This document shows, in pieces, positions 1 through 64,000 of a stretch of DNA of 64,000 nucleotides. Made by a program: the position numbers and the translations under genes. A model generated the notes under the pieces. It was not told where the DNA came from, made no database searches, and saw nothing but the letters and a program-made list of their open reading frames with translations. The DNA is from a virus, in the IMG/VR virus record IMGVR_UViG_3300044729_002678, positions 64,001-128,000 of that record; one strand, written 5' to 3'. The first letter of the stretch is position 1. Every line of letters begins with the position of its first letter.

Positions 1-838
1 CTGCAAACGAAGCTATACCATCTGCATCGGTTTCTATACCAATACTGAATGCGGCCTGTCCACTTGCTGTTGTATTGATACCAGCGGCATGTGAAGCAAC
101 GCCTGAAGCAAGTGTTCCAATACCCTCTGCAATAGATGTATTACCTTGTGCAAGAGAAGAACTTCCTATTGCAAATGAACCTTCACCGGTAGCAGTAGTA
201 GATTTACCAGCCGTAAACGAAGCGTTACCTTCCGCTGAAGAACCACTTCCTACTGCGAATGAACCTGTACCCGTAGCGCGGTTGTTTATACCACCTTTTA
301 CAGCCGTATCCGAATTAATAGTGATTCCCGTGGCAGTACTGAATCCATCTTGGAATTGAATTGAACCATCGGAATCATCTATAACTAAAGAAACAACAGC
401 TTCAGTTACAGTATAATCATAATATTCTTGAATAGATGAACTTAAATATCCAATTGAAAATTGGCGGGTTGATGCGCCTACAATAGAAGAACTATTAAAT
501 ATAAAAGAACTATTTGATTGAGTAACAATCGTAGTTGAAGTCCCAAAAGAAAATAAATTGGAAAAAAATAAATTATCAATTACATCATATGGTATATTTA
601 AGGAACTGGTTGCAAGATAAAATGGGCTACTTAAAGATGATGAATCCAACCAAGTCAAACTTGCACTTGAAATTGTTGTATAATTACTTAATGCGGGTGT
701 AAATGTTATACTTCCCGTAGATATGGCGGTAATTGTATGAATAGAACTTGTGGGAACAAAAAAGCTACCAGATTTTAGAAACTGATTATTTTTTGGTATT
801 ACTACTGCTACTTGTGAATTTGCTACTGGTATTGGCAT
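1..838 (-). CDS. Tail fibre/adhesin with YadA-like head repeats (partial; runs off the window edge)
   Basis: Not in the ORF track. Manual translation from ATG at 838 (MPIPVANSQVAVV...) stays open to position 2 and contains 14-aa repeats such as ATGTGSFAVGSGSS, ATGEGSFAIGSSSL and ASGVASHAAGINTT. Confidence 0.75.
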   Translation of the reverse strand, partial: MPIPVANSQVAVVIPKNNQFLKSGSFFVPTSSIHTITAISTGSITFTPALSNYTTISSASLTWLDSSSLSSPFYLATSSLNIPYDVIDNLFFSNLFSFGTSTTIVTQSNSSFIFNSSSIVGASTRQFSIGYLSSSIQEYYDYTVTEAVVSLVIDDSDGSIQFQDGFSTATGITINSDTAVKGGINNRATGTGSFAVGSGSSAEGNASFTAGKSTTATGEGSFAIGSSSLAQGNTSIAEGIGTLASGVASHAAGINTTASGQAAFSIGIETDADGIASFA

Positions 839-839
839 T

Positions 840-2324
840 TTATTTCAACTTTTTAATTTCTTCTTTTAGTTCTTTTATTTCATCTAAAAGATGTTTAATT
901 ACTGCTGCATGATATGGTATCATACTTACATAACTAACACCAAATTCATAACCTTCTTTTGATATGTTACCCTCTTCGTCTGTATGTTCTTTAATTAATG
1001 GGTTTTCTGCTATTGTAATTAAATGGTCAAATCCATTTTTCATAACATCTTGCGCAATAACCCCTACATCGTATTTACCAGTTATTGTATCTAAATTATC
1101 ACTACTTTCAGGTCTTTTCCAATTAAATGAAACAGGTTTTACATTTTCTATCAACCTTAATGCGGTTTCAATATCTATACCTTTAATATTTTCTTTTAAC
1201 CTAACATCCGATGTTGAGGATATTCCAGATGAACCAAGAGACCTAATTTCTTGCGCAGTAACAGCACCATCGGTAAATATACCCGTATTTATTACATTAT
1301 ATGGGTTAGATATTTGTTCAGGACTAATCATTACCCCCGACATAGAATTATCAGGATGTCTAATTGATGTGTAATAAGATGTATTTCCCGTTTTGGGTGG
1401 TGGGTGTCTCAATGTACCATAATTAGTAGTACCTGGAGTTGGATTATATACTTTTACAGCAATTGGTGGGGATGCGCCTCTAGATGATAGATTAAATAAA
1501 TCTTGAAACCCAATATACACAATTCCAGCTTTATTTTGGTCTCTTAACGCATCAGTATTATTTCTAAGATTTGCAGCGGTTTCGGTTGTTCTAGTAATTC
1601 TAACAGGCCCATAGAAATCGGAAATATTATTATTTGTTGGTTTTATTTCTACCAAATTTCTTAATGTGTTTGGAGTTCCATGTGGACCGAAAAAACCATT
1701 TCCAATTATTGTCGCAAACGCCAACGATGAACCAGTATTAAGAGTTCCCTTTACATGCTGACCATGACCCTCCGCAATTGTATAAGTTCCTTCTGCATGG
1801 GAATAATCACCATTTGCTTTTGTAGAAAATCCTTCAGCATGGGAATAATCACCATTTGCTAGTGTACTCAATCCTTCAGCATGGGAATAATCACCATTTG
1901 CTGTTGTAGAAATTCCTTCTGCATGGGAAGCCGTACCATTTGCATTAGTATATTGACCTTCTGCATGGGAATAATCACCATTCGCCGCATTTTGAAAACC
2001 ATTAGAAAGAGTGCCTAAAATTTGCAATGTTGCTGTTGGTAGTACTGCACCCGTTCCTATTCCGATTCTACTTCCACTTTCATAAATTGAAGAGGTTGTA
2101 ATAGTAGTGTTTCCACTCCAACGGGTTATATAATTTTGAGTTCCACTTCCACCAATAACACTACCACCGCTTACTAGCGATGATGCTGAAAAGTAGGTGA
2201 ATATGCCTGATTGTGAATTATAACCAACAATATTTGCTTGTGCGGTATTTGGTAAACCACTTGCGGTTATGTTTAATACGTGTATTGCACTACCTGATTG
2301 TAGTATCTTTTTCCATGATGGCAT
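840..2324 (-). CDS. Tail fibre with YadA-like repeats and C-terminal intramolecular chaperone (peptidase S74-like)
   Basis: ANGDYSHAEGxxT repeats; SDVRLKENI autocleavage motif followed by FNWK, GVIAQDV and a terminal coiled coil; N-terminal MPSWKKILQSGS. Confidence 0.85.
   Translation of the reverse strand: MPSWKKILQSGSAIHVLNITASGLPNTAQANIVGYNSQSGIFTYFSASSLVSGGSVIGGSGTQNYITRWSGNTTITTSSIYESGSRIGIGTGAVLPTATLQILGTLSNGFQNAANGDYSHAEGQYTNANGTASHAEGISTTANGDYSHAEGLSTLANGDYSHAEGFSTKANGDYSHAEGTYTIAEGHGQHVKGTLNTGSSLAFATIIGNGFFGPHGTPNTLRNLVEIKPTNNNISDFYGPVRITRTTETAANLRNNTDALRDQNKAGIVYIGFQDLFNLSSRGASPPIAVKVYNPTPGTTNYGTLRHPPPKTGNTSYYTSIRHPDNSMSGVMISPEQISNPYNVINTGIFTDGAVTAQEIRSLGSSGISSTSDVRLKENIKGIDIETALRLIENVKPVSFNWKRPESSDNLDTITGKYDVGVIAQDVMKNGFDHLITIAENPLIKEHTDEEGNISKEGYEFGVSYVSMIPYHAAVIKHLLDEIKELKEEIKKLK
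1790..1985 (-). repeat. 42-bp tandem coding repeats (ANGDYSHAEG units)
   Basis: gcatgggaataatcacca recurs at 42-bp multiples. Confidence 0.9.
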
Positions 2325-2430
2325 ACTTCACTCACTAATTTATAACACATTATGGTTGGATACACATACTAAGTGAGTAGTATATGGGCCCACTTCCTTA
2401 TTCAGGCCAATAATATGTTTTGGTTATACT
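2325..2430 (-). ncRNA. Candidate structured cis-regulatory 5' leader of the tail-fibre gene
   Basis: mRNA stems ACAUAUUAU/AUAAUGUGU, CCU-GAAUA-AGG and CAUAUACUA/UAGUAUGUG; loop CUCACU is complementary to AGUGAG 7-12 nt upstream of the AUG. Confidence 0.6.
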
Positions 2431-2436
2431 CTATTA

Positions 2437-2444
2437 TATAAGTA
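2437..2444 (-). promoter_or_regulatory. Putative late promoter variant TACTTATA
   Basis: One mismatch to the recurring TATTTATA motif; lies just upstream of the structured leader. Confidence 0.5.
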
Positions 2445-2477
2445 TGGAAAAATATTTTATTATTGTTTATTTCCCCA

Positions 2478-4280
2478 CTATGAGTATATCCAAATATCGC
2501 CATTATTTTGGATATGCATATTACCAAATCCAAAAGAAGCGCTACCAAAAGTTGGTGCATTTGAATCGGATGGGGCGGCTGATGATGCGGAAACCGTTAC
2601 CATAAAATCGGTTGGAGTTACATTCATTGAACCTGTTGGTACACCCAATGCTACACCCCATCTATTTGCTAAACCATTTGCTGCACCACTACCGCTATTG
2701 AATACGAAAGCAGAACCACTACCATTTGCTCCTTCAATAATTATACCACCTTCGGATGAGGGTGTTAAAGAACCTGAACTTCTTCCTAAAACGATAAACT
2801 TATCTTCTATTGATATGTTTGATGTGTTTATTACCGTTGTATCACCGTTTACAGTTAAATCACCAGTAACAGTTAAATTATTTCGAACAGTAGTTGTACC
2901 GGTTGTAGCACCTATGGCGACTGTAGTCGCTACCCCACCAATGTTTAGGGTAGTAGCGTTTGTATTAAATATAGTAGTAGTTCCAGTTGATGTTGTTGTT
3001 ATATCACCACCATTTACTGCTAAATCCCCACCAATGGAAATATTACCACTTGCGGTTATATGTGTAAATGAGGGGGAATCTGCAAAGTCAAATGTTAATG
3101 TATCGGGTGTAGTAGCAGCACTAATCGTTATGTTTACATCGGATGATGAAATGATTAAAGTATCTGCCGAAGAATCTGCTTGCGCTGTACCAGTCGAACC
3201 ACCCAAGCCACCAACATTAATAGTTGCAAACGAATTAATACCCGTTATACTACCCGATGGTAATGTTGCTACTTTAACGAGCTCACCACCAGAACCAACT
3301 AAAGCTATATTATAGCCTGCATTGTCCGTCACCAATGGCAATCCCGATGCGGTTAGGGTTGATGTGGCTAAATTGGTAAATGTTGGAGAGTCTTTAAATG
3401 AAAAGGTTATAGTATCAATACCAGCTGAACCTGATATTAACAAGTTATTGTTTGTGTTGGAAATCCCAGCAAATGAGCCTGATGCAATACTCAAATTACC
3501 TGTTGCAGTATCTGCTATAACGGCTACACCACCAACGCTCATTGTTGCATAAGCATTTGTTCCCGCCACACTTTGTATAGAAGCGCTTAAAGCCGCAATT
3601 GTTGCTGCAGCATAATCACCAATGTATAAGTATGCATCAACATGGGTTGGTATTGTTGAAGCGCCTGCTGCAAATTGTGTTGGGTCTTGTATCCACAAAA
3701 TACCCGCAGAACAATCAACTACCCAGTCGGATTGGTCTGTGGGTTCTATTAAAATACTTCCTGAATATAATCTAGGTGTATAATTCTCGCCAAAAGCAGG
3801 TGGAACAATTTGTAATCCAAATCCACTACCAGTTAAATGATAATTATTTACATATGGAGCAGTTCCTTTTTTGGGGTTGGATGAATTACTAACACTTTCA
3901 TAACTACCTGTTAATCTAAGTGCATAAGTGTGATTTGTAGATGATATATTAATTTCACCTTGTTGTTCAATTGTTGTTCCTACTAAATCAGCTGGTGCTG
4001 TATATGGATAGTTACCACTACCAACTGCAGTCAACTGAAATCTTACATATTCTAATACAGGCTTACCACCCAATGATTGGGAATAAAGTGTATAAATGGT
4101 TGGAGCGGTTGTTGGTATTTGTGAATTTATTGGTAATTGATCAGCAAATATACTCTGTCCCCCCAATTGAACAGTTGATGAAATGATTTCATTTGGGGTT
4201 GGATTTAGTGGGGTGGTATGTGCTTTACCATCCAATCGTTTACTAACAATATCTAATTTATTAAGCTGAGTTACTGCCAT
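2478..4280 (-). CDS. Virion structural/tail fibre protein
   Basis: 600 aa, G/S/T-rich; GDLTVNGDTT beta repeats; shares DNA blocks and C-terminal FGNxHI...IWxY with 6644-8665. Confidence 0.7.
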   Translation of the reverse strand: MAVTQLNKLDIVSKRLDGKAHTTPLNPTPNEIISSTVQLGGQSIFADQLPINSQIPTTAPTIYTLYSQSLGGKPVLEYVRFQLTAVGSGNYPYTAPADLVGTTIEQQGEINISSTNHTYALRLTGSYESVSNSSNPKKGTAPYVNNYHLTGSGFGLQIVPPAFGENYTPRLYSGSILIEPTDQSDWVVDCSAGILWIQDPTQFAAGASTIPTHVDAYLYIGDYAAATIAALSASIQSVAGTNAYATMSVGGVAVIADTATGNLSIASGSFAGISNTNNNLLISGSAGIDTITFSFKDSPTFTNLATSTLTASGLPLVTDNAGYNIALVGSGGELVKVATLPSGSITGINSFATINVGGLGGSTGTAQADSSADTLIISSSDVNITISAATTPDTLTFDFADSPSFTHITASGNISIGGDLAVNGGDITTTSTGTTTIFNTNATTLNIGGVATTVAIGATTGTTTVRNNLTVTGDLTVNGDTTVINTSNISIEDKFIVLGRSSGSLTPSSEGGIIIEGANGSGSAFVFNSGSGAANGLANRWGVALGVPTGSMNVTPTDFMVTVSASSAAPSDSNAPTFGSASFGFGNMHIQNNGDIWIYS

Positions 4281-4335
4281 TTTAATTCCTGTATTTTATT
4301 TATTTGACATATTTTATAGTACCACATTAATTTTT

Positions 4336-6345
4336 TTATGCTACTGTTATTTGTGTTATTCTCCCCGTCCAACCAGTTGTTGCGGTAATTCTAACTAACC
4401 AATTGGTATCCGAAGATGGTAGGCCAGGCCAGCTTTGATTTCTCATATTAATTGTTTTTGCTGTACCACTATTAATAGCAGCACCATCACCACAACCAAC
4501 ATTGTCATCAAATTGTGTATAAGATGTAGGAGCAGCCACTAACAAATCACGATATCCAGTACTCTCTGGTATTTTAATATGTATGTAGGCGTTTTGGCTT
4601 GCTAATGCGGTAGTATTAGCTACAAATCCTGAAGTCATACCAGTCCATGAAATTGTTATATTTTTTTGAGAATTACTACCATCAGATGCATTATGCAAAA
4701 ACCTTCTATACAAATATTTAGTTCCGCTCAATGCACTATAGTCTGGAACAGTACCTGCTTTATATACCGCGCCACTCATATTACCAACAACCGATGGATA
4801 AACTAACGCATTGTCAAAAAATGCCAATTCGCTTGTGAGTGTACCCAATGATGTGGTTGCATTATACACAGCAGTAGTTAAAGATGCTTGGGTATCATAG
4901 GAAGCGGATGGGACTCTGTGGCTTTCAGTTGTGAAATACTCAATTTTAGTAGTTGGTATCGATGTATTTGTATGTATGATAATTGTTGGTGTACTTATTG
5001 TTTGTGGTCCAGTTGTTTTTCCTTGAACACCAAGTGCTGTATAAGTTACTGATATTGGGTTGTTTAATGCCCTCGCATTCGTCCCAAATGTAAATGAAGA
5101 AGTTGCTTGTAAATTTGAATTGAAATTAGTAGGTGCGGGTGGTGTATATGATGTAACAGAACCCGATGTTCCTGTGGATGAAAATGTTATAGCGGTTGAA
5201 TTATAACTACAACTATAAAAACCAGGAACACTACCACTTGCAATAAAAGTAAGAGCAGTACGATACGGAATCCCCGAAATCCATTTAAGACCTGTTGGAT
5301 TAAATGAATGTGTTGAATTTGTTGGTGCTGAAAATGATGTACCTGCTTGTGCTGGATCAAAAACCCAATCTGCGTAATTTGTCATTTTCATAGAAGATGA
5401 TTGTATTACTTTTACATAATTCCATCCTCTTTGAAAAAATGATGATGTTATTGTTAAAGTACCGGTTCTATGCCTTCTATACACAAATGATAATCCCGTA
5501 TCTTTAAATGATCCGGTTTGTGCAGCAGATAAACTAAAATTATTAGCATCTGAAAAAGCGGATGTTCCTGTTGTAGTTACTTTAAATTGCTGATTGTTTA
5601 TTTCAACAATATAACTCTCACCACCATCCGCAGGAACACTAAAAGCATCCGCTGGATAGTTTGTAAACGAAGCCGAATCAGGAGTAGTACTTTCGTTTAT
5701 ATCAAATGTTAGGGAACGTGATGCTGTAAAAATACCGAGTCTATAATAAGTACTGCTTGGCGATGTTGTATTTGTAACAGCTATAAAAGATTCCCCATTG
5801 TTTACCGCAGTACTCATCGGAGCTACACTGCCAGTTCCACTTGAGCTGATGTACCCTGTCGCAACAACACCACTACCAAACGATAATCTTGTGTTTGAAG
5901 TTGTATTAGCGCTTGTTGCTAATCCTTCAAGATTTCTAACATCAGGTGCTGAAGATGGGGCTAATCCATTTAACACCTCATTAAACCTATCAATCGCAGT
6001 ACCAATTGGTGTTGTTTGTGCGGAAAAATCAGTAAAAAGACCATCGCTATAATCACTATCTTCAGCAGAACCAATTGTTATATTTCCACCAACTACAGTA
6101 TGATTTGAGGCGGTTGTGAGTGTGGTAATACCATTCCACACAGCTAGTTTGTTTGCTTCACCACCAGTACCAGCATATGTTACTGCATTTGCGGTTGCAA
6201 TTGATGATGTATCGAATTTAGTAATATTACCCGAGCCATCTATACCAAGTACTTGAGCTTGACCGGCCGTTGGTAAATTACTCGCGGTTATGTTAGTAAA
6301 ACTTCCGTCGCTACCTGATATTAATATTCGTTTCCATTCTGCCAT
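4336..6345 (-). CDS. Virion structural protein (WKR N-terminal module)
   Basis: 669 aa, S/T-rich; MAEWKRILISGS N-terminus shared with neighbouring fibre genes. Confidence 0.6.
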   Translation of the reverse strand: MAEWKRILISGSDGSFTNITASNLPTAGQAQVLGIDGSGNITKFDTSSIATANAVTYAGTGGEANKLAVWNGITTLTTASNHTVVGGNITIGSAEDSDYSDGLFTDFSAQTTPIGTAIDRFNEVLNGLAPSSAPDVRNLEGLATSANTTSNTRLSFGSGVVATGYISSSGTGSVAPMSTAVNNGESFIAVTNTTSPSSTYYRLGIFTASRSLTFDINESTTPDSASFTNYPADAFSVPADGGESYIVEINNQQFKVTTTGTSAFSDANNFSLSAAQTGSFKDTGLSFVYRRHRTGTLTITSSFFQRGWNYVKVIQSSSMKMTNYADWVFDPAQAGTSFSAPTNSTHSFNPTGLKWISGIPYRTALTFIASGSVPGFYSCSYNSTAITFSSTGTSGSVTSYTPPAPTNFNSNLQATSSFTFGTNARALNNPISVTYTALGVQGKTTGPQTISTPTIIIHTNTSIPTTKIEYFTTESHRVPSASYDTQASLTTAVYNATTSLGTLTSELAFFDNALVYPSVVGNMSGAVYKAGTVPDYSALSGTKYLYRRFLHNASDGSNSQKNITISWTGMTSGFVANTTALASQNAYIHIKIPESTGYRDLLVAAPTSYTQFDDNVGCGDGAAINSGTAKTINMRNQSWPGLPSSDTNWLVRITATTGWTGRITQITVA

Positions 6346-6379
6346 ATGTTCTCACAATTTATATGTTATAATTATATTT

Positions 6380-6625
6380 TTATTTATCTTTTTTTGTTTT
6401 TTTTCCGCTCAATACAATAAATTGAGATTGTAATTTTATAATTGTATTATAGACCAATTCAACATCAGAAACTTTAAATGTTGAATCCTTTATTGCGCTT
6501 AACAAAAAGGTAATCTCTTCCAACCCCAAATCATTTTCATTTGATGTTTGTTGTTTTGTTTCCACTACAACTTCTTCTTGTTGTGGTTGAACACTCTTTG
6601 TTCTTAATTTATCTAAAATTGACAT
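6380..6625 (-). CDS. Small hypothetical protein (possible fibre assembly factor)
   Basis: 81-aa ORF with AAGGAG SD, inside the fibre cluster. Confidence 0.6.
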   Translation of the reverse strand: MSILDKLRTKSVQPQQEEVVVETKQQTSNENDLGLEEITFLLSAIKDSTFKVSDVELVYNTIIKLQSQFIVLSGKKTKKDK

Positions 6626-6643
6626 TTTGTAACTCCTTTATTT

Positions 6644-8665
6644 TTAAATATACATCCAAATTGTATTATTAGATGTGTTGATATGAACATTTCCAAATCC
6701 AGCAGAAGCGCTTCCATATGTTGGTGCTCCAGCGGCCGTATTTAATGGGTTTGCAGTAGATGCGCTTACACTCACCAAATAATCCGTAGGTGTTACTGTA
6801 GTAGCGTTATGGACAACATTGTTGTTTAATCCCCAACGAGCGCTTCCATCTGCGGGTACATTTGTACCATTATAAAAAAGAGCTGAACCCGTTGATATAC
6901 CACTACTACCAGATGTAGTTTGAACTATAATACCACCATCAGTTGTAGTACCGGAGCCGGATGCTAATAATATAAACTTATCTTCTATTGATATATTTGT
7001 TGTGTTTATTATTGTTGTATCACCGTTTACAGTTAAATCACCAGTAACAGTTAAATTCCCACCAACAGTAGCATTAGTTGCAACAGCCAATGTTGTACCA
7101 ATAGTGGCTGCACCACTTGTTGTAAGCGTTTGGCCTATTAATCCTGCGGATGAACTAATATTGCCTGATGCGGTTATTTGTGTTGTAGTTAAATTACCGC
7201 CAATAGTTCCATTTCCGCTTGTGTTTAGTGTCGCACCTATTAATCCTGCGGATGAACTTATGTTACCACTAGCGGTTATGTTTGTAGTTGTTATAGCACC
7301 ATTAGCAGTTAATCTGCCTGTTATAGTGCTTGTTCCACCAATAGTTTCGTTGCCTGTAATACTTAAATTACCACTTCCGCTTATGTTACCACTTGCGGTT
7401 ATGTTTGTAAAACGCGGGGAATCGTTAAATGAGAAAGTTATAACATCATCTTGGCTGGCGGATATTAACAAGTTATTGTTTGTGTTGGCACTTCCCGCAA
7501 ATGAGCCTGAATTGATAGTTAAAATATCTGCTGAACTATCGGCTGTTACTGTAACCCCACCAATTGTTATATTTGAAAATGAATTGATACCTGCTACATT
7601 ACCCGATGGTAATGTTGCTACTTTAACAAATTCACCACTAGAACTAACTAAAAGGATATGCAATCCTGATAAACTTGCGCTTGTTATTTCTGGTGTTGCT
7701 GATGCGGTTATGGTTGTGGTTGTTAATGCACCATTAGCGCTTAGTCTACCACCAATAGTTGCAGTTCCGCTTGTTGTGAGTGTAGCGCCTATTAAACCTG
7801 CAGATGAACTTATGTTACCCGATGAAGTTATTTGATTTACTACTATTGATTTAATTTCTTTACTTGATGAACCAATAACAATAGCATTATCTGCAAATGG
7901 AATTAAATCGGAATTTAATAACCCATCACCCAATGCAAAAAGACCATATACATTTACAGAATCATTAGAATCCCCTCCAAGATTTACACTACCATTAAAA
8001 TTGGTTTGTGTTGTACTACCACCAATATTTACAGTAGTAGCCCCACCTCCTAAATCAAGTTGAGTTAGATTTCCATCAAATATGCGAGCATTTCCAGTAA
8101 ATGTAGTTGTTATATCACCACCATTTACTGCTAAATCCCCACCAACAGTAGCTCCACCACTTGTTGTAAGCGTTTGGCCTGTTAATCCTGCGGATGAACT
8201 AATATTGCCTGATGCGGTTATGTTTGTAGTTGTTATAGCACCATTAGCAGTTAATCTGCCTGTTAAGGTTGATGTTCCCGTAATACTTAAATTACCACTT
8301 CCGCTTATGTTACCACTTGCGGTTATGTTTGTAAATGAGGGGGAATCTGCAAAGTCAAATGTTAATGTATCAGTTCCAGAATTAGTAGTAATCGTTAGGT
8401 TTGCATCGGATGATGAAATGATTAAGTTATCTGATGCACCATCTGCAAACACTGTTCCAGTTGAACCACCCAAGCCACCAACACTCATTGTAACGAATGA
8501 AAGAACGGATTGCCCTGTTAATGTTGCTTGTGAAACCTGTCTAACTTCACCTGCAGTACTTATTAATAACACATTTTCAGTTGTACCTGTTGGAACCTGG
8601 CTTGCGGTTACGCTTGTTAGATGGGCATTACTACCTGATACTATTACTTTTTTCCATGATGCCAT
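6644..8665 (-). CDS. Tail fibre-like protein with ITASGNIS repeats
   Basis: Multiple ITASGNIS(S/G)S repeats; MASWKKVIVSGS N-terminus. Confidence 0.75.
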   Translation of the reverse strand: MASWKKVIVSGSNAHLTSVTASQVPTGTTENVLLISTAGEVRQVSQATLTGQSVLSFVTMSVGGLGGSTGTVFADGASDNLIISSSDANLTITTNSGTDTLTFDFADSPSFTNITASGNISGSGNLSITGTSTLTGRLTANGAITTTNITASGNISSSAGLTGQTLTTSGGATVGGDLAVNGGDITTTFTGNARIFDGNLTQLDLGGGATTVNIGGSTTQTNFNGSVNLGGDSNDSVNVYGLFALGDGLLNSDLIPFADNAIVIGSSSKEIKSIVVNQITSSGNISSSAGLIGATLTTSGTATIGGRLSANGALTTTTITASATPEITSASLSGLHILLVSSSGEFVKVATLPSGNVAGINSFSNITIGGVTVTADSSADILTINSGSFAGSANTNNNLLISASQDDVITFSFNDSPRFTNITASGNISGSGNLSITGNETIGGTSTITGRLTANGAITTTNITASGNISSSAGLIGATLNTSGNGTIGGNLTTTQITASGNISSSAGLIGQTLTTSGAATIGTTLAVATNATVGGNLTVTGDLTVNGDTTIINTTNISIEDKFILLASGSGTTTDGGIIVQTTSGSSGISTGSALFYNGTNVPADGSARWGLNNNVVHNATTVTPTDYLVSVSASTANPLNTAAGAPTYGSASAGFGNVHINTSNNTIWMYI

Positions 8666-8701
8666 AATTAGTTTTCCATTTTTACTTTATTAACCCTTAA
8701 A

Positions 8702-8709
8702 TATAAATA
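8702..8709 (-). promoter_or_regulatory. Putative late promoter TATTTATA
   Basis: Recurring intergenic motif upstream of structural genes. Confidence 0.65.
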
Positions 8710-8745
8710 GTTTATATTTTTTTATTCTATATTAATTTATTATTT

Positions 8746-9387
8746 TTATTCAACTCCCAAATAAAAATTTCCATCAGAACCATAATACATCCCACCAGTC
8801 ACAGCCGTTGGTGGTGTATCAAATTTACCCAATACCATTACACCCTCTGAATTTATTTGTGCTGCAACAAAACTGCCGGATTTAATAATAAAAAAATCAG
8901 GGGCTTCAGACGATATTTTGGTTTGAACTTCGTTTGATTGATTATATATTGTTACACTTGATGTAGTTAATCTGACATTTCCTAATTGTATGTATTCATC
9001 TCCACCAAAAACTTCCGTAATAACCCCAGTATCATCAACAAAACTTAAACTTCTACTTACATACACATCACTCCAAGCAGCATCAGGACTACCAACGGAA
9101 AAATCGGATGTTTTACCTGATTGAACATAGGGGATAAGTGAACCTGAATAATTTACTGAGCCTGAAAATGAACTTCTACCAATAATTAGGAGATTTCCCA
9201 ATAGATTTACATTACCATTTGTAGTGGTATTTGTAGTTACTACTTCTTCAACAGTTTCACCTAAACTACTTGATTTTTTTAAAAATAATTTACCATCAGC
9301 AGTATTGACTGCTAACTCACCTAACGCAATGGAGGCTGTTGTCGGTATGTTCCCCGATACTAAATTTCTTTTTAGTATGATTGCCAT
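8746..9387 (-). CDS. Tail fibre-associated protein with Mtd-N/hyaluronidase-N-like attachment domain
   Basis: IILKR...PTTASIALGELAVNTADGKLFLK N-terminal motif typical of fibre-anchoring domains. Confidence 0.65.
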   Translation of the reverse strand: MAIILKRNLVSGNIPTTASIALGELAVNTADGKLFLKKSSSLGETVEEVVTTNTTTNGNVNLLGNLLIIGRSSFSGSVNYSGSLIPYVQSGKTSDFSVGSPDAAWSDVYVSRSLSFVDDTGVITEVFGGDEYIQLGNVRLTTSSVTIYNQSNEVQTKISSEAPDFFIIKSGSFVAAQINSEGVMVLGKFDTPPTAVTGGMYYGSDGNFYLGVE

Positions 9388-9794
9388 TAGAAAAATCCCC
9401 CGTCAACATTTTCGGTAAATAAAGAATAACTTGCCGTACCAAATAAAGAACCAGTAAACGATGGTGCAATAATGTTATTAGTAACAACAAGTGAACCTGT
9501 TATAGTTGTGTTACCATCAACTTTAAATTCAGCAAGAACATCTAAATGCCCTACGGCATCTACTGTTTGAAATCTATCACCACCATCAACATTTTCAAAT
9601 ATTTGTAAACCAGTATCACCCCTATCACCTTTTGGTCCTTTGGATGTAACAGTTACTACATGAGTTTCTTTTTGTATTACATTTACGGATGTATCTTTAG
9701 TCTTATCAGTAACAATAACCCTGTTGTCAGATTTGTTTATTTCTACCGAATTTTGAGTTGATACAACTTTAACATTTAATCTATCATTACTCAC
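9387..9794 (-). CDS. Short fibre-like protein with collagen triplets
   Basis: GPKGDRGDTG; FTGSLFGTASYS; GTG start with GAGGT SD. Confidence 0.6.
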   Translation of the reverse strand: MSNDRLNVKVVSTQNSVEINKSDNRVIVTDKTKDTSVNVIQKETHVVTVTSKGPKGDRGDTGLQIFENVDGGDRFQTVDAVGHLDVLAEFKVDGNTTITGSLVVTNNIIAPSFTGSLFGTASYSLFTENVDGGFF

Positions 9795-10180
9795 CTAGTT
9801 ACCTCTTTCGAAAGCTTTACAAGTCCTTCCAATAATCTCGTAACTATACCACCATTACTCTGCAATTCTATATCATATACACCTTCGGCGAAGTTTAAAT
9901 TTGATGATGATGCAGCAGAAATAAACAAACCAATACTACCCGATGTTCTTGGTAGAACAACCGATGCTGATTCTGGGGTAAGGTTTAATCCTGTCCCATC
10001 ATTAGAAAGTGTATTAGTAATACTTAAATATGTTGTGGATGAATCAACCGAAGGTCTTATTTGCATTCTTGCACTGTATCCAGTTAAGTCAACAGGCTCA
10101 CCATTAGAATCTTTCCATTCTAATAATAAATCCGTTGTCGAACCCTGTTCTATGGTCAATAAATATCTTCCAGCTGCCAT
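9791..10180 (-). CDS. Tail fibre assembly/adaptor-like beta-sandwich protein
   Basis: IEQGST...PVDLTGYSARMQIR...GVYDIEL...RLLEG pattern common next to phage fibre genes; AGGAG SD. Confidence 0.6.
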   Translation of the reverse strand: MAAGRYLLTIEQGSTTDLLLEWKDSNGEPVDLTGYSARMQIRPSVDSSTTYLSITNTLSNDGTGLNLTPESASVVLPRTSGSIGLFISAASSSNLNFAEGVYDIELQSNGGIVTRLLEGLVKLSKEVTR

Positions 10181-10199
10181 TTTATACTCCTATTATTAA

Positions 10200-10207
10200 T
10201 ATAAATA
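10200..10207 (-). promoter_or_regulatory. Putative late promoter TATTTATA
   Basis: About 20 nt upstream of the ATG at 10180. Confidence 0.65.
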
Positions 10208-10208
10208 T

Positions 10209-19250: not shown

Positions 19251-21152
19251 TTAAACATCGTTATTTAATATGTTTCTTTCATCCAACATATCAAATTTTT
19301 GGTTTTTTTCATCGGTATCTGTCAACAATGACTCAACTATAATTTTTTTAGTTTTTATTTTTGAATTTTGTAAGCTTGTTTTTAACTGCATCCCTTCAAC
19401 AGAAAGTGGTGATTTCCTAAATGTATGGTATGCTTTTTCAGGTTTTATATCCGTTTCATATCCCATTGCGTTTCTTCCAAAAGAACTATCATCAGTTCCA
19501 GCAATACTACCCTCTTCCGGTCTACCAGCCCCTTCAAATCCACCAGGAGGTGAACCACCTTCATTATCACCAGAAGCAGGTTGCCCTCCCGCTTCTGCCG
19601 ATTGTTGTGATAATGCTGCCAAATCATGCGGAGTTCCAAACGATTCACCAGTCTTAATTGGGTCATTACCCTCAGTTTCAATTTGGGACTGTCTAAATCC
19701 TAATTTCAAATCGTTAATAACTTTAACCTGTTCTGCTTTCCACTCATCATCGGACATGTTAAATATATTTTTATATACCCATTCTTGTGAAAGTAGTTTT
19801 GATGTTTTTATATCCGATGCCAATCGCACATTTTCAATCCAAAGAGCAACCTTTTCTTGCTGATAAATTATTGATGGTGGTGTTAATTCTAAATAGAAGT
19901 TAGATAAGGCCTCATTTTCGTATCCCTGTGCATACAAATGTATGATTGCTATTTTTGTCAATTCGGATAAAACAATTTTTTGTACCCGCTCAATACTCCT
20001 AGCAAAACGAATATCTTGTTGAGCAAGCGTCGCTTTACCCTCTACACCCTCTTCATAACCAATAAATGCTTTTGGAACTTTAAGAGCGGCCTGCATTCGG
20101 TTTTTAAGATAATTTATATCCTCAATACCAGTGAATTCCATTCCACCCAAAGTATCAATTTGAGTACCACTTTGACCACCTCTTACGGGTAAATAATAAT
20201 CTTCTAACATATTTTGTATGTTAAATTTAAGATTATAATCACCAGTAGCTTCATCTACATAAGGAACTTTTTTCATTTGGTCTATAATGTTCCTAACATG
20301 CTGGTCTACTTCATTTGGTGGTATGTTACCAACATCAATTTTAAATACCCTTTTTTCAGGAGCACGCATAATACGATGAATTAACATCGCATCTTCCATA
20401 AGGGTTAATTGTTTCCAAGTTTTTCTAGCAGGTTCTAATAAGGAACGACCATAAGGTAAAAAGTTTGTGTCTGAAAATAACCTAAAATGGGCTATTTTAT
20501 AAAATGGAATATAATTTTGTATATCGTTGCTAGATTTTTGATAATTAAATCCGGTAGCACCACCACCCATCGTTGTCATTTTAAATCTAACTTCATATGG
20601 GTTATCGGAATTAAACCCCTCTTCTCTTTCAATTTCATATGCTGATATTGGTGATACATTTACAATACCAATACCCTCTTCAATATCTAAGTTAAGATAG
20701 TAATCGCCATATTTATTCATCCCTCTAATCCACGCCCAAAGATTAAATTCTATATTAAGGACATCATAAAAAAGATTTTGTAATATTTTTTTAATATTTT
20801 CATCATCCGAATTAATCCTCAATACATCCCCAAGATCGTTCTTGAGTGTGCATTCATCCGAGTAAATATCTAAAACGGATGCAATAATTGAATCTTTATC
20901 CATCGCCTCATAATCAGTATAAAGTTCTAACCGATTGGATGAATAATTGTATTGATTATTGTAAGTTTCCCAATTTTGACGAGATGAGTGTAATCTACCA
21001 AATCTATCGTAGTAGGAAGTTCCTTTTATATTACCCTGCGATTGTAATCGTTGTGTATCAATAGCCCTAGTTTTACCCTTACCAATTCTTCTTACTACAA
21101 CCTGAGTTGAAAAGAGTTTTTGTAATCTACCGAATAAAGATTTATCTGCCAT
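19251..21152 (-). CDS. Portal protein (T4 gp20-like)
   Basis: LMEDAMLIHRIMRAPEKRVFKIDVGNIP, LEDYYLPVRGG, ALKVPK motifs. Confidence 0.96.
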   Translation of the reverse strand: MADKSLFGRLQKLFSTQVVVRRIGKGKTRAIDTQRLQSQGNIKGTSYYDRFGRLHSSRQNWETYNNQYNYSSNRLELYTDYEAMDKDSIIASVLDIYSDECTLKNDLGDVLRINSDDENIKKILQNLFYDVLNIEFNLWAWIRGMNKYGDYYLNLDIEEGIGIVNVSPISAYEIEREEGFNSDNPYEVRFKMTTMGGGATGFNYQKSSNDIQNYIPFYKIAHFRLFSDTNFLPYGRSLLEPARKTWKQLTLMEDAMLIHRIMRAPEKRVFKIDVGNIPPNEVDQHVRNIIDQMKKVPYVDEATGDYNLKFNIQNMLEDYYLPVRGGQSGTQIDTLGGMEFTGIEDINYLKNRMQAALKVPKAFIGYEEGVEGKATLAQQDIRFARSIERVQKIVLSELTKIAIIHLYAQGYENEALSNFYLELTPPSIIYQQEKVALWIENVRLASDIKTSKLLSQEWVYKNIFNMSDDEWKAEQVKVINDLKLGFRQSQIETEGNDPIKTGESFGTPHDLAALSQQSAEAGGQPASGDNEGGSPPGGFEGAGRPEEGSIAGTDDSSFGRNAMGYETDIKPEKAYHTFRKSPLSVEGMQLKTSLQNSKIKTKKIIVESLLTDTDEKNQKFDMLDERNILNNDV

Positions 21153-21155
21153 AAG

Positions 21156-21163
21156 TATAAATA
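21156..21163 (-). promoter_or_regulatory. Putative late promoter TATTTATA, 3 nt before the portal ATG
   Basis: Coding strand reads TATTTATActtATG. Confidence 0.6.
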
Positions 21164-21171
21164 TAATTTTT

Positions 21172-22755
21172 TTAAAATAACCAACCTAAATCAACATCAT
21201 TACCACGAATATCTTTCATAATATATGGATTTTGGCCTGAGTTTTTACTTGAGAATACCGTTATTTGATTTCCAGATACACGGGTGATACTACTTAAAGC
21301 ATTTCTTGTTAAGTTCATACCTTGCTGTCTTAACTTCAATGCGGTATCTCTAACCCAAAGACCTGTAGAAAATGATATAACCAAATCATCATTATATCCC
21401 CTTTGTGCCTCTGCTTTTGACCCATTCCATATAAAAACAAATAACTCATCCAACAATCGTTTAGAGTGAATTATTGGTGATTTTTCTCTCATATAAGTAT
21501 CTAATTTAGATACTATTAAAGGCCTCGTTTTTTGTGTCATTGAAAATCCTGGCACCATATCTTCTTTTTGCTTTAAATCCCATCCCCTCCTTAAATGAAT
21601 ATCTTCATCTATATATCCCAACTCCCTATACGAATAGTAAAGATTTCCATAATTACGGTCAATTACTTCCTGAATAACAGCCCATCCAATATTTGCATTT
21701 TCAATCACCAAAAGGGCGTTGTTCCATTCTGCTGCTACCGATGATAAGAAAGCACCATATTGTTTTGTTTCTATTTTACCTTTGTATTCCGCCACCTGCT
21801 CTAACTGCTCAACATCAATCACATGAAAAGCAGAATAATCTGCTCCATCTCCCCTTGCAACATCCGCCACAACTATATAATCTTTTGAATAGTTAGGATA
21901 ATCCCATATCCAATAATTTGCATCAAATCCACGCTTCTCAATAGGTTCTGTTACATGCGTTTCTTTATACCACTCCAATACAGAACCATCAACGACTGTG
22001 TAACCTGATGAAATAAAATCAGTATCACATTCTTGAGCAGCACCCTTTTCCCCCAATAATCTTGTTTGTTCATCTCTCCATCTTTGATTTCTTTCGGGGT
22101 GAACCGTCCAGTGTAATCTCGTTGGATGCCATTTATCACCAGCTTCTCCCTGCTGCCAAACTTTATGGAAAAAATTACCAACCCCATTTGGTGTTGAAAG
22201 AACTATTGCACCACCACCAGTTGAAAGTGTGGATTGTGCAGATAACCAAATCTCTTCAATACCTTTGATAAATGCGGCCTCATCTATAATCAATAAAGAA
22301 AGTGCTTCAGAACGTCCTGCGGTTTCAGTCGCAGAAACTGCTTTGATTTGAGAACCATTTTTTAATCGAAGTGATAATTTATTATCTTCAGCAGCACCCA
22401 CCTTTAACCAACTTGGTAGATTATCATACATAAATCTAACCTTTGTAACCAAGTTTTTTGCTACATCTTGCGTTGTTGCAATTACAAGAACATTCTTATC
22501 TCTATGAAATATCATCAACCAAGTTGCGTATCCAGCTGAAATAGTTGATATACCTAATTGGCGGGATTTTAGAATAACATTAAATCGGTGGGTTTTAAAA
22601 GAATCAATTAAATCTTCTTGGAAATCATATAGGTTAAATAATATTTTTCCCCTATGCGGGTGCTGTATGTAACAATATTTTTTAAAAAAATATATTGGGT
22701 CTTTCGCACACTTTACATACTCTTCTGATATTAATTCTTTTAAAGTTTTCGGCAT
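21172..22755 (-). CDS. terL: Terminase large subunit (gp17-like)
   Basis: KSRQLGIST Walker A, LLIIDEAAF Walker B, STPNG, VADVARG and NDDLV nuclease motifs. Confidence 0.96.
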   Translation of the reverse strand: MPKTLKELISEEYVKCAKDPIYFFKKYCYIQHPHRGKILFNLYDFQEDLIDSFKTHRFNVILKSRQLGISTISAGYATWLMIFHRDKNVLVIATTQDVAKNLVTKVRFMYDNLPSWLKVGAAEDNKLSLRLKNGSQIKAVSATETAGRSEALSLLIIDEAAFIKGIEEIWLSAQSTLSTGGGAIVLSTPNGVGNFFHKVWQQGEAGDKWHPTRLHWTVHPERNQRWRDEQTRLLGEKGAAQECDTDFISSGYTVVDGSVLEWYKETHVTEPIEKRGFDANYWIWDYPNYSKDYIVVADVARGDGADYSAFHVIDVEQLEQVAEYKGKIETKQYGAFLSSVAAEWNNALLVIENANIGWAVIQEVIDRNYGNLYYSYRELGYIDEDIHLRRGWDLKQKEDMVPGFSMTQKTRPLIVSKLDTYMREKSPIIHSKRLLDELFVFIWNGSKAEAQRGYNDDLVISFSTGLWVRDTALKLRQQGMNLTRNALSSITRVSGNQITVFSSKNSGQNPYIMKDIRGNDVDLGWLF

Positions 22756-22764
22756 TGGTTTTTA

Positions 22765-23367
22765 TTATTTACTTATTTTCCAATAAACTTTTCCTGTAAA
22801 GTTTGGTACTAAATTATTATCAAAACCAATTCCAAGTGCATATGCTTTTTTCTTTTTTGTTTTTAATAATAATTCACCATTTAAAACCATAAAATTTTTA
22901 TTTGCGGTAATACCTGTTCCCAAATAAACTTCTCTTTTATTTACTAAAATCGTATTTGTTACAATTTTTGTGGGTATTAAAATATTTGAAATATGCTGCC
23001 GTGCTTCAATTTGATTTTTTGAAATAGTATCTTTCATCACAATATAACCAAATGTATCCACAGCAATTGTATCTTCGTAATAATATTTTGCGTAGTAATC
23101 TCTCAAAAGAGACATAGTATCTATTGGTTCATTTTGATTAATAAAAATACTATCTATATCAACTACAACTTTATCTTTCCATTCTGGGGCATAAACCTCC
23201 GATTCAGTATTAATAGTATCGTATTTATACTCTATCGTTGTTACTGTATCAATTATGGGTTCGTTATTGAAAATATTCTTAACAAAACCCATAGGTAATT
23301 TATCCCTAAGTAAAAATAGGGCGATTAACAATATTATTACAGATATAATAATTTTAGACAGTTTCAT
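22765..23367 (-). CDS. Membrane-anchored protein (possibly lysis/spanin-related)
   Basis: N-terminal hydrophobic segment, DT-rich stalk, beta-rich C-terminus. Confidence 0.5.
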   Translation of the reverse strand: MKLSKIIISVIILLIALFLLRDKLPMGFVKNIFNNEPIIDTVTTIEYKYDTINTESEVYAPEWKDKVVVDIDSIFINQNEPIDTMSLLRDYYAKYYYEDTIAVDTFGYIVMKDTISKNQIEARQHISNILIPTKIVTNTILVNKREVYLGTGITANKNFMVLNGELLLKTKKKKAYALGIGFDNNLVPNFTGKVYWKISK

Positions 23368-23611
23368 TATTTTTTTTCTGCTTTTTTTGTCTTGATTTAT
23401 AATTATTTCTTCTTTTTGGTTTTGGTTTTACTTCTTCTGTTTTCACTTCTGGTGATAATTGACCCACAGATGCTTTTGCAGATGTAAGTGGTTTGATTTG
23501 TGTTTTTAATGGTTCTATCTTTACAATTTCTAATGTTTCAGGTAAATTTATTATTTTTTTACCCATAAAAAATCGATCGAACGAACTCAATAACTTTTTT
23601 AAAATGCTCAT
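23354..23611 (-). CDS. Small basic hypothetical protein
   Basis: AGGAGG SD; TATTTATA at 23630-23637. Confidence 0.6.
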   Translation of the reverse strand: MSILKKLLSSFDRFFMGKKIINLPETLEIVKIEPLKTQIKPLTSAKASVGQLSPEVKTEEVKPKPKRRNNYKSRQKKQKKNNETV

Positions 23612-23652
23612 AACTTTTCCTCCTATTATTATAAATACTGATTTTAATTTTA

Positions 23653-24588
23653 TTAAACTAATTTTGATATAAGTTCATTTGCTTTACCTATTAACAAATC
23701 ATTATATGAACTGTTTGTTATTATTGGTAGAGCTGCTATTATATCTTTTTTGGATTGAATATACATTTTTGATTTTGGGCTGTTTTCAAACTTTTTTGCG
23801 CCCCAAAGATGATAGATTGATTTATTTAATAACTCCTGTGCTTCTTCGGGTTCACCATCTAAATTAAAAGAATAAAACGATTTATTGGTGTATATAACTG
23901 GAACTAATGCTTTTGTTTTTACGTTCTTAACCCCCTTTGATAATGCGGCTAAAAACCATTGCTCCAATGTAATTTGAGCGGAAGATGCGGCATACATCTT
24001 TTTTTTCTCATCTGTCATATTTTTTATTTCACCACTCGCACCCAATACAAATTTAAAATACTTAGAAACATATTCTTTTTTAAATTTCTCATTTTTCATA
24101 CCAACTACCGCACAATTCATTGGAAAAGAATCTATAAATAGTTGTTTAAGTTTTTCATCCCATCTCCAACTAGATGAATGTTCAATATCTAATGGATTCC
24201 CATATGTGAATGGTGATTCTCTATGTAAATACAATAAATCACAATCATCCATTTCTTTTTTTAGGTTTTTATATAATACCAAATCAGTATCATAAATAAC
24301 AAAAGGCGCTTTTAATTTAGACATAGCCCATATTTTAGGGGATGCCCAAAAATTATTAGAAATCATTTCATATGGATAATCATCAAAATAATGGGTAATA
24401 ACTTTATCGTATAATGGGGTTATATTCCAATTATCATAAAATTCTTTTGATTTTTTATCGGTAATTAAATAAAGTGGTGTATTTGAATTGTAAATTTTGT
24501 GTACTATACACGAATACATTTGAACCAATAACTCAAAACTTCCAGGCGGTCTATCATCGTTGACCAAAAATACATGATACGCATTCAT
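23653..24588 (-). CDS. Putative GT-A fold glycosyltransferase
   Basis: YLITD, FWASPK, YDTDL (DxD), EQW and YHLWG motifs; TATTTATA at 24603-24610. Confidence 0.6.
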   Translation of the reverse strand: MNAYHVFLVNDDRPPGSFELLVQMYSCIVHKIYNSNTPLYLITDKKSKEFYDNWNITPLYDKVITHYFDDYPYEMISNNFWASPKIWAMSKLKAPFVIYDTDLVLYKNLKKEMDDCDLLYLHRESPFTYGNPLDIEHSSSWRWDEKLKQLFIDSFPMNCAVVGMKNEKFKKEYVSKYFKFVLGASGEIKNMTDEKKKMYAASSAQITLEQWFLAALSKGVKNVKTKALVPVIYTNKSFYSFNLDGEPEEAQELLNKSIYHLWGAKKFENSPKSKMYIQSKKDIIAALPIITNSSYNDLLIGKANELISKLV

Positions 24589-24625
24589 CGAAACTTATTT
24601 AGTATAAATATGGATTAAAAAGTAA

Positions 24626-24895
24626 TTAATCCAATTCTTTTATCATTACTTTTAATGGTGTTTTTCCCTTTAGTATCCTATGATATGTTTCTTTTTGTAT
24701 GGTAAATACATCCCCAACTTTAAGTTCTATTGGTAGTTTATTATCAGATTGAAAATACCAACCTTTTCCATCAACTACTTCAACCAATCTTGTTTTTTTA
24801 TCTCTATGCCATACTAATTCTGAATTATCTACATCCGTATCAAAAGACCGGTAGATAATACTTTTAGATTTGGTTTCTGCGTATGGTTTACTCAT
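24626..24895 (-). CDS. Cupin-fold protein
   Basis: WHRD...GWYFQ...GDVFTI...YHRI. Confidence 0.7.
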   Translation of the reverse strand: MSKPYAETKSKSIIYRSFDTDVDNSELVWHRDKKTRLVEVVDGKGWYFQSDNKLPIELKVGDVFTIQKETYHRILKGKTPLKVMIKELD

Positions 24896-24896
24896 T

Positions 24897-26654
24897 TTAC
24901 CAATATGAATTTATATCCTCACCACCACCGATTTTAGACCAATGGCGGGGTAAATTACAACTCCAATAACCTGGTGTAGTTTTATCTTTCTTATCAGGAC
25001 AATTGTGCCTGTCTGAAAATGCTTTTCTTGCTTCTGGGTTATTTATTTTTGCAGTTAACCCACCCTTTACATCGCCGAAAGTTACTTTTCTAATATTATC
25101 ACTTTCTGGGTCTTTTACATAAACTACATATTTTTTACCTTCACCTGAATTTCTTTTGGGTGAATTTAATTCTACTTCTTGTCCCTGATATTCTGCTTCG
25201 GTTAAAATTGGAAAATCTAAAAGAACTTTTTTTCCCTCATAAATACCAACCTTACCTAAATCGGAATCTAAAAACCATTCATCGCTTTCATTCATTGGTA
25301 TAAATTCACCCTTTTTCCAAAGAGTTCTACATTCATTTACCAACTTAAAGAATTTGGGAGAACCATACCTGTAAATATTTTCTGATATTGGTTTTTTGTT
25401 TTTTATGTGATATTGAAGCCCCTCACTCAAGTTTTTTTTTACTTCACCCAACGGATTACCATTTACATTTAATTCACCATTTAGGTAATGTTTCGCATTT
25501 ACCATTAGAGTTTTTGCACTAACAATATCAGATTGCCACCAATGTGGAAAATCAATCTCTTCTTCCGCATTATCAAATTGCCCTAATAATTCATATAATT
25601 CTTTTGCATATTTTGCGATACGAAAAAGGTCTGCTTTTAACATATTTGGTTCATCGTCTTGATGTCCTACATCTATATCCTCTGTCAAACTTTTTAACTT
25701 CTTTAACTTTGTTGTTAAATCAGCCATATCTTTCAAATGGGCTTTTTGCGCAGGGGTTCTATCACCCTGTGGAATTTTTGTAAACTCCACCGTTTTTTTG
25801 GCGTTATCTTTTAATTTTTTTTGGATTGATAACATCTCCTTTTTTTGTTTTTCAGTACCCTTTCCCACTTTTTTAACTGAAGAAACCGATGGTTCATCAT
25901 CATCAACTTCATTTATAACAGGGTATTTCTTACCACCAAATTCAAACTCTTTCAATCCTTCTTTTCTTGCTTTAAAAAGTGCCCCAGTAAAAGCATTTCC
26001 CTCGTTTACTGATTCTTTTTTCATTTTTCTTTTTTGTAGAACTAATTGTTGAATTTGTGAAAATATGGATTGTATATCCTTATCTAATTGTTTTTCATCT
26101 GCGCTCATTGGTGATTCAATATCTACATTGGAGTAAAGTTTTTTCTTTTTTGCAATTAATACATCCACCTTTTTAATTAAATCATTTTTTACTTTATCCA
26201 AATCTTTTATTATATCTTCGGTAGTATTTTCTTTTATTACCCCCTCCCGCCTATTCAACAACTTAAACGCAATGGTCTGCATTTTCATAAGTCCTGCGTT
26301 TACAAATTGGTCCCTATTCTCCTGTTTCTTCAATTGGTCATAAACGGATATGATAGCGGATGCTGAGTATGAATCTACTTTCATCTGCTTTCCGGTCTTA
26401 GGGTCTTTAACTGATTTATAACCTGACCTCATAACATCTCTTAGTTGAGTTATTACCGGCGGTTCATTCTTTGCTTCATTTACTACCCCTTCTTCGGTTT
26501 TCCAACCCCCACCAGCTGCTTTGTATTGTTTTGCTGCCCAGGCATTGGCGTAGGCACTTGGATATACGTCAAACTTTTTTTTTGCCTGCGATTTATAGTA
26601 AGACCATTTTGAAGGGTCGGTTGGAACATTCTTTTCTACCAATTGTTTTTTCAT
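24897..26654 (-). CDS. Modular putative head-internal polyprotein
   Basis: Start MKKQLVE with GAGGT SD; about 8 modules delimited by LVE, VVNE, VIKE, KESVNE, VINE, SLTE, NLSE and ILTE; C-terminal RHNC...GYWSC domain. Confidence 0.65.
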   Translation of the reverse strand: MKKQLVEKNVPTDPSKWSYYKSQAKKKFDVYPSAYANAWAAKQYKAAGGGWKTEEGVVNEAKNEPPVITQLRDVMRSGYKSVKDPKTGKQMKVDSYSASAIISVYDQLKKQENRDQFVNAGLMKMQTIAFKLLNRREGVIKENTTEDIIKDLDKVKNDLIKKVDVLIAKKKKLYSNVDIESPMSADEKQLDKDIQSIFSQIQQLVLQKRKMKKESVNEGNAFTGALFKARKEGLKEFEFGGKKYPVINEVDDDEPSVSSVKKVGKGTEKQKKEMLSIQKKLKDNAKKTVEFTKIPQGDRTPAQKAHLKDMADLTTKLKKLKSLTEDIDVGHQDDEPNMLKADLFRIAKYAKELYELLGQFDNAEEEIDFPHWWQSDIVSAKTLMVNAKHYLNGELNVNGNPLGEVKKNLSEGLQYHIKNKKPISENIYRYGSPKFFKLVNECRTLWKKGEFIPMNESDEWFLDSDLGKVGIYEGKKVLLDFPILTEAEYQGQEVELNSPKRNSGEGKKYVVYVKDPESDNIRKVTFGDVKGGLTAKINNPEARKAFSDRHNCPDKKDKTTPGYWSCNLPRHWSKIGGGEDINSYW

Positions 26655-26667
26655 AATTAACCTCAAA

Positions 26668-27162
26668 TTATGGTGTATAATTAGATATGTTCATTTTAAC
26701 AAATGTTTCAATATCTTTTGGTGATAATACCTGCTGCATTTCAAATCCAGAAAAAGCCCGCGTACCTAAAAATACAAATCCTTTTGCGGTTTCATAGTTC
26801 GCAGGAATATCATCATCAGTATTAACAAATTCAGATGGTAAATAAGTTACCAAAGCGTTAAATACCGAATGGTGTGGCCCAATTTCCGGATTTGGTTTTA
26901 CCGATATCGGTTGATTTCCTATCCTAAATTTTCTAATCATTAAACCATACCCCTTACCAGGATTTTGGTATCTTCTAAACCAATTATCTTTTTCTAAACG
27001 ATAAACAGCAGTTTTTCCATCTACCTTTCTCATAAGAATCAATCTTATCATAGATTCGTTTGGTGGATCGGTTGGCATGTTTCTAAAATCTTTAACACTT
27101 GCTTCAGTTAAAACTGATTTTATTGATTCTCTAATCAATTTTCTTAATTGGGATTGTTTCAT
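26668..27162 (-). CDS. Hypothetical protein with capsid-targeting-like leader
   Basis: MKQSQLRKLIRESIKSVLTE leader; GGAG SD. Confidence 0.6.
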   Translation of the reverse strand: MKQSQLRKLIRESIKSVLTEASVKDFRNMPTDPPNESMIRLILMRKVDGKTAVYRLEKDNWFRRYQNPGKGYGLMIRKFRIGNQPISVKPNPEIGPHHSVFNALVTYLPSEFVNTDDDIPANYETAKGFVFLGTRAFSGFEMQQVLSPKDIETFVKMNISNYTP

Positions 27163-27166
27163 TTTT

Positions 27167-27511
27167 TTATGCTCCGGTTTTTACATATACAGGCGTTTGC
27201 CCTTTTTCTTTTTCATTTCCTTTTTTGGCATCCCCACCCTTTTTTTGAGCTGCCCGTTTTCTTCTTACAAAACTTGCTATCCCATCCTTACCCAACTTTT
27301 GGGCTTTTTCTTTGGATAAGCAAGCAGAATATGGTTCTCCCTCTTCCGCATCACCACACTTACCAAGTTTTTCACCTGTGGTAGAATATCTATCCCAACC
27401 ACCACCAGTAGTTGAGCCGGTTTTACCCTTGCCAAACCATTTTCTTAAATCTTCTACAATAACTTTTCTTACTGCTGATTTAATTAGGTGCTCAAGTTGT
27501 GGTTTCTTCAA
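27167..27511 (-). CDS. Small basic Cys-containing protein (DUF5872-like) with capsid-targeting-like leader
   Basis: (M)KKPQLEHLIKSAVRKVIVE then DLRKWF...KCG...CL...RRKRAA; TTG start at 27511 inferred (the track starts at 27556). Confidence 0.55.
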   Translation of the reverse strand: MKKPQLEHLIKSAVRKVIVEDLRKWFGKGKTGSTTGGGWDRYSTTGEKLGKCGDAEEGEPYSACLSKEKAQKLGKDGIASFVRRKRAAQKKGGDAKKGNEKEKGQTPVYVKTGA

Positions 27512-28094
27512 GTTCTTTCTCCAATTTTCCAATATAATCAACTCGTAACTTTTCAAAATCAGTATCTACTTTTGATAGAACATCTTCTATATTAACTCCA
27601 TTCCATTCTTCAACCGAACCATTTTCGTTGATGAACTTCATTTTTAACGCAACTTTAAGGGCCTCTTTTTCAAATTGAGCCTGCTTTAACCATGCTTTCG
27701 CATTCTCAAGCATTTTTCTTTTTTCATATCTATCATACTCTCCACTTATTCTTAGTTTTGATTCCATACTTAATACACAATCAAAACACATGCCGTGAAA
27801 AGCACGCATTTTTTCATCCAATCTTTTTGGGTTTTTACAGTCGCAAATTTCCTTCATACAATTAGGAAACTTTCTCAAGTCCTCCCTTAATTGATGAAGC
27901 TTGCCGAGCTTTACTTTATATCCGGCTTTTTGCTCCCACATATCCCCATTCTCATCTTCCCATTGTTCACCAACTGAACGACGAACATAAGTAGGTGAGT
28001 TTTCAAAACCAACGGTTGTTTTTGTTTGCGTTTTATGAACACCCGCCAACATTTCAGTAACCGCTTTTGTATTTTTTAATTTACTATTTCCCAT
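27492..28094 (-). CDS. Hypothetical protein with Cys cluster (CxxxxCxC...CxxC)
   Basis: 200-aa ORF; TATTTATA at 28104-28111. Confidence 0.65.
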   Translation of the reverse strand: MGNSKLKNTKAVTEMLAGVHKTQTKTTVGFENSPTYVRRSVGEQWEDENGDMWEQKAGYKVKLGKLHQLREDLRKFPNCMKEICDCKNPKRLDEKMRAFHGMCFDCVLSMESKLRISGEYDRYEKRKMLENAKAWLKQAQFEKEALKVALKMKFINENGSVEEWNGVNIEDVLSKVDTDFEKLRVDYIGKLEKELEETTT

Positions 28095-28116
28095 AACTTT
28101 TTATATAAATATATAA

Positions 28117-30462
28117 TTAATAGAATAAACCTAAAATTTGATTAATCGGAGCGAAAACTCCAGTAAGTTTCAGAGTATTGCCTTTATATACAAAAACAAT
28201 TCCTTCTTTTGGAACAATTTTATTTACACCACCAATCGCTTCTAATCTTTCTAATTCCATTTTAAGCTTAGCAACTTTCTTAGGGTCTCCACCCGTTTTA
28301 ACATCTTTAATAGTTTGGTCTAATCTCGTTTTAATACTACGAATTGCTTCATCGGGATTTACAGTTAGTACTGAACTCATAAATGATAATACCTCAGAAC
28401 CAACACCCAAAAATATATCCTCAAATGGTCGAATATTATCTTTTGATATTTTTTGGTGGTCGTTTTTATCCACACCCAATGCCCATTGTAATACTTTTTC
28501 CGATTTAATTGTTTTGTTACTTAATCCAAAACCTTTATTAAAGAATGCCCACCTTCTTATTAATCCGTCTTTTGTTTCTTTATCTAACTTTTCAGGTGAA
28601 TTTTTTTCTATGTAATCATCCCACCAAGCCTGATGATACTCTGCCATACCATAGCTATCTTTTAACCCAAATTTAGATTGTAATTTTTGCAACATCCCCA
28701 AAAACTTTGGTTGTAATTGTTTTAAGCTTTCCTCTTTTGGTAATTGAGTAACGGGTGGTCCTTGTATGGTATATTTGTCTTGAACATGCTGATTTACTTG
28801 TTTAATCATCCCAGCTAATACGGTAGCATCAGATTGCTCTGCTCCAATTGCCACACCACTATCATCGTATTCAGTTGTGTTATGAAATACTAATAGAGCC
28901 TGACCATAAGGTATTACATTTACGGAGGTTGGATAAATAACCTCTAAGTTCATAAATTTCTTACCCTGCTTAAATATTTTGTCCCGTTGTGCTTTGGATA
29001 AACTACCCATTGCTTTTTCTAAATCTTTCATAGCAAAGTTGTAAGCATCAGTTAATCCACCTCTACCAGCAAATTTAGTAGCAACATCCTTTATGGACAT
29101 TGCGTTTTCACCACTATTTGCTAAATGCCCTTTATTTCTTGCAGCAATTAATCCCCTATCATCTCTCCAGCTAATAGCAAGTGCTTGGCCATCTGTTTTT
29201 TCTCGAGTCAGTTCAAGTTCACCATTTAGGGCTTTTGTTATTATGTTTTTTAAATCACCAAAAGTTAAATTTAATTCATTATCAAATGGATGATTCATAT
29301 GACCGTATGCACCACCTTCGGTTAAAAAGTTGGAAAACCTTTTACCAATAGTTTCCAATAATTTATATTGTTTTTTATCTAATATTTCTAGTTTTTTACC
29401 AAGTACCCACTCAACAACCTCATAACCCATTCCTCTATATACTTCTTTTAAATCAACATCTTCTAATCCAGTTATTTCAACCTCCGGCGCATTTTGGGTA
29501 GTATCTAACGGAGATGTTGCCAGGTCAGCAGTTAAATAATCTTCGGTTTCAGGAATATCCAACAAATCATCCATTGTGAATACCTTTCTCCTACTTACAT
29601 ATTGATAAAAATCACCAGTACCTTTTGCACTTTTTCTAACCATTACATCTGCTTTTGGAAAATGCATTTGGGTATATCCACCATTTACAAACCAATAATC
29701 ATTTTTTTGTGCACCTTTTCCTAGTCCTAATATTCTTTCTTTATTATCTGGAACATAAATTGCATCAGGTTCTCCTGCATCCGCACCATATCCGCCACCT
29801 AATGTCGATTCAATTAGGGGAACTATATTATAATTTTGTAAAAAATTGGTTACTATTTCGTTTACACCACCCAACCTTTTAGAAATCATATTAAATATTT
29901 CCTGATTCCATTGTGGGTATGCTTTCTTAAAACCGGCTTTCTTTTGTGAATCGCTCCCCTTCGATAACCAATTACGAACATCAGTTCCACTTATTGGATT
30001 CTTTTGAGAAGGTGATACATACACATACCCATGGTCTTTATAACCAAATGCGGGTTTGAAACCATCGCCCGAATGAAATTTCTTAAAATACTTTCCACCA
30101 AGTCTTGCAGCGTCTTTCTCACCAACAACAGTTACAAATGCGGTTGTTTCATCTGAAAACTTTTTTAGTATTTCCGTTGGATTATATGGATTTTTTACTT
30201 GAACAATTTTGTTGGGTGGAACACCAAACATTGTGGTCATTATTTTTTTCTTCTCCAAAAAATTGAAAGGGTCTTTTGGTCCACCACTTTTGTTGGATGT
30301 CCCAATGAATACATTTTCTTTACCGAATTTTGATACTAAATGCGCATATGTTGCGTAATGCCCTTTATGAAATGGTTGAAATCTACCCGCGTAAACTACA
30401 ACAGTCTTATTTACTTCTTCGGTTAATACAGATTTAACCCATTCTTTTATTAAATTTCCCAT
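28117..30462 (-). CDS. Fusion of HIGH-motif nucleotidyltransferase and a KxDG ligase-like domain
   Basis: AGRFQPFHKGH...ISGTDVR (cytidylyltransferase-like); GGAYGHMNHPFD...EKTDGQ...EGIVF C-terminal domain; leader MGNLIKEWVKSVLTE; TATTTATA at 30468-30475. Confidence 0.7.
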   Translation of the reverse strand: MGNLIKEWVKSVLTEEVNKTVVVYAGRFQPFHKGHYATYAHLVSKFGKENVFIGTSNKSGGPKDPFNFLEKKKIMTTMFGVPPNKIVQVKNPYNPTEILKKFSDETTAFVTVVGEKDAARLGGKYFKKFHSGDGFKPAFGYKDHGYVYVSPSQKNPISGTDVRNWLSKGSDSQKKAGFKKAYPQWNQEIFNMISKRLGGVNEIVTNFLQNYNIVPLIESTLGGGYGADAGEPDAIYVPDNKERILGLGKGAQKNDYWFVNGGYTQMHFPKADVMVRKSAKGTGDFYQYVSRRKVFTMDDLLDIPETEDYLTADLATSPLDTTQNAPEVEITGLEDVDLKEVYRGMGYEVVEWVLGKKLEILDKKQYKLLETIGKRFSNFLTEGGAYGHMNHPFDNELNLTFGDLKNIITKALNGELELTREKTDGQALAISWRDDRGLIAARNKGHLANSGENAMSIKDVATKFAGRGGLTDAYNFAMKDLEKAMGSLSKAQRDKIFKQGKKFMNLEVIYPTSVNVIPYGQALLVFHNTTEYDDSGVAIGAEQSDATVLAGMIKQVNQHVQDKYTIQGPPVTQLPKEESLKQLQPKFLGMLQKLQSKFGLKDSYGMAEYHQAWWDDYIEKNSPEKLDKETKDGLIRRWAFFNKGFGLSNKTIKSEKVLQWALGVDKNDHQKISKDNIRPFEDIFLGVGSEVLSFMSSVLTVNPDEAIRSIKTRLDQTIKDVKTGGDPKKVAKLKMELERLEAIGGVNKIVPKEGIVFVYKGNTLKLTGVFAPINQILGLFY

Positions 30463-30495
30463 ATGAATATAAATATAAGATTATTGATTAATCAA

Positions 30496-32274
30496 TTATG
30501 ATGTATATGATGATGAATAATATGGTAAAAATATTATAACATCTGCTAGCCCAGAACCACCCGAATAATCATTTTTTAATTTAATTTGTAGATATCCATC
30601 TGGGTCGGCCAAAATACCCACAACATCAAGCTCACTTCTATTTGGATTTCTAATTATCGGAATATCACCATTCGTCCAATCGGTTTTATTTTGGTCGTTC
30701 AAAGTTTCTGGTACTGGTGGGGTTGTTCCTCCCCAAATAGTACCTGTTAAATCTAATCCCAATCGATCATATTCGGTTTCAGTAATAACATCCGAAATAT
30801 TTGTTGATAATGTGTATGCGCTGTTTGCAGTAGTAGTTGTTGTTACTAAGCTACTACTTACTGATGTCAATGTAGAATTAGTTGTTACTAAACTACTACT
30901 CACCGATGTCAATTCGGAGTTAGTTGTTATTAAACTACTACTCACATCAATAACAATATCACTTAAAGATGATAAAGATTGGCTTAATTCGGTGATATCA
31001 CCGCCACCAGTTGATTGAGCATTATATCCTTGAAAATAATGGTTATATAATACCGACTCGTAGTTTGCAAAATCGTTTAGAGAATTTAAATATTCAACCT
31101 TTATATCATTTGCAGTATTTTTATTTGGTGGGTTAAAAATAAATGTATAAGTTGATTCGGTTAAATTTGTTTTTGTATCAGAATAGATATCTGTCAAAGA
31201 ACCTGTTATAGGTTCGTTTATTAATTTTGTTCCAATTAACTGATACTCGGTTGTAGCATCCCCCGTTGCTTTTGATTTAATATAAACATTTATTTTATCA
31301 ATATTACCTACAAGTGGATTTATATTCTTTACTGTGATATGTGCTAGTGATTGAGAAAATGTGGTAGCAGAACCAGTATTAATAGTTTCTAAAATAAAAC
31401 TACCCGTAGAAAATGCGGTAAATGTTTTTTGTAATGATTCGGTTTTAGTTATTACCGATGCCGTCAATGGTCTATCAACCCTAAATTTTCTGCTTGTTAA
31501 AAAAGATTGTATGGATGCAGTATAACTTAATGGTTTTAACATACCAGCACTTATTTCTGCTGATGTAAGTTGTGGTGTTAATGAAACATTTTGTAAATTA
31601 ATTTTTATTTGACCACCAACCGAATTTTGATTTAATTGATATGATGGTGTTTCTAAAAAAACATTTTGACCTGAAAAATCAGATGAGTAAACAATAGTTT
31701 GATTGATAGATTGTGTTACTAATTGTAATGAAGTTTCTGCTGGTATTTCTTTATAAAACGATAGTGATTCAGATACAGTTATAGTTGGCGCTGCATTCTG
31801 ATTAAAGAAAACAATTGGAGATTCGGTTCTAACATCCCTACTTATAGAAAATCGTCTACGCCACCTAACATTTAAAACATTTTTAAATTCTTCTGGTATA
31901 TCTCCACCAACAGCCGTTCTTTCGGCTATTCCACACAATATAATTTCACCAACACCATTTGGGGTGTTGTAGGAATCATCTCTTTCACCATAAACCCAAG
32001 CCGAAATATATCTTGATAAATCTCCTGGTTCGTAATCAGGTATCTCATAATATATTGATTCACCATTTATATCTAATATCTCAATGTATATTTGTGAATT
32101 TGCTTTTAATGTAAATCTACTTGGTTTTATTCGTATGGCATTTTTACCCCTACCAAAAAAAGATGGAAATTCTTTAATACCAAAATATTCATCAGATGTT
32201 GATGAATTATCTTCTATATAAACAGGTATTAATTTTAAATTTTCTTTAAATCTTTTTTTAAACTCTAACGGCAT
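30496..32274 (-). CDS. Putative virion structural protein with 14-aa coiled-coil repeats
   Basis: VSSSL(I/V)TT repeats at 42-bp period near 30840-30945; GGGAG SD and TACTTATA (32291-32298) upstream. Confidence 0.55.
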   Translation of the reverse strand: MPLEFKKRFKENLKLIPVYIEDNSSTSDEYFGIKEFPSFFGRGKNAIRIKPSRFTLKANSQIYIEILDINGESIYYEIPDYEPGDLSRYISAWVYGERDDSYNTPNGVGEIILCGIAERTAVGGDIPEEFKNVLNVRWRRRFSISRDVRTESPIVFFNQNAAPTITVSESLSFYKEIPAETSLQLVTQSINQTIVYSSDFSGQNVFLETPSYQLNQNSVGGQIKINLQNVSLTPQLTSAEISAGMLKPLSYTASIQSFLTSRKFRVDRPLTASVITKTESLQKTFTAFSTGSFILETINTGSATTFSQSLAHITVKNINPLVGNIDKINVYIKSKATGDATTEYQLIGTKLINEPITGSLTDIYSDTKTNLTESTYTFIFNPPNKNTANDIKVEYLNSLNDFANYESVLYNHYFQGYNAQSTGGGDITELSQSLSSLSDIVIDVSSSLITTNSELTSVSSSLVTTNSTLTSVSSSLVTTTTTANSAYTLSTNISDVITETEYDRLGLDLTGTIWGGTTPPVPETLNDQNKTDWTNGDIPIIRNPNRSELDVVGILADPDGYLQIKLKNDYSGGSGLADVIIFLPYYSSSYTS

Positions 32275-32289
32275 TTGTATCTCCCATAA

Positions 32290-35200
32290 TTATAAGTATT
32301 TTATAGATGAAAAAGAGTTTACTTTATTAATATCAATTATCTGGTCTACCATATCCCTCGTTTTATCTATATGGGATATTGTAATAATAAAATCAAATTG
32401 AGTTTTTAAATAATCAAATAACAAATACAAAGAATTAAAATTATCAGTATCCAAAGAACCAAATCCCTCATCAATAGCGATAAAATTTGGATGAGGTAAG
32501 TTGGATACATTGATTAACGCAGTTCTAATTGCGATAGAACTTACAAACTTTTCCATACCACTAGTCAATTCTAATGGCCAATACTTATCATCTCCATAAC
32601 AAATATATGAATTGATATTTTTACCATCAGTGTCCAATATAATTTGGAAATCTACAATTGGTTGAAGTATATTGTTTATTTCTACTTCCAGCTTTGGTAA
32701 TATTTCTGATATCAACCCATATGGAATACCATCTCTTTTTACAGCTGATAAATAATACTCATATCCGGCATACTTTATTTCCATCAAATTTAATTTTTCA
32801 ATAGATTGATTCACCGTTTCAATTATATTTTGTTGAACCCGTAAACCCCCCAATAAATCAATCAAATTATTTGTAGCATTCGCAAGTTCGGATTGAACCC
32901 CTTTTCTTTTTTGCTTCAAATCATTAATTTCTTCAGTTAATATCCTATTGAACTCAACAGATTTTTCTTGCTTTTTAGCCCTTTCAATATCATCAACCAA
33001 TTTTTCATATCTTGTTTCAATCTTTGTATAATCGGATTTATAATCGTTTAATTGAGATAATAGTAAGTAATATTTGCTATTGGTTTGTTGCTCCTTTTCT
33101 TTGATTTGGTTTACCTTTTCTAAATCGGATTTCACATCACAACCACGCTGCGCTTCTATTTTTTCACTCAACTGGATTTTTAACTCATCAATTTTTGTGT
33201 TTAACGAATTTATCTTTTTTTCTAACTCCAAACTTTGTTGTGCAAATGGTGTATTTTTATTATTTACACAATGTTCACAATTATCATCGTATGTAAAAGA
33301 ACCAATACCTTCTAAATGCTTTTTACTGTGCGATAAATCAATTTCATACTTTGATACAGTTCCCCTTATTAAAGAAATATCACGCTCTAAAATACGCCAT
33401 TCATTATCTTTTTGTTTTAATTCTTCTAAATTATATTGAGTATAAAAATCAGAAATCCTAGAAAGTTTTTCTTGTAATGGAACTAAATCTGCTTCCATAT
33501 CTCTAATGGTGTATGATATTACTTTGCTATCATTTTTACAGTCAATCAGTTCATTGTTAAGCGATTCTAAATTTAATGTTCCATCCACTACAACCAACTT
33601 AGTAGATTTATTTTCAATATTTTGATTCAATATGTTTAATTGAGATTCTAATTCAACTTTTTCAGATTCCAATTTAGAAATAGAACCTGTCATAGCTTGA
33701 ACATTCAATTCAGCAGATGATAATTTTGTTGGAAAATCTTGTCCCTTATAATCTTTCAATAGGGTTGATAATTCTTTTATTTCTTCACTTGCCACAGAAT
33801 ATAACTGCTCAAACACATCCATATCCAAAAATTGAGCAAGTAGTTCTTTTCTTTCTTTCTGCGATTTATCAATAAAACCTGAATTATTAAATTGAGTAGA
33901 AAGAGCAGTCAATATAAAATCATCATATGTTCCCACATACTGCCTGATAACCGAGTTTGTATCCCTTCTTTCATCACCATTCAAACTTTCAATATCACCA
34001 GCATCATTGTAAGTATAAAACTGAGTATCAACTTTTACAGTTCCTTTTTTTGTAGATTTATTTGCTTTTCTTTCAATAACATAATCCCTCCCATTCAACT
34101 CGAAAATAAACTTACAATAAAAGTTGTTTTTAGAATAATTCATTACATCAACTGCTTTTGATGTCCTCGAACACTTATCAAAAATACAAAAAGATAAAGC
34201 ATCCCACAAAGATGATTTACCACTTGCGTTTGGCGCAAAGACACCATACGCACCTTTCATATTTTGAAAGTTTATATAGTTATCTTCACCATACGAAAAC
34301 ATATTTGAGAACTCAAATACCTTTGGTATCCAAACCGAACTTCTTATTGAATATGGATTTACAATTTTTGAGTTTATATCAGCGTTAATACTCTTTACAA
34401 CTTCCAATGTTTCAGTATCAATTCCAAATTTTGATATTAAATAATCTTCCAACAATTTGTTTTGAAAACCAACATCTCTGACATTGTATAAAGTTATTTG
34501 CTCTCTTTTACCAACATCATTCGTAGATAATACTTTTTGAATACTTAATTCTTCTACTTCGTATTTCTTTTTTAATTGTGTTATAATCTTATTTAATTGG
34601 GTTGTTGTAGTATCTTTTACCCGCAACCTTAATCTGGGTTTTGGTGGAATGTATCCATTTGTAGTTATTTTACCACCATCAATATCTATCGTTCCATACC
34701 CATACGCATTCTCAATATGAACGAATGTAGAGGACTTTGTTTGTATATCCCATACCAATATACCATGTTCAGGATAAATTGATTCTGAGTGGTTCTGTGA
34801 AATCAGGGAGCCTGGATATTTTATTGTATGCACTCCCCCAACCGAATTGTTGGGAACGTGGATATCCCCCAAAAGAACTAAGTCATATCCATTAAAAGAT
34901 TCTACCGTAACTTTTTTATTATCAATTTTAAAACCATGTTCGGTTTGTATTCCATCAACCGGCCCATGAAATAAACCTATCTTAAATTCACCATCAACAT
35001 CTGAGCTGGGTATAAATCCATCCGAACCATCAAAAACGGATTTGTGTACAAAAGTAACACCACCAAATTCAAATATTGTTGTGTTTTTATAGTAATGTAA
35101 ATTTGGGTGATTTAAAGCTTGGACAATTGGTGAAAGAGCATCTAATCGTGAAGGATTATTTAAGTTTGCATCATGATTACCAGGAATCAAAATTGTAGGC

Positions 35201-35430
35201 ATGATATCAGATAAACTTCTTAAAAAGTTTTGCGTCATATCAACTACTTCAGGTGTCATATCAGTTTTAGCATGAACAATATCGCCTGCAAGAAGGATAA
35301 TTGAATCATCATCCCTTACCGATTTTAGATAATCATATAAACGATTAAACACCAAACTATATTCTTTATGCCTTTTTAAATTTCGGATATGAATATCTGC
35401 TATGTGATAAATCTTATTTAACTTCTTCAT
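32290..35430 (-). CDS. Fused SbcD/Mre11 nuclease and SbcC/Rad50 ATPase (gp47-gp46 fusion)
   Basis: ADIH, AGDIVH, GNHD, GDIH phosphoesterase motifs; APNASGKS Walker A, CEHC zinc hook, TSGME signature, IDEGFGSLD Walker B, ISH; all in one ORF. Confidence 0.93.
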   Translation of the reverse strand: MKKLNKIYHIADIHIRNLKRHKEYSLVFNRLYDYLKSVRDDDSIILLAGDIVHAKTDMTPEVVDMTQNFLRSLSDIMPTILIPGNHDANLNNPSRLDALSPIVQALNHPNLHYYKNTTIFEFGGVTFVHKSVFDGSDGFIPSSDVDGEFKIGLFHGPVDGIQTEHGFKIDNKKVTVESFNGYDLVLLGDIHVPNNSVGGVHTIKYPGSLISQNHSESIYPEHGILVWDIQTKSSTFVHIENAYGYGTIDIDGGKITTNGYIPPKPRLRLRVKDTTTTQLNKIITQLKKKYEVEELSIQKVLSTNDVGKREQITLYNVRDVGFQNKLLEDYLISKFGIDTETLEVVKSINADINSKIVNPYSIRSSVWIPKVFEFSNMFSYGEDNYINFQNMKGAYGVFAPNASGKSSLWDALSFCIFDKCSRTSKAVDVMNYSKNNFYCKFIFELNGRDYVIERKANKSTKKGTVKVDTQFYTYNDAGDIESLNGDERRDTNSVIRQYVGTYDDFILTALSTQFNNSGFIDKSQKERKELLAQFLDMDVFEQLYSVASEEIKELSTLLKDYKGQDFPTKLSSAELNVQAMTGSISKLESEKVELESQLNILNQNIENKSTKLVVVDGTLNLESLNNELIDCKNDSKVISYTIRDMEADLVPLQEKLSRISDFYTQYNLEELKQKDNEWRILERDISLIRGTVSKYEIDLSHSKKHLEGIGSFTYDDNCEHCVNNKNTPFAQQSLELEKKINSLNTKIDELKIQLSEKIEAQRGCDVKSDLEKVNQIKEKEQQTNSKYYLLLSQLNDYKSDYTKIETRYEKLVDDIERAKKQEKSVEFNRILTEEINDLKQKRKGVQSELANATNNLIDLLGGLRVQQNIIETVNQSIEKLNLMEIKYAGYEYYLSAVKRDGIPYGLISEILPKLEVEINNILQPIVDFQIILDTDGKNINSYICYGDDKYWPLELTSGMEKFVSSIAIRTALINVSNLPHPNFIAIDEGFGSLDTDNFNSLYLLFDYLKTQFDFIITISHIDKTRDMVDQIIDINKVNSFSSIKYL

Positions 35431-36362
35431 TTTCTCCCAAACATTTTGTGTTCAACCAACTTTAATAAATCAAGCGGAGGTGTATTATATATTTTAGTGT
35501 TTATTTTGTCATACCCCAATTCAGATGCATCTTCTTTATCCAAATCAACCAAATGTGATTGAATACCAAATCCCATAAGTTTTTCACACAACTGAATAGA
35601 ATTTTGGATAGCATCTTTATCAAGACACACATACACTTTGGATACTTTTTTATCTAATATCTTTTTTTCTAACTTTTGCGGAATGGTTTTACCAAAAATT
35701 GGTATTGCGTTCCTACGAATAGAGATAGCATCAAAGACACCCTCACAAATTACAATTGCTTCATTCCAATTTATAAATAAATCAAAACCAATAATATCTT
35801 TTGATACTTTTGGGTTCTTATGCTTTTGTGGTGTATCGTAAAAAGCCCTACTGACAAAGTAATTTAATATACCCTCCGAATCATAGGATGGAATTATTAT
35901 CCTATTAGAATATACACCCTCTTCACAATAACCTATATTGTATTTAACAATATCACCAGGTCTTATACCCCGTCCCAAAACATAATTAAGAGCATGATTA
36001 TAAATTGGTGATTTTCTATTTTCCCATAATGGATGAAACTCTTTTGGCAATTCCACCCTTTCTATAACATCATTATATTCCCTCTGAGTTACAAATCTAT
36101 CAACTTTACTTAAAATAGAGTTGTGTTCATCCCAAACCTCTTTTGATACACCCAGCTTCTTAAAAAGAGAACGGATTGTTTTTCCTTTCTCGTCTGAAAT
36201 CCAACAGTGCCAACGATTTTCACCATTTTGGGTTTTAATATTTATTTCAAGCTTTGGTTTATAGTGGTCTGTAAATGGTGAGTAAAAAGCATAATTATCC
36301 CCAGTAGTTTTTTTACTCTTTCCCAATACCCGTTCTAAAAGCTCAAGCAGTCTTTCTTCCAT
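35427..36362 (-). CDS. DNA primase (Toprim)
   Basis: RIIIP, CEGVFDA, LDKDA motifs. Confidence 0.88.
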   Translation of the reverse strand: MEERLLELLERVLGKSKKTTGDNYAFYSPFTDHYKPKLEINIKTQNGENRWHCWISDEKGKTIRSLFKKLGVSKEVWDEHNSILSKVDRFVTQREYNDVIERVELPKEFHPLWENRKSPIYNHALNYVLGRGIRPGDIVKYNIGYCEEGVYSNRIIIPSYDSEGILNYFVSRAFYDTPQKHKNPKVSKDIIGFDLFINWNEAIVICEGVFDAISIRRNAIPIFGKTIPQKLEKKILDKKVSKVYVCLDKDAIQNSIQLCEKLMGFGIQSHLVDLDKEDASELGYDKINTKIYNTPPLDLLKLVEHKMFGRK

Positions 36363-36957
36363 AACCCCTTAAATCATATGTATAAATATGTTTCGGTAAA
36401 TTAGTAATTATTTTTACACCGGAATCACCAGCTTTATATCTCTTGTTTATTTCAACACCATACGGCCTATCCAACATAGAAAGTGTTCTAATGTGAAATG
36501 ATTTTCCATCAACCTCCAAAGATTTTGATGGGGATGTTTCACCTAAATAATTAAAATTAGAAGCCCGATATATAACACCACTATGCCCTTGATTTTGGTC
36601 TGCGTAACTTATAATATATTCCCAATCCGTATTTTTCTTTAACCACTTAATTGTTTTGGATATAAAATAGGACTCTGCGTTTTTGGGTGTATCATCAACC
36701 AAACACAATCTTCGTAACTCCAATACCTTATCAGGACGAGTGGGGTGATAAGTCTGCCCAGCAGTTGGGCCGGCAGGACGGGTGTAAATGCAGACACCAA
36801 TTATTTCAGGCATTCCAAAATTTCCTTCACGCAATAAAATAAAAGCGTGTTTTGTTTGTATATTGACATAATCCGAGTAGTGCCATCTTTTCAAGAAAGC
36901 ACGAATGTTAGAATTAAATGTAGTATGCTCTACTGCGTATGTTTTTATTATACCCAT
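36343..36957 (-). CDS. Mom-like (GNAT-fold) DNA modification protein
   Basis: HYS, ELRRL, KNAESYFIS, ISYADQNQGHSGVIYRASNF pattern recalled from the Mu Mom family. Confidence 0.75.
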   Translation of the reverse strand: MGIIKTYAVEHTTFNSNIRAFLKRWHYSDYVNIQTKHAFILLREGNFGMPEIIGVCIYTRPAGPTAGQTYHPTRPDKVLELRRLCLVDDTPKNAESYFISKTIKWLKKNTDWEYIISYADQNQGHSGVIYRASNFNYLGETSPSKSLEVDGKSFHIRTLSMLDRPYGVEINKRYKAGDSGVKIITNLPKHIYTYDLRGYGRKTA

Positions 36958-36963
36958 TCCCAC

Positions 36964-36995
36964 ACAATATACAACAGAAAATCTAATTATCCAAA
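36964..36995 (-). promoter_or_regulatory. Bacteroidetes-type -33/-7 promoter (TTTG-N20-TATATTGT)
   Basis: Same spacing as four other sites in the window. Confidence 0.6.
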
Positions 36996-37406
36996 TAAAA
37001 ATGATTTTGGTTCTTCATTTATCCACTCTTGTGGTATATCTTTATTAGACCACTTAAATCCATTTTTATCTGCCCACATTCCATATGTAGTTTTTGATTT
37101 TTTAGTTAATTTTGCGTTTGGGTTCTGAAATACAAATCTAATATCTAAATCAGGTTTTTGCTGTTTTATCAAAAGATGTTTTTTTCTATCTTCTAATGTG
37201 AATCTTCCTTTTGTTTCCACGAATATTCCGTTTGGTAATCTAAAATCAGGCTTATATGTGTGATTTGTAGCAGGTTTAGTATATTGTATTTGATGCTTTT
37301 CATATTCACCATCAATACCCTTACTTTTTAATTCATCCGAAACTTTATCCTCAAGACCGGAGCGATGCCCCTTAGTCCTTTGGATATGACCCCAATTTTT
37401 TCCCAT
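36987..37406 (-). CDS. T7 endonuclease I-like Holliday junction resolvase
   Basis: RSGLE, YKPDF, VETKGRF, DRKKHL, DIRFVF, TTYGMWA motifs. Confidence 0.93.
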   Translation of the reverse strand: MGKNWGHIQRTKGHRSGLEDKVSDELKSKGIDGEYEKHQIQYTKPATNHTYKPDFRLPNGIFVETKGRFTLEDRKKHLLIKQQKPDLDIRFVFQNPNAKLTKKSKTTYGMWADKNGFKWSNKDIPQEWINEEPKSFLFG

Positions 37407-37408
37407 AA

Positions 37409-38293
37409 CTAATCTATATCAAACTTCACATTTATAAATAAATCCGTAATTACACTTTTCTTTAAAGGTGCACCTAATTTAGCAACAGCCATCATTTCAT
37501 CGTTATCATTATATAATCCAATCGTTGTAATATATGGAGAAAATACGGATGATGTTGTAAACCCTGCTCTACTTCCAAAAGAACCACTAACTAATGATGT
37601 TGGGTGAGTAGATACATTAAACTCATCTTTACCAATATGACAGGTTATATTTGTTTCATCAATTGTTTTTGTTGCTTTATAATTTAAAACAAACCCACGA
37701 TTTGATGTGTAATCCCATTCACCATTACCCAAAAAAGTGTTTTGATTAATTGATGAGGTGTTAGTCATTACAATCAAACCCTCCCTATAAAAAATATAAC
37801 CATATGTTGCTGATGATGATACAATAGTTCCAAAATTAGAATCTATTTTAGAATCGGTATAATATCTAAAATCGGTGGATGAACCATAATAATTTGTTAT
37901 ATTAACTGATTTAGGTTTTATTTCATACCCAAACTTATAAACAGGAACTGATAAAATTGATGCTGTTGGGTGTAGTGTTAATCTTGAATCATCTGCAAAA
38001 TGCGTTTGATACAAGCTTCTCCATAAAGTTTTTTGATAAATACCACTCAAACCATCATAGGTAGAACTTTGTGTTAAATCGGTAGAGGTAAATTCAAACG
38101 CACCACTAACATGCGGTTTAATAGCTCTTAGGGTTGAAATACCAAACGATGTATAATGATTTGAATCGGTTACTTCATACCTTTTATGTGCAATAAATTC
38201 TCTTTCTTGAGAAAATAATTGATTTATTCTTTTAAACCCAACATTAATGGTTTCGGAATTACTTCCTCTTAATACAATTTTTTGTTCTGCCAT
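37409..38293 (-). CDS. Virion structural protein (baseplate/fibre attachment-like)
   Basis: C-terminal YITTIGLYN..EMMAVAKL motif shared with 38307-39383. Confidence 0.6.
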   Translation of the reverse strand: MAEQKIVLRGSNSETINVGFKRINQLFSQEREFIAHKRYEVTDSNHYTSFGISTLRAIKPHVSGAFEFTSTDLTQSSTYDGLSGIYQKTLWRSLYQTHFADDSRLTLHPTASILSVPVYKFGYEIKPKSVNITNYYGSSTDFRYYTDSKIDSNFGTIVSSSATYGYIFYREGLIVMTNTSSINQNTFLGNGEWDYTSNRGFVLNYKATKTIDETNITCHIGKDEFNVSTHPTSLVSGSFGSRAGFTTSSVFSPYITTIGLYNDNDEMMAVAKLGAPLKKSVITDLFINVKFDID

Positions 38294-38306
38294 TAATTAT
38301 CATTGT

Positions 38307-39383
38307 TTAGAAATCTAATTTTACTTTTAAAAGAATTTCATTAGCATATGATTTCAAAATAGGTTGTGATAATTTTGCAACCGCTAACATTTCATTTGTA
38401 TTATTATACAAGCCAATTGTTGTAATGTATGATTTTGGGTCATTTACAAAAGTTGGTTGTGATAGTGTATATCCCCCATTTGCGGAAGATGTTACATACG
38501 ATGGGTTATTACTAAAATTAAATTTACTGTTTCTTACTCTTAAAAAGTAATATGTGGATTTAACTTCTTCTTCATTTCTGGCTTTAAAAGCGTTGTTTGT
38601 AGAATCAACAGCAGCCGACCTACTGATAGCAGAGAATAACTTAAATGAATTGTTTCCATTGTTATTTGATGATGTGTCTGTTCCCAATGAGGCAGATGCA
38701 TCAAGCGCAGTGCCTGATAAAACAATTACCCCTCTTTGTGGATAAACCCGTCCATATGTTAGTGTAGAAGCTACCGTATTAACCCCTGTTGCCAATGAAC
38801 CTGATACAACATTGTAATATTCTTGTTCAGCCGATGATAACTGTGTTACATCCGCTGAATCATCTATCAATTTTATTTGCTTACCAGAACCACTTATTGT
38901 TAATTCCCAATTACCTCTATCCAATTTATCTTTTAATCTACTTCTTTTGAAATTAACGATGTATATAGAATTTTCATCACCAACGCCTGTAAAATTAAAT
39001 TTAACAGTTGATGATGGTAATAAGGTTTGTTGATATTGTGCGTAAATAGCACGAGATGGTGAATCTGCAAAACCTATACCCGCAGCAGTAGAACCCAAAG
39101 AACCACTACCGAGAGCATGGCCGTATGCTATTGAAAATTGAACCTCTCTCGTCGAATCAGTCCCAACTTTATCATAAACATCATAGTAATAATTACCCGA
39201 AGAAGCGCTTTGTGCAGAAGAGGTAAAAAATGTTGCTAATGATGCTGCATTACCACTAAACAACCCACGCGTTACTCGTTGTGAATCATCCTGATAAATA
39301 TCATCTGCTATTATTTGTTCAAATGTAAATAATGAACCAGCACTAGCACTTGAGCTTCCTAATTGTATTGTTTTAGTTGCCAT
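38307..39383 (-). CDS. Virion structural protein
   Basis: C-terminal YITTIGLYNNTNEMLAVAKLSQPILK. Confidence 0.6.
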   Translation of the reverse strand: MATKTIQLGSSSASAGSLFTFEQIIADDIYQDDSQRVTRGLFSGNAASLATFFTSSAQSASSGNYYYDVYDKVGTDSTREVQFSIAYGHALGSGSLGSTAAGIGFADSPSRAIYAQYQQTLLPSSTVKFNFTGVGDENSIYIVNFKRSRLKDKLDRGNWELTISGSGKQIKLIDDSADVTQLSSAEQEYYNVVSGSLATGVNTVASTLTYGRVYPQRGVIVLSGTALDASASLGTDTSSNNNGNNSFKLFSAISRSAAVDSTNNAFKARNEEEVKSTYYFLRVRNSKFNFSNNPSYVTSSANGGYTLSQPTFVNDPKSYITTIGLYNNTNEMLAVAKLSQPILKSYANEILLKVKLDF

Positions 39384-39406
39384 TTATATATTCCTATTTT
39401 TTTATA

Positions 39407-40009
39407 TTAAATACCTCTAACAGTTGTGGCTTGTGTTGTTGTTGATGTAACAGTTGGTGTAACCGTTACATTTATATCAACTCTACCACCAGTTACATTA
39501 CCAACAACAATTATTTTTGTTGATTGTGTTGTTTCAGGTATCAATTTATTAACAGCCGTAAATCGGAAACTTTCATTATTAATAACTTCAATAGTCCCCA
39601 ATGTATCATCCAACAATGTTACAGTGTAAGGTTGTAAATCACCACTAATAGTAAAGATAACCGAACCACCCGCTGCTGGTAACACACTTTGTTGTGGAAC
39701 ACTTATACTAGCCGGCGTAACAGAAAAAATTGGAACGGATGTTGCGTTCTTTGGTAAAGTTAATAATTTATATCTTAACGCAAAATTTTCATCGGTAATT
39801 GCTTCTAAAACAGGCATATTCTCAATTATCTCACCATAGTAATCCGAACCCAATGAGTGTGCGGTATTCCATAGTGTATAATCAACTTCATCATCACCCA
39901 AAGCGAATTTGGTAATTTCAAAGTTTCCACGGCCGGATGCTAAATACTCTCTACCTTTTTTTGTTAATATAGCATCAACAGTTACCGATGTATTATCTAA
40001 ATATCCCAT
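39407..40009 (-). CDS. Baseplate/tail-collar-like structural protein
   Basis: LTKKGREYLA...ITKFALGDDEVDY; TATTTATA at 40032-40039. Confidence 0.6.
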   Translation of the reverse strand: MGYLDNTSVTVDAILTKKGREYLASGRGNFEITKFALGDDEVDYTLWNTAHSLGSDYYGEIIENMPVLEAITDENFALRYKLLTLPKNATSVPIFSVTPASISVPQQSVLPAAGGSVIFTISGDLQPYTVTLLDDTLGTIEVINNESFRFTAVNKLIPETTQSTKIIVVGNVTGGRVDINVTVTPTVTSTTTQATTVRGI

Positions 40010-40067
40010 ATAATTTCCTACTTTTATTTCTTATAAATATAGATTTTTTAAATTTAATTCCAATTAG

Positions 40068-43000
40068 TTACACAATTAATCTACCAGCGGAGGCTGCGCC
40101 AGTTGTAATTGGTATTGTTGTTGTTGTGGGTGTAGATACTGTCGCATCTTGTACCGATACATTTTGTGGTGCTACTCCCAATACAAATGGGTCTGCTGTA
40201 AATATTTCTACACTTGATTTTCCATCAATTGATGTTACCCCACTATTACAACCATTAAATCTTAGATTTTGCAAGCTTGCAGGCAATTCATCGGTTTGAG
40301 TTGGTGCGGGTACTAATGATGATGAATAATAATTACCAATTGATGCTGATAATGAAGATGAATAAAAATATTGTGTTGTATTTGCGGTCATAGATAATCT
40401 TTGACCCATAATAGAACTAGTGGCTGAATAATTCCAGTAACCATTTGTGGTTGTTAAAGAATATACCCCACTACTTGCTGAAAGAATTGGCGTTGTGTAT
40501 TGATATGTTGATTGTAAATGAGCATCTTTCCAGTCTATATCCGCTAAATAATCATTCTTACTTCCAACTATACTTTGTGGCAGTAAACTAATATTAGCTA
40601 AGTAATCATTTTGGGTGTGTGATATTTTATCACCCCTTTTATATTTGTTTCTTTCCAATATGTGTGGTTCTAACAATACACCACCAATGTATTCGTTTCT
40701 AGCAGGTATTAATTGTTTAACTTGCTCAAATATACTATGGTCATATATAGAAAGCATTTTCAACAACAACCCAATAGCAGTTCCCCTTTTTTGAGCAGAA
40801 CCTGATGCCGCCGTTAAATTAACATATTTATCAAAATATTTTGTAGCCCTATATCTTAATTGCGGATAATCTTCATTGAATCTATCATCTGGGTCTCCAA
40901 CCCAATCATCTACCTCAAAATATCCCTCTGAATTATATATATCATTATTCACAACATCAGTTGAACTAAAATACAACGCTACTAAATTTGAATCAAATGG
41001 AGCGTAATCATATTGAGATACTTCCGCTGTTTTATCAACATCCAATGATGAACTTAAAACTGAAGATTCAATTCTTACTTTGTTGTTATTTAAATTCAAC
41101 GCACCAACAGATGGTATTTTTGTAAATTGAGTATCAACCTCACCAACTAAATCAGATGATATGTGATTTGGTAATGATGCGGTTAATGGTGAACCTCCAG
41201 AGGTTGTTTTAAAAAATTGATTAGGATGTGATGATGATATCGTAGTTGGTAATGATGTAAACCCACTATCAGGAAATATTCTATAAACCAAATTTTTATA
41301 TGAAAATGTGCTGTTTAAATCAGTTGTATTATCATCCGAAAAATATGCTTCAGTATTCTTTGCATGCTCTTCAAATATTTCTTGTGAAAGCGATGATGAA
41401 TAATATCTTATTTCTTGAATTGATGCGGTTGCTGGCATCCCAAACGTAGAGGACCCAATAATAAATTGAGTTGAATTATTAAATATAGCTGTAGAATCAC
41501 CAGTAGTAGATGTGGCTGATAAAGATGCAAGTACATTTCCAAAATCATCTTTAAATGCTGCGTAAATTGTTGTTGAATTATTTGAATTATTTAAAACTAT
41601 GCCAAAAGAACCATCTCTTCTACTTTTATAATTCATATAAGATGAACTCATTATTAGTGAGGCGCCGTGTTTTCCAAGTATTCTAGCTTGGCCACCGGAA
41701 TAGTTCCATTCAAAAACTATATCAGTTGCACCCCCAGTTAATCTACCTATTGTAAAATCACCCAACGGCATTTTACCAATTACTTCAATTGAATTAGGTC
41801 TACTACCATTAATAGTTCCAAATGGATTTCTTATTGTTTTAGAATCAGTTGTTTCTACTTTATATATAAATCTTTCCGATTCATATATATTGGGTTCATC
41901 AACAACTTTCGGTCCGCCGAACTCCCGTATTTTCAAAAGCGTTTCAGGTATACCATAACACGATAAAAGGGCTTTAATAGAACGGGCTGTTCCCTTTGAT
42001 TTGTAAATATATGGTAAGTTATTTAATATTCTACGCCAAACCTCTGCTCTTATTTTTTGTTTTGGTTTTGTTTCCAATCCGCCAATCGTTGTTGAACGAT
42101 TTCCAGATGTATCAGTTCCTAAAACATATTCCCATAAATTAGCTTGCCCCCAACCATTGGATAAATTCCACCCCATTGATTTTGCAACATCGTATAATAA
42201 TTCATCCGACATACCATCATTTGGATGTTCCTCTCGCTTATTAATGTTTGTTAATGATTCAACATATGTCCATAAAATGTCAAAATGCTGTCCAATCATA
42301 TTAACAAATAATAAATAATCTTGGTTTAACGGGTCCTCTTTTAATGAAATCGGAATTAAATTTATAAGAGCAGATTCATTCTGCGAATCATATAATGATG
42401 CTGAACTATAAACTCCTTCATACCAACTTTCGGCTTGTGAGCTAGTTGTTGGGTAAAATACAATTGGATATGTGGATTGTTTTGGATAAGGTACAATCGT
42501 ATTTGTTGATGTTGAATAATGGGTGTATAATGAAGCGCTTACACTTTCATACATCCATTTTTCAAATCCATCAAAACCACCAATTAAAGTATCTCTACGA
42601 GAGATTGATTGAGATATGTTTGTTAATGCATGAGAACCTGAAACTTGTTGTAGTGTTTGTATTCTAGCATTATATGTTTCAATTGTTTGTAATTTGTAAA
42701 AAAAATTATCAACTCTTTCGGTTGCGGATGAATAATGAACAAACTTAGAAAAATCAGAATAATCTATGTTTAATTTTATGTTTCCAAAAGAACCGCTGAA
42801 ATATGAATCTATTATTTGCTGCGATGTTGGTAAATTTGCGCCCAATAAATCATTCCATGTTTGAAAATCAGTTCCATCAGATTTACCGAATTTATCTAAT
42901 TCAATATTAAAGTTTGGTTCTAGAACTTGTTCGGGTTCTACTTCACTAAATTGATTATAAACTATAATTTTTTCAACATAAGATTTCTGCAATCTTCCAT

Positions 43001-43697
43001 CAATAGAAAACCTATCACCAATGTTTATAGTATCGCTGATTGGTGTTACTAATTTTATATAAACCTCGCTTATAAAATCATCATCGCTTCCGTTAAGGTC
43101 GCCAATAAACTTTATACTAGCGACATCAGATATATTATTATTACCAAAATTTAAAATGAATTCAGGCCTATTTTTTGTAAAAATATAATTACTATCGCTT
43201 TGAACCCCACTTTGAATTTCTTTTATTAAATACATTGGTGGATTTTGCAATATACCATTGGCTTTTATTTCGGTTCTATCAGAAGAAATTTCCCCTATTG
43301 TTATATTGTTTGTATCCAACCCACCAAAAAAATTGTATAATGGATTATAAACAAGTGTATATACCCCAAAATCAAACCCAGCCTCTCTAATATCTTTTTC
43401 AGGAGAAAATGCAAACGAAGTATTTTGTGTTTGTATAAATTTTTTATCGTAAACCGATTTTAATAAATTATTTTCAGTATCGTATATATGTAATTCCAAA
43501 GAAGCCGGTATTTCAAAGGAAATAGGAAATGTTGAAAAGTTATCAGTTTTTTGTTTAAGTCTTAATTTAAGGAGGCTATCATCAGGTGATAGTTTTAAAT
43601 TATAGGAATTAATTTTAGTAGCTTGCGCAAAAGTTTCACCATACACCGGTTTGGTATCTAAAACTTCATTTACATTTACAAATCTATCTAAAGACAT
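40068..43697 (-). CDS. Large baseplate wedge-like protein (gp7-like)
   Basis: 1209 aa; LPYIYKSKGTARSIKALLSCYG...IREFGG motif; located in the baseplate cluster. Confidence 0.65.
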   Translation of the reverse strand: MSLDRFVNVNEVLDTKPVYGETFAQATKINSYNLKLSPDDSLLKLRLKQKTDNFSTFPISFEIPASLELHIYDTENNLLKSVYDKKFIQTQNTSFAFSPEKDIREAGFDFGVYTLVYNPLYNFFGGLDTNNITIGEISSDRTEIKANGILQNPPMYLIKEIQSGVQSDSNYIFTKNRPEFILNFGNNNISDVASIKFIGDLNGSDDDFISEVYIKLVTPISDTINIGDRFSIDGRLQKSYVEKIIVYNQFSEVEPEQVLEPNFNIELDKFGKSDGTDFQTWNDLLGANLPTSQQIIDSYFSGSFGNIKLNIDYSDFSKFVHYSSATERVDNFFYKLQTIETYNARIQTLQQVSGSHALTNISQSISRRDTLIGGFDGFEKWMYESVSASLYTHYSTSTNTIVPYPKQSTYPIVFYPTTSSQAESWYEGVYSSASLYDSQNESALINLIPISLKEDPLNQDYLLFVNMIGQHFDILWTYVESLTNINKREEHPNDGMSDELLYDVAKSMGWNLSNGWGQANLWEYVLGTDTSGNRSTTIGGLETKPKQKIRAEVWRRILNNLPYIYKSKGTARSIKALLSCYGIPETLLKIREFGGPKVVDEPNIYESERFIYKVETTDSKTIRNPFGTINGSRPNSIEVIGKMPLGDFTIGRLTGGATDIVFEWNYSGGQARILGKHGASLIMSSSYMNYKSRRDGSFGIVLNNSNNSTTIYAAFKDDFGNVLASLSATSTTGDSTAIFNNSTQFIIGSSTFGMPATASIQEIRYYSSSLSQEIFEEHAKNTEAYFSDDNTTDLNSTFSYKNLVYRIFPDSGFTSLPTTISSSHPNQFFKTTSGGSPLTASLPNHISSDLVGEVDTQFTKIPSVGALNLNNNKVRIESSVLSSSLDVDKTAEVSQYDYAPFDSNLVALYFSSTDVVNNDIYNSEGYFEVDDWVGDPDDRFNEDYPQLRYRATKYFDKYVNLTAASGSAQKRGTAIGLLLKMLSIYDHSIFEQVKQLIPARNEYIGGVLLEPHILERNKYKRGDKISHTQNDYLANISLLPQSIVGSKNDYLADIDWKDAHLQSTYQYTTPILSASSGVYSLTTTNGYWNYSATSSIMGQRLSMTANTTQYFYSSSLSASIGNYYSSSLVPAPTQTDELPASLQNLRFNGCNSGVTSIDGKSSVEIFTADPFVLGVAPQNVSVQDATVSTPTTTTIPITTGAASAGRLIV

Positions 43698-43721
43698 ATT
43701 CTATTTCTTTCTGATTAGAAA

Positions 43722-44048
43722 TTATTGCATTTCAATAGGGTTATTACCTAACGATGGGTCATTTGTTATTATACCACCACCACCAATACTATTATTGGTA
43801 GTAGAAGTTGTAGGAGTGGTAGTCTGATTATTTTGGTTATTACCTAATATCTGAAAAAACTCAGTACTTCCCGAAATAATTTCCGGCGAAACATCTTCAA
43901 CATTTGTTGGGATAATTTGTAAAAAAGAAAGATTTTCAAATTTTCTAACAAAATTATTCAACTCAATTACACCATAAGTATCATTTGAATCTGATAATGA
44001 ATATGATAGAATTCTTCCTTGATTGTTTCTTTTTATTTCTCTTTCCAT
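43722..44048 (-). CDS. Hypothetical protein
   Basis: 108-aa ORF coupled to the upstream gene (TAATG overlap). Confidence 0.55.
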   Translation of the reverse strand: MEREIKRNNQGRILSYSLSDSNDTYGVIELNNFVRKFENLSFLQIIPTNVEDVSPEIISGSTEFFQILGNNQNNQTTTPTTSTTNNSIGGGGIITNDPSLGNNPIEMQ

Positions 44049-45142
44049 TATCTAACTACCTTAAAATAAAAATCATTATCGTAATACTTTTCCAGACCAT
44101 CAGAATCTATTCTAAAAACAAATTTATAATATCTTTCAGGTTGTAATGAATTAAACCAAAAATCAAAATAATTGCTCGTAGAATCACATTCAATCTTTGT
44201 ATAAGTAGTATCAAATGGGATAATTTCTAATTCAGTTTCAACATCTATTAATGACCAATAAGAGGATGTTGGTAAATATTTTACGGTAGATAATGCACCA
44301 CTATTACCAAATGTCCTTTGTGGATATCTTTCTCTACCATAAACCCGAATCCTATCTTTTGAATCTTGTTTATATTCGGATTTTAATCCCTTTGTATATA
44401 AAACAATATTTTCCGAAGTCAATGCAGAAAGTGAGCCTGTTTGAAATTGAGAATCATTCCATTTAACTTCTAATGTAGGCACCCATATGGTATGTGTTTC
44501 GGTTGAAAAGTATTTTGATACACCATACTTAATTGATGATGTTTCATCGGTATTAGACCTTTTAATTATAAACCCATTATTTTGTCTACTACCATTTAGA
44601 ATATCATTTACATATTGAGTTATTTCTATATTTAAATCCGAAACATTTCTACTGAAAGATTGCGAATAAATAGTCCCATTAACAGAGGATGTAAACCATG
44701 TTCCACCACCTGCATTAATTGACCAATATGAGCCTGAATTTATTGGTGATTGAACACTCCAACTAACATTTGTGTTTCTATAAACCCAGTTTGAATCATT
44801 TTCATTGTGAGGTGTATCGGGCAAAGAACCGACACCTTCCGACCAACTTTGTGATATTGGGTAAATATACAAATCATATTCAGAAGGTATTTCTCTTTCA
44901 TCGGATGAAATAAGGTTTAAATAATATTTTATACTACCAGATATTGTCCCATTATTGATTGATTGTGATATTTGAGATAAGTTAAATTGTATCAATATCC
45001 TACTACTACCCAATAGAGTTGTATCATCGGTATCAAAAAATTTACCTACTTCCAATATTTCATCTTTTCCCACATTTTGTAATTTTCGTGTAGAATCTTC
45101 ATATATTGTAGTATCTTTTTGAGGATATATTCTATAAATCAT
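44048..45142 (-). CDS. Structural protein with DNRLRE/CBM96-like beta-sandwich domain
   Basis: KDTTIYE...SRILIQF...SWSEG...GFIIK...FSTETHTIWVPTLEV; GGGAG SD. Confidence 0.6.
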   Translation of the reverse strand: MIYRIYPQKDTTIYEDSTRKLQNVGKDEILEVGKFFDTDDTTLLGSSRILIQFNLSQISQSINNGTISGSIKYYLNLISSDEREIPSEYDLYIYPISQSWSEGVGSLPDTPHNENDSNWVYRNTNVSWSVQSPINSGSYWSINAGGGTWFTSSVNGTIYSQSFSRNVSDLNIEITQYVNDILNGSRQNNGFIIKRSNTDETSSIKYGVSKYFSTETHTIWVPTLEVKWNDSQFQTGSLSALTSENIVLYTKGLKSEYKQDSKDRIRVYGRERYPQRTFGNSGALSTVKYLPTSSYWSLIDVETELEIIPFDTTYTKIECDSTSNYFDFWFNSLQPERYYKFVFRIDSDGLEKYYDNDFYFKVVR

Positions 45143-45152
45143 TTATTTCTCC

Positions 45153-47084
45153 CTAAAATAACGGAACTACTTTACCTCTAATATCCAAATCAGGATACTT
45201 TACTTCAAAAATTGATGGGTCTTTTGCTGGATAAATAATACCATTTCGTGTCGCTTTTTTAATATCATAGATATGTGATGAATATACCCCATTGTATTTA
45301 TTTACTATTTGTAAACCACCCACACCATTTAAATCAGGTCTTACCACAGTCTGAACACCATCTACCCTATCTAACAAAACATAGATATCTGATAATAATA
45401 TCGGTCTATTAATTTGGGCATCAGGTATACTGAAATACTTTTTTAATTCATTAATACACCTTAATAATACTTCATTAGAATTATAATTTGGTAAAACTAC
45501 TACTTCAAAATTAATACCAATATTGATAATGTACACATCTTTAATATTTACAGCATCTGTCAACATTCTATAATAAGAAATATAATTTTTAAGGTTTTGT
45601 TTTGTTGCACTATTCAAAGGTGCTAAGTTTCCGTTTGAATTATATCCACAAGTATATAAATTAATAGCAAGTGGATTTGGTATTTGAAGAGAACCTGCGG
45701 ATGCAACACCACTTACCATTCTATTGTAAGATTTAATTTGATAATCGGGTGCTACATATGCTTTTGCAACAGCTCCGAATTGAGCCGGCATTGCATACGC
45801 TCTAACAACATAATCTTCTGCGGTTACTAATCTGTTTTGGGATGCAAAAAATGCCATAGTGTTATTTCTAACATCTTCAACACTATCTTCTACCTTACCA
45901 CCACTAGCAGCCTCTTCGTTTATTACCGCAACCGAATTTTTTATAGTGTTCCATTGTGCCGTATTTGTTGGAGTTGTTTCATTTTCAAACTCTATGTTTA
46001 TTATTTGAGTTAAATCTTTTGATATTACATTATCAGCAACCCCCTGACCAACTCTATATGTTACAGTCAATGTTGTATTTGCTGGTGCAACTCCATATGT
46101 TTTTGTGTAAAGAAAATTAGATGGGTCTATTGTTTGTGATAAATCAGTCTTTGCTTTATACAAATTAGAACCAACATTATCTGGATTTGGTAATATTTCT
46201 TCATCGGCATTTGATGATACCCCTGCTCCAAATTGCATTGTTATAGAACCATTTTCATCAACCCGTGTAATAAATCTTTTCGGTATTTTTTTTAACCTTA
46301 AAAGATATGGGGTTTCGGAACTGTATTGGTTTAAGTTTAATGTGTAATCTGAATTATTTGGTATTTGCTCAAAAACAGTATCTTGTGCTAAATAATCTAC
46401 TTTAGTCCAAGTATCACCATCACCATCAACGATTTTTATAACATCAATGATTCCAGTATCATCTATTTTAATTTTATCATATGGTTTTGGTGAACCAAAT
46501 GTAAAATCAGCCGTTTTTTCTTCCCCACTAATTACACTTACACTTTTTTTGAAAAGATATAAAACAGGCTCATCTGTTGTTTCATTTATTTGATAAACCG
46601 ATATTTCCGTTGGGTCAAATGATGATGAAAAAGCAAAATCTACTTTTCTAGTGGTATTAAAAACAACATTTGCATTTTGTGTAGATGAAACCTGCATACC
46701 CTCTTTTATTTTTAGGGCGTAATCTAAATCAGGTCTAACATTGTTTCCCGTACCAATGGCTGGGATTAATTGATATACTATTAAATTAGTTGTGGCGGGT
46801 GAATATAATTTTGGTTTATATCCAAGCGATTGAGCTAATTCAAATAAATTCGTAGTTTCTTTGGCCTGTGTAACAATTGATTCTCTCAATTGAACATCGG
46901 TGTAGTATGATAAAACATCCCCAACATACGATGCCATCTCCATAAACATCATACCAGGAGATGATTCATTAAAATCATTATAGGTATTTGGGTAGTATTG
47001 CTTAGCAAAGTCTACGAGGTTTTTCCTAAACTCGGAAAAATCCCTACCTATTAAGCTAACTTCTTTTTTTGAATCATTTAACAT
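45153..47084 (-). CDS. Baseplate wedge subunit (gp6/baseplate J-like)
   Basis: RDFSEFRKNL...YNDFNESSPG...LAQSLGYKP...QNRLVTAEDY motifs. Confidence 0.88.
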   Translation of the reverse strand: MLNDSKKEVSLIGRDFSEFRKNLVDFAKQYYPNTYNDFNESSPGMMFMEMASYVGDVLSYYTDVQLRESIVTQAKETTNLFELAQSLGYKPKLYSPATTNLIVYQLIPAIGTGNNVRPDLDYALKIKEGMQVSSTQNANVVFNTTRKVDFAFSSSFDPTEISVYQINETTDEPVLYLFKKSVSVISGEEKTADFTFGSPKPYDKIKIDDTGIIDVIKIVDGDGDTWTKVDYLAQDTVFEQIPNNSDYTLNLNQYSSETPYLLRLKKIPKRFITRVDENGSITMQFGAGVSSNADEEILPNPDNVGSNLYKAKTDLSQTIDPSNFLYTKTYGVAPANTTLTVTYRVGQGVADNVISKDLTQIINIEFENETTPTNTAQWNTIKNSVAVINEEAASGGKVEDSVEDVRNNTMAFFASQNRLVTAEDYVVRAYAMPAQFGAVAKAYVAPDYQIKSYNRMVSGVASAGSLQIPNPLAINLYTCGYNSNGNLAPLNSATKQNLKNYISYYRMLTDAVNIKDVYIINIGINFEVVVLPNYNSNEVLLRCINELKKYFSIPDAQINRPILLSDIYVLLDRVDGVQTVVRPDLNGVGGLQIVNKYNGVYSSHIYDIKKATRNGIIYPAKDPSIFEVKYPDLDIRGKVVPLF

Positions 47085-47093
47085 TTAATACTC

Positions 47094-47528
47094 CTACGCT
47101 ATTGATAATTCACCTTGACTATCAACTTCTAAAATTATTGTTTGGTTAGAACCTTGTTCAGTTACTTTGAATGAAACTTTTATACTTACTTTATTAAAAT
47201 CCGGTTCAGAATTAACTTCTACCTTTTGTAATAAAATGTAAGGTAGCCAAAAATTAATATCCTCCGATAAAGATTCTTCTAAATTGGAATCTAATTCACT
47301 ATCCATATTTTCAAAAAGAAGTGAATATATATCCGAACCAAAAAGTGGTTGGAATACTCTCTCACCTTTTCTGGTTAGTAAAAGATTTTTCAAATTGGAA
47401 ACTGCTTGCTCTTCAGTCGTATAACTAAGTTTAAATATAGGACTGCCACCCAATGGTAGCATTACACCAACTGCTTTATTTGGTTTTAAATCAATCGGAT
47501 TATACCTATATTCTATTCTGTTAGCCAC
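47094..47528 (-). CDS. Baseplate gp25-like sheath initiator
   Basis: NLKNLLLTRKGERVFQPLFGSDIYSLLFE. Confidence 0.9.
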   Translation of the reverse strand: MANRIEYRYNPIDLKPNKAVGVMLPLGGSPIFKLSYTTEEQAVSNLKNLLLTRKGERVFQPLFGSDIYSLLFENMDSELDSNLEESLSEDINFWLPYILLQKVEVNSEPDFNKVSIKVSFKVTEQGSNQTIILEVDSQGELSIA

Positions 47529-47531
47529 TTA

Positions 47532-48029
47532 TCATCCTCTTTTTTTATTGTTTATAGCCTGCATCAGTTGAGAATAATCTTTGGTTAAAGCATTTACAAC
47601 CGCCTCACCATGTGGTGTTTGTGATAATCTATCCATTGATATCGCATTACCATCAACATCTTGTACTACACTATTTGCAGTATTCATAGTATTGTTCATA
47701 GAACCAAATCCCTGTGCCATATCCGATGTAAACGAATGACCACCATTAATATCTCTCCACTCACCACTTTGATAAGTTTCATTCAATACAGATGATAATA
47801 CAGAATTACCCCCAAATAATTTATTTTGTTTTGGTTTTTGTTTTGTTTCAAAGAGGTGTTCAACATCCAAAGGGTCTTTTTCTACAAAAGATGTTTTTGT
47901 AATATGAGTTCCCCTTTTCAATTCTTTTAAGATAGATTCTTTCAACTGCTTTCTTTCTAAAGCAAGTTGTTTTTTAACTTCACTTTCAATAATGAGTTTT
48001 ATTGCCTGAATTAATTTTGCTGTGTTCAT
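47532..48029 (-). CDS. Hypothetical protein
   Basis: 165 aa; TATTTATT (48033-48040) 3 nt before the ATG. Confidence 0.6.
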   Translation of the reverse strand: MNTAKLIQAIKLIIESEVKKQLALERKQLKESILKELKRGTHITKTSFVEKDPLDVEHLFETKQKPKQNKLFGGNSVLSSVLNETYQSGEWRDINGGHSFTSDMAQGFGSMNNTMNTANSVVQDVDGNAISMDRLSQTPHGEAVVNALTKDYSQLMQAINNKKRG

Positions 48030-48060
48030 AATAATAAATATAATTTTTTATAATAATTAG

Positions 48061-49005
48061 TTATCCTATACCTTGTTTAAGTTTTAGTAATATACTAGCA
48101 ATTTGTGGATGAGCGGTTGTTGCATTTCCTACTACTGGGAAAGTTCCCCTAGCTAATGTTTCTATCGCTGATATAATTAAATTAATTGTAGTGGTGTATT
48201 CCGATGTAGATATTGCTATATCTTTTTTTGACGATATAATTATATTATCTTTTTTACTATTAAAAATTAATCTATCGGAATTTATTATAACTTGCGGATT
48301 TGAAAATTGAGATATATTAGAAACTGATGTTCTATTTGATGGTGTAATCCCAACTTTTTGATTAGAAGTCATCCAAATAGATGAATCATCTTTATTTATA
48401 TCCTCCAAAACAAATTTATCGTAACCCTTTTTATTACTTTCGTTTTGAGTATTCCTTAAAATTGTTATTGGTTTATTTGGATTTGAAGATTGCCATGTTG
48501 GTAATCTTTGTGCATCACTTTCATTTGGTGTGTATCCAAAACGAATGGATTGACCAAATCTACCTTCAAATATAGTATCACCTATGTAGGGTTGTAATTG
48601 TGATAAATTACTAATTTCAGAAAACCCTTTACCAAAATTTTGATTATTATCTTCTACCGAAGAATTGTTTGGTATTGTTTGGGATGTATATGTAGTAGCA
48701 TTAAAAGATTGTGCAGTATTTACAATAGATTTTGGTAATGGGTTATTATTTATAGCTCTTTGTAAAAAAGTTGGCGACATATAATAATAGTCATATCCAC
48801 CAGAAAGAGGGCCCGATGTTGCCCCCATACCATTTATTAAATAAACTTGTTCTCCAATAATTGGAACTGATTTGATATAAGGATTTAATGGATATGCAAA
48901 TTCAGTTGAGGCGTTACCAAAAGACCTTTTAATAGAAACCCTTATTTTGTAAATATCATTTGGATTTCCATCTTTCAAAAAAACTTCAGTTACTTCACCA
49001 AGCAT
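48061..49005 (-). CDS. Baseplate hub/central spike-like protein (gp5-like)
   Basis: AYPL...PIIGEQV OB-like N-terminus; GDTIFEGRFGQSIRF; IINSDRLIFNSK beta-helix-like region. Confidence 0.6.
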   Translation of the reverse strand: MLGEVTEVFLKDGNPNDIYKIRVSIKRSFGNASTEFAYPLNPYIKSVPIIGEQVYLINGMGATSGPLSGGYDYYYMSPTFLQRAINNNPLPKSIVNTAQSFNATTYTSQTIPNNSSVEDNNQNFGKGFSEISNLSQLQPYIGDTIFEGRFGQSIRFGYTPNESDAQRLPTWQSSNPNKPITILRNTQNESNKKGYDKFVLEDINKDDSSIWMTSNQKVGITPSNRTSVSNISQFSNPQVIINSDRLIFNSKKDNIIISSKKDIAISTSEYTTTINLIISAIETLARGTFPVVGNATTAHPQIASILLKLKQGIG

Positions 49006-49364
49006 TATTCATCCTCATCCTTTTTCAGAGATTCTATTTTAGAATCAATATCATCTTTTGCTTCCAATAACTGGCGCTTTTCTTCTTCAGATAATAAGAG
49101 TCCACCATCACCATCTGCTTTATCTAAAAGTTTTTGAGCTATTGCAGCCATTCTAACCAATTGGTCATCGTTCTTTACCGAAACTTCTAAATATTCTTTA
49201 ATAAGTGGAACAACAACTGAAGCATCATTTAGGTTTTTAACCAATGGTTCTAACTGAGCAATCAGTAATTTAATCTGTCTATCTTTTTTACGGGAATTAT
49301 CGTAAATATCTTTTAATAAAGATGAAAACGATGTTCCTTTAAATATATCATCATCCTTTGTCAT
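49005..49364 (-). CDS. Hypothetical helical protein (possible small terminase-like)
   Basis: 119-aa helical ORF; the function is a guess. Confidence 0.5.
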   Translation of the reverse strand: MTKDDDIFKGTSFSSLLKDIYDNSRKKDRQIKLLIAQLEPLVKNLNDASVVVPLIKEYLEVSVKNDDQLVRMAAIAQKLLDKADGDGGLLLSEEEKRQLLEAKDDIDSKIESLKKDEDE

Positions 49365-50082
49365 AATACCTTTCTACATTGTGATTTAATTTAAGAATAC
49401 CCTTTTTTGAATAATCCGTATTTAATTCCACAAAAATTATTTTCATTTTACCTATAACCCTTGTAATATATTGCGTACTTACTCCTGTCCTATCTCTTAT
49501 AAGTATGTAAAGAGCCTTTTTGTTGTATGAGTATAAATCTCTTCTATTTCTAAATAACTCATTTACCGAATCAGCTATCTTTCTATCTCTATCCTTTATA
49601 AAGATTTTATCTAAATTACAATCAATATATTCGGTATAAAAATCCATAAAATCTGATTTTTCTTCCAATAACTCATACCCAGCCACCTCATTGGGAACAT
49701 TTCTTCCAATATCAACAGAATCCAATTTTTCATGTATTTTCATCTTTGAATAATTGGCGTTGTTTTCATTAAATAAAAAATTACGCGCTATGACTGTAAA
49801 GTAAGAAAATGCTTTTCCTTTTTCACCTTTAAACTTATGCATTTTTTCATTTAAAAACGCAACTACAGATGCTTTGGTATCTTCATACCCATCATCAAAA
49901 TAATAAGTTTTATAGGTGTGTATTACATTCTCTGCCAATTTATCAAATGGGTATTCTATAAATCTGTTATAGATTTTATTTTTTAAACTTTGATTATCAC
50001 AATTATTAAAAGCGTTTATTGCAATTTCAGTTATATTTGTAAAATATCTTTTACTTTGCGGATTCTTCCGTTTTCTCGCCAT
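49351..50082 (-). CDS. gp55-like late-transcription sigma factor
   Basis: N-terminal YFT and KAFSYFTVIARN resemble the conserved region-2 motif of T4 gp55-family proteins. Confidence 0.7.
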   Translation of the reverse strand: MARKRKNPQSKRYFTNITEIAINAFNNCDNQSLKNKIYNRFIEYPFDKLAENVIHTYKTYYFDDGYEDTKASVVAFLNEKMHKFKGEKGKAFSYFTVIARNFLFNENNANYSKMKIHEKLDSVDIGRNVPNEVAGYELLEEKSDFMDFYTEYIDCNLDKIFIKDRDRKIADSVNELFRNRRDLYSYNKKALYILIRDRTGVSTQYITRVIGKMKIIFVELNTDYSKKGILKLNHNVERYYDKG

Positions 50083-50362
50083 AATACATATCCAATTCTT
50101 CTATTATACTATACATTTCTCTAAATACATAACCCGTCTCATCATTTGCTTCAAACGAACCAATTTTATCTATTGATTTCATTCGTTCCATAGCATTCTG
50201 AATCTTCTCATCCATAAATTGGATTACCTTTTGTGATTCATCGTATTGCTTTTCCATCTCATCAAAATTATCATCTGCCGTTTCTAATTTCCTTAAAAGA
50301 TTCCAAACAAAAAACCCTAACCCAATATCGGTTAAAAGTAATAAAATTAAAATTGTAACCAT
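50051..50362 (-). CDS. Membrane-anchored coiled-coil protein
   Basis: N-terminal hydrophobic helix; GGAGG SD. Confidence 0.6.
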   Translation of the reverse strand: MVTILILLLLTDIGLGFFVWNLLRKLETADDNFDEMEKQYDESQKVIQFMDEKIQNAMERMKSIDKIGSFEANDETGYVFREMYSIIEELDMYYGEKTEESAK

Positions 50363-50366
50363 ACTA

Positions 50367-51167
50367 TCAATCCTCCATTATATCTTTAAATGCGTCAAAC
50401 ACCAAATCTACTTTTGGTTTATCCTCTTCAGATTTACCATTCATTATTTTTTCAAATTTGGATAAATTTTTACCTGGTGTTTGAATAGTACCTCTAGTTC
50501 CTTTTAGTTTTTTACCATCATTAACCCACCTATTATATTCATATTTTGAAGCCATAAAATCGGCCTGATGTAGAATATGGGGTAAAAATGTTTTTAATTG
50601 ATTTTCAGGATTAAAACTTTTATAATAACTTTCAGTTGAAGAGTCATACAAACCATCAGTCAATCTAATAGCAAGATATTCTTCCTCACTACAACTTACT
50701 CCAAAGTGATTTAACAAAAAGAATGTTCTATCGTGAATTTCCATCCAATGTAAATTTGGGTTTGATTTATAAATCTTTCCCTGATTTTTTACATGCCACT
50801 CAGAATCATTTTTTTTATACCAATCATCATTAACCGAACCAACCTTACCCAAATCGTGATGAAGGGCTGAAAATATAATTGATTCTCTTGTAATATCCTC
50901 AGTAACCATATCCAACTCTTTCCATAAATCAAACACTTTTAATGCGTTTCTCGTTACTCTTAAAATATGGTCAATATAACCACCAGGAAAAGCATTGTGA
51001 AAATGCTCAAATGATGAAGCAGGTGTATAGATAATCCTTTCTTCTAAATGGTCATACATTTTGTTTAGGGCATCCAATCGGTCACCACTAAACTCCTGAT
51101 TAATAAGTTTTCTAAACTTTTTGTAATTTTCCAGCAATTCGTCTGGAGTAAAAAAATCAAAATACAT
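50367..51167 (-). CDS. HD-domain phosphohydrolase
   Basis: FHNAFPGGYIDH...LHHDLGK...LHQADFMA. Confidence 0.85.
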   Translation of the reverse strand: MYFDFFTPDELLENYKKFRKLINQEFSGDRLDALNKMYDHLEERIIYTPASSFEHFHNAFPGGYIDHILRVTRNALKVFDLWKELDMVTEDITRESIIFSALHHDLGKVGSVNDDWYKKNDSEWHVKNQGKIYKSNPNLHWMEIHDRTFFLLNHFGVSCSEEEYLAIRLTDGLYDSSTESYYKSFNPENQLKTFLPHILHQADFMASKYEYNRWVNDGKKLKGTRGTIQTPGKNLSKFEKIMNGKSEEDKPKVDLVFDAFKDIMED

Positions 51168-51169
51168 AA

Positions 51170-51796
51170 TTAAATAATTTTATCAATGATACCCAATTCT
51201 AATGCTTCTTTGGATGATAGGAACAGGTCCGATTGTTGGTTTGATGTCCACCACTCTTTTGGTTTTTTTGTAAATTCTGCCATTAAAGAATTACATTCAT
51301 CCTCTAATTGGTCTGCAAACTTTGCGTTAGATTTTACATCACTCAATTTACCTGCTGCGAAAGTAGATAATTGGTGAACCATAATTTTTGAGTGCTTTGA
51401 TGCAACTCTAACCCCTGTACCAGATGCCAATAAGAGAGCAGCGGCTGACATTGCAATACCTCTACACACAATATTAAATTTAATTTCAGTATGGGTTCTA
51501 ATATAATCAATAATACCCAAACATTCCATTACATCACCTCCACCGGAGTTAAGTAGTATTGTAATCACATCCGTATTAGGGTTTATTTTTTTAAGTAAAC
51601 GTGTTTTAGCAATAAATTCTGCTAACAACCCAATTTGAATTTCATCGTTGATTACAATAATATTATCACTAATATCAATACCATAATCAAACTCCCTAAA
51701 ATATTGTTTATAAGGGTCATCTTCACTATTCTCTTTCGTGTTGATATAATTTACATTTTTTACTGTTTGGTCGCTGACCGAATATAGTTCATCCAT
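51170..51796 (-). CDS. clpP: ClpP-family protease
   Basis: LNSGGGDV, GIAMSAA (catalytic Ser), IMVHQ (His), EALELGIIDKI. Confidence 0.9.
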   Translation of the reverse strand: MDELYSVSDQTVKNVNYINTKENSEDDPYKQYFREFDYGIDISDNIIVINDEIQIGLLAEFIAKTRLLKKINPNTDVITILLNSGGGDVMECLGIIDYIRTHTEIKFNIVCRGIAMSAAALLLASGTGVRVASKHSKIMVHQLSTFAAGKLSDVKSNAKFADQLEDECNSLMAEFTKKPKEWWTSNQQSDLFLSSKEALELGIIDKII

Positions 51797-51823
51797 TTTT
51801 ATTTAATTTAGTTTAAATTTATT

Positions 51824-51855
51824 ACAATATACGAAAAAAATGATAATATTCCAAA
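51824..51855 (-). promoter_or_regulatory. Bacteroidetes-type promoter (TTTG-N20-TATATTGT)
   Basis: Upstream of clpP. Confidence 0.6.
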
Positions 51856-51857
51856 TT

Positions 51858-52877
51858 TTATCGCTTATATCTATCTGCTCCAGTTACTTTATATGAGTGT
51901 AATGGTGGTGTTGGGTTGGGGTTGGCATTTTCATTGTATAGATTAACACCTTCCTCAGTTGTTGGTTCAAATACCACATCCGGCTTTTCTTCAATCGGAG
52001 TTTTAATTTTAGATTCAATCTCTCCTACAACATCTTCTTTTTTTTCAATAAATTTTAAATCTTCATCGTTTTCTGAAATAGTTTTTTGGATATTTTCTTT
52101 TAATTCTTTTACAAGTTTATTTAAAGCAATAACCATTGCGATTGCAAGTGGGTCGAATACCAATACAATTAATAAGGTAAACCAATTTACAATTTTATCC
52201 ATACCCCACCCAGTTAATTTATCCAAATATCGTAAAGGACCAATTTCAGCCGCAACATCATTATTAGATTCCTTATCCAAAATAACTAAATCCAACGATG
52301 TCAACGAATCATTCATCGCTTCTATTTTTATGGTTAATTCATCCCTCTGCTTAATAGCAGTTTTTAATTCAGAACTCAACACCTTTCGTTGTGAAACCGC
52401 ACCTCGTTCGGTTAATGAGTTATTACTTGCCAACCCACCCCTAAGTGATGATATGGATGTTTCCAATATTCTTTTTTCTTGATTGTAATCCGTAAGCTGC
52501 TCTTTAAACCTCGTTCTTTTAATATCTACCACACCAACTTCTTTGTTTAAGATATTAAACTTATCGCTTGTAGTTTGATACGCTGATGTTAAAAAACCAT
52601 ATATACCCAATGATGTAATCATCATAAGAACCACAACCGCTGATGTTAAATACCATTTTAACCAACCAATAGTTTTCCAATAATTGTGGAGATAGGATGC
52701 TAATATCAATTTAGCAAATTCCAAAGAACCCGCCATAATAATTACTTCGGTTCTAGCTCCAGCAAACAAAGAACTTAATCCAAAAACAGAATAGTATGCA
52801 GCAGAACCTGCGAGACTGAATGTTGATAAAATCATTAAAGTTATGAAACCATTTTTTCTCGTAAAAAATTTTTTCAT
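51858..52877 (-). CDS. Multi-pass membrane protein with coiled coil
   Basis: Three N-terminal TM helices, a coiled coil, then EIGPLRYL...VFDPLAI TM segment. Confidence 0.7.
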   Translation of the reverse strand: MKKFFTRKNGFITLMILSTFSLAGSAAYYSVFGLSSLFAGARTEVIIMAGSLEFAKLILASYLHNYWKTIGWLKWYLTSAVVVLMMITSLGIYGFLTSAYQTTSDKFNILNKEVGVVDIKRTRFKEQLTDYNQEKRILETSISSLRGGLASNNSLTERGAVSQRKVLSSELKTAIKQRDELTIKIEAMNDSLTSLDLVILDKESNNDVAAEIGPLRYLDKLTGWGMDKIVNWFTLLIVLVFDPLAIAMVIALNKLVKELKENIQKTISENDEDLKFIEKKEDVVGEIESKIKTPIEEKPDVVFEPTTEEGVNLYNENANPNPTPPLHSYKVTGADRYKR

Positions 52878-53020
52878 ATTTTTTCCATTTTTTTAACTTT
52901 ACTAACTTTCCCAGTTGTATTTATTATCAAAACCTTTTTTGTTAAAATAGTTACTTGTAAAAATAAGTAACTTGTTAATATAAAATAAATATAAAAAAAA
53001 TGATAATAAGTTCAAACGGG

Positions 53021-53914
53021 TTAATTATGCCCATACTTATTCAAATAAGTAAGAACTGCTAATTCTTTCATTTTTGCTTCAACTTCAATATCCAAATCAT
53101 ATCCATAAGTATTAATCTTATCAAAAATATAATCGGAATGGGCTTGTGGCATTTTACCAATAGCAGATTCTGAATAATGAACTACGGGTTTAATACCTTT
53201 CGGCCAAGTTGACATAGCCATTTCCAAAGCTTCTCTTTCTGATAAATCACCTGTACAAAATTTGTGGTGGTGATAATCAAATACAATAGGAATACCAATT
53301 TGTTTGTGTATATACATCAGGTCTTTTACTGAATACATACTTGCTTTATCATCATTTTCTACCGTCAGCCTGGTTTTAACCGAGTCAGGTAACCTATCAA
53401 AGTTTCGGCAGAACCTATCCATCGCTGAAACCTTATCCCCATAGACACCATTACAATGGATATTGATTACATTATAGGGGGTTCTACTCAACCCCATAAG
53501 GTCAAACACCTCCCCATGCAGCGAAAGGTCTGTTATGCTGTTTAGAACCACCTTTTCGTTGGGTGAAACAAGCACATTAAAGGGGCCAGGATGAGATGTA
53601 ATTCGTTGCCCATAGTTGGATACCAATACCCCAATACCCTTCAAGAGATTGGATATAGGAGCAAAATGCGGCATGGATGATAGTTGGTATTCAGATGACC
53701 AGGGGAATAGGTTAGAAGTGATTCTAAAGAGTTTTATACCCTGTTGTTCATTCCAATTAATGATTTCTACCAAGTCTCTGGTGTTTTGTAACCCCAATTC
53801 AGAAGCCCTATCAATACCCTCTTTTAAGAAGGTCTTTTTAATCATACTCCTATTTGTGGTAATCTTTTTCTTGCCCAATGTCATATTGATGCAAGCATAT
53901 CCTAAATTTGACAT
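53021..53914 (-). CDS. uvsE: UV damage endonuclease (UvdE/UvsE)
   Basis: LGYACIN, SHPGPF, LTVENDD, VFDYHHH, HYSES, AHSD, EAKMKE motifs. Confidence 0.95.
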   Translation of the reverse strand: MSNLGYACINMTLGKKKITTNRSMIKKTFLKEGIDRASELGLQNTRDLVEIINWNEQQGIKLFRITSNLFPWSSEYQLSSMPHFAPISNLLKGIGVLVSNYGQRITSHPGPFNVLVSPNEKVVLNSITDLSLHGEVFDLMGLSRTPYNVINIHCNGVYGDKVSAMDRFCRNFDRLPDSVKTRLTVENDDKASMYSVKDLMYIHKQIGIPIVFDYHHHKFCTGDLSEREALEMAMSTWPKGIKPVVHYSESAIGKMPQAHSDYIFDKINTYGYDLDIEVEAKMKELAVLTYLNKYGHN

Positions 53915-53923
53915 AATAAGTTT

Positions 53924-54025
53924 TTATTTTTTGCGTGGTAGTTTTACATATATCCACAGCAATATAGGTGAAAATATAATAAGTAAAAGGAGTGATTGGA
54001 GTCGTTGTTTAACCCCTAACTTCAT
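53924..54025 (-). CDS. 33-aa single-TM micropeptide
   Basis: Manual translation MKLGVKQRLQSLLLLIIFSPILLWIYVKLPRKK; below the track's size cut-off. Confidence 0.5.
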   Translation of the reverse strand: MKLGVKQRLQSLLLLIIFSPILLWIYVKLPRKK

Positions 54026-54164
54026 CAGTAACTCCGTTATTAAATTCTAATAGAATTAGTTCTGCCGTTTCAGCATCAACCCACCCGGCCATCTCCGTCA
54101 AATCACCTACCCAATATTTACCATACTTTTGTGGTAAATCACATATACCTAAAAATGTTTTCAT
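54009..54164 (-). CDS. 51-aa hypothetical protein
   Basis: Manual translation MKTFLGICDLPQKYGKYWVGDLTEMAGWVDAETAELILLEFNNGVTDEVRG; downstream of a host-type promoter. Confidence 0.55.
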   Translation of the reverse strand: MKTFLGICDLPQKYGKYWVGDLTEMAGWVDAETAELILLEFNNGVTDEVRG

Positions 54165-54188
54165 AATTTTTAATTTTTATTTTGTAAT

Positions 54189-54220
54189 CAAAGATAATCA
54201 TAAAATCCCAAAGTTCCAAA
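54189..54220 (-). promoter_or_regulatory. Bacteroidetes consensus promoter TTTG-N20-TATCTTTG
   Basis: Exact match to the -33 TTTG / -7 TAnnTTTG consensus. Confidence 0.75.
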
Positions 54221-54242
54221 TTATTTTGGGATAAATATATTT

Positions 54243-55244
54243 TTATATATCAAATGGGGTATAACTAAAAGTTATATTTAGTACCGATGGACATTTCGTA
54301 TTTATGATAGATTTTATATTTACCTCAAATGTATCCAAAGATTGGAATTTTATTATTTCACCACCATAAACAAAATTTAATTTACCGCATTTTTCTAATA
54401 TATCAACCTTATTAAAAATTAAGTTGGTTACACCATTTATATTAATTGCTTTAATAAGTAAATCGATATCCAACCAATTTACTTGTCTACCCCTACCAGT
54501 GGTAGCACCATATTCATCCCCTAATTCTCTTATTTTGATAAATATTTCATCATCACCCTCAAAGTTTTTAGCACCTACATAAGTTCTATATGCTTTTGCT
54601 ATACCATAAACCTTTCTAATCTTTTGTGGTGGAACTCCATTCAATAAAGCAGAACCAACCGTACAATGCGATGATGTTACATATGGGTAATCTCCCCAAT
54701 CAATATCTAACTCGAATCCCTGCGCACCCTCAAATAAAATTTTAGATGGGTCTGAATTATGTAGTTCTTCGTAGATATCAATTATATATTTAGAATGTAA
54801 TTTATCCCCAGCTCTAATTCCCCTCCTTGCATATTTATCCCTATACGCAGGCCCATTACCTGTTTTGGTTGTTCCGATGTGAGTATCTTTACTATCCTCC
54901 ATCAGGTGTTCCGGCTGAATTAAATGAACTCTTTTATCAATATGAAGATAATCCGAAACATTAATACCATTATCTTCTAACTCTTTCCACTCTTTACATA
55001 AATCTATAAAATTAACTACACAACCAGGACCTATAATTGATTTTATTCCATAAAATACACCGACGGGTATGTAGTGGGTTACAAATTTTTTCCCTTTATG
55101 ATAAACAGTATGACCGGCGTTTCCACCACCATTGTATCTAATTACATGAGTATATTCACCGCTCTTACAAAGTGAATGTGCAACCTTACCTTTACCAGTA
55201 TCACCTGCTTGTAAATCTACAATTACATCAGCGTATTTTATCAT
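54243..55244 (-). CDS. purA: Adenylosuccinate synthetase (short form)
   Basis: GDTGKGK, NAGHT, EGAQG, YPYVTSS, GATTGR motifs; start moved to MIKYAD (55244). Confidence 0.92.
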   Translation of the reverse strand: MIKYADVIVDLQAGDTGKGKVAHSLCKSGEYTHVIRYNGGGNAGHTVYHKGKKFVTHYIPVGVFYGIKSIIGPGCVVNFIDLCKEWKELEDNGINVSDYLHIDKRVHLIQPEHLMEDSKDTHIGTTKTGNGPAYRDKYARRGIRAGDKLHSKYIIDIYEELHNSDPSKILFEGAQGFELDIDWGDYPYVTSSHCTVGSALLNGVPPQKIRKVYGIAKAYRTYVGAKNFEGDDEIFIKIRELGDEYGATTGRGRQVNWLDIDLLIKAININGVTNLIFNKVDILEKCGKLNFVYGGEIIKFQSLDTFEVNIKSIINTKCPSVLNITFSYTPFDI

Positions 55245-55257
55245 ACATAACTTATTT

Positions 55258-55283
55258 AAAAAATAACCCAAGGGCGCGGGTTA
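55258..55283 (-). terminator. Intrinsic terminator of hsp20
   Basis: mRNA UAACCC-GCGCCCUU-GGGUUA-UUUUUU. Confidence 0.75.
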
Positions 55284-55289
55284 CATAAC

Positions 55290-55706
55290 TTATTTAATTT
55301 TTAAACTTTTTGGTTTTGATTCTTCAGCGAATGGTATTACAATTTTAAGTAACCCATTGTGCATTGTTGCATCGGCTGAATTCAAATCATACTTTCGGGC
55401 AACTTTATATCCCAAATTAAAGGAACGTTTTGATATACCTTTATGAATATAATTTACCTCACTATTGGTTTCTTCTTTTTTAGAATGAGAAATCCTTAAT
55501 AGGTCTCCCTCAATATTGATATTAATATCTTCTTTGGTTAGACCTGTTCCTGCTACCTCAAAACATAAACCATCTTTGGTTTCATAGATATCTACGGGAT
55601 GTCCGATTTTTACATCCATAGCGGGAGCGAAATACGAATCGGTTGTGAAAAAGTTTTTCACCAAAATATCAAATGGTGAAAATGGAAATTCTTTGATGTG
55701 TGTCAT
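55290..55706 (-). CDS. Small heat-shock protein Hsp20
   Basis: PVDIYE...AGTGLTKEDI...YIHKGISKRSF...NGLLKI alpha-crystallin pattern. Confidence 0.95.
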   Translation of the reverse strand: MTHIKEFPFSPFDILVKNFFTTDSYFAPAMDVKIGHPVDIYETKDGLCFEVAGTGLTKEDININIEGDLLRISHSKKEETNSEVNYIHKGISKRSFNLGYKVARKYDLNSADATMHNGLLKIVIPFAEESKPKSLKIK

Positions 55707-55802
55707 AATAGTCCTTAAATCTATTTTAATTGTTAAACATAATTTTAATTTTGACCCCTTTCGGTAGTCGGTTGCGCCCTTAGGTTATATTTTATATTTA
55801 TT

Positions 55803-55842
55803 ACAAATATTATACCAACTATGGTTGGTTGACAAATTGTCA
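55803..55842 (-). promoter_or_regulatory. Sigma54-like promoter (TGGTAT-N5-TTGT) plus TGACAA-T-TTGTCA palindrome upstream of hsp20
   Basis: Spacing matches TGGCAC-N5-TTGC; 13-nt palindrome at 55830-55842. Confidence 0.45.
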
Positions 55843-56238
55843 GTTTAAAGACATTGGTGGTATTTGTCCAATGATAATATATGTATTGTAAGTAGTTTTT
55901 TTAACTTTACTGCTGGTTAAATATTTCAATATAAAACCATCAAGCCATAATTTATTAAGAGCCTGTTGTAATGAAAATTCTTCTGAATTAGATTCAATAT
56001 GAATTAATTTCAATACCGTATCAGAAACAGGGTTGGTTTCCATATGATGATTAATAGCACCAAAGGATGATTTATTCGCACCCTCTAATTCAGATTCAAT
56101 ATCTTCATCATCACCTAACTTATCAAAAAACCCCGAATACATATCGGAAAAATAAATAAGTTTATCTCTTGCCGATAATCCTTTGTAAAAATCATATTCA
56201 TTCTTATCCCAAAAAGATTCCAAATTTACATTATCCAT
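55840..56238 (-). CDS. Hypothetical protein
   Basis: TATTTATA (56242-56249) 3 nt before the ATG. Confidence 0.6.
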   Translation of the reverse strand: MDNVNLESFWDKNEYDFYKGLSARDKLIYFSDMYSGFFDKLGDDEDIESELEGANKSSFGAINHHMETNPVSDTVLKLIHIESNSEEFSLQQALNKLWLDGFILKYLTSSKVKKTTYNTYIIIGQIPPMSLN

Positions 56239-56250
56239 ACCTATAAATAG

Positions 56251-56721
56251 TTAATTTTTTTTGAATTCTTGGTTTAACCAAAATAAAACCTCTTTTGAAA
56301 CGGCGGTATTTTCTTCTGTTATATATTCATCCAAAATCCAAGTAACTTCTTCTAATACCGAATTATTATTGTAATAAGTTTTATTTAGAATTAATTGTAA
56401 TTTATCTCGCATTTGTTTTTTATACAAATCATCAATAATTACATCAGTTTTAAAAAACTTTTTTTTAAGATTCTTTTTTATTAAAGTAAAATATGGTTCT
56501 TTTTTATTTTTTAAAATCTCACAACAATTTTCAATATATTCTGAAAAAGATACATCTTTATTAATTAATAAAGGTTCTTCGTTGGTTAGGTTTAATGCAC
56601 CCGTAATGTTTTTTTCAGATATTTCAAACCCATCCTCATCAAATTGACCGTATCCACCAAACAATGCCTTTTTTATTTTATCAAATTCGGTTGTTGCTTG
56701 GATTGAGCCGGTAATATACAT
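56251..56721 (-). CDS. Hypothetical protein
   Basis: 156-aa ORF in an operon-like array. Confidence 0.6.
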   Translation of the reverse strand: MYITGSIQATTEFDKIKKALFGGYGQFDEDGFEISEKNITGALNLTNEEPLLINKDVSFSEYIENCCEILKNKKEPYFTLIKKNLKKKFFKTDVIIDDLYKKQMRDKLQLILNKTYYNNNSVLEEVTWILDEYITEENTAVSKEVLFWLNQEFKKN

Positions 56722-56725
56722 TTTA

Positions 56726-57031
56726 CTAATTAAAAATATTTAACCTAAATTTTTTATCAACTGTATGTAATGCGTCTTGAAGAGTTTCAATAATTTTTTC
56801 TGCTTCCGCTTTTGTAACCACCATTTCAGCATTACCTATCTTTAAACTACCGATTTCGGTAAATGGTTTTACAGGATAATCCGATGGTTTTAATTCAGGA
56901 TTTAATTGTAAATCAATACCCGAAAAATTCTTTCCAGCATATTTTTGAAATTTGGCTTCTTGCTTTTGAGTTACACCAAAAGAATTATTTACAAAATTTT
57001 TAATTGGTGCGTTTTTATATTTACTACTCAT
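56726..57031 (-). CDS. Hypothetical protein
   Basis: 101-aa ORF; TATTTATT at 57060-57067. Confidence 0.6.
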   Translation of the reverse strand: MSSKYKNAPIKNFVNNSFGVTQKQEAKFQKYAGKNFSGIDLQLNPELKPSDYPVKPFTEIGSLKIGNAEMVVTKAEAEKIIETLQDALHTVDKKFRLNIFN

Positions 57032-57085
57032 AACTTAATTGGTTTAATTGTTATACAGTAATAAATACAAAAAAATAATTAATTA

Positions 57086-57418
57086 TTATGTTTTTTTAAT
57101 CCTTTTATTTCGATTTGAAACTCTACCAAATTTGACTTCATCAAAATCCATAATCATTTTATCGGGGTGGGTTCTATTGATATTTTGAGTTGTCTTAATA
57201 GACTCGTTTGCCCAAAACCACGCCCTTTCTAATGTTTTTTGTGGGGGTATAAAATTTTCTTCACCAATATACCCATCCACGCCATTATAAATTCTATAAA
57301 GACCCTCAGTTGTAATTACCGATTTTGCTTTTGGATATTTTTTTAGAATCCGTTTTTTAATTCTATCGGTAGCTGAATTAGCCGATACTATCTTCTTTAC
57401 TTTCTGATTGCTTTTCAT
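57086..57418 (-). CDS. Basic hypothetical protein
   Basis: 110-aa ORF. Confidence 0.6.
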   Translation of the reverse strand: MKSNQKVKKIVSANSATDRIKKRILKKYPKAKSVITTEGLYRIYNGVDGYIGEENFIPPQKTLERAWFWANESIKTTQNINRTHPDKMIMDFDEVKFGRVSNRNKRIKKT

Positions 57419-57620
57419 TGAAAATTTGGGTTAATCGTTTATTAATTAAAAAACCATTTGCTATTTCTTTGTTTAATGAACAATTTTCTATTAATCTACC
57501 ATCTTCAAGTTTTACATCGTAGGCGTTACTGTTCTTAATTTTATTTTTTGAAACTATTTTACCTACCCGAAAATCTTTGTAAACGGCTACTACTACAATA
57601 TCACCTATACCATACACCAT
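57378..57620 (-). CDS. Small SH3/KOW-like protein
   Basis: YGIGDIVVV...VGKIV...YDVKLEDG. Confidence 0.55.
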   Translation of the reverse strand: MVYGIGDIVVVAVYKDFRVGKIVSKNKIKNSNAYDVKLEDGRLIENCSLNKEIANGFLINKRLTQIFNEKQSESKEDSIG

Positions 57621-57622
57621 AA

Positions 57623-57826
57623 TTAGTTTCCGATTACATTTAAGATTTTTGTTTGTGTAACGGAACTAACTTCAAATTCCAATGGAGAGCTTTGTAGAAA
57701 AGCTGTGATATGGGCTTCTGCATCAGTAACCGATACTGCTTTTACCAAATACTGTTCAGTATTCTTTTTAATTTTACCATTACCATTGTCGGTTTCGACT
57801 TTTACTTTTACTAAATAATACATCAT
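57623..57826 (-). CDS. DUF4494-like protein (Bacteroidetes-associated family)
   Basis: KIKKNTEQYLVKAVSVTDAEA...FEVSSVTQTKI matches the recalled family pattern. Confidence 0.7.
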   Translation of the reverse strand: MMYYLVKVKVETDNGNGKIKKNTEQYLVKAVSVTDAEAHITAFLQSSPLEFEVSSVTQTKILNVIGN

Positions 57827-57830
57827 AATT

Positions 57831-58100
57831 TTATTTTTTTAAATTGTTTACAACTTTTTCACATGCTTTTACGAAGTTTTCTTTTCCCCATTTACCTAAT
57901 TGAGTGTGGTGAGAATGTGATATTGAATCTCCACTAACAGCAGAAGATATATAAGCAAATCTTTTTAACTTATAGCCTGATAGTGGGGATGAAAACTGCT
58001 TTAAGTATTCGGCTTTACTATCCAAGTATTCAAAAAAATCATCCTTTGATAAAGAATCAATTTCTTGATTTGTTAGCGGTTTATTTGGGTTATATATCAT
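57831..58100 (-). CDS. Hypothetical protein
   Basis: ATG at 58100, 3 nt downstream of a TATATTTG element. Confidence 0.6.
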   Translation of the reverse strand: MIYNPNKPLTNQEIDSLSKDDFFEYLDSKAEYLKQFSSPLSGYKLKRFAYISSAVSGDSISHSHHTQLGKWGKENFVKACEKVVNNLKK

Positions 58101-58103
58101 ATA

Positions 58104-58134
58104 CAAATATACAAAATTATTTTGTAAATTCCAA
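58104..58134 (-). promoter_or_regulatory. Bacteroidetes-type promoter TTG-N20-TATATTTG
   Basis: Consensus -7 element with a correctly spaced -33 element. Confidence 0.7.
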
Positions 58135-58176
58135 GTTTTATGTATTTAAATTTGATAATAATGTTTACCACAATGT

Positions 58177-58500
58177 TTAGTGTTTAGTTTCTTCAATTAG
58201 TTCTCCGTCTTTCCAATGACGGGTTTTGGTAATGTTTCCCTGTTCATCAAATTCCTCCTCAATTCCATCCGCCTTACCTTCTTTGTATGGGGTTCTCCAA
58301 TGGATTTTTCCGTTTTCATAGAACATTTCCTCAATTCCATCCTTCTTATCCTCTTTGTATGAGGTTCTCCATCGAATGTTTCCGTCCGCATAGAACCACT
58401 CCCAAATACCTTCTTGTTGCTCTTTTGAGTTTAGTTGTCCTTTGACCCATATATTTCCGTTGTCATAGTATTCAATGTAGGGTGTGAGTTTGTTTTTCAT
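58177..58500 (-). CDS. MORN-variant repeat protein (YwqK-like)
   Basis: YxNGNI...YKxGKxDG repeats; start MKNKLTP at 58500. Confidence 0.85.
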   Translation of the reverse strand: MKNKLTPYIEYYDNGNIWVKGQLNSKEQQEGIWEWFYADGNIRWRTSYKEDKKDGIEEMFYENGKIHWRTPYKEGKADGIEEEFDEQGNITKTRHWKDGELIEETKH

Positions 58501-58504
58501 AGGT

Positions 58505-59299
58505 TTAGTGTTCAGTTGTTTCAATTAGTTCTCCATTTTTCCATAGAGTGGTTTCTACGATGTTTCCTTGTTCATCAAATTCCTCCACAATTCCATCTAT
58601 CTTACCCTCTTTGTAAGGGGTTCTCCATTTGATATTTCCGTTTTCACCAAAAACCTCCTCAATGCCATCCTCCTTATCCTCTTTGAATGGGATTCTCAAT
58701 CTGATGTTTCCGTTAAAATCGAACAACTCCCAAAGACCTTCTTCTTGTCCTTTGGAGTTCTTTTGTCCTTTGATATACACATTCCCGTTGCGGTGATATT
58801 CAATGTGGGGTGTGAGTTCGGGTTCAGTTGTTTCAATTATTTCTCCATCTTTCCATAGATAGGTTTCGATGATGTACCCTTGTTCATCAAACCACTCCTC
58901 AATACCATCTATCTTACCCCGTTTGTATGGGGTTCTCCGTTGGATGTTTCCGTATTTATAGAAGAACTCCTGAATTCCATCCTCCTTACCTCCTTTGTAA
59001 GGGGTTCTCCAATGGATGTTTCCGTTTGTATAGAAATACTCCCAAAGACCTTCTTCTTGTCCACTGGAGTTCTTTTGACCTTTAACCTGTACATTTCCGT
59101 TGGGGTGGTATTTAATGTGGGGTGTGAGTTCTGCATTTTCCGACTTGGATTGAATGTTTGTGTAAATATCGAAAATCTCGTCTATGGTGTATAGTTTGTT
59201 TTTGTAAAAACGACAAACACCTGCTGTGTGCTTTGCTTCGTCTGTGTGGATTAATACCCACCTTGCGAATTTAACTTGCTCGTTCATTTTGTTTTTCAT
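58505..59299 (-). CDS. MORN-variant repeat protein with two ~104-aa units
   Basis: Two tandem ELTPHI...WKxGExIETTE units. Confidence 0.85.
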   Translation of the reverse strand: MKNKMNEQVKFARWVLIHTDEAKHTAGVCRFYKNKLYTIDEIFDIYTNIQSKSENAELTPHIKYHPNGNVQVKGQKNSSGQEEGLWEYFYTNGNIHWRTPYKGGKEDGIQEFFYKYGNIQRRTPYKRGKIDGIEEWFDEQGYIIETYLWKDGEIIETTEPELTPHIEYHRNGNVYIKGQKNSKGQEEGLWELFDFNGNIRLRIPFKEDKEDGIEEVFGENGNIKWRTPYKEGKIDGIVEEFDEQGNIVETTLWKNGELIETTEH

Positions 59300-59309
59300 A
59301 GTGTAAAGT

Positions 59310-59960
59310 TTAGTAAATGTATTGACCGACCCATTGTGTTAGGCCATCTGAGGTGGTGGTCTTTCTTTTAAAAATTCTAACCGCGTTGTCTCCAAATTGC
59401 TCATAACTATCTATTGCAGTGCACTCAAAAGCAACAGGTGTCTTTGGTTGTTGGAGGGATTGGATTAACTCTCCATAAAACTTATAAAACTTTACTGCAT
59501 ACTCACCTGAAGTTATTTTTCTATTTTCTTCTGAAAAAATGATAGCTTTGTGTATGGCAGTTTTAAGTTGTTCCTCTGTGTACTTGTACTTCTCTTTGGC
59601 TTTGTTGTAGCCTACAATAAATGATGAAACCTCATAATCAGTAACTCCAACTTTTTTATATGAACTTTTAAATTCCTCAGCCAACTTCACAACATCATCT
59701 TCAAGTGGTGGTAGTAAGTCAACACCTTCAAGAACAGGTGAGTTGTTGAGTGGTAAATGGGATATGATTTTCTTACAATAGTCCATGTGTATTTGGCCGT
59801 TGCCTTCAAATAGGAATTGTTCGTTGTAGTAATCATTGACTTTCCTTATGTCTAACACTTCCAATTCAGAGCAGTCAACAAGCACTGTGTCTCCAATAGC
59901 AATCTCTGAATCATCTACCACCAATAGGTAGTTGTCTGTTTTAATGATGCTGTGTGTCAT
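59310..59960 (-). CDS. Hypothetical protein
   Basis: 216-aa ORF whose codon usage looks similar to the MORN genes. Confidence 0.65.
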   Translation of the reverse strand: MTHSIIKTDNYLLVVDDSEIAIGDTVLVDCSELEVLDIRKVNDYYNEQFLFEGNGQIHMDYCKKIISHLPLNNSPVLEGVDLLPPLEDDVVKLAEEFKSSYKKVGVTDYEVSSFIVGYNKAKEKYKYTEEQLKTAIHKAIIFSEENRKITSGEYAVKFYKFYGELIQSLQQPKTPVAFECTAIDSYEQFGDNAVRIFKRKTTTSDGLTQWVGQYIY

Positions 59961-59965
59961 AACTT

Positions 59966-60391
59966 TTATTTTTTAAGTTCCAAACTTTTTTGATAATAAT
60001 AATTATAAAGTTCTTCTAAATTCATTGGCTCTTCATTCATCATTTCATTCCACATATCAATCCCAAACTTTTTTTGTAGTTCATTCCTAAGAGAATTCAA
60101 TATACGCATTTCATCTAACTCACCCTCAAACTCAAGCTTTAAAGCACGAACCCTATCCATTCTACTCGCATCCCGTGCTATTTCTAATCTATCTGAATTA
60201 GAATCACCCCCATATTTTTTATAGGCGAGCTCGTAAGCACGATTTGCTTTTTTTCTGGCTTCAAATGCTTGAAGAAAAAATTCCGATAAATCGAAATCAC
60301 CATTTTGTATTTTATCAAAAAGATGGGAGTTAAAAGAAAGGGGCCGTTTTTTCGGCCCCCGTCTCCACCACTTAAACTTATTATAACCCAT
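59966..60391 (-). CDS. Hypothetical protein
   Basis: Likely start MGYNKFKWWRRG at 60391, which avoids overlap with the AAA gene. Confidence 0.6.
   Translation of the reverse strand: MGYNKFKWWRRGPKKRPLSFNSHLFDKIQNGDFDLSEFFLQAFEARKKANRAYELAYKKYGGDSNSDRLEIARDASRMDRVRALKLEFEGELDEMRILNSLRNELQKKFGIDMWNEMMNEEPMNLEELYNYYYQKSLELKK
60332..60359 (-). terminator. Terminator-like hairpin inside the 5' end of the 59966-60391 ORF
   Basis: mRNA GGGGCCG-AAAAAA-CGGCCCC-UUUCUUUU. Confidence 0.6.
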
Positions 60392-60398
60392 ACTAATT

Positions 60399-61682
60399 TT
60401 AGAAAGGGTTTTGTACCGGAGTAGCTTCTTCAGTATTAAAGAGGTTTTCTTCACCTACCTTAATAAACTTTTGAACATACTGCTTCATAAACACACGCTC
60501 CGATTGAGCACCACCCGTATTATCAAAGAAGGGATAGATAGCAATTTCAGCAGCCTCCTGCAAATTAAACCCATCATACAACAGCGAACCAATCTCCACC
60601 GCAGTTCGGGTAGATAATGAGTTGGTCAACTTCGGCGATTCGGATTTAACCTCATCACGAGTCATTGAAGTAATTTCGGCTACACTATCAATCAAAGATT
60701 TTGATACAGATGGATACATCATAGAGAGCAATTCAGCCTCTTCATCTTTTGTGAGAGATTCCATCTCAATCACCGTAAATCGGTCAAGTATCGCACGGTC
60801 AAGCAATCGTGTCGCTGTATATTCATTACCAATATTAGCGGAAGCGATAAACGAAACACCATCAGCCACATTGATAGTGGGTGAATCAGCGGCTTCATCA
60901 AGTCGGAGATAGCGTTGACCCGGATCGAGAACAGTCATTAGAATGTTCCATGCTTCGGGGTGAGCCCTCGTAATCTCGTCAAGTACCACCACAGTGTTTG
61001 GTGTTTGGATTGCTTTTACAAATGGTGATTGATTAAACACCGTACCTTTAGTGGTATCAAATTGAGTATTACCAATCAAAGTGCTGCGAGGGTCTTGGGT
61101 AGCTCCCAAGTTGATGATAAAGGTATTGTAACCATCAATAGAACTAGCCGCTGCTTTAGCCGCCATAGTCTTACCACAACCAGCCGCACCTGTCATCATA
61201 ATGTTCTTACCACGAAGAATATTTCGAACCAAATATTTCCACTTTAATTCCGGCATAAACAACATCTTTGGTTTTAAGGATGCCGCCTCATTGTGGATGA
61301 AGTTCAAAACATTTTCAGGCATAACAACCGGCGCAACTGCTGCCGGAGTATTAACCACCGGAGGAGCGGTAGATACAACATCCATAGAATATTGGGCCAA
61401 CCCACCATTTGGTTTATTGAAATTTAAGACCGGAGAATTATCGGTAACTTTTGAAGCGGGAACACGCCCAAAACAAAGTTGACCGGATGTAAACGAACCC
61501 TTTACCCTAACTTTGAAACGAAATTTATCAGGGTTTTTAGCGGCCTGTTTTGCCCTACGATTGAGCGAACTGCCTGGCTCATTAAGAGCAGGGATGTTGA
61601 ACATGACCCCAGCGGAGTCTTTGAACAATAGTACACCATTGCTTTCAACGATAGTACCGAAAACGAATCTTTGATTTTTCAT
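60399..61682 (-). CDS. MoxR/CobS-like AAA+ ATPase
   Basis: GAAGCGKT, VVLDEITR, ASAN, LDRAILDRF motifs. Confidence 0.9.
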   Translation of the reverse strand: MKNQRFVFGTIVESNGVLLFKDSAGVMFNIPALNEPGSSLNRRAKQAAKNPDKFRFKVRVKGSFTSGQLCFGRVPASKVTDNSPVLNFNKPNGGLAQYSMDVVSTAPPVVNTPAAVAPVVMPENVLNFIHNEAASLKPKMLFMPELKWKYLVRNILRGKNIMMTGAAGCGKTMAAKAAASSIDGYNTFIINLGATQDPRSTLIGNTQFDTTKGTVFNQSPFVKAIQTPNTVVVLDEITRAHPEAWNILMTVLDPGQRYLRLDEAADSPTINVADGVSFIASANIGNEYTATRLLDRAILDRFTVIEMESLTKDEEAELLSMMYPSVSKSLIDSVAEITSMTRDEVKSESPKLTNSLSTRTAVEIGSLLYDGFNLQEAAEIAIYPFFDNTGGAQSERVFMKQYVQKFIKVGEENLFNTEEATPVQNPF

Positions 61683-61710
61683 AATAATTTGATTTGGGGG
61701 TTAAGGGGTT

Positions 61711-61753
61711 TAAGTTACAAAGTAAAGATAAGGAAGAAATAGCAAATATCCAA
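61711..61753 (-). promoter_or_regulatory. Host-type early promoter (TTG-N20-TATCTTTA), repeat copy 1
   Basis: 61711-61747 is 33/37 identical to 63964-64000. Confidence 0.7.
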
Positions 61754-61810
61754 GCTTTTTATGTTAAATTATCGTTAAATTTATCCACATTTTGGGGTAA
61801 AGTGTCCATT

Positions 61811-63952
61811 TTATTGGACACCTACCTCAAATTTAGCATTCAGGGTTTTGGCCAGGTCAATTACTTCGGTCACATTCACGAACCTGGCATCCTTACCATA
61901 CATTTCAGAAAACACATCCATATTATAATCACCACCGCCCGAAGATACATAGTAGGATAAAACACTAACACCACCCATCTTCATTTTATTTATTTGGGCG
62001 GCGGTATGTTTAATAGCATCATTACCACCGTAATTTATATCTTTATTATGGAACTGAGGCATCCCGTCGGAAAAGTTAATCAGATATTTTTCTGAGCCAT
62101 CTTTGGTGTTCATAATCTCATTCATAATAGCCTCATAACACAACCCTTCGGGAGTAGTACCATTTGGAACAATGTGGCCGAATAAATTCTTAATCTTTGA
62201 AAAATTATCTACACGACTATCATACGCAATTACGATAAGTGGTATATCATGATTTGATTCATAAGTGCTTCGGTAACTAATAACCACATTAATGTTTGAG
62301 GTCATTGAAGCCGCCTTAGCGATAGCAACCACAGCAGTTTGTGTTTTATTCCATTTAGAACCACCCATAGAACCACTAGCATCAATTGAAATATGAAGGG
62401 TAACGGGTTTTACCGAATTGGATTGAATTTTATCAAAAATATTAAAATTACCAAACCCAATCTCATGCAACATTCGGGAGGATATTTTACCCGATTTAAG
62501 GCGGGGAGTAACCAAACTACGATTCTCATCACGCGTCTTTAGCTTTTTACCAAGCAACATACCCAAAGAAATACCATCATTAATATTTTTCTGAAGGTAA
62601 CTAATGTTACCCTCATAATTTGTGGTAATACCAAACACAGAGGATTCAATTAATTGTTTTGTAAGTTTTTTAACAACATAACAATTTGTTTTCATAACCC
62701 TACCATAACCATCTAAAGCGGAAACACTCTTTAAGTCAATGTTTGATTCCTCCAAAGCGTTTACATTATTGGAATCACCTTTACTCATTTTCTTTTTAGA
62801 GATATCACCTCGTATAAAATCTTTTTGCTTTTTGATAGCCTTATCAAGCTTATTTTTATTGGTAGGAGTAAGTTTATCATCACCACCCGAAGTAGGTTTA
62901 CCACCATCCGGTGAATGGTCTAAATTACCATCACCACTATCAATATCTGAATCACTATTTTCAGTAGAATCGGTATCACCATCACTATTAGAATCACCAC
63001 TATCAGAATCACCACCACCAGCGGAAGAATTCATACTATCATCACCCGTTTGAGGAGAGTCAAAATCACCACTCATTGGCGATTGGCCCGATGATGAACC
63101 ATCACCACTATCAGTATTTTCTGAAGCATCATTAGAAGAACCACCATTACCACCACTTTGTTTTTCAGCGGTAACAGCATCATAGATAGTTAAGAAAATA
63201 TCCACCGCCAAATCCATACTATCTTCGGTCGTTTTCAACCTACCAATATTATTCAAGTCTAACAAATTCCAAATGATAGGAAAGGCTTTTAAAGCATCCA
63301 TCCTACGATTTTTATTGGTAATATTAATCAGGCGGAACATATAAGATTCCCAATCTTCTGAAGTGTATTCATCCGATTTTAGACCCTTATCAATAATACT
63401 ATCATTAAAGTATTTGTCATACATAGTGTGATAATAACCACGATAACCGGGCGCCGAGTTATAAACATAACTATCAATCCGCCTATCCTCAACAATATTG
63501 AGAATATCTTTTAGGTAACTATCTTTAGCACGAACAATATCCTGTTCAATATCAGGATTACTATTAATCCTATTTTGGATTTTGGTTGGATTCGAAGAAT
63601 TACTACTGAAATATTTTTGTAGTAATGTAAAGTCGGTCAACTTAATATGCGAACCTTCATGAAGAGCCAAACCAACCGCTGGGTCAAATTCGGCATCATC
63701 AAGTTTGGATGAAATTACCACCGTAGTACCATCGGTATAGGATTGGTCGCCGTTTGAAAATTTGACAGGAATATGTTTACCCGTTACAATATTAACAAAA
63801 TTACCAATAGCCCGTTTGTAGGAAGCCAACTTAATAAGGTCATTTTTATTATCAATAGCCTCACCACGAGCATTCACACGAACAGGTGCGAACAAAGATT
63901 TATCCAACCAGAAGTCGGAATAATAAGATTTATGATTTTTGTAGTGTTTCAT
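61811..63952 (-). CDS. VWA-domain protein with N-terminal HExxH region (CobT-like partner of the AAA ATPase)
   Basis: LALHEGSHI, NIVEDRRID, acidic S/G/D linker, DASGSM MIDAS, GTTPE, FSDGMP. Confidence 0.88.
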   Translation of the reverse strand: MKHYKNHKSYYSDFWLDKSLFAPVRVNARGEAIDNKNDLIKLASYKRAIGNFVNIVTGKHIPVKFSNGDQSYTDGTTVVISSKLDDAEFDPAVGLALHEGSHIKLTDFTLLQKYFSSNSSNPTKIQNRINSNPDIEQDIVRAKDSYLKDILNIVEDRRIDSYVYNSAPGYRGYYHTMYDKYFNDSIIDKGLKSDEYTSEDWESYMFRLINITNKNRRMDALKAFPIIWNLLDLNNIGRLKTTEDSMDLAVDIFLTIYDAVTAEKQSGGNGGSSNDASENTDSGDGSSSGQSPMSGDFDSPQTGDDSMNSSAGGGDSDSGDSNSDGDTDSTENSDSDIDSGDGNLDHSPDGGKPTSGGDDKLTPTNKNKLDKAIKKQKDFIRGDISKKKMSKGDSNNVNALEESNIDLKSVSALDGYGRVMKTNCYVVKKLTKQLIESSVFGITTNYEGNISYLQKNINDGISLGMLLGKKLKTRDENRSLVTPRLKSGKISSRMLHEIGFGNFNIFDKIQSNSVKPVTLHISIDASGSMGGSKWNKTQTAVVAIAKAASMTSNINVVISYRSTYESNHDIPLIVIAYDSRVDNFSKIKNLFGHIVPNGTTPEGLCYEAIMNEIMNTKDGSEKYLINFSDGMPQFHNKDINYGGNDAIKHTAAQINKMKMGGVSVLSYYVSSGGGDYNMDVFSEMYGKDARFVNVTEVIDLAKTLNAKFEVGVQ

Positions 63953-63963
63953 ATATTAGGGAT

Positions 63964-64000
63964 TAACTTACAATGTAAAGATAAGAAAGAAATAGTAAAT
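63964..64000 (-). promoter_or_regulatory. Early promoter, repeat copy 2 (truncated by the window edge)
   Basis: Near-identical to 61711-61747. Confidence 0.65.

Follow-up and report, generated by a model that had tools for sequence, protein, structure and literature searches.

The leader RNA that is the subject of this analysis lies in a window of 64,000 nucleotides (bases 64001-128000) taken from an IMG/VR virus record, which is itself 161.6 kb in length and is estimated to be 84% complete. Every gene of the window is encoded by the minus strand. The phage, a T4-type myovirus, has portal, terminase and capsid genes, and its major capsid protein shares 58% identity with that of Microcystis phage Mel-JY01 and 53% identity with that of Flavobacterium phage immuto. 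The leader RNA is located within a 153-nt gap, with a 600-aa ORF upstream and a 494-aa tail-fibre gene downstream:

2478-4280, minus strand: 600-aa ORF that could not be annotated, the upstream neighbour of the leader RNA
840-2324, minus strand: tail-fibre gene of 494 aa, starting MPSWKK and carrying a C-terminal Peptidase_S74 chaperone domain (Pfam PF13884, E 1.3e-13; PHROG tail-fibre families also match)
2322-2324, minus strand: AUG start codon of the fibre gene, read from the sequence

Fibre-like genes with a WKK-type N-terminal module also start at 6345 (MAEWKR) and 8665 (MASWKK) on the minus strand. The leader motif is absent before both of these paralogous genes, as judged by a covariance-model search, and a repeat search of the phage's own genome found no second copy.

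The leader is predicted to form a three-way junction of helices termed P1, P2 and P3, the parts of which are set out here together with the proposed partner of the P3 loop:

2342-2420, minus strand: whole three-way-junction leader motif (covariance model R1, 71.8 bits, E 1.4e-17 to 7.4e-18)
2418-2410, minus strand: P1 5' strand ACAUAUUAU, pairing with 2353-2345
2409, minus strand: bulged U between the P1 5' strand and the GG
2408-2407, minus strand: conserved GG, pairing with the CC at 2355-2354
2406-2396, minus strand: P2 hairpin CCU-GAAUA-AGG, with 99.6-100% of cells paired in the family
2393-2395, minus strand: junction strand AAG (J2/3), each base of which is present in 92/92 aligned copies
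2357-2392, minus strand: P3 arm with base UGG(G)/(U)CCA and internal loop CC/UA, from the fold and the covariation of the base
2386-2378 with 2371-2363, minus strand: 9-bp P3 stem formed by CAUAUACUA with UAGUAUGUG, from sequence and fold
2377-2372, minus strand: P3 loop CUCACU, complementary to AGUGAG
2356, minus strand: J3/1 A, a single junction base
2355-2354, minus strand: CC, pairing with the GG at 2408-2407
2353-2345, minus strand: P1 3' strand AUAAUGUGU, pairing with 2418-2410
2336-2331 (-12 to -7 from the AUG), minus strand: AGUGAG, the proposed target of the P3 loop and a perfect 6-bp complement of CUCACU

The first-pass annotation of this DNA had described the same stems and loops at the same positions; a check of the minus-strand sequence agreed with it throughout, and ViennaRNA gives the same fold. 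Model R1 finds a single match in the window and in the whole 161.6-kb genome. The 78-nt core (2343-2420, minus strand) has a folding energy of -23.4 kcal/mol (z = -3.04, ViennaRNA), with one of 200 shuffles being as stable, and when flanks are included (135 nt) the fold is unexceptional (z = -0.70). No mutually exclusive alternative fold of the leader was found. The energy of the CUCACU/AGUGAG duplex is -6.3 kcal/mol. A five-codon upstream ORF (AUG UGU AUC CAA CCA UAA, 2350-2367, minus strand) runs within the 3' strands of P3 and P1; it occurs in this clade only, its AUG is inside a stem, and it is probably meaningless.

Relatives of the leader were collected by several routes. The 24-nt P3 hairpin is present as an exact copy in 10 IMG/VR contigs whose fibre proteins are just 52-75% identical to that of the window, and the differences in the outer stem between the window and these relatives are compensatory double changes. 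A search anchored on the fibre N-terminus yielded 80 metagenome loci, most of which share one architecture directly before the ATG: from 5' to 3' this consists of P1, one bulged base, GG (which pairs with CC), a P2 hairpin that starts with CC and ends with GG, AAG, a P3 hairpin (base UGG/CCA, with an AA bulge), a single A, CC and the P1 3' strand. A covariance model was built from 13 sequences and the deduced structure. Its seed comprised short-arm and long-P3 sequences (classes defined below); a plain MAFFT alignment of all classes placed the P2 loop UUGGC on the 5' junction UUGGCC. Indeed the P2 loop of the marine class, UUGGC(A), is identical in sequence to the 5' junction strand UUGGC(C). 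The model gave one match per motif-bearing locus, with 55 strong matches across 318 kb and another 92 across 880 kb of additional sequence, and zero matches in four false positives of a regex search. A scan of IMG/VR with the core pattern, independent of the protein, gave at least 120 loci. In total more than 150 distinct copies were obtained from viral and metagenome contigs of freshwater and marine origin, together with one from the cultured Flavobacterium phage immuto, and each of two complete or near-complete genomes checked carries one copy.

Covariation among the collected leaders bears out the original proposal of a structured leader RNA and shows it to be real and conserved, with P1, P2 and P3 all covarying strongly. 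Cells forming pairs made up 93.6% of the total for 45 distinct sequences and 91.3% for 92 sequences, compared with 83.2% and 84.1%, respectively, in shuffle controls, and none of 500 shuffles matched the observed pairing in either set. Changes on both sides were found for 11 of 18 pairs in the smaller set and 12 of 18 in the larger; when the partners were slid by 1-3 columns, the paired cells amounted to 26-51% (45 sequences) and 21-48% (92 sequences). Across the family, P1 shows double compensatory changes in 7-8 of its 10 pairs. The base of P3, GU(G/A)GG with AC(C/U)AACC, also covaries (G-C 39-49, A-U 5-6, G-U 1), the third pair of P2 is either U-A or C-G, and CC..GG is replaced by CU..AG in one locus (L081). 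RNAalifold recovers the same three helices, from an alignment that had been fitted to the covariance model. Distal P2 (2-9 bp) and distal P3 are wholly different in sequence between lineages and are always hairpins, and a long distal P3 stem is specific to the window's clade and the clade with a GGCAUA loop.

The arms are thus free in sequence and length, and approximately 25 nt of the junction are almost invariant, namely GG:CC, AAG, UGG:CCA, the AA bulge and the single A. That the junction hardly varies at all in the 92-sequence set is due in part to that set having been partly chosen by core sequence; the protein-anchored set shows modest junction variation, and the AAG strand is invariant there too. 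Such an invariant junction is poorly explained by helix stability alone, and suggests a specific tertiary fold that docks something. A conserved, structured, aptamer-like core with covarying outer helices is also what is seen in riboswitches.

The motif is tightly linked to one type of gene. In every copy it lies 12-35 nt upstream of an AUG that begins either an MP(S/N)WKK fibre gene or a homing-endonuclease gene inserted there. The start of the downstream product is MPSWKK in 81 of 146 distinct copies, MPNWKK in 59, MPAWKK in one and MPNY... (a homing-endonuclease ORF) in two, with three starts not assigned by pattern. The association with M-P-x-W-K-K fibre genes (M-x-x-WKK in the first-pass annotation) therefore holds among the collected copies: where the start is assignable, the downstream gene is an MP(S/N/A)WKK fibre gene or an inserted endonuclease, and there is no association with ligand-metabolism genes. 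The converse is looser, as the motif is missing from about one quarter of MPSWKK genes, and loci L031 and L032 each have a second MPSWKK gene without it. In locus L110 the motif adjoins fibre and tail-sheath genes, in the order MASWKK gene, motif, 121-aa MPSWKK gene and 824-aa fibre. Conservation covers the leader and the first ~20 codons; the remainder of the gene encodes 121-1690 aa and is unrelated between loci.

Homing-endonuclease genes lie directly 3' of the motif in three loci (L106:1553-1795, minus strand; L190:1443-1643, plus strand; L139:10525-11247, minus strand). They are free-standing, of the HNH type in two loci and the GIY-YIG/NUMOD1 type in one. The first three codons of the HNH ORFs (MPN) are those of the fibre gene itself, and the conserved DNA of the motif has the appearance of a homing target.

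Among cultured phages, immuto (vB_FspM_immuto_2-6A), which infects Flavobacterium sp. LMO8, carries one copy (NC_055915.1:137887-137951, 55.3 bits with the covariance model) that precedes gp052, a 'putative tail fiber-like protein' with an MPSWKK start. In this copy GA:UC replaces GG:CC, a pair that is unvaried in all aligned metagenomic copies, and this is a natural compensatory double change. The leader and the fibre N-terminus gave no match in 50,697 phage records by megablast, blastn and tblastn; the immuto copy came to light only when its record was searched with the covariance model. When prokaryote genomes were scanned with the core pattern, one genuine copy was present among the first 120 matches listed, the rest being mostly chance, so that the motif appears to be essentially confined to uncultured aquatic myoviruses. 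The genuine match (L298, NZIO01000021.1) lies on a contig of 14.9 kb that had been binned with a Candidatus Pelagibacter MAG; this copy is of the SD (Shine-Dalgarno) class described below and precedes an MPNWKK start, which hints weakly at SAR11-like hosts for the marine SD class.

The copies fall into lineage classes that differ in their arms and in the initiation region that they adjoin:

Short-arm class, 66 copies, including that of immuto: GNRA or UUCG-type tetraloops cap P2 and P3
Long-P2 class, 49-52 copies, marine: SD always present
Long-P3 class with loop GGCAUA(A), 20 copies: loop complementary to UAUGCC at -1 to +5
The window's class with P3 loop CUCACU, 16 copies: loop complementary to AGUGAG, without a canonical SD
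Small class with P2 loop CUAAYUA: loop a weak match to AGUUGG

In the short-arm class the motif ends 12-23 nt upstream of the AUG, and an SD is found in 12 of the 66 copies only. In 52 of the 66, the distance from the end of a TATATTTAT-type late box to P1 downstream is 5-9 nt, and because of this short distance the motif is predicted to form the very 5' end of the late mRNA. The promoter box is usually absent from the long-P2 class, in which the motif is therefore read as intercistronic; here the SD overlaps the P1 3' strand (AUAAGG-AG) in 36 of 49 copies, and the P2 loop, (N)UGGC(A/G) or UUGGUG, complements (U)GCCA(A), which is formed by the start codon and the Pro codon. In the window's class the core ends 29-35 nt upstream of the AUG. 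Two traits of known translational control elements are accordingly present in the family: as in T4-type operators, the motif sits at the initiation region (ending 12-35 nt before the AUG), and, in the manner of an expression platform, the P1 3' strand overlaps the SD in the 36/49 SD-class copies and loops complement an SD-like block or the start codon.

It had been proposed for this phage that the P3 loop pairs with the initiation region of the fibre gene, and the comparison with sister lineages supports this: every long-arm lineage shows complementarity between its loop and its own initiation region. The probability of an equally good loop match by chance, scored on 5000 background 35-nt windows, is 0.003 for CUCACU, 0.005-0.02 for GGCAUA(A), 0.02-0.4 for UGGC-type loops and 0.06-0.27 for CUAAYUA. 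The bases flanking the start codon were compared between classes at position -1 and at +6, the third base of the Pro codon:

GGCAUA class: -1 is U in 20/20, with -2 to -4 varying; +6 is A13, G5, C2
UGGY class: -1 is A31, U14, G7; +6 is A in 51/52 (CCA)
CUCACU class: -1 is U15, C1; +6 is A7, U5, G4
Short-arm class: -1 is U37, A24, C4, G1; +6 is A49, G8, U6, C3

The single exception at +6 in the UGGY class is G, with which wobble pairing is still possible. The contrasts at -1 and at +6 each give a Fisher p of ~3e-6, not corrected for shared ancestry; likewise, loop and target change together across clades, with -1 and +6 constrained to match, in a comparison in which phylogeny was not corrected for. 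The window's own pair is CUCACU with AGUGAG, and it is without direct covariation because it never varies. Across 16 distinct clade members, AGUGAGU is the one linker block that does not vary, with indels and substitutions on both sides of it, and its distance from the AUG ranges from 3 to 8 nt. A weak ribosome-binding role offers another possible reason for the retention of AGUGAG: in the paralogous fibre gene at 6345, GUGAG is found about as far from the AUG, and many other late genes here use AGGAG-type SDs. A 6-nt hairpin loop paired along its full length is also sterically tight, which counts against the pseudoknot. Approximately 45% of the copies have short, tetraloop-capped arms and no loop-target pairing. 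The pseudoknot proposed for this phage is consequently best seen as an accessory feature of some lineages, in keeping with the loop/target complementarity of the long-arm lineages, and not as a feature that defines the family. A different pairing, of the junction strands UUGGC/CCAAC with GCCAA/GUUGG of the coding start, was considered and rejected, as the Ser/Asn codon is unconstrained (AGU/AGC, AAU/AAC).

The late promoter that had been placed at 2437-2444 is doubtful, given that the late box of this genome is TATATTTAT and that the window's sub-clade has only TATATAATA at 2440-2432:

2432-2440, minus strand: TATATAATA, possible degenerate late box, uncertain; a canonical copy is present in the sister clade and absent here

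In the sister clade the late box lies 25-27 nt 5' of P1, and the window's sub-clade has lost the canonical box. No terminator and no sigma-70 promoter were found in the gap between the upstream gene and the motif, so that read-through from the upstream gene is equally possible. A look-alike of a T4 late promoter, TATAAATT, is located at 2344-2337 (minus strand), between the P1 3' strand and AGUGAG; it is not conserved in the sister clade, and a transcript from it, if the site is active, would be free of the motif. Elsewhere in the window the late box TATATTTAT is positioned 11-17 nt before the ATG of the minus-strand genes starting at 21152, 30462, 48029, 28094 and 56238, the portal gene included, and this short distance implies near-leaderless mRNAs for several late genes.

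Taken together, these features are best accounted for, with a probability of roughly 0.55, by a leader that acts in cis as a translational gate on one tail-fibre gene and responds to an effector. The motif would form a compact three-way junction immediately 5' of the start codon, the folded form of which would cover the ribosome landing site. In this phage the loop of the long P3 may pair with AGUGAG at -12 to -7, giving a pseudoknot; the partner of the GGCAUA or UGGCA loop of sister lineages may be the start codon itself, and in SD-using relatives part of the SD would lie within the P1 3' strand. Pairing of the start codon or burial of the SD can only hinder 30S binding, and for this reason the folded motif is best read as a brake on fibre translation. 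Both the repressive effect of pairing on translation and the existence of an effector are inferred. The invariant junction is the most likely docking site for such an effector, which would set the balance between open and closed forms, and the outcome would be fibre synthesis that is low, delayed or conditional relative to that of the other late proteins.

There are parallels to such a gate among known systems. The translational riboswitches SAM-II/V and preQ1 likewise have a conserved core beside the RBS and no separate terminator, and in them a closing helix or pseudoknot holds nucleotides of the SD or start codon; they differ from the motif in having no sequence or structure homology to it, and the motif is tied to a single structural gene and not to a metabolic pathway. 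In T4, the leader pseudoknot of gene 32 and the operators of gp43 and RegA are RNAs at or beside an initiation region that limit one gene, and the early transcripts of e and soc contain RBS-sequestering hairpins that likewise hold down the translation of a particular gene. The T4 operators each have a known bound protein and take the form of simple hairpins or one pseudoknot, whereas the motif is a conserved three-way junction common to very distant phages.

The effector of the gate could be a small molecule or a phage or host protein, and we divide the chances about evenly between the two. That the motif is linked exclusively to one structural gene speaks somewhat against a metabolite sensor and somewhat in favour of a protein partner. 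The linkage of the RNA to the conserved N-terminal module of the fibre also hints at a protein operator, in a suggestive way only; adjacency and joint inheritance of leader and N-terminal module would explain the one-gene link equally well. The more specific proposal of a new riboswitch class with the motif as its aptamer, through which a host metabolite or ion conditions the display of one receptor-binding fibre in large aquatic myoviruses, is tentative and we regard it as rather unlikely.

A non-regulatory role is also improbable. Here the motif would be a constitutive structure at the 5' end of the fibre mRNA that serves in its protection or processing, as a decay barrier or an RNase III/E site. 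This would fit with the short-arm class, where the late box ends 5-9 nt before P1 and the motif would be the transcript's 5' end, with the lack of an alternative fold in our searches, and with the very short leaders of other late genes of this phage. A stem alone, however, does not need ~25 invariant junction nucleotides, start-codon-complementary loops and constraints at -1/+6 are not required for stability, and in the SD class the motif lies between cistrons rather than at the 5' end.

The motif, as a three-way junction whose core is highly conserved and whose arms are free, borne by phages in intergenic DNA and absent from Rfam, also brings to mind the hammerhead and other small ribozymes, and a new self-cleaving class could cut the late polycistronic mRNA just before the fibre gene. 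We consider this very improbable: none of the known small-ribozyme models in Rfam matches the motif, no core sequence is held in common, and the tight AUG spacing, the SD overlap and the complementarity of loop and start codon would be unneeded by a ribozyme and have no ribozyme counterpart.

That the site works at the level of DNA, as a recombination or homing site for the exchange of fibre cassettes and endonuclease genes, is scarcely credible. It would account for a conserved leader and first ~20 codons before gene remainders that are unrelated between loci, and for HNH and GIY-YIG endonuclease genes inserted exactly at this point; yet the compensatory changes preserve pairing at the RNA level, some of it through G-U pairs, which in DNA are mismatches, the arms differ completely between lineages and so offer no homology for recombination, and homing to this site is more readily understood as a result of its conservation.

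There remains the question of a known RNA family. The first-pass annotation could assign the leader to none, and Rfam 15 agrees, with nothing at the motif under gathering thresholds and nothing under E-value thresholds in the window and 18 relatives; ARAGORN found no tRNA in the genome, and no tmRNA. The nearest known RNA is the glutamine-I riboswitch (glnA RNA, RF01739), which is also a small three-way junction of ~55-65 nt in a 5' leader close to the start codon. Common to both is a variable P2 followed by GGAAGU(A/G)GG and a short P3: where glnA RNA has GGAAGUAGG between P2 and P3 of its three-way junction, the motif has GGAAGU(G/A)GG. Moreover, glnA RNAs occur in aquatic microbes and their phages (PMC9004378). 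The glutamine contacts, however, are in the conserved P1 CGUUC/GAACG (C1:G59, C58) and the E-loop (PMC6698751). Eight genuine glnA RNAs from seven cyanobacterial genomes all carry CGUUCAUC...GAAGGAACGCGCC, in the layout CGUUCAUC-P2-ACGGAAGUAGGG-loop-CCCGAAGGAACGCGCC. The motif lacks the P1 CGUUC/GAACG, the E-loop strand GAAGGAAC and the 3' CGCC tail; its 3' junction strand is GUAACCAACC, its P1 is variable and AU-rich, unlike that of glnA, and it is linked to fibres and not to nitrogen-metabolism genes. The RF01739 model, which has a gathering threshold of 35 bits, gave nothing at E <= 10 in window positions 2300-2490 or in the whole genome (16 candidates scored), and model R1 in turn detected none of the eight glnA RNAs. 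With both models silent and the ligand-contacting P1 and E-loop absent, membership of the glutamine-I class was rejected, and even a divergent member of it is most improbable.

To our knowledge, there has been hardly any exploration of structured regulatory RNAs in phage late genes, and we know of none that controls a tail fibre. Literature searches by sequence and topic found no published description of this motif. It is abundant, with more than 150 distinct copies, and occurs in phages whose signals for transcription and translation are quite different, and the cultured pair of Flavobacterium sp. LMO8 and phage immuto makes it directly testable. If the motif is a sensor, it would link host physiology to the receptor-binding proteins of the virion; were it indeed a new riboswitch, the state of the infected cell would set the composition of the virion and perhaps its host range. 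If instead it is a protein operator, it would represent a new autoregulatory circuit in tail assembly. Either way, the motif is a candidate for a new Rfam RNA family and a marker for one fibre-gene module in uncultured myoviruses.
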